Virus record (IMG/VR): IMGVR_UViG_3300046092_000062
Coordinates: 124,001-188,000 of that record
Direction: 5' to 3' (one strand)
Length of the DNA: 64,000 bases
Shown: one piece after another, positions 1 to 64,000 of the stretch
Position numbering within the stretch: the stretch's first letter is position 1
Layout of the letters: the number at the start of each line of letters is the position of its first letter
Notes under the pieces: model-generated
Told to the model about the DNA's origin: nothing
Database searches by the model: none
What the model saw: only the letters and a program-made list of their open reading frames with translations
Made by a program: the position numbers and the translations under genes

Positions 1-259
1 GCAAACTAACAAGCCCAAGAAACGTGAGTGGATTGATGATTACTTTATTCAGCTAGCAGCATACGCCGCAGCACACAATCACACTCACGGCACAGAAATC
101 AACACTGGCGTTATTTTAATGGCTCAACAGCCAACTACATTGCCCAATGGCGAACTAGACAAGCCGGTTTATACCGAATATGTAATCGAAGGCGATGAGT
201 TTGCACATTGGGACAAAGAGTGGATGAAACGTGTAGAGATGTATTACCTGTCTAGCTAA
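1..259 (+). CDS. C-terminal part of a Cas4-like/PD-(D/E)XK phage exonuclease (5' truncated)
   Basis: Frame from nt 2 reads QTNKPKKREWIDDYFIQLAAYAAAHN...YYLSS* (stop 257-259); QLxxY motif of RecB/Cas4-like nucleases. Confidence 0.7.
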   Translation, partial: QTNKPKKREWIDDYFIQLAAYAAAHNHTHGTEINTGVILMAQQPTTLPNGELDKPVYTEYVIEGDEFAHWDKEWMKRVEMYYLSS

Positions 260-286
260 ATACACAATAGTTAGAGGATTAGCACA

Positions 287-1858
287 ATGGCTGTCGTACA
301 GATTTCACGCATTCAGGCACGTAGAGGCCTACAACAAGATTTACCAGCACTAGCAAGCGCAGAGTTTGCATGGAGTGTTGATACACGTAAGTTATACATC
401 GGTAACGGCACGTTAGCCGAAGGCGCCCCTACTGAAGGGGCAACGGAGATTTTAACTCAGTATACCGACTTTGCAGCAGTATTAAAGAATTACACGTTTA
501 AAGGCAATGCTGGCGGATATACTGCACAGACTACTACAAGCCCGCTAAATCCTATCGTACGAACAATTCAAGACAAACTTGACGATATTGTTAGTATCAA
601 AGACTTTGGCGCAGTAGGCGATGGCGTAGCAGACGACACCGCAGCAATTAATCGTGCAATCCAACAAATTTACTTGACTACACGATTGACAAATTATCCT
701 CAAGTGCGTAGAACAATCTTCTTCCCTGCAGGTACCTACAACGTAACTGGAGAAACTATTTTAATTCCGCCATATGCTCGTTTAATCGGGGACGGAATCG
801 AAAGTACAATCATTAAACAAACAGACGGTACACAAACTTCCTTATTCCAGTTTACTGATAGCATGTACCAGACTGGCGCATCGCTAGGACAAAACAGTGC
901 AACCCTGCCTGGTTACATCACAATCGAAAACATGACATTAGCAACAACTAGTGATCGTGATGTTGTTGCCATTGACAGCGCAGAACATGTGACATTCTTT
1001 GGCGTTGAGTTCTTGGGTAGCCTAAGCAGTCCGACTACTGCTGGTAGTCAAGCATACGCAGGCGTAAAAATCAATTCCTTTGCAGCGACTACTAAGAATA
1101 TCAATTTTTGGTCGTGCAAATTTAAGAACACACGTTACGCAGCATTAAGCGATGACGCTAGCAGCGACGTGAGAATGAACGGGTGTTTATTTGTTGGCTT
1201 GTACAAAGGTCTAAAGCTAGGCCAGAACAGTGCAAGCGTTGCAACCACTCCAAGCAACTACAAAATTCTAAACAGCATTTTTGCCAGTGTTGCAAACAAT
1301 GCAATTGACTGCTATGCAAACGTCACTGGCGTACTAAGCAGCGGCAATCACTTCCTTGACGTCGGTAACAACTTTGCAGGTTCCGGATCTCCTGTGGCAT
1401 CAATTATTTCGTTTGTGGCAAACGGTAACACCAGTGCCAACGATATGTTTGATCGCCCCGATGCTGACAACGTAACAGTTCCTCGATTGAGTTTTAACAA
1501 TGCTAAAAACATTGCAATTCAGGCCAACGTTGGTCTAACAGTTGGTACATATACTATCGGCACTAGCGGATATGCAGTACTAGCAGACAATACACCAGCC
1601 TTTACACAATCAAACATTAACTTAGTCAACGGGTGTACACTAACATACTCAATGACTAGAGGTACAGGTAAGCGTTTTGGTACGTTATTCTTTTCAAACG
1701 ATGGCACCACTGGAGCAAACTTCATTGAGACTGCAACACAAACTGGTTCAAACATTGGAGTTACTATCAGTGCAAGTAACGCTAACGTAATCACATATAC
1801 AACAACTTCTACTGGCTCACCTGCCATCGTTAAATACAACATCAACTACTTCAGTTAA
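287..1858 (+). CDS. virion fibre/spike protein with pectate-lyase-3-like beta-helix
   Basis: VSIKDFGAVGDGVADDTAAI motif; N-terminal IQARRG...EFAWSVDTRKLYIG fibre-type segment; TAAATA late promoter upstream. Confidence 0.75.
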   Translation: MAVVQISRIQARRGLQQDLPALASAEFAWSVDTRKLYIGNGTLAEGAPTEGATEILTQYTDFAAVLKNYTFKGNAGGYTAQTTTSPLNPIVRTIQDKLDDIVSIKDFGAVGDGVADDTAAINRAIQQIYLTTRLTNYPQVRRTIFFPAGTYNVTGETILIPPYARLIGDGIESTIIKQTDGTQTSLFQFTDSMYQTGASLGQNSATLPGYITIENMTLATTSDRDVVAIDSAEHVTFFGVEFLGSLSSPTTAGSQAYAGVKINSFAATTKNINFWSCKFKNTRYAALSDDASSDVRMNGCLFVGLYKGLKLGQNSASVATTPSNYKILNSIFASVANNAIDCYANVTGVLSSGNHFLDVGNNFAGSGSPVASIISFVANGNTSANDMFDRPDADNVTVPRLSFNNAKNIAIQANVGLTVGTYTIGTSGYAVLADNTPAFTQSNINLVNGCTLTYSMTRGTGKRFGTLFFSNDGTTGANFIETATQTGSNIGVTISASNANVITYTTTSTGSPAIVKYNINYFS

Positions 1859-1861
1859 TTT

Positions 1862-2299
1862 ATGTTCAAACTACAAGCTAGCGAGAGATTAACTCGCTGG
1901 CGTGAATTTCGAAAATCTCTGGATCACCTACCACTAGACAAAGCATTAGCCGAGGTTAATGACTTCTGGTCAGCATGTCCTTTCTCTCCTTACTACCTAG
2001 ATCCAGCCAAGCCTGACGAATGGCCAGATCCGTGGACCATGATCACCGAAAACTACTACTGCGATATTGCAAAAGCATTGGGTATGTTGTATACTATTAA
2101 GTACACCGCGCACAACCCCGACGTTGAGCTACGCATGTATGTCGATCCAGAAACAAAGTACGGTTATAATTTAGTCTGGATTGAGCAGGGGAAATATGTT
2201 ATTAATTTGGTCACTGATGAGATCGTAAATAAAGAACAGGTTGAAAATACATTAAAGTTGAAAGCTACGTTTAGCGATCAACTGCATTTGAATAGATAA
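1862..2299 (+). CDS. hypothetical phage protein
   Basis: 145-aa ORF tightly packed between neighbours. Confidence 0.7.
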   Translation: MFKLQASERLTRWREFRKSLDHLPLDKALAEVNDFWSACPFSPYYLDPAKPDEWPDPWTMITENYYCDIAKALGMLYTIKYTAHNPDVELRMYVDPETKYGYNLVWIEQGKYVINLVTDEIVNKEQVENTLKLKATFSDQLHLNR

Positions 2300-2311
2300 T
2301 AAGAGGAATCA

Positions 2312-4612
2312 ATGAGTCAAATAAACGTCACGAAGAGAGACGGCCGTAAAGAGCCACTAAATTTAGAGAAGCTACACAAAGTTGTTTTTTGGGCAACCGA
2401 AGGAATTACAGGAGTTAGTGCAAGCGAAGTAGAAATCAATAGTCATGTACAATTCTACAACGGCATCAAGAGTACAGACATTCAAGAAACGCTTATCAAA
2501 AGCGCAGCAGACTTAATTAGCGAAGAATCACCAAATTACCAATATGTAGCAGGACGCTTGCTTACATATCATATCCATAAGTTAGTTTATGGAGACTTTA
2601 AGCCATGGCCATTGCTACAGTTAGTTAAACGTAACACTGACATCGGCTACTACACAAAAGAATTGTTAGAAAACTATAGCGAAGACGAGATCAATCAAAT
2701 GGACTCGTATATCAAACACGAACGTGATGAAACATTCACCTACGTGGCTATGGAACAATGGCGCGGTAAGTACCTAGTACAAAACCGTGTCACTGGCGAA
2801 ATCTTTGAAACACCACAAATTGCATACATGTTGATTGCTGCCACATTGTTTATGGCCTATCCAAAAGAAACACGTATGCAATGGATTAAGGACTACTATG
2901 ATGCTATCTCTAATTTTGATATCAGTTTGCCTACCCCTATTATGGCCGGTTTACGCACTCCACAGAAGCAGTTCAGCTCGTGCGTTCTTATCGAGTCTGG
3001 CGATAGTCTCGATAGTATCAACGCTACTTCTAGCAGCATTGTTAAGTATGTCTCACAAAAGGCAGGTATTGGAATTGGTGCTGGACGTATCCGTGCGCTT
3101 GGAAGCCCTATTCGCAATGGTGACGCATATCATACAGGCATCACACCTTTCTTAAAGCACTTTCAAACAGCCACTCGCTCATGCAGTCAAGGTGGCGTGC
3201 GTAACGGCGCAGCAACTATCTATTACCCATTGTGGCACCTAGAAGTTGAAGATATGCTTGTTTTGAAGAACAACAAAGGCACAGAGGATAACAGAGTACG
3301 CCAGATGGATTACGGCGTCCAATTCAACAAATTAATGTACGAAAGACTTATTCAAGGTGGCAATATCACCTTGTTTAGCCCCCACGACTTGCCGGAAATG
3401 TACGATGCTTTCTTTAACAACCAAGAGTTGTTTAAAGAGCTGTATGAGAAGGCAGAACGCAATACCAAGATCCGCAAGAAGACTATTCCTGCTGCGGAGT
3501 TGTTTGGTAAGTTCATGCAAGAGCGCAAGGACACTGGTCGTATCTATTTGATGAACGTGGACCATGCTAACACGCATAGCCCATTCAAAGAAGAGTTGCA
3601 CCCTGTTAAGATGAGTAACTTGTGTACTGAGATTAACTTGCCAACTGTGCCATTGATGGACATTAACGACGAAGCAGGTCGTATTGCATTGTGTACTCTT
3701 TCTGCACAGAACTGGGGTAACGTTAGAAAGCCACAAGACTTTGAACGCATGTGTACTCTAAGCGTTCGTGGCCTAGACGCATTGTTAAGCTACCAGAACT
3801 ATCCAGTTAAGGCTGCTGAGATTGCAACTAAAGAATTCCGCCCATTGGGTAACGGTATTATTAACTTTGCCTACTTCTTGGCCAAGCATGATGTATCCTA
3901 TAGCGATCCACGTGCATTGGCACTAGTTGACGAGTACGCAGAAGCATGGTCATACTACTTGATTAAAGCAAGTGCAGACTTGGCTCGAGAACAAGGTGCA
4001 TGTGAGAAGTGGGACGAGTTGAAGTATGCCGACGGTATCCTCCCAATGGACACACGCAAGAAAGAAGTTGACGAACTAGTTGAACATCAAGAGCGTATGC
4101 CTTGGCGTGCTCTACGTGAACAGATTCTAACTACAGGTATCCGCAACGCTACACTAATGGCCTTGATGCCAGCGGAAACTAGCGCACAGATCTCTAATGC
4201 CACTAACGGCATTGAACCACCAAGAAACTATGTTTCTATTAAGCAAAGCAAACACGGAGTACTAAAGCAGGTTGTACCTGAATTCCGCAAACTAAAGAAC
4301 AAATACGAATTGTTATGGGACCAACGTAGCCCAGAAGGCTACCTAAAACTATGTGCAGTATTACAAAAATGGATTGACCAGGGTATTAGCATCAACACTT
4401 CGTACAACCCTAAGTTCTACGAAGATGAAAAGATCCCTATGAGTGAGATGCTCAAGCACTTGCTAATGTGCTACAAATACGGAACTAAACAACTTTACTA
4501 CTTCAACACAAACGATGGACAAGGCGAGATTGATGTCGACAAGCTGGGCGCTACAACGCAATTACCAGAAGGTGACATGGGTCAAGAAGACTGCGATAGC
4601 TGTGTAATTTAA
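2312..4612 (+). CDS. nrdA: ribonucleotide reductase class Ia alpha subunit
   Basis: ATP-cone (VTKRDG), SSC, SNLCTEI catalytic motif, MPAETS, C-terminal CDSC. Confidence 0.98.
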   Translation: MSQINVTKRDGRKEPLNLEKLHKVVFWATEGITGVSASEVEINSHVQFYNGIKSTDIQETLIKSAADLISEESPNYQYVAGRLLTYHIHKLVYGDFKPWPLLQLVKRNTDIGYYTKELLENYSEDEINQMDSYIKHERDETFTYVAMEQWRGKYLVQNRVTGEIFETPQIAYMLIAATLFMAYPKETRMQWIKDYYDAISNFDISLPTPIMAGLRTPQKQFSSCVLIESGDSLDSINATSSSIVKYVSQKAGIGIGAGRIRALGSPIRNGDAYHTGITPFLKHFQTATRSCSQGGVRNGAATIYYPLWHLEVEDMLVLKNNKGTEDNRVRQMDYGVQFNKLMYERLIQGGNITLFSPHDLPEMYDAFFNNQELFKELYEKAERNTKIRKKTIPAAELFGKFMQERKDTGRIYLMNVDHANTHSPFKEELHPVKMSNLCTEINLPTVPLMDINDEAGRIALCTLSAQNWGNVRKPQDFERMCTLSVRGLDALLSYQNYPVKAAEIATKEFRPLGNGIINFAYFLAKHDVSYSDPRALALVDEYAEAWSYYLIKASADLAREQGACEKWDELKYADGILPMDTRKKEVDELVEHQERMPWRALREQILTTGIRNATLMALMPAETSAQISNATNGIEPPRNYVSIKQSKHGVLKQVVPEFRKLKNKYELLWDQRSPEGYLKLCAVLQKWIDQGISINTSYNPKFYEDEKIPMSEMLKHLLMCYKYGTKQLYYFNTNDGQGEIDVDKLGATTQLPEGDMGQEDCDSCVI

Positions 4613-4621
4613 GGAAACAAC

Positions 4622-5752
4622 ATGAGCGTTTTTAACATCAACAACAAAAAGAAGCATACCGAAGCACTCATGTTCCTGGACCCAAGTGGTCCAGTGACAG
4701 TGCAACGTTACGAAACACTAAAGTATAGACAATTTGACAAACTAACTGATAAGCAGTTGGGATTCTTTTGGCGACCTGAAGAAATTGACATCGTTCGCGA
4801 TAGCAAAGACTTCAAGGAACTAACAGAGTTTGAACAGCATATCTTTACTAGTAACCTAAAGCGACAAATCTTATTAGACAGTGTGCAAGGACGTAGCCCA
4901 ACGCTGGCGTTCTTGCCATTGGTATCTATTCCCGAATTGGAAACTTGGATTACCACATGGGCGTTTAACGAGACTGTTCACAGTCGTAGTTACACTCACA
5001 TTATTCGCAATATCTATAGCAACCCTAGCGAGATCTTTGATGGCCTAATGGACATTGAACCTATCGTTAATTGTGCTAAGGATATCTCTAAGTACTATGA
5101 TGACCTCATTGAGTACGGTGGCTTCTACAATTTGCTAGGTGCTGGTGTACACACCATTAACGGCAACGAATTTGAAGTTAACCTGTACGAACTAAAGAAG
5201 AAGCTGTGGCTTGCTATCAACAGTGTTAACGCACTAGAAGGCATTCGCTTCTACGTTAGCTTTGCTTGCTCGTGGGCGTTTGCAGAACTAAAGAAGATGG
5301 AAGGCAATGCCAAGAACATCAAACTTATCTGCCGCGACGAGAACGTACACCTTGGCTCAACACAGACCTTGTTGAAGTTGCTACCACAAGATGATCCTGA
5401 CTTTATTAAGATCAAAGAAGAGACACGCGAAGAATGTACTCGCATGTTCTTGAGCGCAGCACAACAAGAAAAGACTTGGGCTGAGTATTTGTTTAAAGAC
5501 GGATCCATGATTGGTCTAAACACTCAATTGCTTTGCCAATACGTGGACTGGTTGACTTGCAAGCGCATGACTGCCATCGGTCTAGACTGCGGCATCGCAA
5601 AGCCTAGTTCTAACCCATTGCCTTGGACTGCTAAGTGGATTGCTGGTGCCGACGTACAAGTTGCGCCACAAGAAACTGAGATTTCATCTTACGTGGTTGG
5701 TGGTACAAAACAAGACGTTGACTCAAATACTTTTAGCGGCTTCAGTCTCTAA
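4622..5752 (+). CDS. nrdB: ribonucleotide reductase class Ia beta subunit
   Basis: FFWRPEE, ETVHSRSY, LEGIRFY, DENVH diiron motifs; VAPQETEISSY tail. Confidence 0.98.
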   Translation: MSVFNINNKKKHTEALMFLDPSGPVTVQRYETLKYRQFDKLTDKQLGFFWRPEEIDIVRDSKDFKELTEFEQHIFTSNLKRQILLDSVQGRSPTLAFLPLVSIPELETWITTWAFNETVHSRSYTHIIRNIYSNPSEIFDGLMDIEPIVNCAKDISKYYDDLIEYGGFYNLLGAGVHTINGNEFEVNLYELKKKLWLAINSVNALEGIRFYVSFACSWAFAELKKMEGNAKNIKLICRDENVHLGSTQTLLKLLPQDDPDFIKIKEETREECTRMFLSAAQQEKTWAEYLFKDGSMIGLNTQLLCQYVDWLTCKRMTAIGLDCGIAKPSSNPLPWTAKWIAGADVQVAPQETEISSYVVGGTKQDVDSNTFSGFSL

Positions 5753-5777
5753 GATAATTATAATAAAAGAGGAAACT

Positions 5778-6020
5778 ATGTTAACAATTTATTCAAAAAG
5801 CAACTGCCCTTTCTGTGATCGTGCTAAGGCACTAATCGAAAGTAAGGGCATTGAGTACAAAACCATCAGCATCGAAGAAGATCAGGACGCACGCCAACAC
5901 CTACTAGACATGGGACTACGCAGCGTACCACAAATTTTTTCAGGCACAACTATTATTCCTGGCGGCTATCAAGGCATCGCAGGTAAAGACGAAGAGTTCT
6001 GGACAACATTAAAAGGATAA
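5778..6020 (+). CDS. glutaredoxin
   Basis: CPFC and SVPQIF motifs; ATG 5778 after GAGGA. Confidence 0.92.
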   Translation: MLTIYSKSNCPFCDRAKALIESKGIEYKTISIEEDQDARQHLLDMGLRSVPQIFSGTTIIPGGYQGIAGKDEEFWTTLKG

Positions 6021-6021
6021 C

Positions 6022-6333
6022 ATGCTAGTAAGTCAACAATACGCATCAGGTGATGTAGTGAGTTTCAAAATGGTCAACGGCGATGAAGTTGTTGCCAAGG
6101 TGTTAGAAGTAACAGACGAGGGCTGGAAAGTAGCTAGTCCTTGCACAGTTATGCCAAGCCAACAAGGCCTTGGTCTAATGCAGAGTTTGTTCAGTGCTAA
6201 AGAAGACTGCAAAGTTTTCATCAGTAAGCAACACGTTATGTTCCATGCTGAGTCATTGGAACAAATGCGAGTGCATTATGTTAAGACCACAACTGGTGTT
6301 GACGTAATTGCCAAACCTGGAATCATTATCTAA
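6022..6333 (+). CDS. conserved phage protein (possibly Sm-like fold)
   Basis: 103-aa beta-rich ORF, KMVNGDEVVAK. Confidence 0.55.
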   Translation: MLVSQQYASGDVVSFKMVNGDEVVAKVLEVTDEGWKVASPCTVMPSQQGLGLMQSLFSAKEDCKVFISKQHVMFHAESLEQMRVHYVKTTTGVDVIAKPGIII

Positions 6334-6620
6334 TGCCAGCAGCAGCACGCCTAAATGATGCAGACACTAGCGACGGACAAATTTGTGGCGACGTTAGTAC
6401 TGATGTTATTATCAACGGGCAAGGTGCTGCACTAGAGGGGAGCCTAGACAGCAGTCATGCTCCTTACGGCGCCCCTCATCCCCCACATGAAGCCGCGACG
6501 GTTACTACCGCTAGCAGCACAGTAATTGCCAATGGCAAAGGTATAGCCTTTGTTGGCAGTGATCTCAGCTGTGGCCATGCTATTGCAGCAGGTAGTCCTG
6601 ACGTGGAAATTGGGTCATAA
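6333..6620 (+). CDS. PAAR-motif baseplate spike tip protein (T4 gp5.4-like)
   Basis: Starts MPAAARLND; CGH motif; GSPDV end. Confidence 0.88.
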   Translation: MPAAARLNDADTSDGQICGDVSTDVIINGQGAALEGSLDSSHAPYGAPHPPHEAATVTTASSTVIANGKGIAFVGSDLSCGHAIAAGSPDVEIGS

Positions 6621-6641
6621 GTATTATAATAGGATACTTTT

Positions 6642-8222
6642 ATGAGTGGAATTAGTCCAACAATGATGATCGCCGCTACTGGTTTTACTAACAACCAGGG
6701 GCTAGGCGTAAGTAGTGCAATGCTAACAGCATTAACCAATTTTGATAACAGCCCAGTGGTCACACTGTACACTGGTGTTATTTCTGCATTGGATGGTGCA
6801 AACGTTGCATTACCAACTATGCCAAATTACTTCACAGGTTTGTCTGGTGGTGAAACTGGCACGAGCATTACTAACAGCATTAGAACTGCGGCAACAGCAA
6901 TTGCTCCAAATACACAAAAGTTTATCAGCAACTTCAACAGTGCTAGCACCTTTGCACAAACCAGCTTTACTTGGTCTGGTGCATTAACTGGCGCAGCATC
7001 TGCGAGCTTTGACAGTTTTGGTCTTGGCATTTCTAATTTTAGTCAGATGGTGTCCGGCGGTGTTGGTACCATTATGGCAGGCGCCAATGGCGCGACAGCA
7101 GACTTCACAGCACTGTCGAGTACTATAACTAAATTTGGATCTGCATTTGATTCTAGTGATCCGCAAAAGATGTTTGACCCAGCTGGCTTTGTGAGGAACC
7201 TGCAAAAGCAAGGTCTCGGTGACGTAGGCGGACTAGAGGACAAGCTGTCTGAGGCTGGACTTGACCCAACTAATTTGGATTCTGCAAATCCCGAAGTCAT
7301 TAAACAGGTGCTAGAAACAATCACAGGATTAGACGTAGCAAAGATCATTAGTCAAACAAAAATGATCTTGCCGGCTAACACTATGATATCTTCAGCAGCT
7401 GATCTTCTCAATGCTAAAAAGATTGTGAGTCCCAGTGAGTTGTCTGCTCTACCAGGCGGTAGTTTGGATGGGCTCGGTAACGCACTATCTAACATGGGCG
7501 GCAAGTTTAAAACAGCAGCAGCAATGGCAGCAAGTTTAGCAGCAACTAAAATTCCATCCCTTAAACACCTAGACGCATTGAGTTCTCCTATGCCGGCTAG
7601 CATTTCATCTGCACTATCTAGCAAGCTAGGCGCAGGTGGAGGACCATTTGGTAACCCCACTATTAATGATATTATTGGCACTGCCGCAGGATACAAACAT
7701 ACCGAAGGCTTTACCACTATAGTGGCCGCACATACTGCGATTCTACAAACCAGTGAAGGACAGTCACTGGAGTCTGCGGCAAATGACTTAATTGCAGATC
7801 CGTCAAACCCATCTACATTAAGTGCATTCGTTTCCGCGCAGGCAGCAGTAACTGGTGCAACTAACCCAACGCTAGCTAAATTGATCAGTGACAGCAGTGC
7901 TGCCATTACTGCAAGTCAGACTCAATTAACCACCGAAGCTACAAATCAAACCAAAGCAGGCTTTGTTCCAAGTGCAGCCACTGTTCCGGCAGCGCCAGCA
8001 CTGCTAGGACTTGCAAACAAGTTGCATGACTTGGGTCTCGATAAACAACAAGTAGGATACAACTTCCTATTCAGCAGCATGGCCACTGACGACCAGTACG
8101 GCGATGCAATCAAGGCAGCACTGTCAGAAGGGCAAAACATTGCCAAATCTGCAGCCGCTGGCATTGCTAACACAACCAAAATTGACCCAATGGATGTGCT
8201 GGCAAAGATCCAAAAGGGGTAA
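6642..8222 (+). CDS. Ala/Ser/Gly-rich probable virion (baseplate/tail) protein
   Basis: 526 aa, follows PAAR gene, structural-type composition. Confidence 0.55.
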   Translation: MSGISPTMMIAATGFTNNQGLGVSSAMLTALTNFDNSPVVTLYTGVISALDGANVALPTMPNYFTGLSGGETGTSITNSIRTAATAIAPNTQKFISNFNSASTFAQTSFTWSGALTGAASASFDSFGLGISNFSQMVSGGVGTIMAGANGATADFTALSSTITKFGSAFDSSDPQKMFDPAGFVRNLQKQGLGDVGGLEDKLSEAGLDPTNLDSANPEVIKQVLETITGLDVAKIISQTKMILPANTMISSAADLLNAKKIVSPSELSALPGGSLDGLGNALSNMGGKFKTAAAMAASLAATKIPSLKHLDALSSPMPASISSALSSKLGAGGGPFGNPTINDIIGTAAGYKHTEGFTTIVAAHTAILQTSEGQSLESAANDLIADPSNPSTLSAFVSAQAAVTGATNPTLAKLISDSSAAITASQTQLTTEATNQTKAGFVPSAATVPAAPALLGLANKLHDLGLDKQQVGYNFLFSSMATDDQYGDAIKAALSEGQNIAKSAAAGIANTTKIDPMDVLAKIQKG

Positions 8223-8352
8223 GTTAACTTACCATATTACTCGCTTTTCAGCGAACTAATTGCTATAATAGTATCAGTTATTGAGTTATAGCAGTTGTTT
8301 ACTTTGATCCTATAGGGTTATATAAACAACAGACAGAAACAAAGGAGAAAGT

Positions 8353-8928
8353 ATGACACTTAAAACGTCAAACAGCAAACAAGATTCTTGGATTGCTCTT
8401 TCTAGAAATGTTGTCCAATTTCTAGCACTAGTTGCAGTTGTATTCCTGGTATGGAATGTAACCACAGCAAAATTTAACACCCTACGCGAAGGTAGCGAAG
8501 CATACAGACAGGGTTTTGTGAGCGCAGCAGATCGTTCCCAACAATTAGAATGCCTAACACGCAATATCTATCATGAGGCTGCAACTGAGCCATTTGAGGG
8601 CAAAGTAGCAGTAGCACAAGTAACCATGAACCGTGTAGACAATGGCCGTTTTGGTCACGGCGTATGCGGAGTAGTTTATCAAAAGAATGTAATTTACGAA
8701 AAGGTCATTTGTCAATTTAGCTGGGCTTGTATTCCGGGCGTAGGTAAGAAAGTAATCTATCCAGCGTTGTATAAAGAAAGCGAAGAAGTAGCCAAAAAGG
8801 TTCTATTGGAAAACTTCCGTTTGCCGGGCATGAAAGACGCAATGTACTACCATGCAGATTATGTCAACCCAAAGTGGGGTAAACCGAAAATCACACAAAT
8901 CGGCCACCACATTTTCTACAAGGACTAA
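8353..8928 (+). CDS. SleB-like cell wall hydrolase (Hydrolase_2) with N-terminal TM anchor
   Basis: CLTRNIYHEA, VAQVTMNRV, CQFSW, YYHADYVNPKW, IGHHIFY. Confidence 0.92.
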   Translation: MTLKTSNSKQDSWIALSRNVVQFLALVAVVFLVWNVTTAKFNTLREGSEAYRQGFVSAADRSQQLECLTRNIYHEAATEPFEGKVAVAQVTMNRVDNGRFGHGVCGVVYQKNVIYEKVICQFSWACIPGVGKKVIYPALYKESEEVAKKVLLENFRLPGMKDAMYYHADYVNPKWGKPKITQIGHHIFYKD

Positions 8929-8929
8929 A

Positions 8930-9247
8930 ATGAAAAAATTCGACATCAATGCAATTAAAGCATCCGTTGTGAGTTACTTTGAAAATCACTTTCATAAGAT
9001 TTCAGCAGACAGCTTAGAGTGGTTGGCAATCATCATTATCCATTGTGCCACTATCCCTACCTTGCTAGCAATGGTAACAGCATTAAGTGATCGGGCTCCT
9101 AGCCTTGATGTGGTATTGTTTGCATGGGGCGGTCTAGTGTTATTGTTCTTCCGTGCCATCTTACTGAAGAACAGTTTAAACATCATCACAAACGGCATGG
9201 GCTTTATCACCCAGGCAGTAATTATGGCATTTATTCTTTTTAAATAA
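8930..9247 (+). CDS. small 3-TM membrane protein (SemiSWEET/PQ-loop-like)
   Basis: Three hydrophobic helices; Pro after TM1, Asn in TM3. Confidence 0.55.
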   Translation: MKKFDINAIKASVVSYFENHFHKISADSLEWLAIIIIHCATIPTLLAMVTALSDRAPSLDVVLFAWGGLVLLFFRAILLKNSLNIITNGMGFITQAVIMAFILFK

Positions 9248-9248
9248 T

Positions 9249-9461
9249 ATGAGCGATATCGAAGACGACGAAATTGATGTAGTTGATGCAGACATAGCAG
9301 ATGATGATTATGTTTTTATTATCGGCCCAGACGGGAATCTAAAGCAGATACTTTTGCCAGACGAAGTTCCGTTTGAGCTGCCGGAAAACATTAACAAAGT
9401 GCTAGCAGTATTCAATGTCAATGACGTTGAGAGTTTAGTAGTTAGTCCAACAATCCATTGA
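9249..9461 (+). CDS. acidic hypothetical protein
   Basis: 70-aa ORF abutting previous gene. Confidence 0.65.
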   Translation: MSDIEDDEIDVVDADIADDDYVFIIGPDGNLKQILLPDEVPFELPENINKVLAVFNVNDVESLVVSPTIH

Positions 9462-9503
9462 CCCATAATGGGATTGGTGTTACAATAGTTCAAAGGAAGC
9501 AAA

Positions 9504-9692
9504 ATGAACGCTCGAGATTACACACAAAAACAACGTGATCAAATTCATTATCTGCAAAATGCAGTTTGGGACTTGGAAAAAGCCCGGGAAAACTTGGTTA
9601 AGGCAAATGGTAGTACTTCGGTATTACAAGCAGTTGATGTTGCTTTGGAAAAGGCCAACTCTGAGCTAAATGACGCTTCTACGCTGATGTAA
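9504..9692 (+). CDS. hypothetical protein
   Basis: AAGGA RBS; TTGACC-17-TACAAT promoter upstream. Confidence 0.65.
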   Translation: MNARDYTQKQRDQIHYLQNAVWDLEKARENLVKANGSTSVLQAVDVALEKANSELNDASTLM

Positions 9693-9721
9693 AAGTAGTA
9701 CTCAAGTACTAGAAATTTCGG

Positions 9722-9750
9722 TTGACCTGAAATGGTTTTCTTGCTATAAT
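9722..9750 (+). promoter_or_regulatory. sigma70-type early promoter (TTGACC-N17-TATAAT)
   Basis: Member of a repeated promoter family, consensus GGTTGACCCGAAATGG-N8-TATAAT. Confidence 0.85.
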
Positions 9751-9756
9751 ACATAC

Positions 9757-10083
9757 ATGCAGAAAACAACAGTTACCCGTAAACGCAGACAAGATACTAA
9801 ACATGCTGTCTATATGTTAGTAAACACTAACACAAATGAAAGCTACATTGGTATTACTGTTTGCGGTAACCAAGTTCGCAAAGCCCTTAAAGTTCGTTTC
9901 CAAAAGCATGTGCGCCGCGCACTGACTGAAGACAAATCTTGGGCATTGTGCGAAAGCATTCGTGAACACGGTGCAGAAGCGTTTGCAGTGTTGTTGGTTG
10001 ATGTTGTGCGTGGTCGCAAGCCAGCACACAGCGTTGAGCGTGAATTGATTAACGGTAACAAGCCCGCACTGAACACTCACTAA
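9757..10083 (+). CDS. stand-alone GIY-YIG nuclease domain protein
   Basis: AVYMLVN...SYIGIT, R..KH, terminal ERELI...LN. Confidence 0.75.
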   Translation: MQKTTVTRKRRQDTKHAVYMLVNTNTNESYIGITVCGNQVRKALKVRFQKHVRRALTEDKSWALCESIREHGAEAFAVLLVDVVRGRKPAHSVERELINGNKPALNTH

Positions 10084-10092
10084 GGAGTTAAC

Positions 10093-10290
10093 ATGATGGT
10101 TATGGTAGCAAAAATGAAGGACAAGATTGTTCAAATTGTGCGCTATGCTGACACAGTTGGCTTCAGCGACGAGCGCGGCTGGTTCTGTATCTGCTTTGAC
10201 TTTGACAAGCAAAACAGACGCCGTGAACAAATCAAGTGGATCCCAGCAGACACTCGCTTTGAGTGGGTGCGTGAGTACATCGGGGAATAA
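10093..10290 (+). CDS. hypothetical protein
   Basis: AAGGAG RBS, 65 aa. Confidence 0.65.
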   Translation: MMVMVAKMKDKIVQIVRYADTVGFSDERGWFCICFDFDKQNRRREQIKWIPADTRFEWVREYIGE

Positions 10291-10291
10291 C

Positions 10292-10507
10292 ATGGCCTAT
10301 GCAACTTGTACCAATTGTGGTTACACAGAAAAATCTCTAGACTCTAAACGGAGCTTCTGGAGTCTACGTGGCTACTACAATATCAGCGGTTACTTCTGCG
10401 GACCATGCTATGACAAAGTGTCACACAACAGTTATGGCAATCCTGAGCAGCCCGGCGAGTACATTGCTATCCTGCTTAAACAAACTGCACAGTTGACAAC
10501 TAACTAA
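10292..10507 (+). CDS. small Zn-finger protein
   Basis: CTNC...CGPC pairs; ATG 10292. Confidence 0.6.
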   Translation: MAYATCTNCGYTEKSLDSKRSFWSLRGYYNISGYFCGPCYDKVSHNSYGNPEQPGEYIAILLKQTAQLTTN

Positions 10508-10527
10508 AAATCAAATAAAATACAAAT

Positions 10528-11076
10528 ATGACAAAAACTTGGGTAACAAGCGACTTACATTTTGGCCACAGAAACATCACAAAGTTCTGCCCTGTAACTC
10601 GCGCACGATTTGGCGAAGACGTTGCTTACATGACTGAAGCAATGATTAAAGAATGGAACGAGTTGATCGGTCCAGATGACATCACCTACATTTTGGGTGA
10701 CGTGGCATTCATGGGTGGCTATGACGCAAGCAAGATCATGAACCGGTTGAACGGTAAAAAGATCTTGGTCGAAGGCAACCATGACCGTAAAACATTGATG
10801 GACAAGCACTTCTTTGAATCTTTTGAAGAAGTACACAAATACTTGGCCATCCAATACAACGGCACAATGGTTGTGATGTTTCACTACCCTATCGCAGAGT
10901 GGGACCAAATGCACCGTGGCTCAGTTCACTTGCATGGTCACTTGCATGGCGGTGTTAGCGGTATGGAAAAGTATCGCTGCCGTGACATGGGCATGGACGC
11001 TACTGGCGTTATTGCTATCAGCATGGAAGACGCTATTGCATCTGCTATGAAGGGCGAAGTAAAGGCGCATCACTAA
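10528..11076 (+). CDS. calcineurin-like metallophosphoesterase
   Basis: SDLHFGH, LGD, GNHD, HYP, HGHLH. Confidence 0.92.
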   Translation: MTKTWVTSDLHFGHRNITKFCPVTRARFGEDVAYMTEAMIKEWNELIGPDDITYILGDVAFMGGYDASKIMNRLNGKKILVEGNHDRKTLMDKHFFESFEEVHKYLAIQYNGTMVVMFHYPIAEWDQMHRGSVHLHGHLHGGVSGMEKYRCRDMGMDATGVIAISMEDAIASAMKGEVKAHH

Positions 11077-11249
11077 TGGATGAACAAGACTTAGTTTACC
11101 GTTTGCGCAAACGTGCAGAGATCCGGAGACAAATTCCAGGACGTAAAAGCGTTGAGGAAGGAACTCCGGATCGCATTGCTGACATTCTCGAAGAAGCAGC
11201 AAATGAGATTGAACGCTTACGCATTGACATCAGCAATTACGACGAGTAA
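11076..11249 (+). CDS. small phage protein (57 aa, MDEQDLVYRLRKRAEIRRQI...)
   Basis: TAATG overlap with the upstream stop; below ORF-track cutoff. Confidence 0.65.
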   Translation: MDEQDLVYRLRKRAEIRRQIPGRKSVEEGTPDRIADILEEAANEIERLRIDISNYDE

Positions 11250-11255
11250 TTTTGG

Positions 11256-11284
11256 TTGACCCGAAATGGGTTTCTTGCTATAAT
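11256..11284 (+). promoter_or_regulatory. sigma70-type early promoter
   Basis: TTGACC-N17-TATAAT; ATG 6 nt after the -10 box. Confidence 0.85.
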
Positions 11285-11290
11285 ACACAC

Positions 11291-11752
11291 ATGAACAAAT
11301 TGTATATGTTAATTGGGGTGCCTGCTAGCGGCAAGAGCACTTGGATCAAGTCGCAAGACTGGACTAAGGACATGCCTGTAGTTAGCAGCGATCGCTTCAT
11401 TGACGAGTATGCTGAAAAAGAAGGCAAGACTTACAACGAAGTGTTCAAAGAATATGCGCCTATTGCTATGAAGTTGATGAACAACCAAGTGTTGATTTGT
11501 CAAGCAAACAGTGTGGACTTGATTTGGGATCAAACTAACACTTCGGCAAAAAGTCGTGCATCAAAGTTGGCCATGTTGCCCAAGTACGAAAAGATTGCAG
11601 TGGTGTTTAGGACTCCTGAACCCGAAGAACATGCTCGTCGTTTAGCAAGCCGCCCAGGTAAGAATATTCCTGAGCATGTTATGCGCAGCATGATTGATAA
11701 TTTGGAAATGCCCTCTGAAGAAGAAGGCTTTAAGGAAATTTGGTATGTTTAA
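11291..11752 (+). CDS. polynucleotide kinase-like P-loop kinase (AAA_33)
   Basis: GVPASGKST Walker A, SSD, DQTN, R..R. Confidence 0.85.
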   Translation: MNKLYMLIGVPASGKSTWIKSQDWTKDMPVVSSDRFIDEYAEKEGKTYNEVFKEYAPIAMKLMNNQVLICQANSVDLIWDQTNTSAKSRASKLAMLPKYEKIAVVFRTPEPEEHARRLASRPGKNIPEHVMRSMIDNLEMPSEEEGFKEIWYV

Positions 11753-12650
11753 GGACAAGCTAAAAGAGTACGTAAACTCGTCGGGCCTAGTTAACATGAA
11801 AGAGTGTGGCCCAGACATTTATGTGCTCAAGTACAAGAAGAAAGTGTTCTACGACAACTTGTGGAACGAGTACATTGCTGAATGCCGTGGAAGCATTGTG
11901 GACCGGGACTTTAACTTAGTTACATATCCATTCACAAAGATCTACAACTATGGTATCGAAAAGGAAGCACCAGTGCTGTCTGGCGATACTAAAGTTACTG
12001 CATTCCGTAAGGTTAACGGCTTCATGGTTGCATGTACTTGGTACAATGGCGACGTGTTAGTGTCAACTACTGGTTCGACTGCCAACGACTATGTTGAGTA
12101 CGCTAAGGAAATGATGCAGAAGCACATGCCTTGGACAGACTGGCAAATGGCAATGGGCACCGCTGACTCACGTGGCATGACTTACATGTTCGAATGTGTG
12201 CATCCAAATGACCCACATATCATTCCTGAAAAGGCTGGTATGTACATTCTGGGTTACCGTGAGAACGAATGGGGTAGCCGTGTGGGACATGACCCAGCTA
12301 TGCTTAAAGAATTGGCAGAAATGTTCAAGTGCTATTGTCCAGAAAGTGTAACAACTAACATGGAACGCCTGGTGCAAATGTCAAAGGAATGTAAGCACGA
12401 AGGTTATGTGTTCTACACTGATGAAGGCATAAGTGCTAAAATCAAAAGCCCTTACTACTTGACTAGCAAGTGGGTTTCTCGGAATCCACGTACAGACAAG
12501 TTGGTTAACATGCAAGCTGATATTAAGAAGCAGTTAGACGAAGAGTACTACCCACTGGTAGACGCTATCCGTGCTAACATTGAAGCTTATACAGCAATGG
12601 ACGAGCAAGCTCGTTTAGCATGGGTACGCAACTATTTGGAGGTGGCCTAA
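11745..12650 (+). CDS. RNA ligase 1-like protein
   Basis: ECRG, PFTKIYN, KVNG (motif I), FE, EGYV, KIKS. Confidence 0.85.
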   Translation: MFKDKLKEYVNSSGLVNMKECGPDIYVLKYKKKVFYDNLWNEYIAECRGSIVDRDFNLVTYPFTKIYNYGIEKEAPVLSGDTKVTAFRKVNGFMVACTWYNGDVLVSTTGSTANDYVEYAKEMMQKHMPWTDWQMAMGTADSRGMTYMFECVHPNDPHIIPEKAGMYILGYRENEWGSRVGHDPAMLKELAEMFKCYCPESVTTNMERLVQMSKECKHEGYVFYTDEGISAKIKSPYYLTSKWVSRNPRTDKLVNMQADIKKQLDEEYYPLVDAIRANIEAYTAMDEQARLAWVRNYLEVA

Positions 12651-12867
12651 GGATGAATGGTTCGGTGGATTCAGTAGTGGCGGGTACGTTGCTAGAAAAA
12701 TCGAAACAGGTCCTTGGCAAGAATGGTTTGCGTGGCGTCCGGTAAAGATACACGGCGAACGGGTATGGCTTAAAACTGTACTCCGCCGATGTGTCAATAC
12801 TTACGTTGACATGGATGATTGGAAGCGTTATGAATATGGCAACATCTTTGACGTGTTAAAAGAGTAG
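12634..12867 (+). CDS. phage-like ORF lacking a canonical start (WFAWRPV...VWLKTV.RR)
   Basis: Open frame 12619-12867; ATT 12634 is the only upstream near-cognate start. Confidence 0.45.
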   Translation: MWRWPKDEWFGGFSSGGYVARKIETGPWQEWFAWRPVKIHGERVWLKTVLRRCVNTYVDMDDWKRYEYGNIFDVLKE

Positions 12868-12892
12868 TACTTAGTACTACTTTTTTTTTTGG

Positions 12893-12921
12893 TTGACGCA
12901 CAATGGTTTCTCGGCTATAAT
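12893..12921 (+). promoter_or_regulatory. sigma70-type early promoter
   Basis: TTGACG-N17-TATAAT. Confidence 0.8.
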
Positions 12922-12927
12922 ACACAC

Positions 12928-13080
12928 ATGAAGAAACTAATCGCTTACTTAAATTCAAAAGAATTTCAAGACTGTATTCGTCCATTGGACAACTACAAAT
13001 ATGGTCAGGGCGAGGACATTGCTGACACCATTGGCCTGTTTGTTATAATGGGCTTGGTTATGTTGGTAATTTTTATCTAA
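12928..13080 (+). CDS. small membrane protein
   Basis: Leaderless ATG; C-terminal TM. Confidence 0.6.
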   Translation: MKKLIAYLNSKEFQDCIRPLDNYKYGQGEDIADTIGLFVIMGLVMLVIFI

Positions 13081-13089
13081 GGAACAACA

Positions 13090-13356
13090 GTGTCTAAAAC
13101 AATTAAAATGACCCGTGATGGTGGCCGCTTTTGGCGTGCGCAGTCTCTAAGCATCTTGCTTACCTGGCCCATGCTGCCCATAGTTGTAGCAGTTATGATC
13201 ATTGGGTTTTTGAACCCCTTGTGGTTCCGCGAGTGGTTCCTGGACAAGTTGATCAGCTATACAGAACGGTACAGCCGCTGGCGTAACTATAAAGTATACA
13301 GTGTGTATTTAGGCATGGATCCCAAAGTTTGGCACACACTCAAAGGTGATGTCTAA
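13090..13356 (+). CDS. hypothetical membrane protein
   Basis: AAGGA RBS, GTG start, one TM. Confidence 0.6.
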   Translation: MSKTIKMTRDGGRFWRAQSLSILLTWPMLPIVVAVMIIGFLNPLWFREWFLDKLISYTERYSRWRNYKVYSVYLGMDPKVWHTLKGDV

Positions 13357-13415
13357 TTTGTCCGAAAATGGATCTTCTGCTATAATAAACACATAGCAGC
13401 AAAAAGGAGTCAGTC

Positions 13416-13616
13416 ATGCCAAAAGATTACTACCCAAAGTTTTACGAAGTGTACGTTGAGCGATTTTTTGCTCCTCCTGCAGGCGGACGTGGCTACAGTT
13501 CAGAGCGTGTGATCAAAACTGGTTTGACTGAAGACGAAGCTAAGGGCATGGTCACAGAACTCCGTCCAATTTACACAGGTGACAAGTATGTTGGTTCTCG
13601 TGTAATGAAAGACTAA
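13416..13616 (+). CDS. hypothetical protein
   Basis: Promoter TTGTCC-17-TATAAT (13358-13386) and AAGGAG RBS. Confidence 0.7.
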   Translation: MPKDYYPKFYEVYVERFFAPPAGGRGYSSERVIKTGLTEDEAKGMVTELRPIYTGDKYVGSRVMKD

Positions 13617-13617
13617 G

Positions 13618-13827
13618 GTGCGTATGATTACTGAAAGTTCTAAAGATTATTGCACCGGCAACATCCTAATGCTGTGGGATGGCGAAGTTCCCACGTATGA
13701 AGAAGTGAATCAATATTGCTTTGACAACTATGGATTCCGTCCCAATTTCAACTACGAGGTCGACACCCCTAGCGATTTTAGGGGTTACAATAACCCCGGG
13801 ACTATTACTGTCATGAAAAACGGTTGA
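13618..13827 (+). CDS. hypothetical protein
   Basis: Packed ORF. Confidence 0.55.
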   Translation: MRMITESSKDYCTGNILMLWDGEVPTYEEVNQYCFDNYGFRPNFNYEVDTPSDFRGYNNPGTITVMKNG

Positions 13828-13852
13828 CCCGAAATGGTTTTGGTTGTATAAT
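13824..13852 (+). promoter_or_regulatory. sigma70-type early promoter
   Basis: TTGACC-N17-TATAAT. Confidence 0.85.
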
Positions 13853-13884
13853 ATATACATACAGAAACAAAGCAGGAGCAGTAA

Positions 13885-14088
13885 ATGAAAGTCGAATCCA
13901 TGTTTTACATTGCACTAGGCACAGTGGTTGATTTGATTGAAAAGGCTGATTCCTGGGCCAGCTTCGTAGAGTTCGCAGAGTCCACAGAAGAACGCAACCG
14001 CTATGCTCGTAGGGCACTCAAGTACAAGACTAAGGCTATTGTTGGTTTTGATCGCGAGATGGATCGCTTGGTAAAGGAATACAAATGA
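13885..14088 (+). CDS. hypothetical protein
   Basis: AGGAG RBS. Confidence 0.65.
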   Translation: MKVESMFYIALGTVVDLIEKADSWASFVEFAESTEERNRYARRALKYKTKAIVGFDREMDRLVKEYK

Positions 14089-14309
14089 ACAAACTGATTA
14101 AACAACTTGCTGACCAGTGTATGGTTGAAGTTAAAAATGTTCCTTGCAAAGGCATTGACGGATGGACTACTCTTGAAACCGTACAACAGATTGATCCAGA
14201 AAAGTTCGCCGAGTTGATTGTGAAAGAAGTAACCAATATTGTGTTACACTATACCGATGTTGACGAAGGTGTAGCAGTAGCCAAGAAACATTTCGGAGTT
14301 GAAGAATGA
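14085..14309 (+). CDS. small phage protein (EKFAELIVKE...KHFGVEE type)
   Basis: ATGA overlap; pattern typical of large-phage early ORFs. Confidence 0.7.
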   Translation: MNKLIKQLADQCMVEVKNVPCKGIDGWTTLETVQQIDPEKFAELIVKEVTNIVLHYTDVDEGVAVAKKHFGVEE

Positions 14310-14506
14310 AAGATGTAACTGGTAAAGAACTATCAGTAGGCAATCAAATAGTATTGATCCCTCAGAATGGATATACAATGTCCCTATCAATGGGAATCAT
14401 TACCGGCTTTACTGCAAAGAAGGTAAAGATACAACTTACTAATAAATCTTGGTCTTATTCGGCGGATGAATGTTTGAAATTTCCAGAACAGGTAGCAAAA
14501 GTATGA
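14306..14506 (+). CDS. small SH3/KOW-like protein
   Basis: KDVTGKELSVG pattern; ATGA overlap. Confidence 0.6.
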   Translation: MKDVTGKELSVGNQIVLIPQNGYTMSLSMGIITGFTAKKVKIQLTNKSWSYSADECLKFPEQVAKV

Positions 14507-14754
14507 ACATCCAAACCGTAGCAGAAAATCTGCGTAACACAATCGCCGGCAAGGAACAGTTGCTGGAAAGTTATAAGTCTTCGCCGCAACCAACTCTGGC
14601 AACGAGCACTCTGTGCCAAATGCTAAAGGTCAACGTTGACGAACTCAAGCGTATCCTTGCTGACGTAGAAGTGTGCGTTGACCAATTTGAAAAACTGAAA
14701 AAAGAAAATTCAGACATGGGTTGGCAAATCAACCCTGACAGGATGGGACAATGA
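14503..14754 (+). CDS. hypothetical coiled-coil protein
   Basis: ATGA overlap; ends WQINPDRMGQ. Confidence 0.65.
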   Translation: MNIQTVAENLRNTIAGKEQLLESYKSSPQPTLATSTLCQMLKVNVDELKRILADVEVCVDQFEKLKKENSDMGWQINPDRMGQ

Positions 14755-14936
14755 AACAAGTGGTGTATAAAGGCAGCATCCTAGCTAAAGGCTCACAAGC
14801 CCTAGAGATGTGGGAAGATTGGCAAAAGGCAAAAAGTGATCGTAACAAGTTTCAGGACAAGCTGGACAAGCACATGAAACAGTTGGATGCAAACGCAAAA
14901 GATTTGGTGACAAGATATGAGAGTGTTCAAAAGTGA
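14751..14936 (+). CDS. hypothetical protein
   Basis: ATGA overlap. Confidence 0.6.
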   Translation: MKQVVYKGSILAKGSQALEMWEDWQKAKSDRNKFQDKLDKHMKQLDANAKDLVTRYESVQK

Positions 14937-15204
14937 TGGTAGGTACAAGTTCCACAATCAAGGGTTAGTGTACATCTGCGAGTTATTGTGGCACGGCGAG
15001 CGGGAGTTATTCAAAAAATTGATCCCAGCATTTGCAGAAATGTATGGGCTATCACACGAATCAGTGCCCACTGCAAATGGATTTAATATCCGCAAGTACA
15101 ATGAGCACTACCGGTTCGAGATGAATACCAAAGCCAAGCGCAGACGCATTTACATGCGGGAAGAACATTACATCACTATGGTGATGTTGACATTGGGGCA
15201 TTAG
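14917..15204 (+). CDS. hypothetical protein (paralogue of next gene)
   Basis: 95 aa; shares architecture with 15206-15484. Confidence 0.65.
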   Translation: MRVFKSDGRYKFHNQGLVYICELLWHGERELFKKLIPAFAEMYGLSHESVPTANGFNIRKYNEHYRFEMNTKAKRRRIYMREEHYITMVMLTLGH

Positions 15205-15205
15205 C

Positions 15206-15484
15206 ATGAGATTGGTAAAATTAAACAAAACCCACAAGGCATACAAGGAACACCATCACCAATGGGCGTTTCGTTTCGACAGCTACGATAGCAAACAATG
15301 TCCAAAGATTGAACGCATTCTGCATGACACTCTTGGCAGTCAATATTCCTATTATGGTCATAGTCCAATTTGGAAATCCAACTTTGGTTCTCCTGTGCGC
15401 GGCTACAACGGCTACCGCCCTTATTGGATCAGCTTTACTAACGAATCTGACGCCACTTTAGTGCTATTGCAGTTATCCAACTAA
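15206..15484 (+). CDS. hypothetical protein
   Basis: 92 aa; YWISFTNESDATLVLL C-terminus. Confidence 0.65.
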   Translation: MRLVKLNKTHKAYKEHHHQWAFRFDSYDSKQCPKIERILHDTLGSQYSYYGHSPIWKSNFGSPVRGYNGYRPYWISFTNESDATLVLLQLSN

Positions 15485-15512
15485 AGTAGTACTTTTTAGT
15501 GCTGAATTTTGG

Positions 15513-15541
15513 TTGACCCGAAATGGATTTCTTGCTATAAT
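15513..15541 (+). promoter_or_regulatory. sigma70-type early promoter
   Basis: TTGACC-N17-TATAAT. Confidence 0.85.
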
Positions 15542-15573
15542 AACTACATAGCAAAGCAAAACAGGAGTAGAAG

Positions 15574-15978
15574 ATGGCATACGTTAGTCAAGAACTTAAA
15601 GCAAAATTGGCCCCACAACTTCGTGCAATTTGCAAAGAGTACAAAGTTAAGGCCAGCATTGCAGTACGTCATCACTCTACTCTTGTGCTTAACATTAGCC
15701 AAGGTGAAATTGACTTCATTGGTAACGCAAACAAAGTTAGCGAAGCCAAGTCACATGGCAGCGAGTGGCGCAAGGCCAAAGACAGCTTGGATGTGAATCC
15801 TTACTGGTTCCAGGAACACTTTGACGGTGTTGCACTGGTGTTCTTGCGCAAAATCTTTGCAGTCATGAATGACGGCAATTGGAACAAAAGCGACATCCAA
15901 ACTGACTACTTCAACGTTGGTTGGTACGTGGATGTAAACGTAGGTCGTTGGAACAAGCCCTACGCATTGGTTAAGTAA
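15574..15978 (+). CDS. conserved phage early protein (SDIQTDYF motif)
   Basis: AGGAG RBS; NWNKSDIQTDYFNVGWY. Confidence 0.75.
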   Translation: MAYVSQELKAKLAPQLRAICKEYKVKASIAVRHHSTLVLNISQGEIDFIGNANKVSEAKSHGSEWRKAKDSLDVNPYWFQEHFDGVALVFLRKIFAVMNDGNWNKSDIQTDYFNVGWYVDVNVGRWNKPYALVK

Positions 15979-15979
15979 T

Positions 15980-16357
15980 ATGAGCAAGACAAATACTTTC
16001 ATCCTCAGCTGGGACTGCGAAGGCCTTGAAGCCTGCGTGGACATTACAGATGATCTCGTGCGCTGCGATGACTTTGAGCGCGAAAGTATTTTTGAGCGCA
16101 TTAAGAATCCCAATGTAGAGCCGCACAACGAAGCATTAAATAAAATCACAAAAATGATTCACATGATGCAGTTGCGGGCTCGCTACAATCCACAGCGTAA
16201 TTACGAAATCTACAAAATCAATACCACACCCAGCATTGATAAAGACAGCATGATTCGCATGTTTGAGGAAGACCCTCAAGCAGCAGCAGACTTAATCAGA
16301 GATCGCGGAGACCAACTCTATAGCGATCGTCGTTCTTCACCAAGGAAAATATCATGA
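15980..16357 (+). CDS. hypothetical protein
   Basis: 125 aa; WDCEGLE, LRARYNPQR. Confidence 0.7.
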   Translation: MSKTNTFILSWDCEGLEACVDITDDLVRCDDFERESIFERIKNPNVEPHNEALNKITKMIHMMQLRARYNPQRNYEIYKINTTPSIDKDSMIRMFEEDPQAAADLIRDRGDQLYSDRRSSPRKIS

Positions 16358-16536
16358 ACAACAAGCCACTTTCTATCAACGGTTACACATTTAGCATTGA
16401 GCTGACCAAGCGTGATCTGGAAAACTTCCAGCGCCAATTTGGCGAGTTTCAAGGGCAAGCTCAGGACAACTTCATGGAAATGATGGACTATGCAGACGCC
16501 AAAGAAGTCATTGCAAATATCAAGGCTAAACTGTGA
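16354..16536 (+). CDS. hypothetical protein
   Basis: ATGA overlap. Confidence 0.6.
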   Translation: MNNKPLSINGYTFSIELTKRDLENFQRQFGEFQGQAQDNFMEMMDYADAKEVIANIKAKL

Positions 16537-16715
16537 GCACATTTGATAGCTGGCTAGAGGAAGAAGATATACAGCGTCTTTGGGATGTATGCCACGGAGT
16601 GCTACCAGAATCTGCCGCTACATTTGATGAAATAAAGGAGTTTGAACGCCTAGTGCTACACTCTGCTATGCTTAAAGTAGCCGGCGAAGATTACGAGTCA
16701 GCTGCAATACACTAA
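16533..16715 (+). CDS. hypothetical protein
   Basis: GTGA overlap. Confidence 0.55.
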   Translation: MSTFDSWLEEEDIQRLWDVCHGVLPESAATFDEIKEFERLVLHSAMLKVAGEDYESAAIH

Positions 16716-16736
16716 TCAATCTCTATGTATATTATG

Positions 16737-16763
16737 GACCCGCCTTTGTGCGGGTTTCCTTTT
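16737..16763 (+). terminator. intrinsic terminator
   Basis: GACCCGC-loop-GCGGGTT then TCCTTTT. Confidence 0.75.
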
Positions 16764-16793
16764 GGCCTCATAAATAACTAAAAGAACATAACT

Positions 16794-17036
16794 ATGAGCT
16801 ATTCCTACCAACAATCCTTTAACGCCACACTTAACGCTCTTTCTAAAGAAGACCGCAGGGATTATAAACTTGCAAATATTGCAGCAGTTGATAGACAACA
16901 AGTGGGAACAGATAGTTATCGTCCATATAACCAATACACTAGCCCCGGCGAAGTTGCACCAACAGAAGGGCGTCCAATGACTTTGGATCCCAATTATGTT
17001 AGTGGCATTGGCGCAACAGCAGTGGTTAACCCTTAA
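16794..17036 (+). CDS. late hypothetical protein
   Basis: CATAAATA upstream. Confidence 0.6.
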   Translation: MSYSYQQSFNATLNALSKEDRRDYKLANIAAVDRQQVGTDSYRPYNQYTSPGEVAPTEGRPMTLDPNYVSGIGATAVVNP

Positions 17037-17045
17037 GGATATAAA

Positions 17046-17345
17046 ATGAAAGCAGCAGAAATACTACGTGGATTAGCAGACGCCATTGAACGTGCAGAAG
17101 GTGGAGCAGCAACTGTACCACAGCAGGACCAAAGTCCTAAGTTCCATAAAGTGGAAGTACCAAACGACGAGCAAGGTAACCCAACATCAATGCAAGCCCC
17201 GTTACAACAAAAATTAGAATTGTTGAAAAAGGCAGTGGGCGTTGAAAGCACATTTGATGATGAGTGTGCTGACCCGTTAGATCAAATGAAGAAAATGGCA
17301 GGAATTCAAATAGTAGCCCAAGCCGGCGAAGACGCAGGAGAGTAA
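17046..17345 (+). CDS. late hypothetical protein, MKAAEIL leader
   Basis: AAGGA RBS; PLQQKLELLKKAVG. Confidence 0.65.
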   Translation: MKAAEILRGLADAIERAEGGAATVPQQDQSPKFHKVEVPNDEQGNPTSMQAPLQQKLELLKKAVGVESTFDDECADPLDQMKKMAGIQIVAQAGEDAGE

Positions 17346-17349
17346 TACT

Positions 17350-20163
17350 GTGGCGTTAACAAGAAAAGTTAAGTCTGGACTAACACAGGCACCGTTTGAC
17401 ACCTACATCGGCGAGGCCGGACAGATTTTCTTTAGTAACGACACAGGTGAAATTCGTATCAGTGACGGTGTTACCCCAAACGGTAAGCCAGTATATGTTG
17501 CGGTTACTAGTGCTAACATTGGTAACTTGGTCATTACTGGTGCTAGTATCACTACTCTGGGGCTCAACGAAGATTTGGATTTAGTTGCTAGCGGAACAGG
17601 AAACGTAAGCGTATACGGTAGCTTTCATGTTCACACAGATGGATTGGGTAGTACCATTGCCTTTGATGTAGACCCTCAGGGCTTTACAACCATTAACGTA
17701 CCAACATTAACTCTAGGCGACAACGGTTTATTAATTAATGGCGGTAGCATGGTATCAACTGTTCCGCAAGTGGCAGGAACAACCCTACGACTAGTTGGTA
17801 ACGATGGCGTAACCAACACCTTTGCAATCGACTCCTTTGGAACTGGTACGTTCCCGGGAACTATTAACCGTGCAGGTCGTGGCACAAGTGCTACACCTAC
17901 AGCAACAAAAACAGGCGACACCATTGGACGTTGGGGTGCAGTTGGCTACGGCGACACAAACTTTGTAATTGACCAAGGAATCGGCCGAGCAGCAAGTGAT
18001 ATCCGCTTTGTTGCCACAGAAGATTTCACCGACACCAATGGCGGAACACAGATTCAGTTTTACACAAGTCCAAACGGTGGCACACAACGAACATTAAGTG
18101 TGACCATGGACTACACTGGTATTACTACTGGTAATATCCACAGTACTAACGTATTTGTAAGTGGCAACACAATTAGCCAAGGTACCACACAAGCAATTGG
18201 TAACTTTACCTCAAATGGGTCAACTACCTTAATCGGCGATGTGACTATTAATGGCAACGTTAACACCACTGGTGCCACTGCTAACTTTGGCCAAAGCAAT
18301 TTCACAGGTAATGTTAGCGTATTTGGTCCAATGTCTATTGACAACCAAGTTAGTATCACTGCCGCAGGTAATCTTAAATTCAGCGATAGCACTGTGCAGT
18401 CAACCGCAGCTATCCAGGCAATCAACAACAGCAACCACGTTACTGGTTCGTTTAATGCCATTGGTGCCACTAGATATTTGGTATTGCAAACAGATGGTAC
18501 ACCAAATAACACACCAAGCACTCTAGTAGCCCGAGATACTGCTGGGAATATCGCGGTTGGCAACGTTACTGCATCTACATTAAACACCACTAGCGTAACT
18601 GCTAACAGTAGCATTGCTGGTAGCTTGACTGTATACGGTAACTTGAACGTTGTTGGTACAACAGTAACAACCAACGCAGTAGTAACCACAGTTGATACAA
18701 AAACATTTACTATTGCTGCCAATGCAGTTAGTGCCATTGCAGCAGATGGCGCAGCATTTTTAGTGGCCAATATTGCTGGTGCTAGCGTTGCAGACTGGAC
18801 ATACGACAATGCTCAAGTGGCCTGGCGCAGTAATGTAAGCGTTATACCAGCAACTTCATTAAACGGACAAAACCTTGGTAGTACAACACGCGAATGGAAT
18901 CACTTATATGCTGGTGAAGCATACCTTAGTCAGAAACTAAATGTTGGTGTTGTTCCATTAGTTGAGTACCTTAACGTTGCACAGTTTACAGCAAACGTTC
19001 CACAATACAGCCAAGTCTACAATCAAAATTTAAGCAGCAATGCAGGCGCAACCACTGACTTTGTTGCAGCCAACGACATCGGTGGCGAGACCAATAATTA
19101 CATTGACATTGGTATCAATTCCAGTAACTATAGCGAGCCAGCGTACAGCATTCAGTATGCCAATGACGGGTATGTGTTTATAAACGGCGGTAACTTAACT
19201 GTTGGTACTCAATCAACTGGTACCGACATTGTGTTCCACACTGATGGTACCACCGCAGACAAAGAAGCGGGTCGCGTACACTTAGGTCGTTGGATTATGA
19301 CTGGTGCCGTTGACGATGGCGTAACTAAATTCCAAATTGGTGATAACCTGCGAGTAGTTGGCAACGTTACTGCTGGCAACGTGAGTGCAACTAACTTAAC
19401 TAACCAATTTGCTACATTAACTGCAAACGCAGCCGCACAAGCAAATCAAATTACTGGGGCAAACGCAGCTATTGTAACTGCCAACACTGCAATGAAATCG
19501 TATGTTGATGCCGTAACAACTGCATGGACAGCTAACGCAGCTACGCAACAAGTATCTATTAACAGTTTAGTAACTAATGCCAATGCAAATACCGCCGCAT
19601 ATCTATCAAACGGTATTAGTTCTAACATTGTCACCACAGCTAACGTAAGTGCAGGTAACCTTCGAGTTGGAACTACAACCTATGGTAACAATACCATTTA
19701 TAGTTCGGCAACAGCAACCGACATTACAATCGGTCAACTTGGGGCCACTGCCAATTTGGTGCTCAACCGAACTACTACAATCAACAAAGATGCGTACATC
19801 GCTGGAAACGTTTCAACAGTTGGATATGTGTCTGCACAAACCTATCGTGGAAATACTCGCAACGTTGGCACATTGGGCGCGGGTGGTACATTGACTATCG
19901 ACTATGCGACAGATCAATATGTATTTGTTAACATTACTGGTGCTATAACTATTGCTCATACCAATATTATTGCAGGTCGTAATGTTAAAGTTGTGGTGGT
20001 TAACGCAACTGGCACAAACTATGCTGTAAATACCGGGGTAGCAGATATTAATACCACTGGCAACAACGCTGGCGCTAACTTAAACTCAACCCGAATGGGT
20101 GTTTATGAGTTTATTAGTTTTGGTACAACTACAACTACCTTGTACGCTAGTGTCAACAAATAA
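17350..20163 (+). CDS. tail fibre-like structural protein
   Basis: 937 aa rich in G/T/N/A; ISDGVTPNG N-terminus; GNVTAGN repeats; coiled segment. Confidence 0.75.
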   Translation: MALTRKVKSGLTQAPFDTYIGEAGQIFFSNDTGEIRISDGVTPNGKPVYVAVTSANIGNLVITGASITTLGLNEDLDLVASGTGNVSVYGSFHVHTDGLGSTIAFDVDPQGFTTINVPTLTLGDNGLLINGGSMVSTVPQVAGTTLRLVGNDGVTNTFAIDSFGTGTFPGTINRAGRGTSATPTATKTGDTIGRWGAVGYGDTNFVIDQGIGRAASDIRFVATEDFTDTNGGTQIQFYTSPNGGTQRTLSVTMDYTGITTGNIHSTNVFVSGNTISQGTTQAIGNFTSNGSTTLIGDVTINGNVNTTGATANFGQSNFTGNVSVFGPMSIDNQVSITAAGNLKFSDSTVQSTAAIQAINNSNHVTGSFNAIGATRYLVLQTDGTPNNTPSTLVARDTAGNIAVGNVTASTLNTTSVTANSSIAGSLTVYGNLNVVGTTVTTNAVVTTVDTKTFTIAANAVSAIAADGAAFLVANIAGASVADWTYDNAQVAWRSNVSVIPATSLNGQNLGSTTREWNHLYAGEAYLSQKLNVGVVPLVEYLNVAQFTANVPQYSQVYNQNLSSNAGATTDFVAANDIGGETNNYIDIGINSSNYSEPAYSIQYANDGYVFINGGNLTVGTQSTGTDIVFHTDGTTADKEAGRVHLGRWIMTGAVDDGVTKFQIGDNLRVVGNVTAGNVSATNLTNQFATLTANAAAQANQITGANAAIVTANTAMKSYVDAVTTAWTANAATQQVSINSLVTNANANTAAYLSNGISSNIVTTANVSAGNLRVGTTTYGNNTIYSSATATDITIGQLGATANLVLNRTTTINKDAYIAGNVSTVGYVSAQTYRGNTRNVGTLGAGGTLTIDYATDQYVFVNITGAITIAHTNIIAGRNVKVVVVNATGTNYAVNTGVADINTTGNNAGANLNSTRMGVYEFISFGTTTTTLYASVNK

Positions 20164-20232
20164 TCACCAAAGTCTTTGACTTCATCAACATCATAACGTA
20201 TAGTGTAGGACTAAACCCTATAAATATACGTT

Positions 20233-21858
20233 ATGATATTCGGATACTTCACACTCTTAGTTGCACTAGTTATTAGTGCCGTTGCAGAATACTACTCAAT
20301 CGTAGGTCTTACTGCCATCTTCTCCGCAGCCTTTTGGCCCATTGTTATCATGGGCGCAGTACTTGGCGTGGGCAAAATCACTGCCGCAGTTTGGCTCAAA
20401 CTCAATTGGGAACGTGCTAGTTGGACCTACAAGTTATACCTTGTGCCAGCTGTGGCGTTCCTAATGGTACTAACTAGTATGGGCATCTTTGGATTCCTAT
20501 CAAAAGCACACAGTGACCAAAGTCTAGTAAGCGGGGACAGCCAAGCAAAAGTTGCTATTTACGACGAGAAGATTAAAACAGCCAAGGACAATATTGATGC
20601 TAACCGCAAAGTACTTAAACAAATGGATGAGGCTGTGGACCAGAGTATGGCACGCTCAACTGATGAAAAGGGTGCCGACAAAGCCGTTGCAATACGCAGG
20701 GGCCAGCTCAAAGAGCGCCAACGCTTACAGTCCGAAATCGCAGCCGAACAGAAAACAATTAATCAACTTTCTGAAGAACGGGCACCGCTAGCAGCAGAGT
20801 TCCGTAAAGTAGAAAGCGAAGTTGGCCCAATCAAATACATTGCAGCACTAATCTACGGAGACAATCCAGACGCCAACATCTTAGAAAAGGCCGTGCGCCT
20901 AGTTATTATGATGATCGTTGCGGTGTTTGATCCATTAGCCCTTGTGTTAATTTTAGCGGCGCAGCAAAGCCTTAAGTGGGCACGTGGGGAGGAACACACA
21001 CCTGTCGAGGTGAACAAACATACGCAGACTGTTGTTGAGGATAACGCAGTCGGGGAACCACACGAACCCACACCCACTGTAGAAGAACAGTCCGTAGTAG
21101 ACGATTGCGCGGTAGTCGATGCTGAGCACACAGCTCAGAGTGTCTCTACTGAGTCTACCCCTACAGTGGAAGTGGATTTGTTTGCGTATCTAAAGAAACC
21201 CTTTGTGCATTTTTCAAACTTGCCACCAATGGTGTATAAACGAGAAGTTGTTGTAGATGAAGAAGACAACATCCGTCCATTAACCGAGGAGGAAGTAATG
21301 GCGCCGGCTTACGAAGAAGATGATGGCCCGTTAAGTGAAGAACAGGTGGCACAACTTATCAAGTCCGTGGAGGCTTTTAAGCCGGTAACTGAGCCCGCTG
21401 AACCAAAGATCCTGGCAATGGGCATTGACGAAGTTGAACGTCCAGGTGACTACATTACTCCCCCTGAGTACACTGGTCCAATGAAAGAAGTAGTCGAAGA
21501 ACACATTGACCCAAATACTCGTATCAAGACTCTTAGTCATTCATGGGTGCCAGACCTAGATGCACACGCAGACAATATTGATCGCGCTAAAGCAGCCAAC
21601 GCAGACTTTGGAACTAAGTTTCCAGAATCTGCAACCAAAGGTGACATGTATCTGCGTGTAGACTTCTTGCCAGCTAGACTGTTTAAGTTCAATGGCGTTA
21701 AATGGATTGAAGTTGACAAAGCAGCAACTGATAGCTACACTTACAATGAAGAATACATCAAGTACCTAATTGACAAAATCAACAGTGGCGAATACGATGT
21801 TGAAACACTAAGCGAGAGCGAACAAGAGCAGATTCGCGAATATCTAAAGAACAAATGA
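20233..21858 (+). CDS. multi-TM membrane protein with periplasmic coiled coil and acidic tail
   Basis: 3 N-terminal TMs, coiled coil, VFDPLA TM; TATAAATA at 20219. Confidence 0.7.
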   Translation: MIFGYFTLLVALVISAVAEYYSIVGLTAIFSAAFWPIVIMGAVLGVGKITAAVWLKLNWERASWTYKLYLVPAVAFLMVLTSMGIFGFLSKAHSDQSLVSGDSQAKVAIYDEKIKTAKDNIDANRKVLKQMDEAVDQSMARSTDEKGADKAVAIRRGQLKERQRLQSEIAAEQKTINQLSEERAPLAAEFRKVESEVGPIKYIAALIYGDNPDANILEKAVRLVIMMIVAVFDPLALVLILAAQQSLKWARGEEHTPVEVNKHTQTVVEDNAVGEPHEPTPTVEEQSVVDDCAVVDAEHTAQSVSTESTPTVEVDLFAYLKKPFVHFSNLPPMVYKREVVVDEEDNIRPLTEEEVMAPAYEEDDGPLSEEQVAQLIKSVEAFKPVTEPAEPKILAMGIDEVERPGDYITPPEYTGPMKEVVEEHIDPNTRIKTLSHSWVPDLDAHADNIDRAKAANADFGTKFPESATKGDMYLRVDFLPARLFKFNGVKWIEVDKAATDSYTYNEEYIKYLIDKINSGEYDVETLSESEQEQIREYLKNK

Positions 21859-22235
21859 CAACTAACTTTATTACCCCGCCGGATTTTGTAGAAGATCCAA
21901 ATCATTCAGTATTGTTAATTGACGTTGATCCAGTTGACGTTGAAACATTGGCATTTTTATGTGCAGGGCATAACGAAGCATTTAACGTGTACCTTTACAG
22001 TGCAGAATTAGATGACGTTAATTGGCTTACTAAGGCAGCAGGGCAAGTAGATGCAATCGTAGTAAACACCGCAGCCACTGATCTAAGTCCAATCAAAGAC
22101 CTATTTGTTGGGTCAGAAAAAACATATCATTACGGGCCAAAGAACTTTATCAATAATGATCGTAAATACACTAACGTATTAGAATATTTTATCAAAAGAG
22201 CCCATGAGCGAAACCATTCAACCGATCCACTGTAA
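21855..22235 (+). CDS. hypothetical protein
   Basis: ATGA overlap; FITPPD. Confidence 0.65.
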   Translation: MTTNFITPPDFVEDPNHSVLLIDVDPVDVETLAFLCAGHNEAFNVYLYSAELDDVNWLTKAAGQVDAIVVNTAATDLSPIKDLFVGSEKTYHYGPKNFINNDRKYTNVLEYFIKRAHERNHSTDPL

Positions 22236-23406
22236 CTTCTGTGGTAAAAGCCGCAACGAAGTTGAAAAGTTAATTGTAGCCAATGACGCGGGCATTTGTA
22301 ATGAATGTATCACGCTTTGTAGCAACATCATTAACAAAGAAGCCAACGATCATATTCGCAAGGATAAGAAAATTGGCAAGGCACTTGATCCAATTAAAAT
22401 CAAACAGCACTTAGACGAATACATTATCGGCCAAGACGCTGCAAAGATTGCAATTAGTGTGGGAGTGGTTAATCACTACAAACGCATCTTCTTTGAAAGC
22501 TCAGTGGAACTAGAAAAGTCGAACATTCTAATTCACGGCCCAACCGGCTCAGGTAAAACACTGCTGGCCAAAACAATCGCACGTTATCTAAACGTGCCCT
22601 TTGTTGTAGCAGATGCCACTACACTAACCGAAGCAGGATACGTAGGGGATGATGTTGAAAGTATTATCTCAGGCTTGCTAGCAGCAGCAGAATACGATGT
22701 TGCTCGTTGTGAGCAAGGTATTATCTTCCTAGATGAAGTGGACAAGATTGCACGTAAAAGTGAATCAGCTAGTCTAACCCGCGACGTAAGCGGTGAAGGT
22801 GTACAGCAAGCTCTACTCAAGCTAGTAGAAGGTACCAAGTGCAAGGTCAGCGTAAATGGTGGTAAGAAGCATCCAGCAATGGATCAAGTGGAAATTGATA
22901 CTAGCAAGATCTTGTTTATTGCTGGAGGCGCATTTGCTGGACTACCTAAGATTGTTGACCGTAGACAGCGTGGAACCAGTATTGGATTCAACTCGGCTAA
23001 CGAAGATCAAATCGACGTTACAGAAGTGACCCCAGACGATTTCCAAAAGTTCGGAATGATCCCTGAGTTCACAGGACGTTTCCCAATCTCTGTACAAATT
23101 GACGAACTAAGCAAGGATGACTTTGTTAAGATTCTAACTGAACCCAAGAACAACTTGCTTGCACAGATGAAGTTTTACTTCTCCTCAGACGAAGTGGAAT
23201 TAATGTTTACACTGGAAGCCATTGAAGCAGTGGCTGACTTGGCAGTGCAGCAAAAGGTTGGAGCTCGTGGACTAAAGAGTATTTTAGAGCGTACTCTTAC
23301 ACCATATATGTACACCCTAACTGAAATTAAAAAGCAGGGTTTTAAAAAGATAGAGATTACTGACAAAGTGGTTAAATATAACGACCCACCTAATTTTATA
23401 GAATAG
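22204..23406 (+). CDS. clpX: ATP-dependent Clp protease ATPase ClpX
   Basis: C4 Zn finger, [12 protein letters not shown] pore loop, DEVDK, IGF loop, GARGL. Confidence 0.97.
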
Positions 23407-23413
23407 GATAAAA

Positions 23414-23647
23414 ATGAACGAAAGAATGAAACTTTATGGCAGCAGCGTAGTTGTGCAGAACGACAACGTTGAAAAAGCCTTACGCAAATTTAAAAAGAAA
23501 ATCATGGAGAGCGGCAAGTTGCAAGAACTTCGCGAACGTGAGTTTTACGAAAAGCCAACTACCAAGCGTAAGAAAGCAGCGGCACAAGCCAAGCGCCGCT
23601 GGCAAAAGAAACTGCAAGCAGAGAGCTTGCCAAAGAAACTGTACTGA
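23414..23647 (+). CDS. rpsU: 30S ribosomal protein S21 (bS21)
   Basis: VEKALRKFKKK...REFYEKPTTKRK. Confidence 0.92.
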   Translation: MNERMKLYGSSVVVQNDNVEKALRKFKKKIMESGKLQELREREFYEKPTTKRKKAAAQAKRRWQKKLQAESLPKKLY

Positions 23648-23943
23648 TGCAAGTTAGGTTTCGATTACCCGCCGACGAAACCATTTTTCCAGGAAACCCT
23701 GTGGGTATTAACCAAACTGCAATATCCTTTATTCGAACGGATATGCAGCGTTGGGGCGATCGTTATCAGCAGCAATACACTCTCAAAAACGACGGACGAT
23801 ACTTGTACCTCACACTAGAGGATCCAACAAGTATCAGCTTTTTCCTACTAACCTACAAACCACAATACCACAGCAGCAGCAGAAAACGTATTGAAGTTGT
23901 AGATGCCCAAAATAATTTGATCACAGACTTTTTGTCTGTATAA
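23647..23943 (+). CDS. hypothetical protein
   Basis: TGATG overlap. Confidence 0.6.
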   Translation: MQVRFRLPADETIFPGNPVGINQTAISFIRTDMQRWGDRYQQQYTLKNDGRYLYLTLEDPTSISFFLLTYKPQYHSSSRKRIEVVDAQNNLITDFLSV

Positions 23944-23951
23944 TAAATAAA

Positions 23952-24016
23952 CATGTAGTGCCGATAATCGGGCTACATTTTAAACGTCATAACTTGCTTA
24001 ATAGGAGAATAACATG
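23952..24016 (+). promoter_or_regulatory. ROSE-like RNA thermometer 5' UTR
   Basis: 5' hairpin ATGTAG..CTACAT plus CTTGCT (23993-98) able to pair with SD AGGAG (24003-07), upstream of Hsp20. Confidence 0.6.
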
Positions 24017-24463
24017 ACACAATTCAACATCCGTACTCTAGACCTACCTTCCCTACATCGTTCAGCCATTGGCTTTGACCGCATGTTTGAGGAATTGAAT
24101 CGCACATTTGCAAACAGCAAAAGCGGCAACTACCCTCCACACAATATCGTTCAAGTTAACGACACCAATTTTGTGGTTGAAGTTGCAGTTGCTGGCTTTG
24201 CAGAAAGCGAAATTGGGGTAGAACTAGCAGACAATGTTCTTACTGTAACTGGCGAAAAGGTTAAGGATCTTACTACACCAAGTGATCCGAAATATCTACA
24301 CCAAGGTATCAGTAACCGCAATTTCGTTCGTGACTTTACGTTAGCAGACAACGTAGAGGTTCGTGGCGCTACTGTGGAAAACGGTATCCTTTCTGTTCAA
24401 CTGGAACTGGTTGTTCCGGAAGAAAAGAAACCAAAATCCATTGCTATTACTTTCAAAAAGTAA
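24014..24463 (+). CDS. ibpA: small heat-shock protein Hsp20 (IbpA-like)
   Basis: IGFDRMF, YPPHNI, AVAGF, GISNRNF, NGIL, IAI tail. Confidence 0.95.
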   Translation: MTQFNIRTLDLPSLHRSAIGFDRMFEELNRTFANSKSGNYPPHNIVQVNDTNFVVEVAVAGFAESEIGVELADNVLTVTGEKVKDLTTPSDPKYLHQGISNRNFVRDFTLADNVEVRGATVENGILSVQLELVVPEEKKPKSIAITFKK

Positions 24464-24476
24464 TATAATGTGATAT

Positions 24477-24502
24477 ACGTAGGGCAATGACGCCCTACGT
24501 TT
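24477..24502 (+). terminator. hairpin/terminator after hsp20
   Basis: ACGTAGGGC-loop-GCCCTACGT. Confidence 0.55.
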
Positions 24503-24516
24503 AACTTAATTCAATT

Positions 24517-24828
24517 ATGGCAAATACCAAAACTCGTCAACAAATTAAAATCCAACCACGTTTCGATGTTAAGCCACCAAGTTTGTACAAGGTGATTTAC
24601 GTTAACGACAATACCACTACTATGGAATTTGTTGTTGAGACGCTGAAGGCTGTTTTCAATCACGACAATGACAGTTCTGAGCAATTGACTATGCGAATCC
24701 ACGAAGAAGGTTCGGCAGTGGTTGCAACTCTCCCTTACGAAATTGCAGAGCAAAAAGGTGTTGAAGTCACACTGCTTGCACGTAACAACGGATTCCCACT
24801 TCAAGTCAAACTCGAAGCTGATCAATGA
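24517..24828 (+). CDS. clpS: N-end rule adaptor ClpS
   Basis: YKVIYVNDNTTTMEFVV, IHEEG, EIAEQK, FPL. Confidence 0.93.
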   Translation: MANTKTRQQIKIQPRFDVKPPSLYKVIYVNDNTTTMEFVVETLKAVFNHDNDSSEQLTMRIHEEGSAVVATLPYEIAEQKGVEVTLLARNNGFPLQVKLEADQ

Positions 24829-25085
24829 TCAAACCCAAAGAGTTCAAGACTAGAGAGGAAGCTCGTGCGTTTCTAAAACGTTGCGGCTTGCTTAAAACTA
24901 CTCGAATTCTAGAAGGCGAAGAGCGTGAGCAAGTATTCACTATGCTTGCGTTACTTCCGCCACCTGAGTCCAGTAACAGCCAACGCTTCTGGACTGACGA
25001 GTGGATAGTAGGCGACAAAACATACCAACACACCACTGGTGAAGGTATAGATGAATTATCAGAAACCACTGACGAAGATGAATGA
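24825..25085 (+). CDS. hypothetical protein
   Basis: ATGA overlap. Confidence 0.6.
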   Translation: MIKPKEFKTREEARAFLKRCGLLKTTRILEGEEREQVFTMLALLPPPESSNSQRFWTDEWIVGDKTYQHTTGEGIDELSETTDEDE

Positions 25086-25284
25086 ACAAGAAAACACATT
25101 CCGAGTACTAAAGGGCGACGATCCATTGGTAACCAGTCGTTGGTGCAGCTTTGGGTTCCATAAATGGACTAAATGGGATAATACCAATGAGGTGCGCACG
25201 TATAGAGGCAACTACATTGTGCAGGTTAAGAAGTGTGCTCATTGCGGGGACTTCAAACAGAGAAAGAAAAATTTAATAGCATGA
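25078..25284 (+). CDS. small Cys/His protein (DUF1660-like)
   Basis: CSFGFHKW...CAHCG. Confidence 0.55.
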   Translation: MNEQENTFRVLKGDDPLVTSRWCSFGFHKWTKWDNTNEVRTYRGNYIVQVKKCAHCGDFKQRKKNLIA

Positions 25285-25748
25285 TTTTCAATAAGATCAA
25301 ACAGCTTAAAGATGAAGGTAAAGTCATTGGCATTACCTTCAGTCAATTTGACTTGCTACATGCAGGACACATTGCCATGCTAGCAGAAGCTAAGAACCAC
25401 TGTGATTACTTGATTGCGGGCCTGCAAACTGATGCCACAATCGATCGCCCTGATACCAAAAACAAGCCTATCCAAAGTGTAGTGGAACGACAAATCCAAC
25501 TGAGTGCATGTCGCTTTGTTGATGAAATTGTCGTGTACCAAACTGAACAAGACCTACGTGACTTGATTCTTATCTTGCCCATTGATGTGCGCATCTTGGG
25601 CGTAGAATACGAAAGCCAAGACTTTACAGGTCGTGCAGAAGGTTCGCACATTGGTATCCAGCATATCTTCAACAGCAGAGATCACAGTTTCTCTAGCAGC
25701 AGTTTGCGCAAACGTGTAGCAGACGCCGAAACTAAAAAGACAAAATAA
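25281..25748 (+). CDS. cytidylyltransferase-like protein (TagD family)
   Basis: FDLLHAGH (HxGH), FSSSSLR. Confidence 0.88.
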   Translation: MIFNKIKQLKDEGKVIGITFSQFDLLHAGHIAMLAEAKNHCDYLIAGLQTDATIDRPDTKNKPIQSVVERQIQLSACRFVDEIVVYQTEQDLRDLILILPIDVRILGVEYESQDFTGRAEGSHIGIQHIFNSRDHSFSSSSLRKRVADAETKKTK

Positions 25749-26639
25749 ATGAAATTAATTCTAGCCTCAATGGTGTTGTTTGCAAGTTCTGTGTTTGCAC
25801 AACCAGTTAAAATAGTCGTACAGTACCAAGCCGGTGGGGTCACTGACCGTGTGGCTAGAACTGTCCAAACAGCCTTAGAAGATAACGGCATCGCCACAGT
25901 TGTGGAATACAGGTTAGGTGGCGGTGGATTCATTGCCTATAACTATCTTGCAAAATATCAAGGCAACGAAACAGTTATTATGGCCGCAAGTAACGGGCTA
26001 ACAGATGGCATTGGTACTGCAACACAAATTGATTATGAGCTTAACGACTTTGTTGTAGTAAAGCATCTAGGTACTGTGCCTTCAATGTTGGTAGTTAATA
26101 CTTCGCACCCTGCTAAAACGTTTAAGCAACTGGTTGATATTGCGCAAACTCGACAGGTTACTTATGGTCATAGCGGAGTAGGGTCTGGCACCCACGTTGC
26201 AGGCGCTATTGTTGGTAATCGCCGGGGTAATTTTGTTGGAATTCCCTACAAGGGCCAATCCCAGGCAATTGTGGATGTGCTAGGTGGCCAAATTGATTAC
26301 ATCATGGAAGCCGACACTGTACTTGACCAGCACATTAAAGCAGGCAAAGTACGACCGCTTGTGGTTATGTCAGCCGAACGACTGCCTTCGTATCCTGATG
26401 TGCCAACACTTCGTGAATTGAGAGTTAGTGATCTTGGGTACACTCGATGGTCTATATTGGTTGCAAATAAAAACGCCAACCCAGAACTGTTGCAGAAGAT
26501 CAGAAAGATCATTGACCAACCAGAAACAATGGCCAAATTAGCAGAGCTAGGGCAACGGCCAGCAAAAACAGTACCGCACCAGTTAGAAGTTCTAGCAACT
26601 CAGTTCCAGAAAATTCGCCAACAAGTTAATCTCGATTGA
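25749..26639 (+). CDS. Bug/TctC tripartite tricarboxylate transporter substrate-binding protein
   Basis: Signal peptide, AGGVTD..AR, GSGTH, PYKG, DVLGGQID, PDVPTL.E. Confidence 0.9.
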   Translation: MKLILASMVLFASSVFAQPVKIVVQYQAGGVTDRVARTVQTALEDNGIATVVEYRLGGGGFIAYNYLAKYQGNETVIMAASNGLTDGIGTATQIDYELNDFVVVKHLGTVPSMLVVNTSHPAKTFKQLVDIAQTRQVTYGHSGVGSGTHVAGAIVGNRRGNFVGIPYKGQSQAIVDVLGGQIDYIMEADTVLDQHIKAGKVRPLVVMSAERLPSYPDVPTLRELRVSDLGYTRWSILVANKNANPELLQKIRKIIDQPETMAKLAELGQRPAKTVPHQLEVLATQFQKIRQQVNLD

Positions 26640-26669
26640 CATTCTCAACTTAACCGCATATAATAACTC

Positions 26670-27203
26670 ATGGATGTAATGCTCGATTTAGAAACGCTAG
26701 GAACTCGCCCAGGGTGTGTAATTCTCACCCTAGGTGCAGTTAAGTTCAACCCATACACAATGGAAGACCCGGGACCTGGTTTGTATATACGACCGGATGC
26801 CGACGAGCAAATAGCGAGAGGACGCACTGTCCAAGAAGACACCCTGCAATGGTGGATGCGGCAAGCCGAGGATGTGCGTGAAGAAGCATTGGGCACAGAA
26901 GGTCGTATCCCAGTAGAGGATATGTATCGGCAGCTCAACAAGTTCTTAGTGGGAGTAGAGAACATTTGGTGCCAGGGCCCTGTGTTTGATATTGCTATTC
27001 TTGAAAACTTGTATGAGCAATATGGCTGGCCTACCCCATGGCAATTCTGGCAAATCGCAGACTCGCGCACACTGTTCAAAGTACACGGCGACCCACGAGT
27101 TAAAGGCAAAGTCGGCCTACACAATGCGCTAGAAGATTGTGTGAGTCAAGCAAACGCAGTGCAGCAAGTGTTCTGCAAGCTGGGTTTAGAAAAACGAAGA
27201 TGA
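26670..27203 (+). CDS. DEDDh 3'-5' exonuclease (Rv2179c-like)
   Basis: DLETL, FD, DSRT, HNALED; promoter 26636-26664. Confidence 0.88.
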   Translation: MDVMLDLETLGTRPGCVILTLGAVKFNPYTMEDPGPGLYIRPDADEQIARGRTVQEDTLQWWMRQAEDVREEALGTEGRIPVEDMYRQLNKFLVGVENIWCQGPVFDIAILENLYEQYGWPTPWQFWQIADSRTLFKVHGDPRVKGKVGLHNALEDCVSQANAVQQVFCKLGLEKRR

Positions 27204-28324
27204 CCAAGTTAGGCCATTATAGGGTTGGCAACCTTATAACACATAGCAAAATAGAAGCAATTGAGCTGCACACTAAGACTGGTATTCACCCCCATTGGGA
27301 TTTCAATGAAGCTGCACTTTCGTGTTATAACTGGAAAGTGGAGCCCCAGCAGCATATACTAGAGCTCTACAGAGCCCGTGCCCAACAGCTTCGAGACAAG
27401 TACGATTATATTGTGCTGATGTATAGTGGCGGCGCAGACAGCGAAACTGTGCTGCAAAGTTTTATCGACAACGATATCAAACTAGACGAAATTGCTTCCT
27501 TCAGCAATTATGCTGCCACAGGCGACAAGGACAACAACTTAAACTGCGAACTGTTTAAGGTTAGCGGCCCGCGAGCCAAGCAACTAAAACAAGATTGCCC
27601 ATGGATGCAACATCGAGTTATTGATCTGAGTCAGATGACTGTGGACTACTTTAACCAAGCTGGATTAGACTGGATACAGGACCTTAACATGTTCTTTACT
27701 CCTAACAGTGCAGTCCGAGAAAGCCTAGGACTAAAGATCAAAGAATGGGCTGACATTATTCACAGCGGCAAGAGTTTCTGTTTGCTATGGGGACACGATA
27801 AGCCTAGACTGCTACACATCAACGGCAAGTACTCTATTAGATTTATGGATCTTCTAGATAACGGACCAACAGTTAAGAGCTTTGCAGGGCAATTGCCCTA
27901 CACTGACGAATTGTTTTATTGGACTCCGGACATGCCCGAGATTGTAATCAAGCAAGGGCACCTGCTTAAAAACTATCTAAACAACAATCTAACAACAAGC
28001 CCCTTTATTAGCAATCACAAAAGTGATTTGGCATATAAAGAAGTCAATGGCGTCAAGTACTGGTTAAATAATCACGGGGTACATAGTGTCATATATCCTA
28101 ACTGGAACATAGACACATTTAGTCCCGGTAAGCCGGCTAGCATTATTTTTAGTCCAAGAGATGAGTGGTTCTTTAATTTGAATCAAGAAGATAGTGCAAA
28201 ACGTATATGGAAAACTGGCCTAGACAAAGTGTGGAGTATTATCCCCGATTACTGGAAGAATGATGTTAACAACATCGCAACAGGATTTAAAGCCTGTTGG
28301 AGCAAAGATTACTATTTGGAATAA
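27200..28324 (+). CDS. PP-loop (SGGADS) adenine-nucleotide alpha-hydrolase-like protein
   Basis: YSGGADS motif; G.DKP motif. Confidence 0.6.
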   Translation: MTKLGHYRVGNLITHSKIEAIELHTKTGIHPHWDFNEAALSCYNWKVEPQQHILELYRARAQQLRDKYDYIVLMYSGGADSETVLQSFIDNDIKLDEIASFSNYAATGDKDNNLNCELFKVSGPRAKQLKQDCPWMQHRVIDLSQMTVDYFNQAGLDWIQDLNMFFTPNSAVRESLGLKIKEWADIIHSGKSFCLLWGHDKPRLLHINGKYSIRFMDLLDNGPTVKSFAGQLPYTDELFYWTPDMPEIVIKQGHLLKNYLNNNLTTSPFISNHKSDLAYKEVNGVKYWLNNHGVHSVIYPNWNIDTFSPGKPASIIFSPRDEWFFNLNQEDSAKRIWKTGLDKVWSIIPDYWKNDVNNIATGFKACWSKDYYLE

Positions 28325-28325
28325 C

Positions 28326-28634
28326 ATGCAACTTATTTTTGGAAAAGACGTAGCAGAAAAGCTACAAGAGCGTTATACAGTTCTAGAGCTTGAGACCCTG
28401 GAGGTAGAAGGCAAAATACTCGATGTGTTTTGCGTAGTTCCTGCAGAGAAAATCGCCCTAACTGAAATTACCACAATCGAGCACTCAACTAAGCTACACA
28501 ATGATTTCGTTGCTGCTCTTAAACGTAAAGATTACAAGATTTGTCAAGACCTAAGCGTACACCTTATTGGGCGGTTTGGTGGCGAAGTTGACAGTTTTTA
28601 CGAAGAAATCCTAAAACGTATTAGCAGCATTTAA
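28326..28634 (+). CDS. conserved phage protein
   Basis: YTVLELET, GEVDSFY. Confidence 0.65.
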   Translation: MQLIFGKDVAEKLQERYTVLELETLEVEGKILDVFCVVPAEKIALTEITTIEHSTKLHNDFVAALKRKDYKICQDLSVHLIGRFGGEVDSFYEEILKRISSI

Positions 28635-28702
28635 TCTAGAGCAAACCTCCTGTAAATAAGTTAGGGTAGCCCTCTAACAATAATAATAACAGGAGATGCG
28701 CT

Positions 28703-29485
28703 TTGGATCCATTAACCCTCTTTGCACTTGCTAACGGAGCTGTCTCCGCAGTTAAGGCTGGCTGCAAATTATACAGGGATATTAAGGGTGCCGCAGGTGA
28801 AGTTAAAGACGTACTTAAAGATCTCGACGATCAATTTAAGAAACTTCACCCACCGGAAAAGCCAGCCACAGTTGAGCAGCGTAACCAGTTCATACAAGAA
28901 AAGAACAAAGTAGTTGAGCTAAACAAGAAGGCTAACGAAGGGCAGCATACCGGCATCTATCAAGAAATCGGGGAAAAGCTAGGCGAGTATTATGACAACT
29001 TCTATAAGTGCTTGGCCATTATGGAAGAAGAAGAACGCCGTGCGGAAAACGAAGTATACACAGGCGATGCCAGTCTAGGTAAACGTGCCCTACAACGTGT
29101 TCTAATGCGTAAGCAGCTAGAGCAAATGAGTGTAGACCTACGTGAGCTTATGGTATATCAAAGCCCACCTGAGCTAGGTGCGTTATACACCGAAGTAGAA
29201 GCTATGATGAAGCACATGGGTCAAACCCAACGTGTGCTTATTGCTCGTAAGATGCGCAACGAAGAGCTTGCAGCAAAACGTAAAAAACAACTAATGGACA
29301 AATACTTCATTGAAGGAGTTGGCGCCATTGGTATGATTCTCGGCATAGGATTTAGCATTGTGCTAATGATGTATGTCGTAGAAGACCGAATTCAAAAATA
29401 TCCACAGTACGGCACCGAATGGGTACCAAAAACGGAAGAACAACGTCGATTAGAAATGTCACCTAAAAAGTACATTGGACGATAA
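28703..29485 (+). CDS. late coiled-coil protein with C-terminal TM
   Basis: MDPLTL N-terminus (TTG start, AGGAG RBS); TAAATA at 28653. Confidence 0.7.
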   Translation: MDPLTLFALANGAVSAVKAGCKLYRDIKGAAGEVKDVLKDLDDQFKKLHPPEKPATVEQRNQFIQEKNKVVELNKKANEGQHTGIYQEIGEKLGEYYDNFYKCLAIMEEEERRAENEVYTGDASLGKRALQRVLMRKQLEQMSVDLRELMVYQSPPELGALYTEVEAMMKHMGQTQRVLIARKMRNEELAAKRKKQLMDKYFIEGVGAIGMILGIGFSIVLMMYVVEDRIQKYPQYGTEWVPKTEEQRRLEMSPKKYIGR

Positions 29486-29487
29486 TT

Positions 29488-29640
29488 GTGAAAAAGAAAA
29501 AACAAAGTATTCTAGCATGGTTGCTGGAACAAGGGGTAGGGTCAGCGTATACTGTTCTACTTGCGCTATCAGTTGGCTTAACTAAATGGGCCATAATTGG
29601 GATTCTATTTTTCATTGCGTGGTGGGAGCGAGTACGATAA
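29488..29640 (+). CDS. small membrane peptide (50 aa)
   Basis: GTG start; KKKKQSILAWLL...WAIIGILFFIAWW. Confidence 0.5.
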   Translation: MKKKKQSILAWLLEQGVGSAYTVLLALSVGLTKWAIIGILFFIAWWERVR

Positions 29641-29648
29641 GTATTTGC

Positions 29649-29963
29649 ATGTCTAAATACCTTATTGCTCTCTGTCTTGCTCTAGCATGTGCTGCATCGT
29701 ATGCACAAAAACCAGTGGAAACAAACAAGAAGATTGTGTGCTTTCCTGTTAAAGTCCTAATGAAGGATCTTAAAGACAAGTACGGCGAAGAACCAATGGT
29801 AATGGGCACAACTTCAAATATGAGCGACGTTGCAATGGCGTTGTACCTTAATAAAGAAACCGGCTCATTCACTATTATTGAGTTTGACAGCGAAGCAGCT
29901 TGCGTTATTAGCATCGGTAAAGATGTGCGTTACCGTTTTCCCAAGACCGGAACGATGCTATAA
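29649..29963 (+). CDS. secreted hypothetical protein
   Basis: Signal peptide; C...YGEEP...N.ETGSFTIIE...AC..G. Confidence 0.7.
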   Translation: MSKYLIALCLALACAASYAQKPVETNKKIVCFPVKVLMKDLKDKYGEEPMVMGTTSNMSDVAMALYLNKETGSFTIIEFDSEAACVISIGKDVRYRFPKTGTML

Positions 29964-29970
29964 ATACTAG

Positions 29971-30510
29971 ATGCGTATTACAGAAGTTAGCCTGCCTAAA
30001 AATCTATGGGAATTAGTTGTATCCAATGCCGATAAGCAAGAGCTTGGGGACAATTTAATTGATCTAGTTAACAACGCCTACGGTTCTACTGCACACGGCA
30101 GTTTCGTTACTAGCATTAGAGATGTTATTCCAAGCGACTGGAACGTCATTGACTGGGATGAAGATCCTGAAGTTGATGCGTGTGTATTTTATCGTGGACC
30201 TAGGGCAAACGAGCAATGGGTTGGGTATAAGATCCAAGGCATCGGGCACGATGGGCAAAAACAAAGCAAAGACCGTGTGATAAACAAAGTGACTCAGTTG
30301 CTTAACAAGCCAGGTTTCTGGATTGAAAGTAGTGATGCTATGCGAGCAACCCTAAAGCGTTTACCAGTACCAATGGTAGACAGCGAACACTTGCTGAAGT
30401 TCTTATTCAATGATCCGCATCTAAAGATGGTTGACCATGGAACCTACCAACGCAAGCTACAAAGCGGCATGGCAATTGAAACAGTATTCGGAAATCCACG
30501 AATAACCTAA
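29971..30510 (+). CDS. late protein with MRITE leader (possibly GNAT-like)
   Basis: TATAAATA at 29959-66 just before ATG. Confidence 0.65.
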   Translation: MRITEVSLPKNLWELVVSNADKQELGDNLIDLVNNAYGSTAHGSFVTSIRDVIPSDWNVIDWDEDPEVDACVFYRGPRANEQWVGYKIQGIGHDGQKQSKDRVINKVTQLLNKPGFWIESSDAMRATLKRLPVPMVDSEHLLKFLFNDPHLKMVDHGTYQRKLQSGMAIETVFGNPRIT

Positions 30511-30553
30511 ACACTTTAATATCGTTGGCATCTATGCTAAACTACTTTGACAA

Positions 30554-31309
30554 ATGCGTAGCACTATACTTATTTTGGCATTACTTGCCAGCAGCATTAG
30601 TTGGGCGAAACCTGCCACAACTATCGACGACACTAGCGACCTTACTGCAAAGTCCTGGCTCATTGCAGACGAACAAAACCAAATCCTAGCCAGTAAAGAC
30701 ACTGGTACCATACGCCCAATGGCCAGCATTACCAAGGTAATGACTGTGCTAACAGTGATGGAAGCAAAACAGGATCTAAATCAATCTATAGCCTACAATC
30801 GAACTCTACGCCTAACTAGGCAAGAGCTTATCAATCTTGCAATAGTCAAAAGCGACAACCATGCAGCAGACCTGCTATGCAGACATTACGTGGGCGGGTA
30901 CGGCAATTGCATCAGCGATATGAATGCTAACGCTATGAAGTACGGTATGCGACATACTAACTATGTTGATGCTACTGGATTGCTAGCAGACAATACCAGC
31001 ACCGCAGAAGATTTGTTACTGTTATTGAACGTAGCAGAGAAGAATTATCTTATTGTGGACTCGGCCACCAAGACCAAAGTGGAAATTAAGAACAAGAAGA
31101 AATGGTTGATCTTTAAACAAACCAATCCCTTAATAGGTCACAAGCACAAGTTCATTGTTAGTAAGACTGGTACCACTAACGCAGCAGGTGGTTGTATCAT
31201 TTTAACAGTTGAAACAGAACGCGGCCTGCGCCGCGTTGTTGTGTTGGGTAGTAAGAACGGTAGAACCCGTATACCTGAAGCTGAGTTTATCTACAAGCAA
31301 GTAGACTAG
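30554..31309 (+). CDS. peptidase S11 D-Ala-D-Ala carboxy/endopeptidase (PBP7-like)
   Basis: Signal peptide; SITK, SDN and KTG motifs. Confidence 0.92.
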   Translation: MRSTILILALLASSISWAKPATTIDDTSDLTAKSWLIADEQNQILASKDTGTIRPMASITKVMTVLTVMEAKQDLNQSIAYNRTLRLTRQELINLAIVKSDNHAADLLCRHYVGGYGNCISDMNANAMKYGMRHTNYVDATGLLADNTSTAEDLLLLLNVAEKNYLIVDSATKTKVEIKNKKKWLIFKQTNPLIGHKHKFIVSKTGTTNAAGGCIILTVETERGLRRVVVLGSKNGRTRIPEAEFIYKQVD

Positions 31310-32136
31310 AACCCAAAGTCTGCCACGTTAACTCCGTTCTTTACCACAATCATATTCTTAATGATGTGGTTATTGTTTAAACCGCCAGTTCTTGCACCGA
31401 ATCCAAATAGTGTTCCAGATAGATCTCGTATTACTGTATCCTTATAGTCAATTAATGTAGTACCATCTCGTTTAAGAACAATGCGATTCTGTGATATGTA
31501 AACATCAACTACATGATTTACGTTGTCCGCAATGCCAGTAACGGCCGCAGATGCTAACTGCCCGGTCATATTAGTCCCGGTCCAAGATGCTGATCCTCCG
31601 CCATTATTGCCCCACGATAGTACCGCAGACCCATGGTATTCGCTTAATCCAATAATATAGCCTTTTGTATTTGGACCACCACCTTCTGTTGTTGGCACCT
31701 GATCGCAAAAACAATAAAACCATGTTGCATCAGCACCATTGCCGCCGCCAGCAAGATATGTAAACCTGGCGTGCATAAAGGGCATCTGAGTAAAGTTCCA
31801 GCCCACTGCCCCAGATATACCGTTTATTGCAGTAGTTAACACCATGCCTGTTCCGGCGGTAAACGCAGCAGATCCTGTTTTTGTACCTACAGGATATACC
31901 CCAGGGTTAGTGGATAGTGTTGGATCTGCAACCCCGTCCCAATATGCTAAACACGACCCAAGCAATGCACTATTAAAAGAATTCGGCAACGAATCTAGTT
32001 TAGTCTTGTCAATAGTAGACATTAACCCACTTGAGGTAGTTGTAACGTTTCCCACTTTGATTAGTGTCCCGGCTGCATCTACCCCAAGTGCAGTTAATGC
32101 ACCTGTTCCCGTTGTAATTGGTCCCAAGTATTGCAT
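31306..32136 (-). CDS. fibre-associated protein with L-type (legume) lectin-like domain
   Basis: GLMSTIDKTKLD fibre motif; GADA.WF and GFGARTGG lectin motifs. Confidence 0.65.
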   Translation of the reverse strand: MQYLGPITTGTGALTALGVDAAGTLIKVGNVTTTSSGLMSTIDKTKLDSLPNSFNSALLGSCLAYWDGVADPTLSTNPGVYPVGTKTGSAAFTAGTGMVLTTAINGISGAVGWNFTQMPFMHARFTYLAGGGNGADATWFYCFCDQVPTTEGGGPNTKGYIIGLSEYHGSAVLSWGNNGGGSASWTGTNMTGQLASAAVTGIADNVNHVVDVYISQNRIVLKRDGTTLIDYKDTVIRDLSGTLFGFGARTGGLNNNHIIKNMIVVKNGVNVADFGF

Positions 32137-32145
32137 TGACTATCC

Positions 32146-32934
32146 TTACGCAATAACTACAACCGTAAATGCGCCAGCAGCTGGCGCGGCAGCAAAGGCA
32201 ATATCCACAGTGTTAACGGTTGTTAATTTAGTATCAACCATCACCTGGTCGTACGGAGAAGCAGTACGATATACCGCAACGTCAACTAAACGAGTATTAA
32301 AGTTGTGAGTCACAGTGTATGTCACTGCCGCACCATCGCCGATTACTGCTGACGTCTTGCGGGCACGATTTGCATAGGCTGCTAATGTCGCAGGAGTTAC
32401 TGGTTTATTAGCTACAGTACCAGCATCAACTTCGGCTTGTGTAGCAAGGGCAGTAATACCAGCTGTGGAAGTAGTTGCAGGGGGAGCAACGGTGCCAAAT
32501 GTAACAAACGCAATAGCGTCAGTTCCGATCACAGGTAATACAGTAGATTGGCGGAACGTTGTGCTGCCATTTGTGCCTGATGTTACAGTAACAACAGCTT
32601 CTGACAATTCGCTGCTGGCATTAGCATCTGCTGCACGAGTCATTGCAACAGCAGCGCCATTCCATACATAGATACCGTTCTCTAATGCACTAGTTTGATC
32701 TTTTAACAACACACGATCGTTAACAACCATGGTTACGCCGTCAATTGTTGCTCCTGGACTAGCCACTGAGACGTTAGTACCGGAGCTTGCCACGCGGACG
32801 TTTTCCTTGTGCTTCATTCCCTCAACTGCTGAAGTCAACTGTGCCAACGTAACCGGCGATTGCGCCGCTGTTGCGTTTGGTAAGTTTGTGATTGAGCCTG
32901 TGTTGCTAAAATCTAAATTCGTTAATACTTGCAT
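32146..32934 (-). CDS. tail-fibre/head-decoration-like structural protein
   Basis: DRVLLKDQT..ENGIY, TRAADAN, LATQAEVDAG, THNFNTR. Confidence 0.7.
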   Translation of the reverse strand: MQVLTNLDFSNTGSITNLPNATAAQSPVTLAQLTSAVEGMKHKENVRVASSGTNVSVASPGATIDGVTMVVNDRVLLKDQTSALENGIYVWNGAAVAMTRAADANASSELSEAVVTVTSGTNGSTTFRQSTVLPVIGTDAIAFVTFGTVAPPATTSTAGITALATQAEVDAGTVANKPVTPATLAAYANRARKTSAVIGDGAAVTYTVTHNFNTRLVDVAVYRTASPYDQVMVDTKLTTVNTVDIAFAAAPAAGAFTVVVIA

Positions 32935-32949
32935 TACATTTTCCTTTTA

Positions 32950-33294
32950 TTATAGTAATCTGGCGGTGCCAGTGGTAGGGAATGAAAATTGAATTGTTAA
33001 ATTATTTGGATCTACGTTTCTAACAGAGCCGGTCATTTCTGTACCAGTGCTATCGTAAATCCCGACTATTGGAAAGTATCCTAGACTATGATGTATCTCC
33101 CAGACTGCACTAGGCGTAGTTTGTGTAAACACAAATGCCTGAGATTGATTACTTAATAGACGAGCTATCCCTACTAGGTCGTTGTGTAATTGTGCAAACT
33201 GATCGCTGCTGATTGCTGCAACCGTTCGCATGACTACATTGCCGTTTGTATCAAACTGCAACGAGTTACACATATTTTTTAATTCATTTGACAT
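32950..33294 (-). CDS. small fibre-associated protein
   Basis: WEIHHSLGYFP.V, G.ARL C-terminus. Confidence 0.65.
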   Translation of the reverse strand: MSNELKNMCNSLQFDTNGNVVMRTVAAISSDQFAQLHNDLVGIARLLSNQSQAFVFTQTTPSAVWEIHHSLGYFPIVGIYDSTGTEMTGSVRNVDPNNLTIQFSFPTTGTARLL

Positions 33295-33536
33295 GTTATC
33301 CCTGATGCGTAAAGATAGGTATGCAATAAATTTTATATTGTATACCTACCTAAACTCGGGATAAAGCTCGATCTACCAACGTGGTGTTGAATGAAGTTTA
33401 GTTTTTACGCCGTATTGATCTGATTTAGGCGGTTGCTGTTGCAACACAATTATTTATCTTTAAGAAAAATTGTTTTGCAAATTTCGTTGGTACAGCAAAT
33501 TGTTAAAACTGCTAAAACCTCTATAGCTAACACATT

Positions 33537-33607
33537 TAGCAATTTTTTGCTATGATTTTTCAGGAGATGCCAGCAGTTACTACTGGTAACTAGCAATTTT
33601 TTGCTAT
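33537..33607. repeat. two identical 17-bp near-palindromes TAGCAATTTTTTGCTAT, 54 bp apart
   Basis: Copies at 33537-33553 and 33591-33607. Confidence 0.85.
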
Positions 33608-33730
33608 CGACTACACCGGTTGTCTGTTATATTATACGTAAGTTAACAAAAAGTGATCAACACTTACAGTTAACTATCAAAATCTACATACAATGTAGTT
33701 AACACCAACTAATTACCAACGAAAGAATTT

Positions 33731-33898
33731 ATGAAAGCCTTGGGTATCATATTAACACTACTGTTACTTGATGTCTTTATTCAAGATGTGCTAGAGTACC
33801 CCCGTGACATTCAAGCAGTGATCGAACAAACAGCACTTCAATGTTTAGGGATTGCAGTGTACCATGCTTTTTTTCGTGGAGAGCAAGATGCTGGGTAA
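33731..33898 (+). pseudogene. 55-aa ORF resembling the N-terminal remnant of a SleB-like hydrolase
   Basis: TM then LQCLGIAVYHAFFRGE, versus LECLTRNIYHEAATE in 8353-8928. Confidence 0.4.
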
Positions 33899-34085
33899 AG
33901 TCAAGTGGTTTAGTGCCCAACGAGGGTACGGATTTATCATTGCATACCCATCGTTAGATGAAGTGTTTGTTCATTACACTAACATCATTAGCGATGGATT
34001 TCAAGTACTAACAAAAGACCAGCTAGTGGAATTCACCATTAGTAATGGCAGGGCTGCAAACGTTACTAAGATCAGTTCAGAGTAA
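33888..34085 (+). CDS. csp: cold-shock domain protein
   Basis: GKVKWF, RGYGFI, VFVHY, V.F, AANV. Confidence 0.9.
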   Translation: MLGKVKWFSAQRGYGFIIAYPSLDEVFVHYTNIISDGFQVLTKDQLVEFTISNGRAANVTKISSE

Positions 34086-34476
34086 CTTTTGGTTCTGGGC
34101 CAAGCCAGCGTGTGTCACGCATAACTGTGCGTAACTGAAACTTGTTCTTGCCCATCTTAATAAACGGGATATTCAAATTAGTGTGCGGATCATAGAATAC
34201 TAAGTTAGTACCGTCAGGCTTTGCTCTGAACAAATGCAAGCCTCTATTAATGATTCGACCAAATGTGTCAATTAACATACCAGGCTCGATCCTACTCATA
34301 CCACGTTTAGCCAGTAACTGATCAAAGAAATGGTCTTTAATATCTAATCGTATGCCAATATGATTTGCATAGTCTTGCACAGCCTTAATCGATAGGTACA
34401 ACGAGCGAGTGCGCTCTTCTGTGTAATAGGGATCTTGCGGCCAATCGCTATGCTCAAGTAATTCTTTTATTTTCAT
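34072..34476 (-). CDS. late protein with MKIKE leader, putative RNase-like domain
   Basis: HFFDQ...R...I, D..TNLNIPF, RTVMR. Confidence 0.55.
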   Translation of the reverse strand: MKIKELLEHSDWPQDPYYTEERTRSLYLSIKAVQDYANHIGIRLDIKDHFFDQLLAKRGMSRIEPGMLIDTFGRIINRGLHLFRAKPDGTNLVFYDPHTNLNIPFIKMGKNKFQLRTVMRDTRWLGPEPKVTLN

Positions 34477-35171
34477 ATGGTTCCTAGTACGTCGTGATAC
34501 CAAGGGTCAATGATAACTGGCGTACCATCTGCACGTTGCATAACGTTTTCTGTATGCAAGTCCCATCCCCAACCTTTATGTGCGCCTAGTCTAGCTAGAA
34601 TGACCATAGTAATGTACAGGGCTTCGTAGTAGCTTTGCTTACGATGGTCCATGAACTCGTTATGCACTAGTTCCGGAACATCAGGATCGCCGCCCCAGTA
34701 ACGCCAGAGATCACTTTCAGTCATGAAGTCATCTAATACCTCTTGCCATCTGAGTTGACGGGCAGCACACTCACTCATAATCCAAACAATACCTTGTAGC
34801 GCAGTACCAGCTGGAATAGGTTGCAAGCGTTCCATGGCAATTTGTCTAAACTGTTCGCCGTCGATCTCGAAACGTGTATGGTGTTGCCCTTGAATCTTAA
34901 CAAATCTTGGCAAGAATGGATTTGGCTTGCTAGTGGTTACGTATTGATAAAAGTCCAGGAATGTCTTTTCACCTGTACTTAACTGTCCACTCTCTGGCAT
35001 AAGGATTTTAATCACAGTGTGAGCGTCTTTTGCATAGACTGAAGCGTCTGCGCCTGCGCCCAACTCAGTATATCCCGCAGCCTTCATTACTTGCTCAATC
35101 TTGTCACGGTGATCACTAGTGATTAATTCATCAAGTACTTGGGCTTCTGTTAAAATTTCGTTTATTTTCAT
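34473..35171 (-). CDS. Ser/Thr protein kinase-like protein with MKINE leader
   Basis: LGAGADASVY Gly loop, VIKI, MERL, DLHTENVM catalytic loop, IIDP. Confidence 0.8.
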   Translation of the reverse strand: MKINEILTEAQVLDELITSDHRDKIEQVMKAAGYTELGAGADASVYAKDAHTVIKILMPESGQLSTGEKTFLDFYQYVTTSKPNPFLPRFVKIQGQHHTRFEIDGEQFRQIAMERLQPIPAGTALQGIVWIMSECAARQLRWQEVLDDFMTESDLWRYWGGDPDVPELVHNEFMDHRKQSYYEALYITMVILARLGAHKGWGWDLHTENVMQRADGTPVIIDPWYHDVLGTI

Positions 35172-36325
35172 CGCATGTTCATCGCTACAGTGTACTCTTT
35201 GAAGTTGTGCAAGCGATCTTGCAGTCCTCTGAGCGCAGGGTTAATATATTTAGTGACCGTGGCAGTGTCATTGAAGTTGTGTACGTTAGGTCTAACGCGA
35301 GTTTGCCAATACCACACTGCAATCTTGGCAGCAATTTCTGGGTTAGCAGCAAGCTCTGGCTTTTGCTCTAACGGCAACCCTAACGCTTTTCCTGCCATGC
35401 GATAGTTGTCGCGTCCGGTGATTTGAATAAAGCCACGACCGTGATACCTAACTCCGTCCCCTGCATGTGTATTGCCCAAGGTCTTAGCCATACCCGGTGC
35501 AGCCTTGGGGTCGTAACGCTTGTGGAAGTACTTGGCGCCGCCGATCTCCTTCATTCGTGTAAAATCTGCACTTTCGTGACGTGTTTGTGCCATGAATTGT
35601 GCTAGTTCTGCCCCTTTAATGCCTGCTCTGATAGCAGTACGTTGTAGAGTATGCTCGGGCCCCATATTCATACTCACCCCAAATGTGTCTGGTTGTGCTA
35701 CTTTTGGAGTTGCTACTTTAGGTTGTGCAGCTTTGGCTACATGGTGTGCTGTTGCCTTAGGTTGTGCATGTGGCGCAGATTTAGCATCAGCTGCGCCACC
35801 ACCTAACGCCATGCCCGCAGCAAGTGCGCCAGTAGCAGCCCAGTCTTTCCATCCCTCTTCAAGATCTTGTGCAGAATAAATGGCATCTAGTGCATCGTCT
35901 AGCTGTCGCAACGGAATTCCTGCGTTGTTGTATCCGCGTTCCAATCGAGCAATATACGCATCGTTTGGTTCTGTGCCTTGCATGTACTCACGAGTCTCCG
36001 GAGTCATTGTATAGATCTCTGCTTCGTGGCGCTTTCCATTGGCAAATACTGGAACTGTTTTGCGATCGTATAAACTTGGGTAGCCCTCTGTTTGGTCCAG
36101 TTGAGCAAGTAGCTGTCTATCGATTGCCCACAAGCTACCAATTACTCTAGCTCCGGGATATGGAAATACGTTGGCATAAGTGAACATTTCAAACACAAAG
36201 TTCTTTAGCTCTGCACGACTAACAAATTCTGCACCGGGCATCAGTTCTGGGTCTGTTAACATGCCGTAGGCAAAATAGTATATAGGGGCCGCGCCAGCTT
36301 CGTCTAGTACATCTGTGATTTTCAT
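35168..36325 (-). CDS. gamma-glutamylcyclotransferase (AIG2-like) fused to a GH19 lysozyme/chitinase
   Basis: YFAYG, LDQTEGYP..Y (GGCT); FMAQTRHES, YHGRGFIQITGRDNY (GH19). Confidence 0.85.
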   Translation of the reverse strand: MKITDVLDEAGAAPIYYFAYGMLTDPELMPGAEFVSRAELKNFVFEMFTYANVFPYPGARVIGSLWAIDRQLLAQLDQTEGYPSLYDRKTVPVFANGKRHEAEIYTMTPETREYMQGTEPNDAYIARLERGYNNAGIPLRQLDDALDAIYSAQDLEEGWKDWAATGALAAGMALGGGAADAKSAPHAQPKATAHHVAKAAQPKVATPKVAQPDTFGVSMNMGPEHTLQRTAIRAGIKGAELAQFMAQTRHESADFTRMKEIGGAKYFHKRYDPKAAPGMAKTLGNTHAGDGVRYHGRGFIQITGRDNYRMAGKALGLPLEQKPELAANPEIAAKIAVWYWQTRVRPNVHNFNDTATVTKYINPALRGLQDRLHNFKEYTVAMNMR

Positions 36326-36332
36326 ACTGTAT

Positions 36333-37454
36333 TTAGTAAGCCAATATACGGTTTAAGTTCTGCAAGTCTGCAGGGTTGTAGGGAATGTTGCACTCAGTTA
36401 ATGCGCTACCTAGTTTGTCTGTTAACTCGTTTACTACCAGTGGACGCATGGTAGTATAAAAGTGGTTAAAGTTGTATTCTAATATTTCAGCCATTGCTAA
36501 TTTCATTTGCACCAGTTCTTCGTGCGTTTTATTACATAGATCTTCAAGTATAGCTAGCACCGCATCAAAGCGATCGGCACTGTTAGTAATAGTGTCGTAT
36601 CCCTCGTCCCAGAATTCCCCAAAGGTACGAAAGCCATACTTGCGCAAGTACGCCAAATTGCCAGCGCCAGCTAACAACAAAAAGGGCATCTTAGCCACAA
36701 TCGGCTTAAAGATCTTTTCAGTTAGATGTTGTTTATTTTCGTAGAAGATGGTTTCAGTAACTAGATTTACAAATGCCTTTTGCATATCCGCAACATTGAC
36801 CGCTGCACTAAGCTCTCCGCGTGGGTCGCTGGTGTCTATTATCATCTGCTTTTCAAGCAGGTGCATATGAGATCGAATGTTTGTTTTGTGAGGTTCTGGT
36901 AGCCATTGGTACGAGTTAGTAGAAGCCTCAATACTTTTAACATCAGCTGTATTGTAACTCACATATCCTTTCCCTACTAGATCTCTTTTCTGCAATTCGA
37001 TTACCAAGTTGGCGCGGTACAAACGTTTGTCTAATGTTAGATTGTTATAAGTAATATATGTGCGTTCAAAATCGGTATTGACATTTATGTTGTCGTACCA
37101 ATGCAATCTATACCATTCGTGACACAACAGTGCGTGATAAAAATACTGGACATCTTTCAAATTGTAATCATTACACAGTTTGTCGCTTTCTGTGCTATAC
37201 TCACTGGTTACTAGTACCCGACAAGCTGAAAAAGATTGAGAATACGATCTATAGAGTTCAATGTAAAATTTAGTAACGTCTATAGGTTCTTGGTCATAAA
37301 AAATAACAGTAGGTTTAAGTACAATCGGATAAGACGTCGATTTTGAAACAAAGTATATACGATTTTGATTAAACACAGGACACAATAACGCAATGCCCGA
37401 TTTATCAAAAAAGTGATCTCTCATTACATTATAGAAAAAATCAAAAGGAATCAT
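36333..37454 (-). CDS. putative glycosyltransferase-like protein
   Basis: LVTET, TEKIFKPI, GFRTF..FWDE.YD; paralogue of 43074-44165. Confidence 0.55.
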   Translation of the reverse strand: MIPFDFFYNVMRDHFFDKSGIALLCPVFNQNRIYFVSKSTSYPIVLKPTVIFYDQEPIDVTKFYIELYRSYSQSFSACRVLVTSEYSTESDKLCNDYNLKDVQYFYHALLCHEWYRLHWYDNINVNTDFERTYITYNNLTLDKRLYRANLVIELQKRDLVGKGYVSYNTADVKSIEASTNSYQWLPEPHKTNIRSHMHLLEKQMIIDTSDPRGELSAAVNVADMQKAFVNLVTETIFYENKQHLTEKIFKPIVAKMPFLLLAGAGNLAYLRKYGFRTFGEFWDEGYDTITNSADRFDAVLAILEDLCNKTHEELVQMKLAMAEILEYNFNHFYTTMRPLVVNELTDKLGSALTECNIPYNPADLQNLNRILAY

Positions 37455-38693
37455 ATGTTAAGCAAGAAAATTGGATTTATTGGAATTGGCAAGTTAGGGA
37501 TGGCGTGCGCCGAAGTGATGGCCGAAAAGCATTCTGTTACCGGCTATGATATTTACCCCAAAACCAGCAACAAGATCAAAATTGTCAACCAACTTAAAGA
37601 TGCTGTACTCGGTCAAGACATTATTTTTGTTGCAGTACAAACACCACATGATGCTAAGTATGGCGGCGCCAGCCCAATTGCACATTTGCCTAACGTAGAC
37701 TTTAACTACGATGTAGTTGAGCATGTGCTTAAACAGATTAACTGTTGGGCAAGACCAAATCAAATGGTTGTGTTAATTAGCACAGTACTACCAGGAACAG
37801 TGCGTGGACGATTGCGCCAACACATTACTAATCCACGTTTCATTTACAACCCTTACTTAATTGCAATGGGCAGTGTGGAGTGGGATATGGTTAATCCTGA
37901 GATGGTTATCATTGGAACAGAGGACGGCGATGTTACAACTGATGCAGCAGAGCTAATTGAGTTTTATAAAGGACTGATGCAAAACAATCCACGTTACGAA
38001 GTTGGTACATGGGACGAAGCGGAATGTATTAAGGTGTTTTACAACACATTCATTAGTGCCAAGATCGGATTAGCTAACATGATCCAGGACGTTGCTATCA
38101 AGCAAGGCAATATTAATGTGGATGTCGTGACTGATGCACTAGCAAGATCTAGTATGCGAATCATGGGGCCAAAATACATGACAGCAGGAATGGGTGATGC
38201 CGGACCTTGCCACCCACGTGACAACATTGCATTACGTTACATGGCAGAGAAGTTGGATCTAGGGTACGACCTGTTTGATGCTATTATGAATGCACGAGAA
38301 ATTCAAGCACGTAACCTAGCTAAGTTTATCGCTGACGAAGCCAACAATGCGTTGCTGCCAGTTTATATTCACGGCAAAGCATACAAGCCGGACGTGGACT
38401 ACTTAGAAGGCAGCTATAGTTTGCTAGTTGGACATTTTCTAAAACAGGATTTTGGCATCACACCGCACTATGTTGATCCACTAACAGAAGAACTTAATCC
38501 CAAATCTGTTAAGGGCGTTGTGCTACTTGCACACAATAGAAAAATCACATACGGGTATGCGGGCGAAGAGAACGAGCAGGAACTCTACTGCAAACTTAAC
38601 GAAGGTAGTATTGTAGTTGACCCATGGCGTCAATACGCTACTGCTCGCACCGACATCAAGGTCATCCACTATGGCAATACACGCAAAGTATAA
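37455..38693 (+). CDS. ugd: UDP-glucose/GDP-mannose 6-dehydrogenase
   Basis: GIGKLG, AVQTP, STVLPG, AE.IK..YN, GPCHPRD. Confidence 0.9.
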   Translation: MLSKKIGFIGIGKLGMACAEVMAEKHSVTGYDIYPKTSNKIKIVNQLKDAVLGQDIIFVAVQTPHDAKYGGASPIAHLPNVDFNYDVVEHVLKQINCWARPNQMVVLISTVLPGTVRGRLRQHITNPRFIYNPYLIAMGSVEWDMVNPEMVIIGTEDGDVTTDAAELIEFYKGLMQNNPRYEVGTWDEAECIKVFYNTFISAKIGLANMIQDVAIKQGNINVDVVTDALARSSMRIMGPKYMTAGMGDAGPCHPRDNIALRYMAEKLDLGYDLFDAIMNAREIQARNLAKFIADEANNALLPVYIHGKAYKPDVDYLEGSYSLLVGHFLKQDFGITPHYVDPLTEELNPKSVKGVVLLAHNRKITYGYAGEENEQELYCKLNEGSIVVDPWRQYATARTDIKVIHYGNTRKV

Positions 38694-39183
38694 GATCCCT
38701 AAGTTTTGGGGCATTGAATACAAGCTCTTAGATTATGTAACTGAAGAGTTCAATGACCCTGAGAGCTTGCGTATCTGGCGCCACCAAGGATACCCGGGAC
38801 CATTCACTGGCGCCATGTGTGACATGCGCAGTCCTCAGCCTAGCTGGAATGATAAGTTCATTGAGATATATCAAGAGATGGGATGGAAGGACATTGGCAC
38901 CAGTTACTACCGCATGGATACTGGAACAGTCTTACCAACTCACTCTGATTTGTATGCGAAGTATGTTAAACTACACAACTTGCAAGGTCAGGAGCAACGT
39001 ATCCGTAGAGCAGTAGTGTTCTTAGAAGATTGGAAGCCCGGGCACTACAGTGAAATCAATGGCATGGGCCTTGTTCACTGGGATGCAGGAACAGTGCTAG
39101 AGTGGGATTATGATACCCCGCACGCCGCGGCCAATATTGGAATTGAGTCGCGTTACACACTTCAAATAACAGGTTGGGTATGA
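38671..39183 (+). CDS. 2OG-Fe(II) dioxygenase-like (cupin) protein
   Basis: PTHSD (HxD), distal H (PHAAAN), RYTLQIT. Confidence 0.75.
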   Translation: MAIHAKYKIPKFWGIEYKLLDYVTEEFNDPESLRIWRHQGYPGPFTGAMCDMRSPQPSWNDKFIEIYQEMGWKDIGTSYYRMDTGTVLPTHSDLYAKYVKLHNLQGQEQRIRRAVVFLEDWKPGHYSEINGMGLVHWDAGTVLEWDYDTPHAAANIGIESRYTLQITGWV

Positions 39184-40097
39184 TATCAAGTTGGAATGAA
39201 TACGATCCGTTAAAGCGTATTATTGTTGGTGATGCAACACATGCGAATTGGCCAGTATATGATAAGGTCTTTCGCGCAGAAGAACAAAATACCTTGTGGA
39301 AAGAAACTCCACTCCCATCTGGTCCAGTACCACAGTGGATCATTGATGAAACTAATCGTGACCTGCAACGTCTTTGCACCATTCTTACTGTACACGGCGT
39401 AGAAGTGGAGCGCCCAACTACAATGAATTTCCAAGTGCATGATGGCCTGTACAATTACTGTCCCCGAGATCGTTTCATTGTGCATGGCGGTATTATTATC
39501 AACCCTGCAATGATGTATCCTTGCAGAGATATGGAATATCAATGCTACATGGATTTTCTTGACGAAGCAGAACACATTATTCACATGCCACGTGATAAGG
39601 GCATGGTGCTGGATGCAGCAAACATTCTACGTATTGCTAAAGACAAGTGGTTGTTCTTAGAATCGGCCAGCGGCAATCGCGCTGCATACGATTGGCTATG
39701 CAAACAAGTGCCAGACGTTGAAATTGAACTGTGTAACTTCTACGCTGGTGTGCATATTGATTCAACCATTGTTGCATTAAATGAAAATACCTTTATTGTT
39801 AACGGCAGCAGAGTAACCAATGACACGCTGCCTAAGATGTTGCGAGACAAAGAACTGATCTTCGTTAACGATGTTGTGGCGCAAGAGTTCCACGAGTATC
39901 CGTATGCTAGCAAGTGGATTGCGCTTAACATGCTGAGTATCAATCCCACTACTGTCATCGTTGACGCTGCACAAGACCTACTAATTAAAACCTTAGAGGC
40001 ATTAAAGTTCACAGTTATTCCGTTGACCCTACGCCATAGCCGCACTCTCGGCGGAGGCTTCCACTGTGTAACGCTCGATTTAGTTCGTTCGATATAA
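39180..40097 (+). CDS. amidinotransferase (glycine/inosamine-phosphate AT family)
   Basis: SWNEYDPL, CPRD, DAAN, HIDS, GGFHCVTLD. Confidence 0.9.
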   Translation: MISSWNEYDPLKRIIVGDATHANWPVYDKVFRAEEQNTLWKETPLPSGPVPQWIIDETNRDLQRLCTILTVHGVEVERPTTMNFQVHDGLYNYCPRDRFIVHGGIIINPAMMYPCRDMEYQCYMDFLDEAEHIIHMPRDKGMVLDAANILRIAKDKWLFLESASGNRAAYDWLCKQVPDVEIELCNFYAGVHIDSTIVALNENTFIVNGSRVTNDTLPKMLRDKELIFVNDVVAQEFHEYPYASKWIALNMLSINPTTVIVDAAQDLLIKTLEALKFTVIPLTLRHSRTLGGGFHCVTLDLVRSI

Positions 40098-40119
40098 ATA
40101 CTTGATAATAAGAACAACT

Positions 40120-40881
40120 ATGACCGATTTTTCTAGATATTCAGATGCACTGCTTTCAGCACTTAAACACTCAAGCAAAGAGCAAGAGATTGTAACAAAG
40201 AAGCAAGAAATTTTAGATGGCATCTATGGATTTCACAACTTTGTGCCAAATACAACTTTATTCGTTGGGTTCAATCCCGCATTGCTTTCTGCCAAGAACG
40301 GCGACGTTTCTGTCACCTGTATTAGCCAAGCCGCAAGGGATTACTTAGACAGCAAGAACGTCAAGTACACATACGTATCAGAATCTGAAACTGTTGGTAA
40401 GAAGTTTGACGTTGTGGTTGCAATGGAAGAATTCTTTACGTTTGCTGATAACGAGTTAGATCAGCAAAATGTTGTTAAACAGATTTGTAACCTAGCCAGT
40501 GAATTTGTGGTAAGTACTTTACGTGATTATAAGAATCAAGACTTTAAAGATCGTGAGTTCAGTATCCCAGCTGTGATTCGAAATGGCAAGACCAACTGCG
40601 TTTACAATGAGTTCCATGACTGGGACTTTGCAAACCGTAGCGCATGGACCACTACTGTATACGAAATTTCAAATCCAGCACACGAACTAACCACTTACGG
40701 ACCGTTTAATAGACGTACTATGTACTTCAAACAGTTGGCTAAGTTTAGTATGGATGCAGGTGCAGGTGATTTCATTGTGCATAAAAACCTCATGTATAAG
40801 TCATTGATTAAGAAAAATTATGAACACGTTATCAGCATAAGATTTGAAGATCAATGGAACTATCAAAATTCGACTCGTTAG
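40120..40881 (+). CDS. degenerate methyltransferase-fold protein
   Basis: TLFVG...FDVVVA pattern; late promoter at 40093. Confidence 0.45.
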   Translation: MTDFSRYSDALLSALKHSSKEQEIVTKKQEILDGIYGFHNFVPNTTLFVGFNPALLSAKNGDVSVTCISQAARDYLDSKNVKYTYVSESETVGKKFDVVVAMEEFFTFADNELDQQNVVKQICNLASEFVVSTLRDYKNQDFKDREFSIPAVIRNGKTNCVYNEFHDWDFANRSAWTTTVYEISNPAHELTTYGPFNRRTMYFKQLAKFSMDAGAGDFIVHKNLMYKSLIKKNYEHVISIRFEDQWNYQNSTR

Positions 40882-42071
40882 TAGCTAACATATTAGAAGA
40901 CGTACAAACAAAGGTTGGTAATCAAATTACTGACCTTGTTAAAGATGAGCTTAGAGCTCGACTAGACACGTATAATTACGATCTAGCTGTACACAAATTA
41001 AACCAAGTACTTGACCCCACTGACACCGAAGCGTTGCAGAAACGTATTAACTCGGCTGTTAACGCGGTCGTAAATAACATCCAGGCGCAGCTAGAAGCAG
41101 AGATTGCAGACCTTGTTTATAAGAAACTCAAGGACCTTGACGTTAATCGACAATTTAACCAAACACTAGCGACCGCAGTTAAGGACAAGATCTTTAATCT
41201 TGACTTTCCCGAAGGCAGTGTTAGTGCAGCAAGTATCAAGCAGTCAGACTTGGCTATTTCGGGTGATCAAGTTGCAGGCGGTATTATTAGAAACTTTGCA
41301 TCCACTGGCATTGACGACCAATCAACTAATTGTGTTGTCACTATTCTCGATGCTGCGGTAGTTGTTGAAAACAATCTGGTAACAATGGATTTAACTGTTG
41401 AGGGCGATCTCAACGTAAAAGGCAAAGTAGACGAGGACAGTGCGTTCTACAAACAGTTAGCTAACTCAGTTACTAATGCAGTCCAGCAAGGCCTAGATAG
41501 TGAATTATTTGCAGGGTTCAGCGACACTATTTTTAGCAAAATCAAAACAGATGGTCTAGACTTATCCAAGATTACAGTCAATGAAAATGTAGTAATCGAA
41601 GGCAATCGCATTGGATACACTATTACCGAAAGTAACTTGCAGAAGCTGGGTATGCTAAAGGAATTGCAAGTAGCAGGCGAAACTCAACTTTCAGACACGT
41701 TATACGTGGGTAACAAACGTACTGGCATTAACACTCTAGAACCTAGTGCAGCATTGGCGGTATGGGACGAAGATATTGAAATTACTGTTAGCAAAGAACG
41801 TAACGGTCAGGGCCGAATTGGCACACCCAGAAACCAATCACTTGTTTTAGGCAGCAACCAGCACAGCAACATTGTGCTTAACACAGATGGGTCGGCTCAA
41901 ATCAATGATCTGCGTATGGGTAATGTAAAGATGTCTGCTAGCGACACACCGCCTAATTTCTCTAGCACCAAAGGACATATTGTGTTTAATGCCAACCCTA
42001 GCGCAGGCGGCCCATTGGGTTGGGTTTGCTTAGGTGCTGCAAATTGGGCAAATTTTGGCATAGTTGACTGA
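40854..42071 (+). CDS. probable virion/fibre protein
   Basis: Coiled N-terminus; SNLQKLG.L; C-terminal GHIVFN.NP..G.PLGWVC. Confidence 0.6.
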   Translation: MELSKFDSLVANILEDVQTKVGNQITDLVKDELRARLDTYNYDLAVHKLNQVLDPTDTEALQKRINSAVNAVVNNIQAQLEAEIADLVYKKLKDLDVNRQFNQTLATAVKDKIFNLDFPEGSVSAASIKQSDLAISGDQVAGGIIRNFASTGIDDQSTNCVVTILDAAVVVENNLVTMDLTVEGDLNVKGKVDEDSAFYKQLANSVTNAVQQGLDSELFAGFSDTIFSKIKTDGLDLSKITVNENVVIEGNRIGYTITESNLQKLGMLKELQVAGETQLSDTLYVGNKRTGINTLEPSAALAVWDEDIEITVSKERNGQGRIGTPRNQSLVLGSNQHSNIVLNTDGSAQINDLRMGNVKMSASDTPPNFSSTKGHIVFNANPSAGGPLGWVCLGAANWANFGIVD

Positions 42072-42097
42072 TAATGGGTCACATGCTATAATACAGC

Positions 42098-43105
42098 ATG
42101 ACTACACCACGAATTGGGTTTGCCTGTAAGTTTAGTGAACTTACCCCTAAAGGCATTGAAAGTGTTCCGGAATTAAATACACGCGGCACTACTGTGGCGT
42201 GGCTAAATAGACAGAGCAAGCATATTGCAGAGGAACGTCTCTGGGATATCATGAAGCACAACATCGAATCGGCAAAACTGCTGGTAGAAAAAGTAGGAAC
42301 CCTTGAACAACATCTCAGAATGGTGCGCCTTAGCAGCGACCTTCTTCCTGTATATACCGAGCCTTCTTGGAGTTATTTTTGGCGTCAGCCTGACGTTAGG
42401 GCTTATTGCGAAAAACACTTTGCGCAGGTTGGCGCTGTTGCTCGTTGCAGCAATGTGCGTCTTAGTTTTCACCCAGGTCAATTCTGCGTTCTCGCAAGCG
42501 ATTCTGGAGATGTTGTTGAACGCTCAATCCTTGAGTTCGAATACCATGCTGATATGACCCGTTGGATGGGCTATGGACAAAAATTTCAAGACTTCAAAAT
42601 CAACGTACACATATCGGGACGCAAGGGTCCGCAGGGCATTAGAGATGTATATGGCCGTCTATCGCCTGAAGCACGTAACTGTCTAACACTAGAGAACGAG
42701 GAATACACACATGGTTTGGACGATTGTTTGTCTTTACACGATCTTGTACCTACTGTGCTCGATATTCATCATCACTGGATCCGAGAAGGTGAGTACATTG
42801 ATGCGGGCAGCGATCGTGTTAAGGCAGTTGTTGATAGCTGGCGCGGCGTGCGCCCTACTTTACACTACAGTGTTTCACGAGAAGATGTCCTTGTCGGGCA
42901 CTGTGCGAACACCTTGCCCGATCACCCAGCGTTGCTTGTAAGCGGTTACAAAAAGCAAAAACTTCGTGCTCACAGTGACTACTACTGGAACAATGCAGTT
43001 AACGAGTGGGCTGCTACGTTTACTAAAGACTTTGATGTCATGTGCGAGAGCAAGGCCAAGAACCTTGCTAGCATTAAGTTCGCGACAGTAGCTCTTCAAT
43101 CTTAG
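42098..43105 (+). CDS. uvsE: UV damage endonuclease
   Basis: RIGFAC, RLSSD, HPGQF, LENEE, DIHHH, RAHSD, ESKAK; promoter 42064-42092. Confidence 0.93.
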   Translation: MTTPRIGFACKFSELTPKGIESVPELNTRGTTVAWLNRQSKHIAEERLWDIMKHNIESAKLLVEKVGTLEQHLRMVRLSSDLLPVYTEPSWSYFWRQPDVRAYCEKHFAQVGAVARCSNVRLSFHPGQFCVLASDSGDVVERSILEFEYHADMTRWMGYGQKFQDFKINVHISGRKGPQGIRDVYGRLSPEARNCLTLENEEYTHGLDDCLSLHDLVPTVLDIHHHWIREGEYIDAGSDRVKAVVDSWRGVRPTLHYSVSREDVLVGHCANTLPDHPALLVSGYKKQKLRAHSDYYWNNAVNEWAATFTKDFDVMCESKAKNLASIKFATVALQS

Positions 43106-44165
43106 ATTCTAAACCGCGCACAAGAGACAAGTGCCAATCGGTTGACATCATAATGTTAAAGTTATGTTCAACGATTGGCCTTGCCTTTTGTAGTATTAGA
43201 TTCTGGTCTTGCTTGCTTAACCAACTCATCTGTTCACATGCTGCGGCCCAACGTTGTTGATCATCAGCAATAGAGTCGTAGCTTTCATCTATAACGGAAC
43301 CAAACGTTCGAAATCCCAACTTGCGTAAATTGCGTAGGTAGTGCTGGCCAGCAAACATAATAAACAAGCGTCTAGCAATAATGGGCTTGGCAGTCTTCTC
43401 AGTGTAGAAACTGTATCTATTATCGTAGTTGGTTTCTGCCACTACAGTGTAAGCAGTGCGGTTGTAAATATCAATGGGTATAACTTGACTGATACTCATT
43501 GCGTGGCCGTAGTACTTAACAAAGTCTACAGTCCATTTAGGATCGTTGATAAACTGCATACCACGATCCTCCCATATCCATTGTTCGCTACCCGTAGCAA
43601 AATCTACCTGGTGCTCGTTAAAGTAAGTGAGCACACGATTTTCTTGCCTTAGGTTTGCTTTTACAAATTGGTAAACAGCATCTCGGTGAGGCTTCTTTCG
43701 GCCTAGTAGGATATCAAAGTGCGATTCCTTACTGTGAACGTAATTGATTCTTCCTAGCAGCTCAGGCAAGTAATCACGATAAAAATAACGACTGGTTTCA
43801 AACCAATCGAAGTATTGATGAACAGTTGCATGTTCCAACGGTTGCTCAACGAACCCGCAAAGGTAGTAGGCAATGTTGGGACGATCGTTCTTTAGTATAA
43901 ACTCTAAGGTACTAGCATGTAGCTCAGAGCCTATAACAAAAACAAAATCGCTGATTTCGTACACTGAATCTAACTTGGCTTGAGTGTCAGATTTGAATGG
44001 ATAGGGTAGGTGAATAAACGCGATGTTCAGTGGATGCCCACTGTTTAAATAGTGACCTAGATCATCGTAAACTGCCCATTCGTTTGGAGTGAGCTTTTCA
44101 AAATGATCTAGGTGGTACCTAACCGTGTCGGAATTATCGCGAAAAACTCCGACGTTGAGAAACAT
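43074..44165 (-). CDS. putative glycosyltransferase-like protein
   Basis: VVAET, TEKTAKPI, GFRTF...IDESYD. Confidence 0.55.
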   Translation of the reverse strand: MFLNVGVFRDNSDTVRYHLDHFEKLTPNEWAVYDDLGHYLNSGHPLNIAFIHLPYPFKSDTQAKLDSVYEISDFVFVIGSELHASTLEFILKNDRPNIAYYLCGFVEQPLEHATVHQYFDWFETSRYFYRDYLPELLGRINYVHSKESHFDILLGRKKPHRDAVYQFVKANLRQENRVLTYFNEHQVDFATGSEQWIWEDRGMQFINDPKWTVDFVKYYGHAMSISQVIPIDIYNRTAYTVVAETNYDNRYSFYTEKTAKPIIARRLFIMFAGQHYLRNLRKLGFRTFGSVIDESYDSIADDQQRWAAACEQMSWLSKQDQNLILQKARPIVEHNFNIMMSTDWHLSLVRGLESKIEELLSRT

Positions 44166-44467
44166 TACTTGCTAGCAGGTTTCTTGGCAGGTTTCTTAGC
44201 TGGCTTTGGATCGCCGGCTTTGGCCAATGCTTTCTTAGCAGGTGCCTTAGGTGCAGCTGGCTTCTTTGCAGGAGCAGCTTTTGCCTTTGGTGCAGCTGGC
44301 TTCTTTGCAGGAGCAGCTTTTGGTGCAGCAACAGGCTTTTTTACTGGTGCGGCAACTGGTGCTTCGATTTTGTATGGTGCTGCATTAACAACTTCTACTT
44401 TTGTTTCTTCAATTCTTGGTGCCGGAGTTGGCTTGCCAAAAAAGAATTCTTTGATTGCTTTAAACAT
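44165..44467 (-). CDS. histone H1-like Ala/Lys/Pro repeat protein
   Basis: Repeated KAAPAKKPAAP; amphipathic MFKAIKEFFFG N-terminus. Confidence 0.75.
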   Translation of the reverse strand: MFKAIKEFFFGKPTPAPRIEETKVEVVNAAPYKIEAPVAAPVKKPVAAPKAAPAKKPAAPKAKAAPAKKPAAPKAPAKKALAKAGDPKPAKKPAKKPASK

Positions 44468-44533
44468 TGGATCTCCTTAAACATGTTTCAATGTATATGT
44501 ATTTAATTAGTGACAGCTCACTAGGAAAATTTG

Positions 44534-44563
44534 TTGACTTTTGCTGCGGCGCAGCATTATAAT
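44534..44563 (+). promoter_or_regulatory. sigma70 promoter with a PhaR-like palindromic operator in its spacer
   Basis: TTGACT-N18-TATAAT enclosing TGCTGCG-G-CGCAGCA (44542-44556). Confidence 0.7.
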
Positions 44564-44635
44564 AACTAAATACTTTGTACGGTGCTGCATAGGGCGGGCC
44601 GTAAAAGAAGTATTCGTCTATTTAGGAGAAACAAC

Positions 44636-44905
44636 ATGTTTATTACAGACACATTCATCGACACCGTATCTAACGGTAAAAAACAATTCGTTAACACAGT
44701 ATTCGCAAACAACCAAGCAGTCGCCAAGGCACTGAACGGGTTCGTTGACGCACAAGCTGAGTACACAAAGAAGGCAGCTAAGGCCGGTTCCGACACAGTT
44801 GCTCAATTGACTAGCGAAGCAGTCAAGGCAGCTACCGAAGCCAGCAAGTTTGACTTCGCCAAAGCCACAAAAGACTTCAGCGAGAAGTTCAGCTTTAAAA
44901 AGTAA
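44636..44905 (+). CDS. phasin-like PHA-granule-associated protein
   Basis: 89-aa Ala/Lys-rich amphipathic helical protein (FVDAQAEYTKKAAK); operator context. Confidence 0.6.
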   Translation: MFITDTFIDTVSNGKKQFVNTVFANNQAVAKALNGFVDAQAEYTKKAAKAGSDTVAQLTSEAVKAATEASKFDFAKATKDFSEKFSFKK

Positions 44906-44926
44906 TCGTTGCAGCAACGCAACACT

Positions 44927-44951
44927 AGCCCCTTAATTGGGGCTTTCTTTT
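44927..44951 (+). terminator. intrinsic terminator
   Basis: AGCCCC-TTAATT-GGGGCT + T run. Confidence 0.8.
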
Positions 44952-45000
44952 GGCCAATTGATGTTATACTTTCCGCATTGCAATTAACAAAGGAAATACT

Positions 45001-45522
45001 GTGGCAAACAAAATGGAAAACTTAGAACTCGATGTTGCACACTTTGTAGCGTTTGCGTCACACCTTCCTGGGTTTAAAAATCAAGACCGTGGTACCATTA
45101 AATGGATGTTAATGGAAATGGGCATAGTTGAAGTAAGTACTGCATTTGAGCGGGTCCTAGCTGAGCTGGGCGGACATACATTAGTGAGCAAAGATAATGG
45201 TGACTTGTATAAGAACGGCAAGTACAGCGATGCTAAACTTAGCACGGTGAGAACTTCCAGTAGGGGGATGGCATATTCTGCACCAGTTACAAATATTTTC
45301 AACAAGACCGGTGCATTACGAGTGCAAGTGTTTGAGCGCAAGCAATATAAGTTTTATTATTTTGCTATCCCCCGTCACGCATACATGCACATACCCAAGA
45401 CAAGTAACATCGAAATTCCGTTTGAACTCGATGGCACACCGCGGACTAACAATAATTGCACAGTCAACTGGTGGAAATACAAGGTAGATACCCTTCAAGA
45501 GGCAGCTACAAAATATAGCTAA
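45001..45522 (+). CDS. hypothetical protein, possible PD-(D/E)XK nuclease
   Basis: FE...GDL...SDAK pattern. Confidence 0.5.
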   Translation: MANKMENLELDVAHFVAFASHLPGFKNQDRGTIKWMLMEMGIVEVSTAFERVLAELGGHTLVSKDNGDLYKNGKYSDAKLSTVRTSSRGMAYSAPVTNIFNKTGALRVQVFERKQYKFYYFAIPRHAYMHIPKTSNIEIPFELDGTPRTNNNCTVNWWKYKVDTLQEAATKYS

Positions 45523-45564
45523 ATTTCGGTTGACCAGAAATGATTTTGGTTATATAATACACAC

Positions 45565-45888
45565 ATGAAACAAATTATTGCACTCTGTATCGTTCTTGCA
45601 ATCGCTGGCACTGCCCAAGCTAAAGGTGGTGGTGGTGGAGGTGGACATGGTGGTCACGCCAGTTCTGGTGGACATGCAAGCTCAAGTCACGCAGCAGCAC
45701 CAGCAAAAGCACCTGCTCCTGTTGCACCTGCTCCAGCAAAAAGTACTACTTCGCCAAGCAAAAGTACTACAGAAAGTCCTAGCACTGTGACTAGTCCTTC
45801 GTACTTCTATATGCCATGGAACATCTGGCATCAGAAAAGCAATGGCAGCAAAGATTGCGATAAAAACAAAGACAAAAACTGCAAATAA
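45565..45888 (+). CDS. secreted Gly/Ser/Pro-rich protein
   Basis: Signal peptide; promoter 45530-45558. Confidence 0.7.
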   Translation: MKQIIALCIVLAIAGTAQAKGGGGGGGHGGHASSGGHASSSHAAAPAKAPAPVAPAPAKSTTSPSKSTTESPSTVTSPSYFYMPWNIWHQKSNGSKDCDKNKDKNCK

Positions 45889-45951
45889 TGGTTGTCCATT
45901 AATGATTTTGGTTGTATAATAGATACATAGCAAGCAAAAACAGGAGTTGAG

Positions 45952-46374
45952 ATGAGCACAAACGCAACAATCGGAATTATGCACGGTGACAAATGCAAAC
46001 ACATTTACCTGCATAGCGATGGTTATCTGGACTACGCTGGCAAGGTGTTACTGGCAAACTATGACAGCACCAAAGCTCAGTTCCTAGTTGCCCAAGGTTC
46101 CTGCTCTATGCTTGGCAAAGAGATTGGCGAGAAGATTGATTTTAGCGATCGTCTAGAGTACGACGAATATCATGTTGCCAAGCAATGTCGCTTTTACAAG
46201 CGTGATCGCGATGAGTCCGGCGTTGACTTTCAAGTTGCATTTAGCATGGAAGAGTTGTTGGCTAGCACACAAGCTCACTACACTTACATCATGAAAGACG
46301 GTGTGTGGTACGTTAGCTTGGGTGGTGGTCCTTTGCAAGTGTTGGCAGACGCTATTGAAGCAGAACTGGAATAA
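45952..46374 (+). CDS. conserved phage early protein (MSTxA.I...Y.HxDGY)
   Basis: AGGAG RBS; promoter 45892-45920. Confidence 0.75.
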   Translation: MSTNATIGIMHGDKCKHIYLHSDGYLDYAGKVLLANYDSTKAQFLVAQGSCSMLGKEIGEKIDFSDRLEYDEYHVAKQCRFYKRDRDESGVDFQVAFSMEELLASTQAHYTYIMKDGVWYVSLGGGPLQVLADAIEAELE

Positions 46375-46375
46375 T

Positions 46376-46702
46376 ATGAGCCTACTGTATCTCCGCGCAA
46401 GACCTATTGTGGCTTTTGATGCAACCAATGCAGAGCATCGACGCTATTACAGAAAGTTCATCGAAACGCAATCGTGGGGCCATTGCCCTGTGCGTTTTAT
46501 GGTAGAAAGTTTGAACACGGATTTATTGGCTTATATCAATGCTACAATGTTAGCTTGGTACATTGAGCAAGAGTTTAAAAATGACAAAGCAGCGACAAAG
46601 AAAAACACGAAACCCAGATCCAAGAGCACATCTGGTACTGTTTCATCAAGACAGTCCATTTCGACAAAAAGTAGTCGAGTCAAAGAAAAAGTTTCAGCGT
46701 AA
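46376..46702 (+). CDS. hypothetical protein
   Basis: RP.VAFDA.N.EHR, WGHCP.RF. Confidence 0.65.
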   Translation: MSLLYLRARPIVAFDATNAEHRRYYRKFIETQSWGHCPVRFMVESLNTDLLAYINATMLAWYIEQEFKNDKAATKKNTKPRSKSTSGTVSSRQSISTKSSRVKEKVSA

Positions 46703-46728
46703 ACCCAAACATCGTAACCAAGGAGAAA

Positions 46729-46887
46729 ATGATGTCTAACCAAGCCGAGCGTTTTGCCAATGAGGCAGTGTTTCAACTTCAATTCAACAGCCGTGATGCT
46801 GTGCGCTATATCCAGCGCAACGCACAGGTTGATGAGAAAACAGCGCAAACCGCGTTGAAGGCAGCAGTAACTTTCCACAAGCATTGA
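46729..46887 (+). CDS. small hypothetical protein (52 aa)
   Basis: AGGAG RBS; MMSNQAERFANEAVFQL. Confidence 0.55.
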   Translation: MMSNQAERFANEAVFQLQFNSRDAVRYIQRNAQVDEKTAQTALKAAVTFHKH

Positions 46888-47120
46888 AACTCTTTGCTTT
46901 GATCTTAGTCGCTGCATTGGCAGGTTGTGCTAGCCAGCACCGCCCTCCATATAGTGCAGTGACTAACTTTAACCCAGACTGTGCAAACAGGGATGCCAGG
47001 ATCAGGATGCTGACTAAATGGAAACGTTTTCCGCTTGGTCCAGACAGCACTGTTTCACAGTCTGAGTATGATCAAACCATTGATGTTCAGATTGAACGCT
47101 TAAAACACTACTGCCAATGA
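46884..47120 (+). CDS. lipoprotein
   Basis: LAGC lipobox. Confidence 0.7.
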   Translation: MKLFALILVAALAGCASQHRPPYSAVTNFNPDCANRDARIRMLTKWKRFPLGPDSTVSQSEYDQTIDVQIERLKHYCQ

Positions 47121-47566
47121 GACTCGTACTTGCAATCAGTTTACTTGCCCTAGCCGGGTGTAGCACAACTACTACCAGCAAGATGGATGTGGTTGATTTG
47201 AATCGCTTTCAAATTGATTGCAAGTACCGAGACGAACAAATTGCATTTCTGCAAGGTCAGATACCCACTGTAAATGACCGTTGGAGAAACGCATTAAGAA
47301 TAACCAGCCCTGTGGCGTCTGCGGTGTCAATAGCAGATGGTACGTACTACGAAGAACGTGCCATGTTTGATCGCAGACAAGAACACATTGCTAAGAATTT
47401 GATCAGGACAATCCATGATTGGTGTCCTGCTCCAGTAGCCCGTCCACAAGGGTGCGTGACAGTAACTGAGCAGTTGCCTTCGGGTAACGGCCAAGGTACA
47501 AAATGCTATCGTGGAAATAACCCCAAGCCAGTTGTCAACCGTTGGGAAGCCATTGTTGACCGGTAA
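47117..47566 (+). CDS. lipoprotein
   Basis: LAGC lipobox. Confidence 0.75.
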   Translation: MRLVLAISLLALAGCSTTTTSKMDVVDLNRFQIDCKYRDEQIAFLQGQIPTVNDRWRNALRITSPVASAVSIADGTYYEERAMFDRRQEHIAKNLIRTIHDWCPAPVARPQGCVTVTEQLPSGNGQGTKCYRGNNPKPVVNRWEAIVDR

Positions 47567-47613
47567 TGGGATCTATGTTAAACTGTGTTATCGAAACAAA
47601 CAAGAGGTGTGAA

Positions 47614-48195
47614 ATGAAACGTATTTTATCAATTGCCGCAATCGCCCTGATCATGACAGGCTGTAGCTCAACCCGTGACCCGTACGAGCGCCGTGCAGAA
47701 GAAGTGCGTGAACGTCAAGAACGTGTGGTTAAGCAAACCATTAACGAAGCTCCTGAGTGGATGACTAAGTTGCCTAAGAGCACCGATGCAGTATATGCGT
47801 CTGGTACTGCAATTTCGGGGGACTTTAACATGGCCAAGGACATTGCGGAAACCAACGCATTCCGACAAATTTGTATGGCAGCAGGTGGTACAGTGCGCAG
47901 CCAGACTAAGGTGTTCCGAGTGGACACCGAAAGCACTAGCAACGCAATTAACACCACAGCCATTAAAAGCATGTGCCCGGACGTTGATGTAACTGGTACT
48001 GAAATCCGAGAGATTAAGGTGATTGAAAGCCAGGGCCGTTTCCGAGCTTATGTGTTGGTTGCACTCCCAATGGGCGAAGCTAACGTAATTGCCCGTACTA
48101 AGGAACGAGATCGTGCAGCACGTGGTGCAATGGCCCGAGCAGAGCGAGAGTTCAAAGAGCTTGATGCAACAGTATCTACAGTAAAGAAAGAATAA
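47614..48195 (+). CDS. LPP20-like lipoprotein
   Basis: MTGC lipobox; PEWM, YASGTA, AYVLV. Confidence 0.75.
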   Translation: MKRILSIAAIALIMTGCSSTRDPYERRAEEVRERQERVVKQTINEAPEWMTKLPKSTDAVYASGTAISGDFNMAKDIAETNAFRQICMAAGGTVRSQTKVFRVDTESTSNAINTTAIKSMCPDVDVTGTEIREIKVIESQGRFRAYVLVALPMGEANVIARTKERDRAARGAMARAEREFKELDATVSTVKKE

Positions 48196-48210
48196 ACGCT
48201 GTAGATTACG

Positions 48211-48252
48211 AGCCCCTGGGCGGTAGTTAAATACCGTAACCAGGGGCTTTTC
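48211..48252 (+). terminator. terminator hairpin with TAAATA late promoter in its loop
   Basis: AGCCCCTGG...CCAGGGGCT TTT. Confidence 0.7.
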
Positions 48253-48253
48253 T

Positions 48254-48748
48254 ATGGCAAGACCGAACCCGATACGCAGCATTATGGCAGTACCACTGCC
48301 CAGCATAACGTACCAACGTAGAAAGCAGTTTCGTCCAAATGAAATGGACGTTCTATACGCATATAACATTATCAATCGTTATGTGTTTGATGGAGTACTA
48401 ACCCGCCCTCAAATCACACTTGGCGGAATACGCAAATGCTGGGGCCTGTGTAGTTGGTTAACTAAAGAGCAGCACAACGGCAGCTGGTGCGATATTAGAC
48501 TAGTCCCGAACTGGTTTTGTCAACAATGGTTCATGAACACTATTGCACACGAAATGGTACATCAGTATCAATGGGATGTGTACCGTTGGGAACTAGCAGA
48601 AGACGGTCGCCAAATTTACATGAACAGTGGCGCACATGGTCCTAGCTTCTATATGTTCCGTGATCGCTTTGAGCATTACGGCTTAAACTTAAAAATCTCT
48701 TTTGGACAAAAGCGTTGGTTTAAACACCAAAATTTTAGCAAATGTTAA
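48254..48748 (+). CDS. SprT-like zinc metalloprotease
   Basis: HEMVH, HG..F. Confidence 0.85.
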   Translation: MARPNPIRSIMAVPLPSITYQRRKQFRPNEMDVLYAYNIINRYVFDGVLTRPQITLGGIRKCWGLCSWLTKEQHNGSWCDIRLVPNWFCQQWFMNTIAHEMVHQYQWDVYRWELAEDGRQIYMNSGAHGPSFYMFRDRFEHYGLNLKISFGQKRWFKHQNFSKC

Positions 48749-48796
48749 GGTAATCCTGTTATAATAGTTGCTCAACAACTAACTAACAGGAATCTA

Positions 48797-49420
48797 ATGC
48801 CTAACTTTGTACCTACCGTACTCGAAAAAACTGCCAACGGCGAACGTGCTTACGACATCTATAGTCGTTTGCTTAAAGATCGTATTGTCATGTTGGACAC
48901 GGATGTTAGCGAGCATTCCGCTAGTCTCGTTATTGCACAAATGCTCTTTTTAGAAAGTGAAGATCCCAATGCAGACATCCTCTTTTACATCAACTCACCC
49001 GGCGGTCTCGTCACTGCTGGCCTGGCAATCTATGATACTATGCAGTTCATTAAGCCTGATGTTTCTACCATTGTACTTGGCCAAGCCTGCTCTATGGGAA
49101 GTTTCCTTGCCAACGCAGGAGCCCCGGGCAAACGACTAGTATTGCCAGAATCACGTACAATGATTCACCGTGTTAGCTCGGGCACTCCTAGCACACGTGG
49201 TAGCGTACACGTTCAAGAACTGCAATTTGAAGATGCTAAACGCAGCTTTGAAGAAAGCCAACGCTTGAATCAACGCCTTACTGAGCTGTACATCCGTCAC
49301 AACACTGCGGGCAAAACATACGACGAAATGTTTGCTACTATGAAGTTTGACACATTCCTGTCTGCACAAGAAGCAGTGGAAATGGGTCTTGCTGATGAAG
49401 TGATCTCTAAACGTCCATAA
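48797..49420 (+). CDS. clpP: ATP-dependent Clp protease proteolytic subunit
   Basis: DIYSRLLKDRI, YINSPGG, GQACSMG, MIH, D.FLSA.EA...GL.D. Confidence 0.96.
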   Translation: MPNFVPTVLEKTANGERAYDIYSRLLKDRIVMLDTDVSEHSASLVIAQMLFLESEDPNADILFYINSPGGLVTAGLAIYDTMQFIKPDVSTIVLGQACSMGSFLANAGAPGKRLVLPESRTMIHRVSSGTPSTRGSVHVQELQFEDAKRSFEESQRLNQRLTELYIRHNTAGKTYDEMFATMKFDTFLSAQEAVEMGLADEVISKRP

Positions 49421-49731
49421 TGGCCGTATTCAACGTTACTCCCAACATACTCGGGTGGGCTCGCGAGTATGATCCTTTTTTCCGCGGCTCTATCAGCAGT
49501 GCATTGGCTCAAATCGAAGACTGGCTAGAGGAGAATGTTGGGGAGTACTGTGGCCCCGGTAATGACGGCTTTAACGACAATGTTATTTCCATTGGCTATG
49601 GGTGGGAAGTATTCTCCCTGTACAACGGAAAGCCCGAACGTCCCGATCATATGGACGCAGAAGTAACATGGCACGTTGACATTAGCGATGAACACAAAGC
49701 CGTATTATTCGCATTGAAATGGACAAAGTGA
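49420..49731 (+). CDS. hypothetical protein
   Basis: WLEENVG...DEHKAVLFALKW. Confidence 0.65.
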   Translation: MAVFNVTPNILGWAREYDPFFRGSISSALAQIEDWLEENVGEYCGPGNDGFNDNVISIGYGWEVFSLYNGKPERPDHMDAEVTWHVDISDEHKAVLFALKWTK

Positions 49732-49802
49732 CTCAGTAGAAACCATGAGATAATGTTGCATTTCAGTATAAATACTAGTACACTCACTAGAAGGAAACTG
49801 AA

Positions 49803-49955
49803 ATGCAATTATTACAATGGATCAAAAGTCTATTTGCTGCACCATCTTACCAAGATGAACTAGACAGCTATGTCACAAGCAAGCACCCAACTACCACTAC
49901 AGAAGTCGAGCACTGGATTCGCCAGTACGACTCACGCAAGGGGTGGTCACTATGA
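49803..49955 (+). CDS. DUF3563-like small protein (50 aa)
   Basis: MQLLQWIKSLF..SYQDELDSYV.S.....EVEHWIRQYD; TATAAATA at 49767. Confidence 0.6.
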   Translation: MQLLQWIKSLFAAPSYQDELDSYVTSKHPTTTTEVEHWIRQYDSRKGWSL

Positions 49956-50041
49956 AACTGTTAAATACAATATGGGAGTTCTTAGAGCAGTGGGGCGAGT
50001 ATCGCTACCAGCTATCAAAGAAACACGGCTTCCGCTATTAA
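49952..50041 (+). CDS. 29-aa amphipathic peptide
   Basis: ATGA overlap; MKLLNTIWEFLEQWGEYRYQLSKKHGFRY. Confidence 0.5.
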   Translation: MKLLNTIWEFLEQWGEYRYQLSKKHGFRY

Positions 50042-50042
50042 C

Positions 50043-50606
50043 ATGATCACTTACCGAATTCTATCTGCGCCTGAGTTACCAAAATACGCTATGTTTCTAA
50101 AACAGCGTAATTCCGATTCCCTTAACCTTTATTTCGGACACGCTATGCGCCACGAAATGATTGATCATTTAATGGACGGAATGATTGCAGATGCACACTT
50201 GCACAATATTGTGGTAGCAGAAGATATTGATCAAGAAATTGTGGGCACTGTGCATATTGCACGTATGAGCGACCACGAAGTAGAGTTTGGTGTAATGGTA
50301 GCAGAAGCATATCGCAGCAAGGGCATTGCTAGTGGTATGATGGATTATGCTATGACATGGGCACAAAATAGAGGTTTTAGAGACCTTTACATGCACTGTT
50401 TGAGCTATAATGCACCCATCAAGCACCTTGTTACCAAGCACGGACTCGCTATCAGCAGAGACGGAATCGAAAGCGATGCCCGTGTTACTATGCCTCCTAC
50501 TAACATCTTTAGTATTGGGCACGAAATTGCCCTGCGCCAACAGAACGCAGTTAACACAACTCTTAACCACACAATTCAAAGTTTTCGTCGAGCGCTAGCG
50601 TTATAA
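50043..50606 (+). CDS. GNAT acetyltransferase
   Basis: EFGVMVAEAYRSKGIAS (motif A), CLSYN. Confidence 0.88.
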   Translation: MITYRILSAPELPKYAMFLKQRNSDSLNLYFGHAMRHEMIDHLMDGMIADAHLHNIVVAEDIDQEIVGTVHIARMSDHEVEFGVMVAEAYRSKGIASGMMDYAMTWAQNRGFRDLYMHCLSYNAPIKHLVTKHGLAISRDGIESDARVTMPPTNIFSIGHEIALRQQNAVNTTLNHTIQSFRRALAL

Positions 50607-50616
50607 ATACGTTACC

Positions 50617-51534
50617 GTGAAAACATTTGAATTAAACAACTCTTACTCAGATCGCCCTGTTGTCTATGTAGATATGGACGGTGTCCTTGCGGACATGTTC
50701 GGCGAAGCTGCCCGTCGTGAAGGTGCAACGCATTGGCGTAGAGCACGTAAAGAAAAAGACTGCATTGATCAAGTCGCACAAGAACCTGGATTCTTCGCTG
50801 AATTGCCAGCATTACCACAAGCAGGTAAACTGCTACATGGTGTGCTGAAATTAGCCGGTGAGTACAGTATCTTATCTGCTCCGCTAATGAGCGATGTGGA
50901 ACAAAGCAGTAGAGAAAAAGCTGACTGGATTGATCGCAAGCTATCTAGAATCCCTCCCGAAAGCATTATCTTTGATCACCAAAAGGAAAAGTTTGCTAGA
51001 CAAGCAGATGGTACTCCTAACATCTTAATTGATGATTGGGATAGCAATATCAAGCTATGGGAAGCCAATGGCGGCATTGGTATCTTGTACAAAGATGGCG
51101 AGTGTGAGCGGGCTTTAAAGAAACTGCACTATGCACTAGAGGGCTTGATCCCTGCTAGTGAAGTAGAAGACGAAGATGTTGACCTAAGCGTAGAAAACAA
51201 ACTCTACACCAATCAGCAGGTGCTCAAGTATGTTAAAGGCATACATAATGAATATCATTTAGAAAAGCCAATTCTGCGACACAAGGTGTGGGTGCTTAAA
51301 GAAGTCCCACTAAGTGAGTTGCAGACTCCAGAGTTCTACGATCAAGACGATCCTTACCGCAGAGTAATCGACTTGGACTGGGACCACATCAACAATGTTA
51401 CAACCCGTGATATTTTAAAGAAGCCCGTAGTTGCAGACAGCAACGGGTGGTTACTAGATGGCAACCATAGGGTTACAGCCGCTAGAGCCAAGGGCTTGCA
51501 AAGCATCCGAGCATTAGTTCCGTACCAAGATTAA
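50617..51534 (+). CDS. HAD 5'(3')-nucleotidase fused to a ParB/Srx-like domain
   Basis: DMDGVLAD, LIDD (HAD); LDGNHRV.A (ParB-like); acidic linker. Confidence 0.85.
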   Translation: MKTFELNNSYSDRPVVYVDMDGVLADMFGEAARREGATHWRRARKEKDCIDQVAQEPGFFAELPALPQAGKLLHGVLKLAGEYSILSAPLMSDVEQSSREKADWIDRKLSRIPPESIIFDHQKEKFARQADGTPNILIDDWDSNIKLWEANGGIGILYKDGECERALKKLHYALEGLIPASEVEDEDVDLSVENKLYTNQQVLKYVKGIHNEYHLEKPILRHKVWVLKEVPLSELQTPEFYDQDDPYRRVIDLDWDHINNVTTRDILKKPVVADSNGWLLDGNHRVTAARAKGLQSIRALVPYQD

Positions 51535-51567
51535 TAGTGCGTATAAATACCTAATACAGGTATTTTT

Positions 51568-54027
51568 ATGCGCTATAAACAAATCAAAACATTAACAGAA
51601 CAAACATTATTTGAAGTCAATATGAGCCCAGGCAGCTTGCGTAAACTCGCAAGTCAGATCAATGCCAAGGCTGGTATGGAATTTGAAATGATTGTTCCTA
51701 ACGTCAAAATTGATGGTGAAGAAGATTTTGAATCGGAACCCGACTACGAACATGACCCACGCACACGCAGCATCAGCGACATTCGTGATTTCTTCCACGA
51801 TGGTGATCATAACGGACGCCGTGCAGTTGATGAGCTAGTAGAAGAATTAGAACAAGAATTCTACGAGTGGCGCCAAACGAAAATTGACGAAGAATGGGCC
51901 AGTGACGGTTACGAGTTCTTTTCCCAATGGGTTAGAGAAAACGTCAGCGACGATGAATGGCTAACCGGCGATGATGAAGACGACGAAAATGAAGCGTTTT
52001 CCAAATATATAGATCGCGAATGGGAATCACAAGACCGTGCTTACACAGAAGCATACAATGAATTTGTTTCTGACCACGAAGACGATTGGGATAGCGGCGA
52101 TTGGTTGAATGCAGTTGATTATGACTACATGACCGACATTGCCAACAACTTTGATATCAGCTGGCCTTATTGGACAGAATATCAAGGGGACGATGATAAC
52201 ATGGATGTAGAGAAGGTTGCTGATGATTTTAGCAACGCAATCGGTCGTCCAGTTAATCACAGTACCAGCTACCATGGCGCACGCCGAGAAGAAGGCACAT
52301 ACGTAGTCGAACCCGATGGCAGCTTAGAAGGTGACGATAGCGATGATGGTGGTTTAGAATTTGTTAGCCCACCATTGCCTATTGCAGAATTGCTAAGTGA
52401 CTTGCAGAAAGTTAAACGTTGGGCCAAGCGTAGAGGTTGCTATACAGGTAGCGATTACGGCACAGGCCTGCACATTAACGTATCAGTTGATGGTTGGAAA
52501 GGGCTTGAGAGTTTAGACTACGTTAAGCTAGCAATCTTACTTGGCGACGAGTACGTGCTAAAGCAATTTGAACGACAAAGCAATACCTATTGCAAGAGTG
52601 CGTTGGGACTAGTTAAAAACGCAATCAAGCAGAATCCTCTAAGTGCCAAAGAGCTGCTAGAGAAGATGAAGAACCACATGAACACTGCGGCCAGCAAGTT
52701 GATCCACAGTGGTATCACCAACAAGTTTACTAGTATCAACACCAAAGACGGTTACGTAGAGTTCCGCAGTCCGGGCGGTGATTGGTTAGATGAATTTGAA
52801 GACAAAATTGAACCTACGCTACTACGCTTTGTGGTTGCATTGGATGCAGCAGTACACGAAGACAAGTACAAACAAGAATACCAAAAGAAGTTGTATAAAC
52901 TACTAGAGCCAAGCATGGACGAATATGGTGCAATGGTTAAAGACTTCAGTGACTACGTAAGTGGTGTCGGTGGTGCTCCTGAACAAGTTGTTAAAGACTT
53001 TAGACGTGCAGCATTGTCTAAACTGCAACAAAGTAACGTAGGCAAGAAGTCACAGCGCAATGAAGGCAACTGGGGCTTGTGGGCAAAAGTTCCTAACAGA
53101 TTCGCCGCATTGAGTACAGACAAGGACAGTGCGTTACGTAGATTTAAATCTAAAGAGGACGGTGAGGCATGGATGGCTAGTCATGGGCTAAAGCCAGAAC
53201 GTTTTGACGTTTTAGAAATCCCAGCTGATTATGTACCCTCTGAGCGAAATGTCAATACGTTCCAAGAGCCAACTGCTAACCGCGGCGACTTAGTTCCACG
53301 TGGTCCGGGTCCATGGGAAATTTACAGAATAAGCGATGGTAGCAGTGTAAGAGCATTAGATCAAACTAACCGCAACGGAGCTGAAACCGAAGCGAGAACT
53401 GCATTAGGGTTGCGTGCCGAAGCTCCTGAGTTATACGGAGTACGTACTCGCCAATCAGCACAACAGCCAAATTGGGAAATTCGAAACGCAAGTACCAATG
53501 GTTTAGTGGATCAGTTTTATGCACCCGACCAGAATACGGCCATTGGCATACAGTTTGATTACTTACAAGATCAAGGACTAGATTCAAATGATTACGTGCT
53601 TCAAGCTATCGAGCAACCTAGTGCAGCACAAGTAGCACAACAGTCGCACAATGCTCATCAAGCAGCAAACATGCAAGAGTGGACTATCTTAAATGGCCAG
53701 GGCGCAGTGATGGGCAGAGTGCAAGCTGCCACACAAGGTGAGGCTAATCAACGTGCAGCCGGATTCCTTGGCAGACACCATCCCAACATGATGGGGCAAG
53801 AAGTTGAGGTAGTACCGACCGCGGCGCACAATGCTAGACAACAAAGTCAAGCACAGCCTCAGCGATTTGAAATCTACAAACGAAGCACAGGTCAACCTGC
53901 TGTTGAATTAACTAGCACTAATCAACAAGATGCATGGCTCGAAGCACAAGAGATGTTTAGAACTCGTTATGCCGCTTACGACCCAGCTGAATATAGCGTT
54001 AGAGCTGTAACTCCATCTATCCCGTAA
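51568..54027 (+). CDS. putative amidoligase (COOH-NH2 ligase type 2) with C-terminal repeats
   Basis: GMEFE, EPDGSL, LEFVSPP, TGLHINVS, VEFRSPGG. Confidence 0.8.
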   Translation: MRYKQIKTLTEQTLFEVNMSPGSLRKLASQINAKAGMEFEMIVPNVKIDGEEDFESEPDYEHDPRTRSISDIRDFFHDGDHNGRRAVDELVEELEQEFYEWRQTKIDEEWASDGYEFFSQWVRENVSDDEWLTGDDEDDENEAFSKYIDREWESQDRAYTEAYNEFVSDHEDDWDSGDWLNAVDYDYMTDIANNFDISWPYWTEYQGDDDNMDVEKVADDFSNAIGRPVNHSTSYHGARREEGTYVVEPDGSLEGDDSDDGGLEFVSPPLPIAELLSDLQKVKRWAKRRGCYTGSDYGTGLHINVSVDGWKGLESLDYVKLAILLGDEYVLKQFERQSNTYCKSALGLVKNAIKQNPLSAKELLEKMKNHMNTAASKLIHSGITNKFTSINTKDGYVEFRSPGGDWLDEFEDKIEPTLLRFVVALDAAVHEDKYKQEYQKKLYKLLEPSMDEYGAMVKDFSDYVSGVGGAPEQVVKDFRRAALSKLQQSNVGKKSQRNEGNWGLWAKVPNRFAALSTDKDSALRRFKSKEDGEAWMASHGLKPERFDVLEIPADYVPSERNVNTFQEPTANRGDLVPRGPGPWEIYRISDGSSVRALDQTNRNGAETEARTALGLRAEAPELYGVRTRQSAQQPNWEIRNASTNGLVDQFYAPDQNTAIGIQFDYLQDQGLDSNDYVLQAIEQPSAAQVAQQSHNAHQAANMQEWTILNGQGAVMGRVQAATQGEANQRAAGFLGRHHPNMMGQEVEVVPTAAHNARQQSQAQPQRFEIYKRSTGQPAVELTSTNQQDAWLEAQEMFRTRYAAYDPAEYSVRAVTPSIP

Positions 54028-54033
54028 GACTAC

Positions 54034-54057
54034 AAACCCGCTTCGGCGGGTTTCTCT
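54034..54057 (+). terminator. intrinsic terminator
   Basis: AAACCCGC-TTCG-GCGGGTTT. Confidence 0.85.
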
Positions 54058-54091
54058 TGACCAAAAACTATTTTGGGCGTATAATATCTAT

Positions 54092-54322
54092 ATGAAAAAA
54101 TTAAACGTCAACGATATCATGCAGTGGACTGGTACACTCTGCTTCATGGCCATGTACACTTTGATGTCAATGAACATCTACCCATGGAACATTGTAGCAG
54201 GACTTAGCGGTAGTACTTGCTACTTAATATGGTGTCTGCGTGTTGTAAATAAGCCACAGATGGTTGTTAACGCAGTGGGCATCATTGTGTGCCTAGTTGG
54301 TCTAGTTAAGGCTTTTGGTTGA
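54092..54322 (+). CDS. small 3-TM membrane protein
   Basis: Hydrophobic; YPWN, VVN; promoter 54057-54085. Confidence 0.7.
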   Translation: MKKLNVNDIMQWTGTLCFMAMYTLMSMNIYPWNIVAGLSGSTCYLIWCLRVVNKPQMVVNAVGIIVCLVGLVKAFG

Positions 54323-54377
54323 CCCGAAATGGATTTCTTGCTATAATAATGGCATAGTAAGTAAAAAGGAGTTAGCA

Positions 54378-54803
54378 ATGAAAAACTGGACCGATTCGTG
54401 CATTAACTGGCATCAACTCTCTGGTACCGAAGTCAAGCGTTTGCTTGATACTTGGGGCATGACTGAGCGTCAAATTGCTAACTACGATGTCAAGCATGGG
54501 TATGCAACTGCACCCAAAGCAGAACCAGCTACTAAGAAAGTAGTAGAAAAGGCTCCTGCTAAAAAGACAGCAGAGGCCAAGCCCGCAGCAAAGGCGCCGG
54601 CTAAAACTCCTGCTAAGAAAACTGCTACAAAAGTAGTACAAAAAGCTGCCACCCGTCAAAAGCACACCGGTGCAGATGGCGAAATCAAGTTCCTGGATCA
54701 CCGTGATCTCTATGTGGGATTTTGGGGCGGGCGTGTTGTAGTTACCAAGCGTACCGAAGCTCAGTGCCGTGCGTACTTGACTGCGAACCACGGCACAGAA
54801 TAA
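54378..54803 (+). CDS. early protein with K/A/P-rich linker
   Basis: Promoter 54319-54347; AAGGAG RBS. Confidence 0.7.
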   Translation: MKNWTDSCINWHQLSGTEVKRLLDTWGMTERQIANYDVKHGYATAPKAEPATKKVVEKAPAKKTAEAKPAAKAPAKTPAKKTATKVVQKAATRQKHTGADGEIKFLDHRDLYVGFWGGRVVVTKRTEAQCRAYLTANHGTE

Positions 54804-54866
54804 ATGGTTGACCCGAAATGAATTTTCGGGTATAATAGCTACATAGCAAACAAAACAGGAGTTAGC

Positions 54867-55193
54867 ATGTTAACGATGTCACTTGAAACTAAAGAATCGA
54901 ATAACAAGTTTTTCGCATTGCAAGATCGTCGTATGCGCAATCATGCAAACAAAACCCTGTATACGACAGCCCAGCAAATTCGCTTGGACCGCATTAAGCT
55001 CGCACTCGAGATGGTGCTCCACGGTACTGTTTACGAGCCATCGTATGGTAAGAAAAGTGCCAGTGTTAAAGTGCAAGACGGTGCCCTAATTGCAGATCGC
55101 AAAACACTGCGATTGCTTGAAGAAGACTGGTCAAAGGAAGGCATCTTTAAGAAAGTGTCTGCCCAAGGCTTTCAATACCACGTGCCACGCTAA
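54867..55193 (+). CDS. hypothetical early protein
   Basis: Promoter 54808-54836; AGGAG RBS. Confidence 0.7.
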   Translation: MLTMSLETKESNNKFFALQDRRMRNHANKTLYTTAQQIRLDRIKLALEMVLHGTVYEPSYGKKSASVKVQDGALIADRKTLRLLEEDWSKEGIFKKVSAQGFQYHVPR

Positions 55194-55258
55194 TTTCGGT
55201 TGACCCGAAATGGTTTTGGTTGTATAATATACACATAGTAAGAAACAAAGGAACTGAA

Positions 55259-55534
55259 ATGCAAGCTGTTGAAATCGCCCGTGCAATTATTGCTAGCAAC
55301 TACACTAACGACGAACTGAATAACATCAGTGATGCAATCCGTTTTGTACGTGCGCAAATGATTCACAAGAATACAGGCAGCTTGGTTATCGGTACCAAGG
55401 TTAAGTTTACACATCCTAAAACCCGTGCAGTGCATTACGGTGTGGTTAAGAAAGTTAAGATCAAGAACGTGACTGTTCTGGAAAACGGTACACTGAACTG
55501 GAACGTTCCGGCTAACATGCTGGAGGCAGCATAA
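55259..55534 (+). CDS. hypothetical early protein (SH3-like C-terminus)
   Basis: Promoter 55200-55228; W.VPA.ML. Confidence 0.7.
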   Translation: MQAVEIARAIIASNYTNDELNNISDAIRFVRAQMIHKNTGSLVIGTKVKFTHPKTRAVHYGVVKKVKIKNVTVLENGTLNWNVPANMLEAA

Positions 55535-55607
55535 TGCTTGAAAAGGTAAGTGCGTTCTTGCTTGGTGTGTTTATTGGTATGAACATTATTGTTTGGGGGT
55601 TTATGGT

Positions 55608-55823
55608 ATGATGGAAATGCGTTGACTTAAACGCCCAATTGGAAACAAACTTAGCGGAACAAAAATTGTCACCGTTTACGAACGTGTGCTGCAATACCGC
55701 CAAATGGAAGACAAGACAGTTTATGCGCAGGCAAATGCCTTGTCGCAAGACTTTATCGCCCGAGGTCATCGCAACATGCAATGGTCTGAGTGGACTGACA
55801 TTCGTGAAGTTGTAGAGGAGTAA
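55608..55823 (+). pseudogene. small ORF interrupted by TGA at codon 6
   Basis: MMEMR*LKR...ERVLQYRQ...WSEWTDI; TGA at 55623-25. Confidence 0.5.
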
Positions 55824-55825
55824 TC

Positions 55826-55954
55826 ATGCGTAATTTAGCAATTGGCTTTGTTCTTGGTTTGGTTGTGGCCACTGTTGGCTTTAGCGGTGTTGCAAGGATT
55901 CTGGATAAGAGCATCGACTCCGTCAAGACTCACAGCAAGGAATTGGCTCAGTAA
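55826..55954 (+). CDS. small membrane peptide (42 aa)
   Basis: GAGGAG RBS; GFVLGLVVATVGFSG. Confidence 0.6.
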   Translation: MRNLAIGFVLGLVVATVGFSGVARILDKSIDSVKTHSKELAQ

Positions 55955-56077
55955 AATGGGCAAAAAGAATTTAAATTGTGGTTGACTCATTATTCGAAAT
56001 CAACTATAATTTAAATACTGTAGCAATGAGGCTACATTGAGAGTGTGTTTTTCAATTAACGTAAATGGAGTTTACAA

Positions 56078-56416
56078 ATGACTAAATTGTTCAAAGTCGG
56101 TGGTGTTTCTAAGTGCAAATCTGGTTACAAGGTGCGTTTCGCAACTGACATGACCCGCGTCAAGATTCTGGCAAAGACTGATACGGATATCCAGCTAATG
56201 GATTTGCCCAATGAGATGACCAAGCCTGACTTGGTTACTTATCTTAAGACCACAGACTTGTATGCCAATGCTGCATACAAAGAGGCGATTGACAATGCTG
56301 ATGCAAAGTACAACGCCGTGGCAACGGTTAAGGTCACAAAGACCAAAGCAGAAAAGCCAAGCATGGAAAAGCTCAAGGCTAAGGCCGCAGCTAAAACAGA
56401 AGCAGACGCAGCTTAA
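56078..56416 (+). CDS. basic hypothetical protein
   Basis: Promoter 55982-56010; KVRFA.D..RVK.L. Confidence 0.7.
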   Translation: MTKLFKVGGVSKCKSGYKVRFATDMTRVKILAKTDTDIQLMDLPNEMTKPDLVTYLKTTDLYANAAYKEAIDNADAKYNAVATVKVTKTKAEKPSMEKLKAKAAAKTEADAA

Positions 56417-56435
56417 TCAGCAAGTGTGCAAAAAC

Positions 56436-56460
56436 AGGGCGAACTTGGCTTCGCCCTTTC
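56436..56460 (+). terminator. intrinsic terminator
   Basis: AGGGCGAA-loop-TTCGCCCT TTC. Confidence 0.7.
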
Positions 56461-56489
56461 TCTTGGCTAAATATAGCATATAGGAGAAC

Positions 56490-56876
56490 TTGATGATCAA
56501 GTACATTAAAGAAACCACCACGCCAGCGGATGTAATTAGACCTGTGTTCCGCCCAGAACTCAAGCATGTGTTTGATGCAAGGGATGCAATTATTACAAAA
56601 TATAATGTTGCAGGTACCGAAACAACCCACGAAAAAACAGATTTACCAGACGGGTCAAAAATCACTGTAATGGTCAAGTTCTTTGAGTCTGTAGAGAAGT
56701 TTGATCAATGCTTTGCAGAGTTGCGAGATGCAAATCAAACTATCACTGCAACAGTCAACAATGAAAATGTCACAGTTGACTCAATCAACCACAATTTTGG
56801 AATCACAATTCGATATCAATTGCGTGATGCAGAGACTGACGAAATTGTACGAGATTGGACAGTTGCAGGTCGTTAA
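56490..56876 (+). CDS. late hypothetical protein
   Basis: CTAAATA and AGGAG upstream. Confidence 0.65.
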   Translation: MMIKYIKETTTPADVIRPVFRPELKHVFDARDAIITKYNVAGTETTHEKTDLPDGSKITVMVKFFESVEKFDQCFAELRDANQTITATVNNENVTVDSINHNFGITIRYQLRDAETDEIVRDWTVAGR

Positions 56877-56902
56877 ATTATAGCCTTGTGCTATAATGTA
56901 AG

Positions 56903-57226
56903 TTATTGCTGTATGAAGCAAAGAGAAAAGTGTTCTGGACGCGGGTTCGACTCCCGCCAGGTCCACCATTAAGCATACTACCCGACTGTAAAATTCAGTA
57001 AGCATTTAGGGAAGATCCACAGTAGTATGTTTAATAATGGGCCTGCCATGGTTTCGACAGGGCAACAAGTAAACAAGTGGACAGCTCGGCAATGTGAAAG
57101 CCGTTAGGGTTGGGGATTCCCGGCCGTAGAAGCAAAAAACGTAAATGCAAACGACGAACAGTTTCTAATGGTAGCCTGATAAAGGCTTCCGGGGCAGCTA
57201 TGCCTTGCAACAGGAAATAGTAATAG
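56903..57226 (+). ncRNA. ssrA: circularly permuted (two-piece) tmRNA
   Basis: T-arm and 3' acceptor strand GCGGGTTCGACTCCCGC-CAGGTCC-A-CCA (ends 56968) precede the 5' end GGGCCTG..TTCGAC (57039); G3-U70 Ala pair; tag ORF 57147-57179 ANDEQFLMVA. Confidence 0.9.
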
Positions 57227-57246
57227 GGGCTTCGGCCCCTATTTTC
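57222..57246 (+). terminator. intrinsic terminator
   Basis: AATAGGGGC-TTCG-GCCCCTATTTT. Confidence 0.85.
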
Positions 57247-57265
57247 TAATTACATACTCTATTCA

Positions 57266-58234
57266 ATGAAAAAATTCTTTTGTCCTGCACCGTGGCGATC
57301 TTTGTTCTACCATGTTGATCAATCGGCTGTGTGCTGCATTAGTTCTAAGAAGTTTAGCATGAGTCCAATAGAGTTTAGAAATAGCGACTACCTTAAAGAT
57401 TTAAAAACTAAATTTTTAAATAACGAGTTCGACGAAACTTGCAGTGGATGCAAGTCTCTAGAAGACGCAGGGCTGCAAAGTATAAGACAGCACCTACTCG
57501 CACTATACAGTGAGACCACAGTTGACCAACTCGATTATATGGAGCTGCGAGCAAGCAATCTTTGTAATTTTCAGTGCAAGATGTGCAATAGTGAAAACAG
57601 CTCTCTTATCAGTGGCTCAGTTAATACCGTCTTAGATTCTGACTGGGACGAAATACTTACTATGTCAGAGAATCTAAAGTTCCTTACATTAACTGGCGGC
57701 GAGCCAATGATAATTAAGCACTACTACCAGTTACTGGATCACTTGATAGCTAAAGACAAAACAGACATTAACTTGCGAGTCTACACCAATGCAAGTGTGT
57801 ATAATCACATATTCGTTGAGAAGCTGCTGAAATTTAATACAACATTAAACCTCAGTGTTGACGGAGTAGGAAGAACAGCAGAACTACAACGCACAGGCAC
57901 AGTCTGGTCTACAGTACAAGATAACATTACCAAGTTTGTGGCTTTACCGATTCAGATAAAATTTCATACCACTCTCACAAACATCTCGATCGTTGACATA
58001 CACTCGTTGGCCAAGTACTTTGTCGAGATAGTTGAAAATAATCCCCACTGCACCTTTGTTGCACATACTGCCAACAGTCCCAAATACCTATCCATTTACA
58101 ATCTAGCGCCTGCATTGTTTAACACCGCATTACGTAGCATCGAATCTGCACTAGGCATTCTAGTGCATCCACAATTTGCACAACTCAGAGAGCAGTTGGT
58201 TGCACATCAATCACTAATCAAAAGCAAACAATAA
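57266..58234 (+). CDS. radical SAM protein with N-terminal Cys (twitch/SPASM-like) domain
   Basis: CNFQCKMC, GGEP, TNAS, SVDG; FCPAPW, CC, C..C. Confidence 0.88.
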   Translation: MKKFFCPAPWRSLFYHVDQSAVCCISSKKFSMSPIEFRNSDYLKDLKTKFLNNEFDETCSGCKSLEDAGLQSIRQHLLALYSETTVDQLDYMELRASNLCNFQCKMCNSENSSLISGSVNTVLDSDWDEILTMSENLKFLTLTGGEPMIIKHYYQLLDHLIAKDKTDINLRVYTNASVYNHIFVEKLLKFNTTLNLSVDGVGRTAELQRTGTVWSTVQDNITKFVALPIQIKFHTTLTNISIVDIHSLAKYFVEIVENNPHCTFVAHTANSPKYLSIYNLAPALFNTALRSIESALGILVHPQFAQLREQLVAHQSLIKSKQ

Positions 58235-58370
58235 CTTGAATATGCCGTCGGCCTTAGGCCTATTGTCGACATAGGAAAAGTTAATGGAAAATCGTAGATT
58301 TATAGAGTAAATAAATGTACAATAGATACACGAACATACAGTTCTTAACATTTTAACAAAGGAAATCAAA

Positions 58371-58910
58371 ATGAAAACAATCGGTGATAAACTAACCCCA
58401 TTCGCAGTAACAGGTGTTAAGCCAGGGCAACCAGCTGACCCATACTTCACAATTACAGACCAAAGCTTCGAAGGCAAGTGGAAAGTAATCGTGTTCTATC
58501 CAAAAGACTTTACATTCGTATGTCCAACAGAAATCGTAGCATACGATAAGTTGACAGGTGACTTTGCTGACCGTGATGCAATCTTGCTAACAGGTTCGAC
58601 AGACAACGAGTTCTGTAAGACAGCATGGCAAATGGCACACGCTGACTTGAAGAAAATCACTCACACTCAGTTTGCTGATACACAACGTGGTGAGTTGAGC
58701 TTGGTTGAGCAGTTGGGTGTATTCTACGCTCCAGCAGGTGCTGCACTTCGTGCAACATTCATCGTTGACCCAGAAAACGTTATCCAACACGTTACCGTCA
58801 ACAACTTGGACGTGGGCCGTAGCCCAGAAGAAACCCTGCGTATTCTTGACGCATTGCAAACTGGCGAACTTTGCGCTTGCAACCGTACCATCGGTGGCGA
58901 AACACTTTAA
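58371..58910 (+). CDS. ahpC: peroxiredoxin AhpC
   Basis: FYPKDFTFVCPTE, RATFIVDP, GR..EE.LR. Confidence 0.95.
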   Translation: MKTIGDKLTPFAVTGVKPGQPADPYFTITDQSFEGKWKVIVFYPKDFTFVCPTEIVAYDKLTGDFADRDAILLTGSTDNEFCKTAWQMAHADLKKITHTQFADTQRGELSLVEQLGVFYAPAGAALRATFIVDPENVIQHVTVNNLDVGRSPEETLRILDALQTGELCACNRTIGGETL

Positions 58911-58924
58911 TTAAGGAGACTGGC

Positions 58925-59431
58925 ATGGCTTTTATCGATACAGTAAAAGGTGCGTTACCCGAGTACGCAAAAGACACCAAACTTAATTTGGAAGCAGTCC
59001 TTGTCCGTAGTACACTAGATGCTGATGTTGCAATGGGCTGTGCAGTAGCCGCACTTGCTGCAACTGGCAATGGTAAAGTACTGAGCATCTTGTTAGCAGA
59101 CAGTCCAGTACACGCAGAGTCAGCAATGACGGCTGCATCAATTATGGCACAAAACAACACGTGGTATCCATTTGTTGAAATGGCAGACGATCCTAATCTA
59201 AAGGGATTGCCAGCTCAGTTGCGTATGAACGCCATTGCAAGTCACGGTGGTACTACCAAAGCTAATTTTGAAGCGTTTAGTCTTGCAGCCAGCATTGTTG
59301 GTAAATGTCACTTCTGTGTTAAGGCGCATTACGAGACATTGAAGGCAGAAGGCTACACAGTAGAGAACTTACGAGACATTGGGCGTATTGCAAGTGTCAT
59401 GAATGCTGTAGCCAAAGTGCTAAACAGTTAA
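58925..59431 (+). CDS. ahpD: alkyl hydroperoxide reductase AhpD
   Basis: PEYAKD.KLN, MAQNN.WY, CHFCVKAH. Confidence 0.93.
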   Translation: MAFIDTVKGALPEYAKDTKLNLEAVLVRSTLDADVAMGCAVAALAATGNGKVLSILLADSPVHAESAMTAASIMAQNNTWYPFVEMADDPNLKGLPAQLRMNAIASHGGTTKANFEAFSLAASIVGKCHFCVKAHYETLKAEGYTVENLRDIGRIASVMNAVAKVLNS

Positions 59432-59437
59432 TCGGAT

Positions 59438-59461
59438 ACCCGCTTCGGCGGGTTTTCTTTT
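59438..59461 (+). terminator. intrinsic terminator
   Basis: ACCCGC-TTCG-GCGGGT TTTCTTTT. Confidence 0.85.
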
Positions 59462-59529
59462 GGTTGCATTTTAATGACTCTGGTGTTATACTAAAACTGT
59501 AGAAAGTAGTTAACCCAAAGGAGCAGAAA

Positions 59530-59721
59530 ATGGCAGAAGTTAAACTAAATGGTCCCTTGTACAAAGTCACAATGACTGAATATGAGCGTGGTTATGGCCA
59601 GCGCCCAATGGGAGAAAAGTTGTTTGATAACGAGCAAGAAGCCAAGGATTTTGTTGCAGCATACAACAAAGATCCCGGCGATCCCGACTGCTACTACCGC
59701 GCAGACTACAGAAAGGTTTGA
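59530..59721 (+). CDS. small phage protein (EYERGYGQR)
   Basis: AGGAG RBS. Confidence 0.7.
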   Translation: MAEVKLNGPLYKVTMTEYERGYGQRPMGEKLFDNEQEAKDFVAAYNKDPGDPDCYYRADYRKV

Positions 59722-59752
59722 CAAATAATGGTTTTGGTTGTATAATACATAT

Positions 59753-59923
59753 ATGAACAAAACAAAACGCTTTTATTTCGGTAACGAATGGTTTCTTCCA
59801 CCCTTCCGCGTACACGGATATTGGGTGGAAGATGCTACCGGAAAGAACGTAGCAGAAGCAGCAAGCCCTGCACTTGCCAAAGCATTAGCAGAATTGCTAA
59901 CTAAAATGTCTGTAACTGCTTGA
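59753..59923 (+). CDS. small hypothetical protein
   Basis: Promoter 59718-59746, leaderless ATG. Confidence 0.6.
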   Translation: MNKTKRFYFGNEWFLPPFRVHGYWVEDATGKNVAEAASPALAKALAELLTKMSVTA

Positions 59924-59965
59924 CAATAAAAGAATCAGGTGTTATAATAAACACATAAATAAAAA

Positions 59966-59988
59966 TACAGAGAGATAGACTTTCTGTA
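59966..59988 (+). promoter_or_regulatory. 5' UTR hairpin with G-ATAGA-C loop
   Basis: TACAGAGAG-ATAGA-CTTTCTGTA after promoter 59920-59948. Confidence 0.6.
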
Positions 59989-60014
59989 CTCAACATTATA
60001 CAAAGGATTTTTGT

Positions 60015-60482
60015 ATGTCAGTAGATTTCACATCACCCGAGATGATTGCAGCAGTATGCGAGGCACTGCCCTTAGCAAACCGCCCAGCAGTTGAAGCAAT
60101 CGTAAAAGCATTAACTGAAAAGCTCAATGTAGCAACCCCCAAACAACGAACTGTCTACGCAGTGTGGACCAACACAGACTTGACTGAAGGTCGTGGTCGT
60201 GAGTATGTTCAATACCTTTGCGAGAAACGTGCAACAGCACTTCGCAAAGCCAAGAAGAACTATGTTATGGGCACCGATAGCCGCGTAACAGAAGAAAAAC
60301 TGTTTAACGCAGGCAGTGGCTGGTATGGTCCAGTTAACGTGCTTGACCCAAGTCAAGAAGACTTACGAGTTGAGCAACAACTTGAAGCTGAACAGAAAGC
60401 AAAGTCTGCCAAAGAAGCAGCTATTGCTAAAGCAAAAGAATTGGGCTTAACCGAAGCCGACATCAAAGCATTGCGAGGTTAA
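60015..60482 (+). CDS. phage protein (NTDLTEGRG motif)
   Basis: AAGGA RBS; C-terminal coiled coil. Confidence 0.7.
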   Translation: MSVDFTSPEMIAAVCEALPLANRPAVEAIVKALTEKLNVATPKQRTVYAVWTNTDLTEGRGREYVQYLCEKRATALRKAKKNYVMGTDSRVTEEKLFNAGSGWYGPVNVLDPSQEDLRVEQQLEAEQKAKSAKEAAIAKAKELGLTEADIKALRG

Positions 60483-60483
60483 T

Positions 60484-61500
60484 ATGAAAAAATACAATAC
60501 ACTGGTCTTGATTGGTCGCTTTCAACCCTTCCACAATGCTCACTTGGAAATTATCAAACGCAGCACTGCACTCTGCGACAAGCTGATTGTGATTACAGGT
60601 AGCGCAGCTCAACCCCGTACTTACAAGAACCCCTTCACTAGTGCCGAACGAGCACAAATGATTAAAGCCGCAACTGGCGGACTTGCATTGCAAATTGTCA
60701 TTGAAGAAAACATTGACACCATGTACAACGACCAAGCCTGGGCAGTTCGTGTTCAAGGTATTGTGCAACGCAATACAAAAGCTGGTGAGAAAATTGCTAT
60801 CATTGGACACAAGAAAGACGACAGCAGCTTTTATCTCGATATGTTCCCACAGTGGGGCTACGAGAACGTAGAAGAAATTGCACCACTCAGTGCAGTTAAC
60901 ATTCGCGATTTGTACTTCAAGCGTGATTGCAACATGGAATTCATCCGTGGTGTAGTGCCCCGTACTACTTTTGATTTCTTGACACAATTCAAAGAAACAC
61001 CAGAGTACGAACAAATCATTCGTGAACGTGAGTTCTTGATTGAACACGCCAAGCAATATGCTGGTCTCAAATATCCTCCAATCTTTAGCACAGCTGATGC
61101 CGCAGTGATTTGTTCGGGCCATGTGCTTATGATCAAACGCCGTGCTGAACCTGGACGTGGCTTGTGGGCACTGCCCGGCGGTTACGTTAACGCCAGCACT
61201 GACAAGACTGTACTGGATGCAGCTATTCGCGAACTCCGCGAAGAAACTGGTATCAAAGTACCCGAGCCAGTGTTGCGTGGCAGCATTACAGGCAACCGAG
61301 TGTTTGATGCAGTGGATCGCAGTCCACGTGGTCGTATCATCACCCACGCCTTTAAAATTGAATTGCCTGATGGTGCATTGCCTAAAGTAAAAGGCAGCGA
61401 CGATGCTGAAAAAGCACGTTGGGTTCCTATTGCAGAAGTGCGCAGCGATGAGTGTTTCGAAGATCACTACGATATGGTCCAGTGGGCTGTGGGTGTTTAA
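60484..61500 (+). CDS. nadM: bifunctional NMN adenylyltransferase / ADP-ribose pyrophosphatase (NadM-Nudix)
   Basis: GRFQPFHNAH, KNPF, SA..IR; Nudix box PGG...RELREETG, SDDA. Confidence 0.95.
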   Translation: MKKYNTLVLIGRFQPFHNAHLEIIKRSTALCDKLIVITGSAAQPRTYKNPFTSAERAQMIKAATGGLALQIVIEENIDTMYNDQAWAVRVQGIVQRNTKAGEKIAIIGHKKDDSSFYLDMFPQWGYENVEEIAPLSAVNIRDLYFKRDCNMEFIRGVVPRTTFDFLTQFKETPEYEQIIREREFLIEHAKQYAGLKYPPIFSTADAAVICSGHVLMIKRRAEPGRGLWALPGGYVNASTDKTVLDAAIRELREETGIKVPEPVLRGSITGNRVFDAVDRSPRGRIITHAFKIELPDGALPKVKGSDDAEKARWVPIAEVRSDECFEDHYDMVQWAVGV

Positions 61501-61501
61501 T

Positions 61502-61711
61502 ATGCACAAAAGCAATTACCAACCCAAGCGTAGTCAACAACTTTTCCTAGCTGAACAAGTTAGGACTCAAGTGTTTAACGACACAATGGATCAGATTGTT
61601 GTGCATCATGTGTTGGAAGATACTCCAACCCGATTGTATCTACAAATTGAACGCCGTGCAACAAGCCCGATGGGCTTTGATAAGATTTACTTTGAAAGAG
61701 TGGAGTTGTAA
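61502..61711 (+). CDS. hypothetical protein
   Basis: Packed ORF. Confidence 0.55.
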   Translation: MHKSNYQPKRSQQLFLAEQVRTQVFNDTMDQIVVHHVLEDTPTRLYLQIERRATSPMGFDKIYFERVEL

Positions 61712-61972
61712 ATGGTTACACTACCTGTAGATTTTGTGGCAACACGCTTTCCGGGTTACTTCTGGAACGTGGCAGAAGAGAAACTGTATTCTGTCAAAGT
61801 TACAGGCGAACTTCGCCCAATGGCATTCCATAAAGGTGGATTCTTTTACGGAACCAAGGTTGAACCCGGATATCAAATCAGCGTTAATGGCAGGAAGCGT
61901 ACATACCCAATGTCGTACTTGACTTCGCTCAAAGCAACCACAGCTATCCAAGAAATTGGTGTAGCGAAATAA
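61712..61972 (+). CDS. hypothetical protein
   Basis: PGYFWN...LYS.K. Confidence 0.65.
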   Translation: MVTLPVDFVATRFPGYFWNVAEEKLYSVKVTGELRPMAFHKGGFFYGTKVEPGYQISVNGRKRTYPMSYLTSLKATTAIQEIGVAK

Positions 61973-62012
61973 TAGTTGACACAGAAATAGGTCTGCGTTA
62001 TACTGTAAGCAA

Positions 62013-62034
62013 GTCCCAGAGATAGACTCAGGGC
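62013..62034 (+). promoter_or_regulatory. 5' UTR hairpin with G-ATAGA-C loop
   Basis: GTCCCAGAG-ATAGA-CTCAGGGC after promoter 61976-62004. Confidence 0.6.
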
Positions 62035-62058
62035 AACTTTAAATAAAGGAACTTTATT

Positions 62059-63462
62059 ATGAAACTCTCTAAAAACATCATTCTCAACACCGACAGCTAC
62101 AAAGTGTCAATGGGCCGCCAATACCCAGCTGGCACTACCAATGTATTCAGCTACATTGCAGCACGTGGTGGTAAATTCACATTCACGCAGTTTGTTGGAC
62201 TGCAAATGTTCATCAAGGAGTATTTGCTTGAACAAATCACCAAAGAAGACATCGACATTGCAGAAGAAATCCTCACAGCGCACGGCGAGCCATTTGACCG
62301 CAGCATGTGGGACTACATTGTCGAAGCACACAACGGCTACTTGCCAGTGGTCATTAAAGCCGTACCAGAAGGCACTGTTGTGCCAGTTGGCAACGCATTA
62401 GTCACAATCGAAAACACTGACCCCAAGTGCCACGGTTTAACTACTTGGTTGGAAACTCCATTGCTTCGCGCAGTGTGGTACCCAACTACAGTCTCAACAC
62501 AAAGCAAGTACATTAAAAACATCTTGCAAGAATACTTGGAGAAATCAGGTGATCCTGCTTCTATCGGTTTTAAACTGCACGATTTTGGTGCTCGTGGTGT
62601 ATCTTCAATGGAGAGTGCTGGTATTGGGGGTGCAGCCCACTTGGTCAACTTCATGGGCACGGACACTATTACTGGTGTTCTTTACGCTCGTGAATATTAC
62701 AATGCTGGTATTGCTGGATTTAGCATTCCTGCAGCCGAACACAGTACTATCACTAGTTGGGGTCGCGCAGGCGAACTGAACGCTTACAGCAACATGGTTA
62801 CACAGTTTGGCAAGCCAGGCGGCATTGTTGCAGTTGTGTCTGACAGCTATAACATCTACGAAGCATGTAAAATGTGGAGCACTGGTGCGCTGAAACAGCA
62901 AGTGATTGATTCAGGTGCCACAGTTGTTATCCGTCCTGACTCAGGTGATCCTGTTGACGTGATGCCAAAGATGATTGCAATTCTTGCAGAAGGTTTTGGT
63001 TACACTACAAACGACAAGGGCTACAAAGTTCTCAACAATGTGCGTATGATCTGGGGTGATGGTATTAACCCATTGTCAATCCAAAGCATCTTGCGCACAA
63101 TGGTTGACGTGGGTGGTTGGAGTGCAGACAACTTTGCGTTTGGTATGGGCGGTGCTTTGTTGCAAGCAATTGATCGTGATACACAAAAATGGGCTATGAA
63201 ATGCTCAAGTGCATGTATCGATGGTGAATGGGTTGATGTTTACAAAGACCCAATCACTGACAGCGGCAAAGCTTCACTCAAAGGTCGTGTCAAGTTGTGG
63301 ACCAACAGTGGTGGCGAGTTTGCGACAAGTGTGCAAGCCCCTACTGGTTGGAGCGACAAGGGCATCGGTGGTTGGGTTGATGCAATGAAAACTGTCTACA
63401 TGGATGGTGCATTGTTTAACGAAATCACCTTTGAAGAAGTTCGTGCTAACAGCATGAAATAA
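62059..63462 (+). CDS. nadV: nicotinamide phosphoribosyltransferase (NAMPT)
   Basis: TDSYK, LHDFGARG, PAAEHS, VSDSY, RPDSGDP, GDG, FGMGG.L. Confidence 0.96.
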   Translation: MKLSKNIILNTDSYKVSMGRQYPAGTTNVFSYIAARGGKFTFTQFVGLQMFIKEYLLEQITKEDIDIAEEILTAHGEPFDRSMWDYIVEAHNGYLPVVIKAVPEGTVVPVGNALVTIENTDPKCHGLTTWLETPLLRAVWYPTTVSTQSKYIKNILQEYLEKSGDPASIGFKLHDFGARGVSSMESAGIGGAAHLVNFMGTDTITGVLYAREYYNAGIAGFSIPAAEHSTITSWGRAGELNAYSNMVTQFGKPGGIVAVVSDSYNIYEACKMWSTGALKQQVIDSGATVVIRPDSGDPVDVMPKMIAILAEGFGYTTNDKGYKVLNNVRMIWGDGINPLSIQSILRTMVDVGGWSADNFAFGMGGALLQAIDRDTQKWAMKCSSACIDGEWVDVYKDPITDSGKASLKGRVKLWTNSGGEFATSVQAPTGWSDKGIGGWVDAMKTVYMDGALFNEITFEEVRANSMK

Positions 63463-63514
63463 TGAGTAACAAGGGCATTGACTAACATCGGTGCTCTTGT
63501 TATAATTACAAAAT

Positions 63515-63589
63515 GCGCTAGTAGCTAAATGGTATAGCAGGAGTTTCTAAACCTCTGAATCGCGGGTTCGATTCCCGCCTAGCGCACCA
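63515..63589 (+). tRNA. tRNA with CUA anticodon (amber suppressor)
   Basis: GCGCTAG/CTAGCGC acceptor, GCTA/TAGC D stem, GGAGT-TTCTAAA-CCTCT anticodon arm (CTA 63547-49), GCGGG-TTCGATT-CCCGC, encoded CCA; promoter 63478-63506. Confidence 0.8.
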
Positions 63590-63699
63590 TAGTTAAGTAC
63601 ATTAGCGGTTTGCCTGGGAACCAGTAGAGCGATCTATCCAGGACGGAACAAAGTGGGCAAGTTGGTTCTTGCTACTCCGGCAGTGTACTTAACTATGGT
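63586..63699 (+). ncRNA. unknown structured RNA closed by an 18-bp stem
   Basis: ACCATAGTTAAGTACATT pairs with AGTGTACTTAACTATGGT; two internal hairpins with complementary loops. Confidence 0.55.
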
Positions 63700-63714
63700 T
63701 AATAAGGAAATAAC

Positions 63715-63999
63715 ATGCAAGTAATGCACGACAGAGTTTTAATTAAGAAACTCGAACCCGAAACAAAATCCGCAGGTGGCATTATGCTAACGACTTCAGT
63801 AACTCCAGTTTACGAAGCTGAAGTTGTAGCAGTAGGCACAGGCAAGCCCGTTAAAGACGGCGCACCTATTCCACTTACGGTAAAAGTTGGTGACCGAGTG
63901 ATGTACAATCCTTCTGCTACTATTACTGTAACAGTCAAGGGCGAAACTTTGCTAGTAATCAAGGAAGAAGAAATCTTCGCTATTTTGGACAACGAGTAA
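63715..63999 (+). CDS. groES: co-chaperonin GroES
   Basis: HDRVLIK, KSAGGI.L, VVAVG.G, VKVGDRV, EEEIFAI. Confidence 0.93.
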   Translation: MQVMHDRVLIKKLEPETKSAGGIMLTTSVTPVYEAEVVAVGTGKPVKDGAPIPLTVKVGDRVMYNPSATITVTVKGETLLVIKEEEIFAILDNE

Positions 64000-64000
64000 A

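What the first reader, a model, noticed from the sequence alone, without database searches (positions are those of the whole stretch)
56889..57246. Phage-encoded circularly permuted two-piece tmRNA with a non-canonical tag
Seen in order: extended -10 promoter, the segment ending in the T-arm and CCA (56968), a 70-nt intervening segment closed by a 14-bp stem (56968-81/57022-35), the 5' end GGGCCTG (57039), tag (A)ANDEQFLMVA, and a terminator. The precursor ends pair (56903-12/57217-26). Known: permuted tmRNAs occur in Alphaproteobacteria, some cyanobacteria and a betaproteobacterial lineage, and ClpX reads a C-terminal Ala-Ala. Inference: the MVA ending may weaken host ClpXP recognition or suit the phage's own ClpXP, forming a private ribosome-rescue and degradation circuit that could also offset tRNA/mRNA-cleaving defences.
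Basis: partly seen in the sequence, partly recalled or inferred. Interest (0 to 1): 0.85.

Follow-up and report, generated by a model that had tools for sequence, protein, structure and literature searches.

The report
Jumbo-phage two-piece tmRNA gene
A 320-kb freshwater phage carries a real, split ("circularly permuted") ribosome-rescue RNA gene whose degradation tag ends in Val-Ala instead of Ala-Ala, but such phage genes are already known and nothing shows that the odd ending creates a phage-private degradation circuit.

Summary
Window 56889-57246 (+) is a circularly permuted tmRNA gene. ARAGORN calls tmRNA* with tag ANDEQFLMVA**. Rfam gives RF01850 116 bits (E 1e-34) and RF04321 112.6 bits. 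Only the "precursor ends pair" claim fails (no better than shuffled).

The window is part of a 320,767-bp IMG/VR jumbo-phage contig from freshwater. The gene belongs to a large phage-borne lineage: the same 37-nt acceptor segment occurs in 86 viral contigs. Cultured Stenotrophomonas and Xanthomonas phages carry related permuted tmRNAs. Most tags in the lineage end in LAA; LMVA is confined to five contigs of one small group.

Phage two-piece tmRNAs are already published (Buchholz 2022). So is a megaphage (phage G) with a -VA tag, ClpXP and a suppressor tRNA.

The phage does encode ClpX and ClpP. Its ClpX keeps the ssrA-reading loops (one change, R228K). In E. coli an LVA tag is degraded almost as fast as LAA. 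The "private circuit" is therefore unsupported, though not excluded.

Verdict: a new member of a known kind, of modest interest.

The parts
56889..56897 (+). Extended -10 promoter element (TGC-TATAAT); the transcript probably starts about 56900-56905
   Evidence: Sequence. TATAAT is invariant in five relatives and aligns to the promoter part of RF01850. Relative L230 has a full TTGACA-17-TATAAT at the same place. No -35 in the window. Not shown experimentally.
56900..56968 (+). Acceptor piece: P2b 5' strand GCUGU 56908-12, P2a 5' strand UGUUCUG 56931-37, T-arm 56941-57, acceptor 3' strand CAGGUCC 56958-64, discriminator A 56965, encoded CCA 56966-68
   Evidence: Rfam alignments. The 37-mer 56932-56968 is exact in 86 viral contigs. 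P2a and P2b covary; the acceptor stem is paired in 65/65 rows (64 unique sequences; L029, identical to the window, appears twice as the reference).
56969..57038 (+). Intervening segment (70 nt), removed on maturation. Closing stem 56968-81/57022-35, with a 3-nt spacer before G1
   Evidence: Sequence and MFE fold. In 79 family members the closing stem averages 11.8 consecutive pairs against 4.0 in shuffles, while sequences and lengths (54-273 nt) differ. Excision is inferred from the family, not shown for this phage.
57039..57246 (+). Coding piece: acceptor 5' strand GGGCCUG 57039-45 (G3:U70), P2a 3' strand 57058-64, P2b 3' strand 57081-85, hairpin/pseudoknot region 57086-57130, tag frame, 3' hairpins and terminator
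57147..57182 (+). Tag reading frame: GCA AAC GAC GAA CAG TTT CTA ATG GTA GCC TGA TAA = ANDEQFLMVA**
   Evidence: ARAGORN. The conserved resume context UAAAU-GCA is present. Relatives read ANDSQFLMVA with Val as GTT instead of GTA.
57222..57249 (+). Intrinsic terminator: 9-bp stem (5 G-C), UUCG loop, T run
   Evidence: The stem is changed compensatorily in L034 (GGGGC/GCCCC to CCCGC/GCGGG).
22204..23406 (+). Phage ClpX (context; possible reader of the tag). The gene ends in TAG
   Evidence: Pfam zf-C4_ClpX + AAA_2 + ClpB_D2-small. E 8e-119 to E. coli ClpX; GYVG, TRDV, KKH and IGF loops aligned. 100 % identical in the two syntenic relatives. A link to the tmRNA is not shown.
48797..49420 (+). 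Phage ClpP (context)
   Evidence: PF00574, 206.7 bits. Aligned to solved ClpP with the catalytic Ser, His and Asp conserved.
63515..63589 (+). Amber-suppressor tRNA, anticodon CTA (context). The tag frame avoids TAG and stops with TGA TAA
   Evidence: ARAGORN and Rfam. Stop-codon usage.

Best explanation
This is a functional, phage-encoded, circularly permuted tmRNA (ssrA) gene of the beta-type architecture, on a 320-kb freshwater jumbo phage.

Proposed mechanism:
- It is transcribed by host RNA polymerase from its own extended -10 promoter to its own terminator.
- The precursor folds so that the intervening segment forms a hairpin continuing the acceptor stem.
- tRNA-processing enzymes (RNase P at G57039; 3' trimming to the encoded CCA at 56968) release two RNAs, an acceptor piece of about 65 nt and a coding piece of about 200 nt. 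Helices P2a, P2b and the acceptor stem hold them together.
- Host AlaRS charges it through G3:U70.
- With SmpB (probably the host's), it enters ribosomes stalled on broken or non-stop mRNAs during infection. It frees them and adds (A)ANDEQFLMVA.
- That tag is a slightly weakened but still ordinary ClpXP-type degron, readable by host or phage ClpXP.

Shown: gene identity, architecture, conservation, covariation, and the presence of ClpX and ClpP. Inferred: transcription, processing, charging, the SmpB partner, and the fate of tagged proteins.
For: - ARAGORN and two Rfam models score far above threshold.
- G3:U70 is invariant across the 64 unique family sequences (65/65 alignment rows). There are compensatory changes in P2a (UA 56, GC 3, CG 2, AU 1) and P2b (CG 49 / UA 10; GC 55 / AU 3).
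- The closing stem of the intervening segment is conserved as structure, not as sequence.
- Terminator and TLD changes are compensatory in L034 and L230.
- The gene, its promoter -10 and its tag are kept in syntenic relatives of about 89 % identity on 240- and 354-kb contigs. The Val codon is changed synonymously, GTA to GTT.
- The locus is reproduced exactly in an independent DNA run.
- Related permuted tmRNAs of this family are abundant in freshwater metatranscriptomes, while the flanking genes are silent there.
- Cultured phages carry the same kind of gene.
- Published precedents exist (PMC9004378; PMC7162821; PMC12484599).
- LVA-ended tags are good in-vivo degrons.
- The phage ClpX keeps the ssrA-reading residues.
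Against: - No transcript, processed end or tagged protein was shown for this phage. RNA-run contigs that lie on the locus are 90-95 % alike and come from relatives.
- No SmpB was found in the window or in the 10-kb flanks of relatives. The other 257 kb of the contig could not be read.
- The host is unknown beyond a Pseudomonadota hint, so the phage tag cannot be compared with the host tag.
- The effect of Met-Val-Ala on any ClpX is untested.
Confidence: 0.8

Rival explanations
1. Private circuit. The Val-Ala ending escapes or weakens host ClpXP and is matched to the phage's own ClpXP. The phage would then control which rescued products are destroyed.
For: - The phage encodes both ClpX and ClpP.
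- The LMVA tag, ClpX and ClpP co-occur in at least three related contigs; ClpX is 100 % identical in the two relatives (ClpP was recovered in one of them).
- The window's ClpX clade alone has KKH instead of RKH at a known specificity residue: 15 of 85 viral ClpX scored.
- Penultimate-residue substitutions raise KM for E. coli ClpXP.
- Phage G also combines a -VA tag with its own ClpXP.
- Non-AA endings sit on 6 of 10 tmRNA contigs of 200 kb or more, against 4 of 66 smaller ones.
Against: - R228K is conservative, and the other five ssrA-contact residues are unchanged.
- Phage G's ClpX has a canonical RKH despite its -VA tag.
- An LVA tag is degraded nearly as fast as LAA in E. coli.
- ClpX occurs in more than 400 viral contigs and ClpP in more than 600, so they are common regardless of tmRNA.
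- The co-occurrence test across contigs was inconclusive because hit lists were truncated.
- The LMVA, AVLA and AAFA cases amount to only two or three independent events.
Confidence: 0.1
2. Host-takeover tool rather than rescue. The phage tmRNA competes with the host tmRNA for SmpB, or preferentially tags host proteins early in infection, so as to recycle amino acids or to blunt host responses.
For: - A sigma-70-type promoter implies host-polymerase (early) expression.
- This role was proposed for phage Melnitz (PMC9004378).
- A TLD-only phage tmRNA inhibits host tmRNA (PMC4131195).
- Cultured hosts of related phages (Stenotrophomonas, Xanthomonas) already have their own tmRNA of the standard form (my own knowledge of the standard form in Gammaproteobacteria).
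Against: The full tag frame, resume context and stops are conserved across the family, which a pure decoy would not need. No known mechanism would direct tmRNA to host messages rather than phage ones.
Confidence: 0.1
3. Inert passenger: a host ssrA fragment picked up by the phage, or a chimeric assembly.
For: Fragments of ssrA are common at prophage ends (PMC9004378).
Against: - The gene is complete, with its own promoter and terminator.
- It is flanked by phage genes on a 320-kb contig and is syntenic in relatives.
- It is reproduced in an independent run.
- Compensatory evolution is seen.
- No bacterial species representative holds a permuted tmRNA with this 32-nt segment. The 11 bacterial (MAG) contigs that matched were not permuted: ARAGORN called a standard one-piece tmRNA in 10 and nothing in one.
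Confidence: 0.02

Closest known systems
Betaproteobacterial-type two-piece tmRNA (Rfam RF01850; permuted form RF04321)
   Same: The gene order is the same: promoter, acceptor piece, CCA, intervening segment, coding piece, terminator. So are the P2 helices between the pieces, G3:U70, the UAAAU-GCA resume context and an ANDE.F... tag. Scores are 116 and 112.6 bits.
   Different: It is carried by a phage. The middle part of the long P2 helix of the model is not formed (pairs flagged). The tag ends LMVA, where the model consensus reads F-A-M-A-A. No bacterial species representative has a permuted tmRNA with this acceptor/T-arm 32-mer.
Two-piece tmRNAs of cultured and marine phages (Melnitz and pelagimyophages, PMC9004378; Stenotrophomonas phage Marzo, Xanthomonas phage BUDD, Stenotrophomonas phage QDWS359)
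   Same: These are phage-encoded permuted tmRNAs with complete tags. Marzo and its relatives share the acceptor-piece sequence at 80-85 %.
   Different: Melnitz's is reported as alpha-type and under a glutamine riboswitch. Marzo, BUDD and QDWS359 tags end RIAA, ARYA and AIAA. None is on a 320-kb genome with ClpXP.
Bacillus megaphage G translation/proteolysis suite
   Same: It is a jumbo phage with a tmRNA whose tag ends in Val-Ala (AKLNITNNELQVA), adjacent ClpP and ClpX genes, and a stop-codon suppressor tRNA.
   Different: Phage G's tmRNA is the standard one-piece form (RF00023). Its suppressor reads TAA rather than TAG. Its ClpX has RKH rather than KKH. Its host is Gram-positive.
Huge-phage tmRNA/SmpB sets (Al-Shayeb 2020, PMC7162821; Lak phages)
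   Same: These are large phages that supplement ribosome rescue.
   Different: They also encode SmpB. None was found in this window.

Membership tests
tmRNA (ssrA), permuted/two-piece form | tRNA-like domain: 7-bp acceptor stem, T-arm with a T-loop, 3' CCA | tested here: met
   GGGCCUG/CAGGUCC, GCGGG-UUCGACU-CCCGC, and ACCA ending at 56968. The acceptor stem is paired in 65/65 family alignment rows.
tmRNA (ssrA), permuted/two-piece form | G3:U70 alanine identity pair | tested here: met
   G57041 pairs with U56962. G-U is present in 65/65 family alignment rows.
tmRNA (ssrA), permuted/two-piece form | Short tag reading frame with an alanine resume codon, a stop, and a hydrophobic C-terminus ending in Ala | tested here: met
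   GCA at 57147, then ANDEQFLMVA and TGA TAA. The last residue is Ala; the penultimate is Val, not Ala.
tmRNA (ssrA), permuted/two-piece form | Circular permutation: the 3' tRNA half lies upstream of the 5' half, with a removable intervening segment | tested here: met
   CCA at 56968 lies upstream of G1 at 57039. ARAGORN calls tmRNA*. RF04321 and RF01850 match end to end. The stem of the intervening segment is conserved in the family.
tmRNA (ssrA), permuted/two-piece form | Inter-piece helices (P2) supported by covariation | tested here: met
   P2a 56931-37/57058-64 and P2b 56908-12/57081-85 show double changes. The coordinates printed in the labels for P2a are off by one to three bases; those given here were re-read.
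tmRNA (ssrA), permuted/two-piece form | Pseudoknots flanking the tag | tested here: inconclusive
   The hairpin CGGC/GCCG at 57087-90/57100-03 and the downstream hairpins are present and match RF01850. Pseudoknot pairings were not modelled.
tmRNA (ssrA), permuted/two-piece form | Processing into two RNAs, and aminoacylation | not testable with these tools
   Only Logan contigs of relatives lay on the locus. One relative's RNA contig runs into adapter at 56966, two bases short of the CCA end. That is weak and does not come from this phage.
tmRNA (ssrA), permuted/two-piece form | Dedicated partner SmpB available | tested here: inconclusive
   There is no SmpB-like frame in the window or in the viral loci. 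Host SmpB is presumed. The rest of the 320-kb contig was not readable.
ClpXP ssrA-type degron (C-motif 1, ...LAA-COOH) | C-terminal Ala-Ala-COOH | tested here: not met
   The tag ends Met-Val-Ala. The terminal Ala and carboxylate are kept, while the penultimate Ala is replaced by Val. An LVA variant still works as a degron in E. coli.
Bacterial-type ClpX able to read ssrA tags | Pore-1 Y153/V154, pore-2 T199/V202, RKH R228/H230, IGF loop, zinc-finger N-domain | tested here: met
   The alignment to E. coli ClpX (8e91) shows GYVG, L-T-R-D-V, K-K-H (R228K), IGF and four Cys. Residue roles are from PMC7652416.

The most novel reading that the evidence does not exclude
The non-Ala-Ala endings of jumbo-phage tmRNA tags (LMVA here; AVLA and AAFA in other large contigs; QVA in phage G) may be tuned to phage-encoded ClpXP, here a clade-specific KKH-loop ClpX. 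During infection the phage, not the host, would then decide the fate of rescued nascent chains. All of this would ride on a tmRNA lineage that circulates among phages and has no cellular counterpart with the same tRNA-like domain.
Probability: 0.1. Interest if true: 0.65.

Novelty: new member of a known kind. Interest (0 to 1): 0.33.

Why it matters
The locus adds a well-anatomised example to the growing list of large phages that carry ribosome-rescue and proteolysis genes. It also shows that one permuted tmRNA lineage is very widespread in freshwater phages, with the same 37-nt tRNA-like segment in 86 IMG/VR contigs of 4 to 355 kb. It gives a concrete, cheap test: degradation of ANDEQFLMVA-tagged versus LAA-tagged reporters by host and phage ClpXP. 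That test addresses whether phages retune the degradation signal. In itself it changes no concept, because phage two-piece tmRNAs, phage ClpXP and even a -VA phage tag are already on record.

Tried and rejected
- **Genome-wide TAG recoding**, suggested by the CTA tRNA. Rejected: the standard code gives 83-89 % coding, TAG is merely the rarest stop (8 of 92), and reading TAG as sense gains no more than reading TGA or TAA as sense.
- **'Precursor ends pair'.** Rejected as chance.
- **A close cultured relative of the phage.** None was found by megablast of 24 kb.
- **Bacterial source of the tmRNA.** The scan of 185,579 species with the 32-mer returned 11 MAG contigs, none with a permuted tmRNA (10 standard one-piece calls, one with no call), mostly Saprospiraceae MAGs. 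No donor was identified. The exact-match design cannot see diverged beta-type tmRNAs.
- **Host identification** through the TctC/Bug-family gene. This reached only 'Pseudomonadota'.
- **SmpB.** It is absent from the window and loci.
- **Co-occurrence of ClpX/ClpP with tag type across contigs.** Inconclusive: hit lists were truncated at 80 of more than 416 (ClpX) and more than 600 (ClpP), and most contigs are fragments.
- **Expression and processing from public RNA runs.** Only relatives' conserved parts were recovered, as assembled contigs.
- **Papers not held.** Andersen 1998 and Sharkady and Williams 2004 could not be read. The LVA statement therefore rests on PMC3511798.

Full report
**1. 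Is it there?**

Yes. ARAGORN reports a permuted tmRNA (tmRNA*) at 56876-57270 on the + strand, with tag ANDEQFLMVA**. Rfam reports beta_tmRNA RF01850 at 116 bits (gathering 84, E 1.3e-34) over 56859-57245. It also reports tmRNA_permuted RF04321 at 112.6 bits (gathering 47) over 56907-57179.

- TGC-TATAAT at 56889-97.
- T-arm GCGGG-TTCGACT-CCCGC at 56941-57.
- CAGGTCC-A-CCA ending at 56968.
- A 70-nt intervening segment whose ends form a 14-bp stem, 56968-81/57022-35, with one G-U.
- GGGCCTG at 57039-45, which pairs with CAGGTCC and gives G3:U70.
- The frame GCA AAC GAC GAA CAG TTT CTA ATG GTA GCC TGA TAA at 57147-82.
- A 9-bp GC-rich hairpin with a T run at 57222-49.

The MFE fold of 56903-57246 shows the T-arm, acceptor stem, intervening-segment stem and terminator (-118.6 kcal/mol, z = -4.6).

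One claim fails. The pairing of 56903-12 with 57217-26 is no better than shuffled sequence (z = -0.62; family median 0.1). It also competes with helix P2b and with the terminator.

**2. Where is it?**

The window is 100 % identical to a stored piece of IMGVR_UViG_3300046092_000062, a 320,767-bp viral contig. Window base 1 corresponds to about contig base 124,001. G+C is 43.7 %.

The genes are phage-like and typical of a jumbo phage:
- tail-spike-like protein, class Ia RNR subunits, cell-wall hydrolase;
- ClpX (22204-23406), Hsp20, ClpP (48797-49420), UvdE, an amidoligase;
- radical SAM, AhpC and AhpD-like proteins, NMNAT-Nudix and NAMPT.

Many ORFs have no family. Megablast finds no close cultured relative. 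Public runs that hold the locus are freshwater metagenomes. One independent DNA run reproduces 56759-57682 without a single difference.

**3. The family it belongs to**

The 37-nt acceptor segment 56932-56968 occurs exactly in 86 IMG/VR contigs of 4 to 355 kb. ARAGORN finds permuted tmRNAs in 76 of the 86.

Cultured phages carry related permuted genes, partly unannotated or overlapped by protein calls: Stenotrophomonas phage Marzo and other Menderavirus phages, Xanthomonas phage BUDD, and Stenotrophomonas phage QDWS359.

The 64 unique family sequences (65 alignment rows, since L029, which is identical to the window, appears twice as the reference) show the following:
- G3:U70 is invariant.
- P2a has compensatory changes (UA 56, GC 3, CG 2, AU 1 at its outer pair).
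- P2b has compensatory changes (CG 49 / UA 10; GC 55 / AU 3).

The intervening segment varies from 54 to 273 nt and in sequence. It nevertheless nearly always closes with a stem that starts at the last A of CCA and ends 3 nt before G1. The mean is 11.8 consecutive pairs against 4.0 in shuffles. This is what a segment that must be presented to processing enzymes and then discarded would look like.

A scan of one genome per bacterial and archaeal species with a 32-nt core of this segment gave 11 MAG contigs. None holds a permuted tmRNA: ARAGORN called a standard one-piece tmRNA in 10 and nothing in one. So no cellular permuted tmRNA with this tRNA-like domain was seen. Diverged beta-type genes would have been missed by the exact-match design.

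**4. The tag**

The 80 permuted tmRNAs compared are 76 from IMG/VR contigs, three from cultured phages, and the window. The window duplicates L029.
- 68 end in Ala-Ala (60 of them LAA; the commonest tag is ANDEQFALAA).
- 7 end in VA, 2 in FA, 2 in LA and 1 in YA.

LMVA is coded in only five IMG/VR contigs:
- the window's own contig;
- two syntenic relatives of about 89 % identity (354 and 240 kb; tag ANDSQFLMVA);
- a 354-kb contig with other flanks (same tag, once ARAGORN's over-long call is corrected);
- a 30-kb fragment, L230.

Val is GTA in the window and GTT in the relatives, so the residue is kept across a synonymous change. FLMAA tags exist in other members, so LMVA is one A-to-V step away.

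L230 has the same coding piece but a different tRNA-like domain, with compensatory changes. It still scores 89.6 bits, and it has a perfect TTGACA-17-TATAAT promoter.

**5. The 'private circuit'**

The premise is true. The phage has a ClpX with zinc finger, AAA+ module and IGF loop. It also has a ClpP with the catalytic triad aligned.

But the ClpX residues that contact the ssrA tag in E. coli (Y153, V154, T199, V202, R228, H230; PMC7652416) are all kept except R228, which is Lys. This KKH loop is peculiar to the window's ClpX clade: 15 of 85 viral ClpX scored have it, and the others have RKH or RKN. That is a lead, not evidence.

Phage G combines a -VA tag with a canonical RKH ClpX.

Experimentally, penultimate substitutions raise KM in vitro. 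In vivo, however, an LVA tag gives LacI a half-life of about 13 min against about 8 min for LAA at 37 C (PMC3511798). The expected effect is a modest weakening, not escape.

ClpX occurs in more than 400 IMG/VR contigs and ClpP in more than 600. My attempt to intersect them with tmRNA contigs was defeated by truncated lists and fragmentary contigs.

No SmpB is encoded in the window. Among deposited phages, SmpB is essentially limited to Lak-type megaphages and prophage ends.

**6. Expression**

Three freshwater metatranscriptome runs give high depth only over 56912-56968 and 57037-57166, at 90-95 % likeness, and none over the flanking genes. This shows that relatives of this tmRNA are abundant RNAs in such waters. 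It does not show that this phage's copy is transcribed.

Joints that 'skip' 56969-57036 carry other letters in between, so they are relatives with different intervening segments, not spliced forms. One relative's contig runs into adapter sequence at 56966, close to the expected 3' end. That is weak evidence.

**7. What is known**

- Permuted tmRNAs in phages were surveyed by Buchholz et al. 2022: 402 phage genomes with tmRNA, 133 unique, of which 53 are two-piece and 50 of those aquatic.
- The 2025 tmRNA database lists 79 phage sequences and is the source of RF04321.
- Huge phages with tmRNA and SmpB are reported. Jumbo phages with ClpP and ClpX are reported.
- Phage G has a tmRNA (tag ...LQVA), ClpP, ClpX and a suppressor tRNA together. 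[quoted passage not shown]

The present locus is therefore a new member of a known kind. Its distinguishing points are the beta-type two-piece form on a 320-kb genome, the LMVA ending, and the KKH ClpX.

**8. Verdict**

The best explanation is a functional phage tmRNA that supplements ribosome rescue during infection, with an ordinary, perhaps slightly attenuated, ClpXP-type tag (confidence 0.8). The private circuit is kept as the most novel reading, at about 0.1.

Noticed in passing
window 63515-63589 (+); also L230 3614-3687 (-), L013 about 12209-12303: An amber-suppressor tRNA (anticodon CTA) is conserved in relatives. There is no genome-wide TAG recoding (TAA 60, TGA 24, TAG 8 of 92 genes). 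However, clpX itself ends in TAG, and read-through would add 21 codons. The tmRNA tag stops with TGA TAA. Double stops recur in the tmRNAs of the large contigs.
   Followed up: partly
window 60484-61500 and 62059-63462 (+): An NMN adenylyltransferase-Nudix fusion and a nicotinamide phosphoribosyltransferase lie side by side. This is a phage NAD+ salvage/reconstitution pair of the kind linked to countering NAD-depleting defences. AhpC (58371-58910) and an AhpD-like CMD protein (58871-59431) lie just downstream of the tmRNA.
   Followed up: no
L009 6019-6505, L082 5078-5564, L028 4472-4993, L030 12718-13305, L020 1383-2017, L084 2172-2617: Some phage permuted tmRNAs of this lineage encode very long tags (26-33 aa). 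They start at the conserved UAAAU-GCA resume site and share a basic module (..GTVKVT.GK.FRFG..). Several end in AFA or VLA instead of LAA. No explanation.
   Followed up: no
IMG/VR loci L005-L090: Non-Ala-Ala tag endings sit on 6 of 10 tmRNA-bearing contigs of 200 kb or more, against 4 of 66 smaller ones. These are probably only two or three independent events, and many small contigs are fragments.
   Followed up: partly
L230 4891-5298 (-): A close relative has the same coding piece and tag but a different tRNA-like domain: T stem GAGGC/GCCUC, a 6-nt T-loop, and P2a changed compensatorily. It also has a perfect TTGACA-17-TATAAT promoter. ARAGORN misses it, while Rfam still scores 89.6 bits. 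This may be a recombinant or a fast-evolving TLD.
   Followed up: partly
window 22204-23406 (ClpX residues 219-221 of 400): The RKH specificity loop reads KKH only in the ClpX clade nearest the window: 15 of 85 viral ClpX scored. 60 have RKH and 10 have RKN.
   Followed up: partly
L001 (Marzo), L002 (BUDD), L003 (QDWS359): In GenBank records of cultured phages, the permuted tmRNA is either unannotated or covered by 'hypothetical protein' CDS calls (BUDD, QDWS359). ARAGORN also emits a spurious one-piece tmRNA call that overlaps tRNA genes in Marzo.
   Followed up: no
window 25749-26639 (+): A TctC/Bug-family periplasmic solute-binding protein is encoded by the phage. This family is typical of Pseudomonadota, which gives a possible hint to the host.
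   Followed up: partly

Follow-up and report, generated by a model that had tools for sequence, protein, structure and literature searches.

The expression of NAD-salvage genes is known to be controlled at the DNA level by NrtR, a Nudix-related, ADP-ribose-responsive repressor of nadM-nadV and prs-nadV, with ADP-ribose signalling NAD breakdown. NrtR binds double-stranded DNA through a winged-helix domain, at 21-bp palindromes with a conserved GT-N7-AC core, and its Nudix-like sensing domain is structurally close to the Nudix domain of NadM (PMC2330246). At the RNA level, the NAD+-I (nadA motif) and NAD+-II (pnuC motif) riboswitches are cis-acting elements in the leaders of NAD-related genes, built of bulged stems and a pseudoknot with conserved internal nucleotides, and NAD+-II involves the Shine-Dalgarno sequence. 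In phages, the NAD salvage II cassette of nadV plus nadM is called NARP2 and is a documented answer to NAD+ depletion, a widespread antiphage strategy. It comes at a price: unregulated NARP2 overproduces NAD+ and drains PRPP, and the KVP40 operon was toxic in E. coli (10.1101/2024.02.11.579819).

The genes of this cassette in one phage genome, and in many other phages and proteobacterial chromosomes, are preceded by a leader of two hairpins, P1 and P2, which matches no Rfam family and no paper that could be found. The leader precedes the same target genes that NrtR controls, but it is an RNA hairpin whose arms are not conserved in sequence, and no nrtR gene was noted among the ORFs listed for two of the loci, although none was specifically searched for. 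It differs from the NAD+ riboswitches in architecture and in target genes, and covariance-model searches at E up to 10 on the region of the window and at E up to 1 on five phage and bacterial loci gave nothing at the motif positions.

Other analogies in form come from other pathways. The iron-responsive element bound by IRP1 (cytosolic aconitase) is a short hairpin with a conserved pseudo-triloop-type loop and a freely covarying stem, placed in the untranslated regions of several mRNAs of one pathway and read by a metabolic enzyme whose RNA binding depends on its cofactor state; a 5' copy blocks initiation. That system is eukaryotic, with a different loop (CAGUGN plus a bulged C) and a different protein fold, whereas here the binder is only inferred and a second hairpin holds the Shine-Dalgarno sequence. 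The PyrR binding loop of pyr leaders and the phage translational operators (MS2 or PP7 coat protein, T4 RegA and gp43) are small operator hairpins near the ribosome-binding site, recognised through loop bases, that give autogenous or pathway-wide repression. Their sequences and proteins are different, PyrR (a PRTase fold that responds to nucleotides) acts on transcription attenuation, none concerns NAD metabolism, and none is shared between bacterial chromosomes and phages as a mobile module. The guanidine-II riboswitch (mini-ykkC) also has two small hairpins with covarying stems, conservation confined to the loops and the Shine-Dalgarno sequence next to the second hairpin, but its loops are identical ACGR tetraloops that kiss, while the two loops described here differ, are purine-rich and are not complementary to each other.

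Two leaders in the NAD-salvage cluster of a phage genome

The window, the whole 64,000-nt stretch of DNA that was analysed, belongs to a phage genome of 320,767 bp. A preliminary description of the sequence had drawn attention to two hairpins that share a loop, each just after a sigma-70 promoter, at the head of two NAD-salvage transcripts. This observation is confirmed. The shared 11-mer AGAGATAGACT lies at 59971-59981 and 62018-62028, has no other match with up to 1 mismatch in the window, and has no other exact copy on either strand of the genome. Both copies follow strong sigma-70 promoter-like sites on the + strand, at 59920-59948 (TTGACA, 17 nt, TATAAT with a TG extension; 12 of 12 consensus matches) and at 61976-62004 (TTGACA, 17 nt, TATACT; 11 of 12). 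Most other strong promoters in this genome are followed by short unstructured leaders.

The first P1 hairpin (59966-59988, +) has a 9-bp stem and the loop AUAGA closed by a G-C pair, with a folding energy of -9.0 kcal/mol (z = -4.1), and is covered by the best covariance-model hit in the genome (59958-60017, E 6e-11). The second (62013-62034, core 62015-62033, +) has 3+3 pairs around an A.A mismatch and the same loop; at -6.1 kcal/mol (z = -1.6) it is weak on its own, but it too is covered by a covariance-model hit (62005-62061, E 8e-9). Each P1 is followed by a second conserved hairpin over the ribosome-binding site, which the preliminary description did not mention. In the first leader, P2 (59997-60017, +) has 8 pairs, with the Shine-Dalgarno AAGGA split between the 5' arm and the loop, and the AUG (60015-60017) paired. 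In the second, P2 (62042-62058, +) has 7 pairs and the same split Shine-Dalgarno sequence, and ends at the base before the AUG. Such a hairpin is not a general feature of this phage's genes, as only about 13 of 294 starts have a comparable hairpin of 6 or more pairs.

The second leader heads nadV (62059-63462, +), a nicotinamide phosphoribosyltransferase gene with NAMPT matches in Pfam (PF04095 and PF18127). The first had been described as heading the nadM-Nudix operon; more exactly, it heads orf155 (60015-60482, +), which has no Pfam or PHROG match and whose position is taken in other phages by unrelated small ORFs. The nadM-Nudix gene (60484-61500, +; NMN adenylyltransferase plus ADP-ribose pyrophosphatase, PF01467 and PF00293, E 2e-77 to PDB 2qjo) follows with stop and start codons 1 nt apart (TAA 60480-60482, ATG from 60484). 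Two small ORFs of 69 aa and 86 aa (61502-61972, +) lie between nadM and nadV; they have no family match and are not conserved in the related loci. Metatranscriptome contigs matching 59700-63500 show that relatives of these genes, and one relative's leader, are present in RNA libraries, although the contigs also cover promoter DNA and do not resolve 5' ends.

Covariation and distribution of the P1-P2 leader

The same leader precedes nadV, nadM or the first ORF of the nadM operon in about 150 distinct phage leaders, many of them from jumbo phages, and precedes nadM, nadV and an SPFH gene in about 80 leaders from Alpha-, Beta- and Gammaproteobacteria. The motif is thus not phage-specific. On 60 representative leaders, 88% of cells pair, against 27-49% when the partners are slid; the covariation score is 0.715 against 0.08-0.16, and 12 of 14 pairs show double changes; P2 pairs also covary. 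On 94 phage and bacterial leaders the figure is 92.4% against 39-50%. Only the loop is conserved in sequence (G-A-N-A-G-A-C, where N is U, A or C). The linker is variable, with P1 lying 5 to 25 nt upstream of P2, and no pseudoknot partner for the loop is conserved in the linker or the early coding region. P1 and P2 both appear in the minimum-energy fold of 59 of 94 leaders, and P1 in 87 of 94, with no conserved competitor helix; in the window both hairpins start with UACA, but this is not general. A conserved loop on a covarying stem, at a fixed position close to the ribosome-binding site (the loop lies 35-46 nt before the AUG in 147 leaders), is the anatomy of a protein-binding operator hairpin.

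The element acts as RNA, and the evidence points to the sense strand. In paired cells G.U outnumbers A.C 125 to 15, and hairpin-qualified GANAGAC is found 98 times on the + strand and once on the - strand in phage loci, and 80 against 5 times in bacterial loci. Several phage copies start inside the last codons of nadM with no promoter, and bacterial copies sit between cistrons, in nadM-nadV and nadV-SPFH intergenic regions, so the motif is not tied to the 5' end. These data contradict a DNA operator for NrtR or another dimeric transcription factor, which an inverted repeat just downstream of the -10 box in the window, before genes of a kind that NrtR regulates, might otherwise suggest. The NrtR core does not fit either: the positions that should be T and A form a freely varying pair in the alignment (AU 28, CG 17, GC 7, UA 4), and the outer arms only covary. 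This reading is very unlikely.

It is also unlikely that the leader is a structural element with no specific partner, such as an mRNA stabiliser, a processing site, or a ribosome standby or enhancer hairpin. In the window both copies lie close to the predicted 5' end, hairpins flanked by A/U-rich single strands can probably serve as standby sites, and the nadV linker appears to resemble the T7 gene 10 epsilon enhancer. However, an invariant loop across phages and three proteobacterial classes, on top of freely varying stems, is not needed for a barrier or standby hairpin, and copies internal to operons cannot be 5'-terminal stabilisers.

Restriction to a single pathway is likewise left unexplained by a purely structural role. 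Whole-genome scans of phages gave 2, 2 and 3 strong hits, all in the NAD cluster, and in five bacterial genomes the significant hits lie only in nadM-nadV. nadM genes without their own leader are tightly packed behind an ORF that has one, and several show an overlapping ATGA stop/start. No other conserved neighbour gene was found. The partner must therefore travel with the cassette or be a metabolite.

Candidate partners of the P1 loop

The preliminary description had inferred an undescribed cis-regulatory RNA that coordinates NAD salvage, an inference supported by the comparative data, and had proposed NadM-Nudix, an NrtR-like ADP-ribose sensor or a minimal NAD-metabolite riboswitch as its basis. 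Of these, the data favour NadM-Nudix. In bacterial loci the motif at nadV was seen in 32 of 48 loci with nadM upstream (an undercount, as it rests on pattern matching) and in 0 of 18 without. In phage loci with a 'type 1' NadM (56-100% identity to that of the window), GANAGAC is present at nadV in 57 of 62, plus 4 near variants. Loci whose NadV is just as close (63-74%) but whose NadM is a 33-37% identical paralogue have it in 0 of 20, and their nadM leader carries instead a covarying hairpin with loop G-GYRGU-C. On the NadV tree this swap needs 11 changes, at least 4 of them on well-supported branches. The match between loop type and NadM type could nevertheless be hitch-hiking, because the nadV leader often lies directly next to nadM and could be exchanged together with it; a test on independent pairs gives only 4 of 4 pairs (p = 0.125). 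The one lineage in which nadV is 2.2 kb from the type-2 nadM has a type-2-like hairpin, but that is a single case.

These observations are consistent with a model in which P1 plus P2 is a modular mRNA leader controlling translation of each independently translated unit of the cassette: nadV, nadM-Nudix or a small ORF translationally coupled to it and, in bacteria, an SPFH gene. P2 holds the Shine-Dalgarno sequence, and often the AUG, in a weak hairpin, while the invariant pentaloop of P1 would be the recognition site of a sequence-specific trans-acting factor, possibly the type-1 NadM-Nudix protein encoded by the cassette itself. Free enzyme bound at P1 would block or slow 30S loading at P2, giving autogenous repression and co-repression of nadV, and the Nudix-domain ligand ADP-ribose, or another pathway nucleotide, would relieve it, so that salvage would rise when NAD+ is being broken down and stay low otherwise. 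Protein binding, its assignment to NadM-Nudix, the direction of control and the effector are inferred rather than shown, and the protein has only NMNAT and Nudix domains, with no recognisable RNA-binding domain and no known report of RNA binding. A rough probability of 0.45 is given to this reading. More tentatively still, the enzyme-operator pair could be a bacterial and phage counterpart of the aconitase/IRE circuit, moving as one unit between proteobacterial chromosomes and jumbo phages, with operator specificity co-diverging with NadM paralogues (GANAGAC against GGYRGUC), and gating NARP2 so that this counter-defence fires only when host immunity is destroying NAD+.

A minimal riboswitch, in which the P1 loop, perhaps with the P2 loop, binds ADP-ribose, NAD+, NMN, nicotinamide or PRPP and changes access to the ribosome-binding site, is not excluded but is less likely. 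The element is self-contained, travels with the cassette, serves one pathway and has the Shine-Dalgarno sequence in P2, as many expression platforms do, and guanidine-II appears to offer a precedent for such a small two-hairpin form. On the other hand, only 6 invariant nucleotides, in one pentaloop plus its closing pair, leave little for a pocket, with no conserved internal loop, junction, linker or pseudoknot partner and no mutually exclusive fold. A copy before each cistron of one operon is unusual for riboswitches, and the change of loop when NadM is replaced by a paralogue with the same enzymatic domains is hard to explain if the same metabolite is being sensed.

An operator for a different protein, namely NadV, a host factor common to Proteobacteria or an unlinked phage or bacterial RNA-binding protein, would have the same anatomy but also seems doubtful. 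PyrR is probably a precedent for a PRTase-fold protein that binds a leader hairpin, yet NadV lineages equally close to that of the window lack P1 whenever NadM is type 2, and nadV without an adjacent nadM never had the motif in the 18 bacterial loci examined. A dedicated unlinked regulator would be expected to show its own site or a conserved neighbourhood, and none was found. P2, with GGA in its loop, resembles a CsrA-type site, and CsrA binding is not ruled out, but the P1 loop lacks GGA, CsrA is probably not general in Alpha- and Betaproteobacteria, and a host factor does not explain why the loop switches with NadM type. A link between the UAG in the loop and the neighbouring tRNA with anticodon CUA was dismissed, because bacteria carry the motif and the middle loop base varies.

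A conserved, portable RNA control element on these genes would be the first regulatory layer described for a phage NAD-reconstitution pathway, and it concerns bacterial nadM-nadV operons for which no description of an RNA-level regulator was found. KVP40, Ralstonia phage RsoM2USA and Xanthomonas phage XacN1 lack P1. A scan of 150 sampled Gammaproteobacteria added one further true carrier besides the centre genome, and two false positives (REP- or terminator-like). The family comprises about 230 natural variants, alongside the sister class with the different loop, and its cultured carriers include Xanthomonas phage LucasX, Achromobacter, Stenotrophomonas pavanii, Hahella and Thiothrix eikelboomii.

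The NAD-salvage region and its two leaders

The window is taken from bases 124001-188000 of a single 320,767-bp virus record, which comes from freshwater metagenomes, has 43.8% G+C and is 92% complete by CheckV. The virus is a jumbo phage with many near-consensus sigma-70 promoters. The region of interest encodes orf155 (60015-60482), nadM-Nudix (60484-61500; PF01467 plus PF00293; E 2e-77 to the Synechocystis enzyme 2qjo), two small ORFs and nadV (62059-63462; PF04095 plus PF18127). Together, nadV and nadM make up the salvage II route that phages use as NARP2 against NAD+-depleting immunity (10.1101/2024.02.11.579819).

The preliminary description of a shared hairpin loop behind two promoters holds. 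The sequence AGAGATAGACT lies at 59971-59981 and 62018-62028, and occurs nowhere else in the window with up to one mismatch, and nowhere else in the whole genome on either strand. Each copy is the apex of a hairpin (P1): the first, at 59966-59988, has 9 pairs (-9.0 kcal/mol, z -4.1), and the second, at 62013-62034, has 3+3 pairs around an A.A mismatch (-6.1 kcal/mol, z -1.6). Each lies shortly after a promoter-like site, scoring 12 of 12 and 11 of 12, respectively, whereas most other strong promoters of this phage are followed by short unstructured leaders. Dozens of TTGAC[CA], 17 nt, TATAAT promoters, at window 54057-56010 and genome-wide (for example at positions 139513, 178808, 195030 and 288212 of the whole record), are followed by a nearly identical short leader that ends in ACAGGAG and then ATG, which looks like a stereotyped early-gene expression cassette.

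The preliminary description did not note a second hairpin, P2 (59997-60017 and 62042-62058), which holds the Shine-Dalgarno purines in its 5' arm and loop, pairs the AUG in the first copy and ends at the base before it in the second. Only about 13 of 294 candidate gene starts in the genome have a comparable hairpin of 6 or more pairs, and the two NAD leaders are among the best. A few other genes have P2-like hairpins holding the Shine-Dalgarno sequence but without P1, at window 56078 (180078 in the whole record) and at positions 94334 and 118175 of the record; the one at window 56078 follows a promoter and another 5' hairpin. Outside the window, five gene starts (192055, 192527, 193426, 194095 and 209403 of the record) share the block TGTTTATGTTGAGGTGGGCATG, which can fold as a hairpin over the ribosome-binding site and is probably the conserved initiation region of a paralogous gene family.

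Comparative evidence in phages and bacteria

Protein-guided searches fetched 160 IMG/VR loci with relatives of nadV or nadM. In the great majority of these, GATAGAC sits about 37 nt before the nadV start and about 45 nt before the start of nadM, or of a small ORF preceding nadM. There are 147 distinct leaders of this form, with the loop 35-46 nt from the AUG. The downstream genes are nadV, nadM-Nudix, or unrelated small ORFs (about 67-155 aa, most 105-124) that precede nadM; nadM genes lacking their own leader are tightly packed behind such an ORF, and several show an ATGA stop/start overlap. On 60 representatives, RNAalifold recovers both hairpins. For the P1-P2 structure, 88.0% of cells pair, against 27-49% when the partners are slid, with a covariation score of 0.715 against 0.08-0.16; 12 of 14 pairs show double changes, and the closing G-C is invariant. 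It is very likely that this is a real, selected RNA structure.

The evidence points to action as RNA on the sense strand. In six or more phage loci, the 5' arm of P1 overlaps the last codons and stop codon of nadM, and no promoter lies there between nadM and nadV. G.U pairs outnumber A.C 125 to 15 in paired cells, and hairpin-qualified GANAGAC occurs 98 times on the gene strand and once on the other strand in 1.3 Mb of phage loci. These facts exclude a 5'-terminal stabiliser and leave next to no room for a promoter-bound DNA operator; the NrtR operator, a 21-bp palindrome with a GT-N7-AC core (PMC2330246), is not matched. A structural role without any partner is unlikely. Metatranscriptome contigs show that relatives of these genes, and one relative's leader, occur in RNA libraries, but they also span promoter DNA and give no ends.

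The leader is not phage-specific. A scan of one genome per prokaryotic species for NadV relatives returned 80 bacterial loci, and the same P1-P2 leader, with G+C-rich stems where the genome is G+C-rich, precedes nadM, nadV and often a third gene encoding an SPFH/Band-7 protein. Carriers include Achromobacter, Bordetella, Stenotrophomonas, Xanthomonas, Hahella, Microbulbifer, Thiothrix, Acetobacteraceae, Methylococcaceae and others. With these included, the loop consensus becomes G-A-N-A-G-A-C, with N = U, A or C. On 94 phage and bacterial leaders, 92.4% of cells pair, against 39-50% slid, although this alignment was fitted to the model and so leans towards the structure. The third copy, before the SPFH/Band-7 gene downstream of nadV, was seen in several Gammaproteobacteria (position 4444 in bacterial locus L195, 5010 in L200, 4520 in L201 and 4442 in L222); in Halioxenophilus (L195) that gene appears truncated. 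In the Olavius Gamma 3 symbiont (L200), an ALIL pseudoknot, the frameshift element of an IS3-type insertion sequence, lies next to the nadM-nadV cluster at 596-712. The cultured Xanthomonas phage LucasX has the leader before both genes, whereas KVP40, RsoM2USA and XacN1 do not have it.

The regulon appears to be the cassette. Covariance-model scans give two hits in the window's genome, two and three strong hits in two complete relatives, and one in LucasX, all in the NAD cluster. In five bacterial genomes the significant hits are only in nadM-nadV(-SPFH), among the best 150 first-look candidates scored per genome, and in a sample of 150 Gammaproteobacteria one further genome had a true copy, again at nadM-nadV. 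No other conserved neighbour gene is apparent. Among bacterial loci, the motif at nadV was seen in 32 of 48 with nadM upstream, which is an undercount because the first search pattern missed GACAGAC, and in 0 of 18 without nadM upstream. No Rfam family and no paper that could be found describes the motif. Leader hairpins and translational operators are known in general; what is new here is a cis-regulatory RNA family, with a sister class, that is shared between bacterial chromosomes and jumbo phages and attached to a counter-defence pathway.

Candidate partners of the P1 loop

Only the loop is conserved. The linker varies in length and sequence, internal loops are optional, and P1 and P2 co-exist in the minimum-energy fold of 59 of 94 leaders. 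This is the anatomy of a protein operator such as MS2, PP7, boxB or IRE rather than of a ligand pocket, and a translational operator read by a protein is the more probable reading. Because the element works in phages and in three proteobacterial classes yet regulates only this cassette, the partner should be encoded by the cassette or be a metabolite.

A natural swap is informative in this respect. Phage loci fall into two NadM types, both of which are NMNAT plus Nudix. With type 1 (56-100% identity to the window's NadM), GANAGAC is present at nadV in 57 of 62 distinct loci, and four of the remaining five have near variants or imperfect stems. With type 2 (33-37% identity, about 324 aa), it is present in 0 of 20, although their NadV proteins are just as close to the window's (63-74%). 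The type-2 nadM leader instead carries a sister motif, with the same P1-P2 architecture and loop G-GYRGU-C, before the distant NadM-Nudix paralogue (phage loci L016, L020-L022, L029-L031, L036, L043, L046, L064 and L071); in most of these loci nadV has no P1. This hairpin itself covaries, with 99% of cells paired and 6 of 7 P1 pairs showing double changes. On a NadV tree the NadM type needs 11 changes, at least 4 of them forced by well-supported branches. All 4 independent pairs go the same way, but four pairs cannot reach significance (p = 0.125), and the nadV leader is often adjacent to nadM and could be exchanged with it. In L043 and L071, where nadV is 2.2 kb from the type-2 nadM, the nadV leader has a hairpin with a type-2-like loop (G-ACGGU-C), although this is one lineage only. 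The pattern argues against NadV as the binder and against a riboswitch sensing a shared metabolite, and it fits co-divergence of NadM and its operator. A minimal riboswitch is improbable, and a protein other than NadM-Nudix is also unlikely, if somewhat less so.

The mechanism proposed here is inferred. Free type-1 NadM-Nudix would bind the P1 loop on each translation unit and, together with the weak P2 hairpin over the ribosome-binding site, limit initiation; occupancy of its Nudix or NMNAT site by ADP-ribose or another pathway nucleotide would release the RNA. NadM-Nudix as the reader of the loop remains tentative, with a probability of roughly 0.45. Such a mechanism would mirror NrtR, whose ADPR-sensing domain is structurally close to the NadM Nudix domain (PMC2330246). 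It would also make sense of the cost of unregulated NARP2, which overproduces NAD+ and drains PRPP; the KVP40 operon was toxic in E. coli (10.1101/2024.02.11.579819).

Surroundings of the NAD cluster

Just upstream of the NAD cluster, a redox-related auxiliary gene block (57266-59431) encodes a radical-SAM protein, an AhpC/TSA peroxiredoxin and a CMD (AhpD-like) protein. ARAGORN calls a permuted tmRNA (tag ANDEQFLMVA) at 56876-57270, the 3' end of which overlaps the start of the radical-SAM ORF (57266-58234), and which is probably a false positive. Directly after nadV (63478-63589), a tRNA with anticodon CUA, of the amber-suppressor type and labelled tRNA-Pyl by ARAGORN, lies at 63515-63589 under its own TTGACT, 17 nt, TATAAT promoter, and may hint at TAG read-through or recoding in this jumbo phage.

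What the first reader, a model, noticed from the sequence alone, without database searches (positions are those of the whole stretch)
63515..63589. Amber-suppressor tRNA in a phage that still uses TAG as a stop
Seen: the canonical cloverleaf register gives anticodon CUA (4 of 5 anticodon-stem pairs), whereas the alternative Arg-UCU register leaves the stem mostly unpaired. Long genes contain no in-frame TAG, and TAG ends only a few genes (e.g. clpX 23406, 15204, 31309, 40881, uvsE 43105). Inference: conditional read-through of selected phage or host stops, an early stage of TAG recoding, or sabotage of host termination. The charged amino acid is unclear.
Basis: partly seen in the sequence, partly recalled or inferred. 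Interest (0 to 1): 0.7.

Follow-up and report, generated by a model that had tools for sequence, protein, structure and literature searches.

The report
Amber-suppressor tRNA in a standard-code jumbo phage
A freshwater jumbo phage that keeps the normal genetic code carries a conserved tRNA built to read the UAG stop codon, a trait already recorded in several cultured relatives; what is new here is that phages with this tRNA have nearly purged UAG from their own gene ends, and that in one subgroup the tRNA is always followed by an almost invariant structured RNA.

Summary
The tRNA at 63515-63589 (+) is real, with anticodon CUA in the canonical register (ARAGORN; Rfam 66.7 bits). It has its own near-consensus sigma-70 promoter and an encoded CCA end. 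A search with the anticodon left free found 11 viral contigs, all CUA; 13 of 20 stem pairs show compensatory changes, so selection maintains it. The 321-kb T4-gp23-type jumbo phage uses the standard code: 89% coding under code 11 and no in-frame TAG. No read-through target exists: extensions past TAG are short and non-homologous, and only 1 of 7 TAG stops is kept in a relative at about 51% amino-acid identity.

This is not new in kind. XacN1, RsoM2USA, Serratia BF and Phosso carry CUA tRNAs under the standard code, with unknown targets.

New here:
- The TAG/TGA stop ratio is 0.08-0.14 in six genomes with the tRNA and 0.8-1.2 in two complete relatives without it, independent of GC.
- A near-invariant 110-nt hairpin follows the tRNA in seven loci.
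- A permuted tmRNA often co-occurs.

The inserted amino acid is unresolved, and no phage synthetase or full release factor was found. I conclude it is a working, host-charged amber suppressor from which the phage insulates itself by avoiding TAG. Its beneficiary is not established.

The parts
63478..63506 (+). Sigma-70-type promoter of the tRNA: TTGACT, 17-nt spacer, TATAAT, with TG before the -10. The -10 ends 8 nt before tRNA position 1, so the 5' leader would be about 1-3 nt.
   Evidence: Consensus scan, 11 of 12 matches. Comparable promoters sit before the family members in other contigs.
63515..63589 (+). tRNA with anticodon CUA (63547-63549). Acceptor stem of 7 Watson-Crick pairs, A73, encoded CCA, 5-nt variable loop, loop UUCUAAA, anticodon stem with G27.U43 and a U31.C39 mismatch.
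   Evidence: ARAGORN; Rfam 66.7 bits; family covariation, 13 of 20 pairs with compensatory change and 0 of 500 shuffles as high; CUA invariant when the anticodon was left free in the search.
63590..63699 (+). Structured RNA element directly 3' of the tRNA. An 18-bp closing stem also pairs the tRNA's A73-CCA (63586-63589) and encloses a three-way junction with a GNRA tetraloop. It is followed by the groES ribosome-binding site.
   Evidence: MFE -48.5 kcal/mol, z -4.9. Near-identical in seven loci that carry four different tRNA-CUA bodies; tetraloop GCGA, GUAA or GCAA. No Rfam match at E<=10.
63715..63999 (+). groES (Cpn10), probably co-transcribed with the tRNA and hairpin.
   Evidence: Pfam Cpn10, E 7e-24. 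The tRNA-CUA to groES adjacency recurs in L128, L166, L168 and L169.
62059..63462 (+). nadV (nicotinamide phosphoribosyltransferase), the upstream neighbour. Used as a synteny anchor.
   Evidence: Pfam NAPRTase and NAMPT_N. Of 80 related loci, only the closest relatives have the tRNA after nadV.
56876..57270 (+). Permuted (two-piece) tmRNA, tag ANDEQFLMVA**, 6.2 kb upstream. In relatives it lies 0.6-1 kb from the tRNA-CUA.
   Evidence: ARAGORN; Rfam beta_tmRNA 116 bits and tmRNA_permuted 112.6 bits; linkage in G003, G007 and XacN1.
22204..23406 (+). clpX, one of the few TAG-terminated genes. Its read-through extension would be 21 codons.
   Evidence: Pfam zf-C4_ClpX and AAA_2; TAG confirmed; the G003 orthologue ends in TGA.
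42098..43105 (+). uvdE (UV endonuclease), TAG-terminated, with a 15-codon extension.
   Evidence: Pfam UvdE; TAG confirmed; orthologues end in TGA in G003 and TAA in G004.
30554..31309 (+). S11 D-Ala-D-Ala carboxypeptidase gene, TAG-terminated.
   Evidence: The orthologue ends in TAA in G001, TGA in G003 and TAA in G004.
40102..40881 (+). 259-aa ORF ending in the tandem stop TAGTAG.

Best explanation
This is a working amber-suppressor tRNA. Shown: it is a canonical elongator tRNA with anticodon CUA and an efficient-suppressor-type loop (YUCUAAA), it has its own strong sigma-70 promoter and an encoded CCA, and selection keeps it intact with CUA unchanged across a diverged phage clade. Inferred: host RNA polymerase transcribes it from early in infection, a host aminoacyl-tRNA synthetase charges it (the phage encodes none of the six synthetase families tested), and it competes with host RF1 to insert an amino acid at UAG. 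The phage does not need it to express any of its own genes. The code is standard and no gene carries an in-frame TAG. Instead, the phage is insulated from its own suppressor: TAG closes only about 4% of its genes, roughly eight times fewer relative to TGA than in related phages without such a tRNA, and the few remaining TAG stops are followed by short, harmless extensions. The benefit therefore most likely comes from read-through on messages that are not the phage's own (host or competing elements), or from keeping ribosomes moving at UAG when RF1 is limiting. It would then be part of a translation-termination and rescue toolkit that often includes a phage tmRNA. That last step is inference only.
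For: tRNA call and register. Promoter. The family search with the anticodon free returned 11 contigs, all CUA, and further bodies with CUA are in L166-L169. Covariation: 93.8% of cells paired, 13 of 20 pairs with compensatory change, 0 of 500 shuffles as high, slid controls at 29-45% paired. Standard code: density 0.89 under code 11 against 0.86 with TAG as sense, and the same ordering in three relatives. No targets; the XacN1 authors reached the same result. TAG avoidance tracks the tRNA: TAG/TGA is 0.12 (G000), 0.12 (G001), 0.08 (G003), 0.14 (Serratia BF), 0.14 (RsoM2USA) and 0.09 (XacN1), against 0.79 (PA5oct) and 1.17 (Vibrio 2.275.O). The TAG trinucleotide itself is not depleted, O/E 0.88-1.2. 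No full RF1 or RF2 and no synthetase of six Pfam families. tmRNA linkage.
Against: There is no direct evidence of expression, charging or decoding. RNA-library contigs cover only the T-arm, hairpin and groES start of relatives, and DNA carry-over cannot be excluded. The amino acid is unknown. G004 has equally rare TAG stops (2.6%, TAG/TGA 0.10) with no tRNA-CUA detected, although that contig is only 83% complete. The TAG/TGA contrast rests on about four independent lineages with the tRNA against two without, uses a home-made gene caller, and cannot show which came first, the depletion or the tRNA. The anticodon stem is weak in most family members (27.43 and 31.39 mismatched), and the effect on decoding is unknown. 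No host is identified, so a host-directed role is untested.
Confidence: 0.6

Rival explanations
1. The phage is an evolutionary intermediate on the way to TAG-to-sense recoding, following the published path of stop-codon depletion, then acquisition of a suppressor tRNA, then in-frame TAG in late genes.
For: Rare TAG stops plus a tRNA-CUA are the first two steps of the model in the Borges et al. preprint. TAG is at 2.5-5.6% of stops in all genomes that carry the tRNA.
Against: No in-frame TAG was found in any of four genomes spanning about 50% amino-acid divergence, and TAG-as-sense lowers coding density. The same state occurs in several cultured lineages, which points to a stable condition. 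GC is 41-50% in most of them, so low GC does not drive the depletion as that model proposes. No RF2 gene is present.
Confidence: 0.15
2. The tRNA drives programmed read-through of particular phage genes, adding functional C-terminal extensions.
For: TAG is retained at 13-14 of 16 orthologous stops between G000 and its 91%-identical relative G001.
Against: Only 1 of 7 TAG stops is retained in G003, and clpX and uvdE end in TGA there. Extension lengths match those after TAA and TGA, with medians of 10, 10 and 9 codons. No extension has homology in distant relatives apart from antisense shadows and one neighbouring NUDIX gene in another frame. The XacN1 authors found nothing either.
Confidence: 0.05
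3. The tRNA is a tolerated passenger with no selected function, harmless because TAG stops are rare.
For: No target was found, and function is unknown in every cultured relative.
Against: CUA and the loop are invariant while the stems change by compensation. Each copy has its own strong promoter. CUA tRNAs with different bodies occur in several lineages.
Confidence: 0.08
4. It is not a decoder. It would be a tRNA-shaped processing signal or 5' leader for the groES message, cut by RNase P or 3' nucleases, together with the hairpin.
For: The order promoter, tRNA, hairpin, groES is conserved. The hairpin pairs with the tRNA's ACCA end. One RNA-library contig spans the T-arm, hairpin and groES start.
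Against: A processing signal has no need for an invariant CUA anticodon and YUCUAAA loop. The family also occurs without groES or the hairpin, next to the tmRNA or other genes.
Confidence: 0.05
5. It reads something other than UAG, for example UAA after a lysidine-type modification of C34, AGA in a shifted UCU register, or a quadruplet codon through an effectively 9-nt loop.
For: Pairs 27.43 and 31.39 are mismatched in 7-8 of 12 family members, leaving only three firm anticodon-stem pairs.
Against: TAG, not TAA, is the stop that is depleted; TAA closes 60% of genes and would be disastrous to suppress. CUA is central in either a 7-nt or a 9-nt loop. Position 20 is U, not the A20 that ArgRS uses (read from the sequence; the identity rule is from my own knowledge of E. 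coli). Both programs choose the CUA register.
Confidence: 0.05

Closest known systems
Suppressor tRNA(CUA) genes of Xanthomonas jumbo phage XacN1 (Yoshikawa et al. 2018, PMC5852040)
   Same: A standard-code jumbo myovirus with dozens of tRNAs and CUA tRNAs. Only about 3% of genes end in TAG, in-silico read-through found no targets, and a permuted tmRNA lies about 1 kb away. The anticodon arm has the same GAG/CUC core, CUCUAAA loop and 27.43 and 31.39 mismatches.
   Different: The acceptor and D stems are unrelated. XacN1 has two tandem copies inside 66-kb terminal repeats among the other tRNAs. It lacks the 3' hairpin and has no groES next to the tRNA.
tRNA-Sup(CUA) of Ralstonia phage RsoM2USA, Serratia phage BF / Erwinia pEa_SNUABM_19 and Sinorhizobium phage Phosso
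   Same: Jumbo phages, three of them among the closest gp23-type capsid relatives (63-69% amino-acid identity). Each has one CUA tRNA with a CUCUAAA loop. TAG stops are rare in the two analysed, RsoM2USA at 5.6% and BF at 2.5%. The BF copy is already annotated tRNA-Sup in GenBank.
   Different: The tRNA bodies differ and the anticodon stems are fully paired. BF has no tmRNA. In RsoM2USA and Phosso the tmRNA lies far from the tRNA.
Suppressor tRNAs of TAG-recoded (code 15) crAss-like, Lak and other gut phages (Borges et al. preprint 10.1101/2021.08.26.457843)
   Same: A phage-encoded tRNA-CUA, presumably charged by host enzymes, in a host that uses the standard code.
   Different: Those phages carry in-frame TAG in late and lysis genes, gain coding density under code 15, and sometimes encode RF2. 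None of these holds here.
Theta (HDV-like) ribozymes placed directly 3' of phage tRNAs, one in five of them suppressor tRNAs (Kienbeck et al. 2024, PMC10879173)
   Same: A conserved structured RNA begins immediately after a phage suppressor tRNA, where it could set or control the tRNA's 3' end.
   Different: No Rfam match, HDV-like families included. The predicted fold is a 110-nt three-way junction closed by an 18-bp stem that pairs with the CCA end, not a small double pseudoknot. Self-cleavage is untested. The setting is freshwater jumbo phages, not gut phages.
Classical bacterial amber suppressors (supE, supF, supP types)
   Same: An elongator tRNA with CUA and a YUCUAAA loop, including the A36-A37-A38 context typical of efficient suppressors (read from the sequence; the rule is from my own knowledge).
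   Different: Those are single-base mutants of identifiable parent tRNAs. This family has no clear parent; the nearest tRNA in the genome is Leu(UAA), 58 of 75 positions with the long arm missing.

Membership tests
Canonical elongator tRNA (Rfam RF00005) | Score above the family's gathering threshold over the full model | tested here: met
   66.7 bits against a 29-bit threshold, model positions 1-71 of 71.
Canonical elongator tRNA (Rfam RF00005) | Cloverleaf supported by covariation among homologues | tested here: met
   13 of 20 pairs show compensatory change. Acceptor, D and T helices are 100% paired. No shuffle of 500 reached the observed values.
Amber-suppressor tRNA | Anticodon CUA at positions 34-36 of a 7-nt loop, with U33 and a purine at 37 | tested here: met
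   Loop UUCUAAA. CUA is invariant in all family members found with the anticodon left free.
Amber-suppressor tRNA | Is aminoacylated and inserts an amino acid at UAG in vivo | not testable with these tools
   Only indirect support is available: TAG/TGA stop ratios of 0.08-0.14 in genomes with the tRNA against 0.8-1.2 without it.
   The variable loop is 5 nt, GG is present in the D-loop, the T-loop is standard TTCGA, and the anticodon stem has at most 5 pairs. No tRNA-synt_2d-type synthetase is present in the genome.
Stop-codon-recoded phage (code 15, TAG = Gln) | Higher coding density or unfragmented genes when TAG is read as sense | tested here: not met
   Density is 0.890 under code 11 and 0.861 with TAG as sense. 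The ordering is the same in G001, G003 and G004.
Stop-codon-recoded phage (code 15, TAG = Gln) | In-frame TAG aligned to sense codons in conserved genes | tested here: not met
   No read-through extension has true homology. TAG-ended genes stop where their orthologues stop.
Stop-codon-recoded phage (code 15, TAG = Gln) | Accessory code-change genes (RF2, a dedicated synthetase) | tested here: not met
   The only release-factor homologue is a 129-aa GGQ fragment matching the C-terminal half of RF1. Six synthetase families are absent.
   Both programs place CUA at 34-36. The covarying pairs 28-42, 29-41 and 30-40 fix that register. Position 20 is U. The genome has its own regular tRNA-Arg(UCU) at genome 54070-54144.
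Theta / HDV-like ribozyme 3' of a tRNA | Match to HDV-like ribozyme models or the double-pseudoknot fold | tested here: not met
   No ribozyme family matched at E<=10 in 63440-63760. The predicted fold is a three-way junction. Cleavage activity cannot be tested here.

The most novel reading that the evidence does not exclude
The promoter, tRNA-CUA and near-invariant 3' RNA element would form a controlled suppressor module. The element holds the tRNA's CCA end in an 18-bp helix until it is cut, by itself or by a nuclease, which would time the onset of UAG read-through in the infected cell. Together with the phage tmRNA, this would let a phage purged of TAG corrupt termination of host or rival-phage proteins while staying immune. 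That would be a termination-targeted weapon rather than a code change.
Probability: 0.15. Interest if true: 0.7.

Novelty: new member of a known kind. Interest (0 to 1): 0.42.

Why it matters
Why phages that keep the standard code carry suppressor tRNAs has been an open question since XacN1 was described in 2018. This locus gives three testable handles. First, a diverged tRNA family with an invariant CUA shows that selection acts on the anticodon. Second, TAG stops are roughly eight times rarer relative to TGA in phages that carry the tRNA. This is the footprint expected if the suppressor is active in vivo, and GC content does not explain it. Third, a conserved RNA sits at the tRNA's 3' end and may control its maturation. 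Cultured relatives with the same trait (XacN1, Serratia BF, RsoM2USA) allow knock-out and ribosome-profiling experiments. If the suppressor acts on host or competitor messages, that would be a new kind of phage takeover of translation. If not, it documents a long-lived pre-recoding state.

Tried and rejected
- **Phage collection searches:** a DNA search with the 4-kb region found only distant nadV matches. The 75-nt tRNA alone hit only generic tRNA similarities.
- **Wasted scans:** one viral-contig scan failed because I miscounted the spacer, 27 N instead of 25. A 7-mer pattern search over four records was uninformative, though it did yield genome handles.
- **nadV synteny:** 80 related loci showed the tRNA after nadV only in the closest relatives. 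The tRNA-Leu(UAA) at that position in L100 is not a convincing homologue.
- **Read-through candidates, all rejected:** G000_110 and G000_183 are antisense shadows of overlapping conserved genes. G000_21 is followed by a separate NUDIX gene in another frame.
- **RF1-fragment gene as a partner of the tRNA, rejected:** it is absent from XacN1, RsoM2USA, Phosso and BF, and present in Vibrio 2.275.O, which lacks the tRNA.
- **Amino-acid identity by nearest neighbour, inconclusive:** the top hit, 'Glu(CUC)' in G003, is a dubious 99-nt call, and Leu(UAA) recurs at only about 75% identity.
- **Expression from public RNA runs, inconclusive:** the contigs come from 90-97% relatives and may include DNA.
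- **Other:** a tblastn with the 937-aa window ORF found nothing. Rfam at a permissive threshold gave nothing for the hairpin. The literature search found no experimental study of suppressor tRNA function in standard-code phages.

Full report
**Observation.** ARAGORN finds two RNA genes in the window. One is a permuted tmRNA at 56876-57270. The other is a tRNA at 63515-63589 (+) with anticodon cta. Rfam's tRNA model matches 63515-63586 at 66.7 bits (threshold 29) over its whole length, with one non-standard pair in the anticodon stem, U31.C39. Read directly from the sequence, the tRNA has:
- seven Watson-Crick acceptor pairs, discriminator A73 and an encoded CCA;
- a 4-bp D stem with GG in the loop and a standard T arm;
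- a 5-nt variable loop;
- the anticodon loop UUCUAAA, which places CUA at positions 34-36 after U33 and before A37.

ARAGORN's label 'Pyl' is only its default name for CUA, and the architecture is not Pyl-like.

**Genome and code.** The window is bases 124001-188000 of a single 320,767-bp IMG/VR viral contig, which CheckV rates 92% complete and which has 43.8% GC. Public runs place it in freshwater metagenomes. Its major capsid protein is T4 gp23-like. The nearest cultured relatives, at 63-69% amino-acid identity, are jumbo myoviruses: Vibrio 2.275.O, Sinorhizobium Phosso, Pseudomonas PA5oct, Serratia BF and the Erwinia pEa_SNUABM phages. The genome has 48 other tRNAs, all clustered at genome 54-76 kb. 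The CUA tRNA sits alone about 110 kb away.

I used a simple ORF and codon-usage gene caller of my own. It genes covering 89% of the genome under code 11, with stops TAA 275, TGA 161 and TAG 19. Treating TAG as sense lowers the coding density (0.861 against 0.890). The same ordering holds in three relatives. The phage is therefore not recoded. As a check on the caller, it gives 14 TAG stops in 496 genes (2.8%) for XacN1, close to the published 18 in 592.

**The tRNA is a conserved family with an invariant anticodon.** A strict pattern found an identical tRNA, promoter and downstream hairpin in two relatives of 354 kb and 240 kb. A looser pattern that left the whole anticodon arm free returned 11 viral contigs, and every one carries CUA. 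Those 11 contigs and the window together give nine distinct sequences. Further, more diverged bodies with CUA turned up through the hairpin (L166-L169).

On an alignment of 12 sequences, including the two XacN1 copies:
- 93.8% of cells pair;
- 13 of 20 pairs show compensatory double changes;
- none of 500 shuffles reaches the observed values;
- sliding the partners drops pairing to 29-45%.

The acceptor, D and T helices are fully paired. In the anticodon stem only pairs 28-42, 29-41 and 30-40 are reliably paired, and they covary. Pairs 27.43 and 31.39 are mismatched in 7 and 8 of the 12 members. This weak stem is a trait shared with XacN1's copies. The covarying core also fixes the register, so the UCU reading is rejected. 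Each family member sits behind its own sigma-70-type promoter. In the window this is TTGACT, a 17-nt spacer and TATAAT, ending 8 nt before the tRNA.

**No phage gene needs it.** Extensions past TAG stops are as short as those past TAA or TGA, with medians of 10, 10 and 9 codons. None runs into the next gene. Against the 91%-identical relative G001, 13-14 of 16 alignable TAG stops are kept. Against G003, at about 51% mean amino-acid identity, only 1 of 7 is kept, and clpX and uvdE end in TGA there.

I translated every TAG-ended gene of four genomes through its TAG and searched the other genomes in six frames. The only distant matches beyond the TAG were two antisense shadows of overlapping conserved genes and one neighbouring NUDIX gene in another frame. 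In that last case all three orthologues end at the same residue.

**TAG stops are specifically avoided, and this tracks the tRNA.** The TAG trinucleotide is not depleted overall (observed/expected 0.88-1.2). Yet TAG stops are far rarer than TGA stops: 19 against 161, where strand trinucleotide counts predict a ratio of about 0.74 (binomial p about 7e-21). The same caller gives these TAG/TGA stop ratios:

| Genome | tRNA-CUA | TAG/TGA |
|---|---|---|
| G000 | yes | 0.12 |
| G001 | yes | 0.12 |
| G003 | yes | 0.08 |
| Serratia BF | yes | 0.14 |
| RsoM2USA | yes | 0.14 |
| XacN1 | yes | 0.09 |
| PA5oct | no | 0.79 |
| Vibrio 2.275.O | no | 1.17 |

GC content does not explain the pattern, because the two GC-poorest genomes include the TAG-rich PA5oct, while XacN1 at 50% GC has the fewest TAG stops.

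Four caveats apply:
- There are only about four independent lineages with the tRNA against two without.
- The direction of cause is unknown.
- G004 has rare TAG stops (ratio 0.10) with no CUA tRNA detected, but that contig is only 83% complete.
- The gene caller is home-made.

**Associated elements.**
- **Hairpin.** Directly after the CCA lies a 110-nt element, 63590-63699. Its 18-bp closing stem also pairs the tRNA's A73-CCA and encloses a three-way junction with a GNRA tetraloop (-48.5 kcal/mol, z -4.9). It occurs in seven loci, always immediately 3' of a tRNA-CUA, although those tRNAs have four clearly different bodies. The element itself is nearly invariant. The tetraloop is GCGA, GUAA or GCAA, two one-sided changes in the closing stem keep pairing, and one terminal pair is lost in L168. 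There are no double compensatory changes, so the fold is not proven by covariation. groES follows in six of the seven loci. Rfam has no match, HDV-like families included. I treat this as an unexplained, possibly new RNA motif that may control the tRNA's 3' end or the groES message.
- **tmRNA.** A permuted tmRNA lies 0.6-1 kb from the tRNA-CUA in G003, G007 and XacN1, and 5-6 kb away in G000 and G001. It is also present elsewhere in RsoM2USA and Phosso. It is absent from PA5oct and Vibrio 2.275.O, which have neither element. Serratia BF has the tRNA without a tmRNA, and G004 has a tmRNA without the tRNA. No SmpB gene is present in G000.
- **Release-factor fragment.** The only release-factor homologue is a 129-aa protein matching the C-terminal half of RF1 (GGQ domain, no codon-reading domain). 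It lies inside the tRNA cluster. It does not track the tRNA among cultured relatives.

**Charging.** Six synthetase families are absent from the genome: Glu/Gln, Asp/Asn/Lys, Trp/Tyr, Ile/Leu/Val, Phe/Pyl-type, and Ser/Thr/Pro/His/Gly. A host enzyme must therefore charge the tRNA. Nearest-neighbour comparison with 180 tRNAs from four related genomes is inconclusive. Leu(UAA) recurs, but only at about 75% identity and without its long arm. From my own knowledge of E. coli identity rules, a class-I tRNA with U35, A36 and A73 is most often charged with Lys or Gln. The acceptor and discriminator would also suit Tyr or Leu. None of this is tested here.

**Expression.** Metatranscriptome contigs from relatives at 90-97% identity cover nadV and groES. 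In a few runs they cover the tRNA T-arm, the hairpin and the groES start. One seawater contig carries the hairpin behind yet another CUA anticodon arm. These are assembled contigs and DNA carry-over cannot be excluded, so transcription is only weakly supported. Mature tRNA was not observed.

**Comparison with what is known.** The phenomenon is already on record:
- XacN1 has CUA tRNAs, 18 amber stops and no read-through targets.
- RsoM2USA has one CUA tRNA.
- Atu_ph07 has a UCA suppressor.
- Serratia BF's copy is annotated tRNA-Sup in GenBank.
- I also found copies in Phosso and Erwinia pEa_SNUABM_19.

Recoded gut phages use such tRNAs for a real code change, and a published model sees stop-codon depletion followed by suppressor acquisition as steps towards recoding. 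Theta ribozymes sit 3' of many phage suppressor tRNAs. This locus is therefore a new member of a known kind. Three additions appear to be new:
- the family-level proof that selection acts on the anticodon;
- the link between TAG avoidance and the tRNA, independent of GC;
- the conserved 3' element.

**Mechanism and verdict.** The best-supported reading is a functional, host-charged amber suppressor, transcribed from its own promoter, in a standard-code phage that has insulated itself by purging TAG stops. Its benefit most likely comes from read-through on non-phage messages or from termination and rescue management alongside the tmRNA. That last step is inference. The rivals, in order of weight, are:
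- a stable 'pre-recoding' state;
- a neutral passenger;
- programmed read-through of phage genes (largely refuted here);
- a non-decoding processing signal;
- decoding of another codon.

The decisive experiments are an amber-reporter assay with mass spectrometry, knock-outs and ribosome profiling in cultured relatives, and in-vitro processing of the tRNA-hairpin transcript.

Noticed in passing
window 63590-63699 (also L002, L003, L166, L167, L168, L169): A 110-nt three-way-junction RNA element lies directly 3' of the tRNA. It is almost invariant across seven loci whose tRNA-CUA bodies and flanks have diverged. Its tetraloop is always GNRA (GCGA, GUAA or GCAA), its closing stem pairs with the tRNA's ACCA end, and it has no Rfam match. 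It may be a new RNA motif.
   Followed up: partly
window 56876-57270: A phage-encoded permuted (two-piece) tmRNA with tag ANDEQFLMVA**, best matched by the betaproteobacterial model. No SmpB gene is in the genome. Relatives carry variants with different tags, and the tmRNA is often close to the tRNA-CUA. ARAGORN also finds a tmRNA in XacN1, whose paper does not mention one (0 occurrences of the word).
   Followed up: partly
genome 63360-63749 (L004 1492-1881), outside the window: A 129-aa protein equal to the C-terminal half of RF1, with the GGQ domain but no codon-recognition domain, encoded inside the tRNA cluster. It is conserved in G001 and G003, absent from G004, and does not track tRNA-CUA in cultured relatives. 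It could be a codon-independent peptidyl-tRNA hydrolase or rescue factor.
   Followed up: partly
genome 56715-56954, outside the window: Three consecutive 77-nt tRNAs with leucine anticodons (CAA, UAG, UAA) lack the long variable arm expected of bacterial tRNA-Leu. They sit alongside normal 84-nt Leu tRNAs elsewhere in the cluster and are conserved in G001.
   Followed up: no
window 57266-63462: A run of auxiliary genes lies between the tmRNA and the tRNA: a radical SAM protein, an AhpC peroxiredoxin, a CMD/AhpD-like protein, a bifunctional NMN adenylyltransferase-Nudix protein and NAMPT (an NAD salvage pair). Elsewhere in the window are both ribonucleotide reductase subunits, ClpX, UvdE and an S11 D-Ala-D-Ala carboxypeptidase.
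   Followed up: partly
genome about 25254-25651, minus strand, outside the window: A NUDIX-like gene that my gene caller missed lies just downstream of the TAG-GCG-TAG end of a 458-aa gene. It briefly mimicked a read-through extension.
   Followed up: yes
RsoM2USA 331545-331953; G004 95167-95617: The tmRNAs of these relatives have atypical predicted tags, DRRVEQSTLFHAPG* and a 28-residue tag ending ERFELAA*. These could be ARAGORN mis-calls or real divergence.
   Followed up: no
window 63590-63592: The first triplet after the tRNA's CCA end is TAG, and it pairs with CTA in the 3' strand of the hairpin's closing stem. This is probably coincidence.
   Followed up: no
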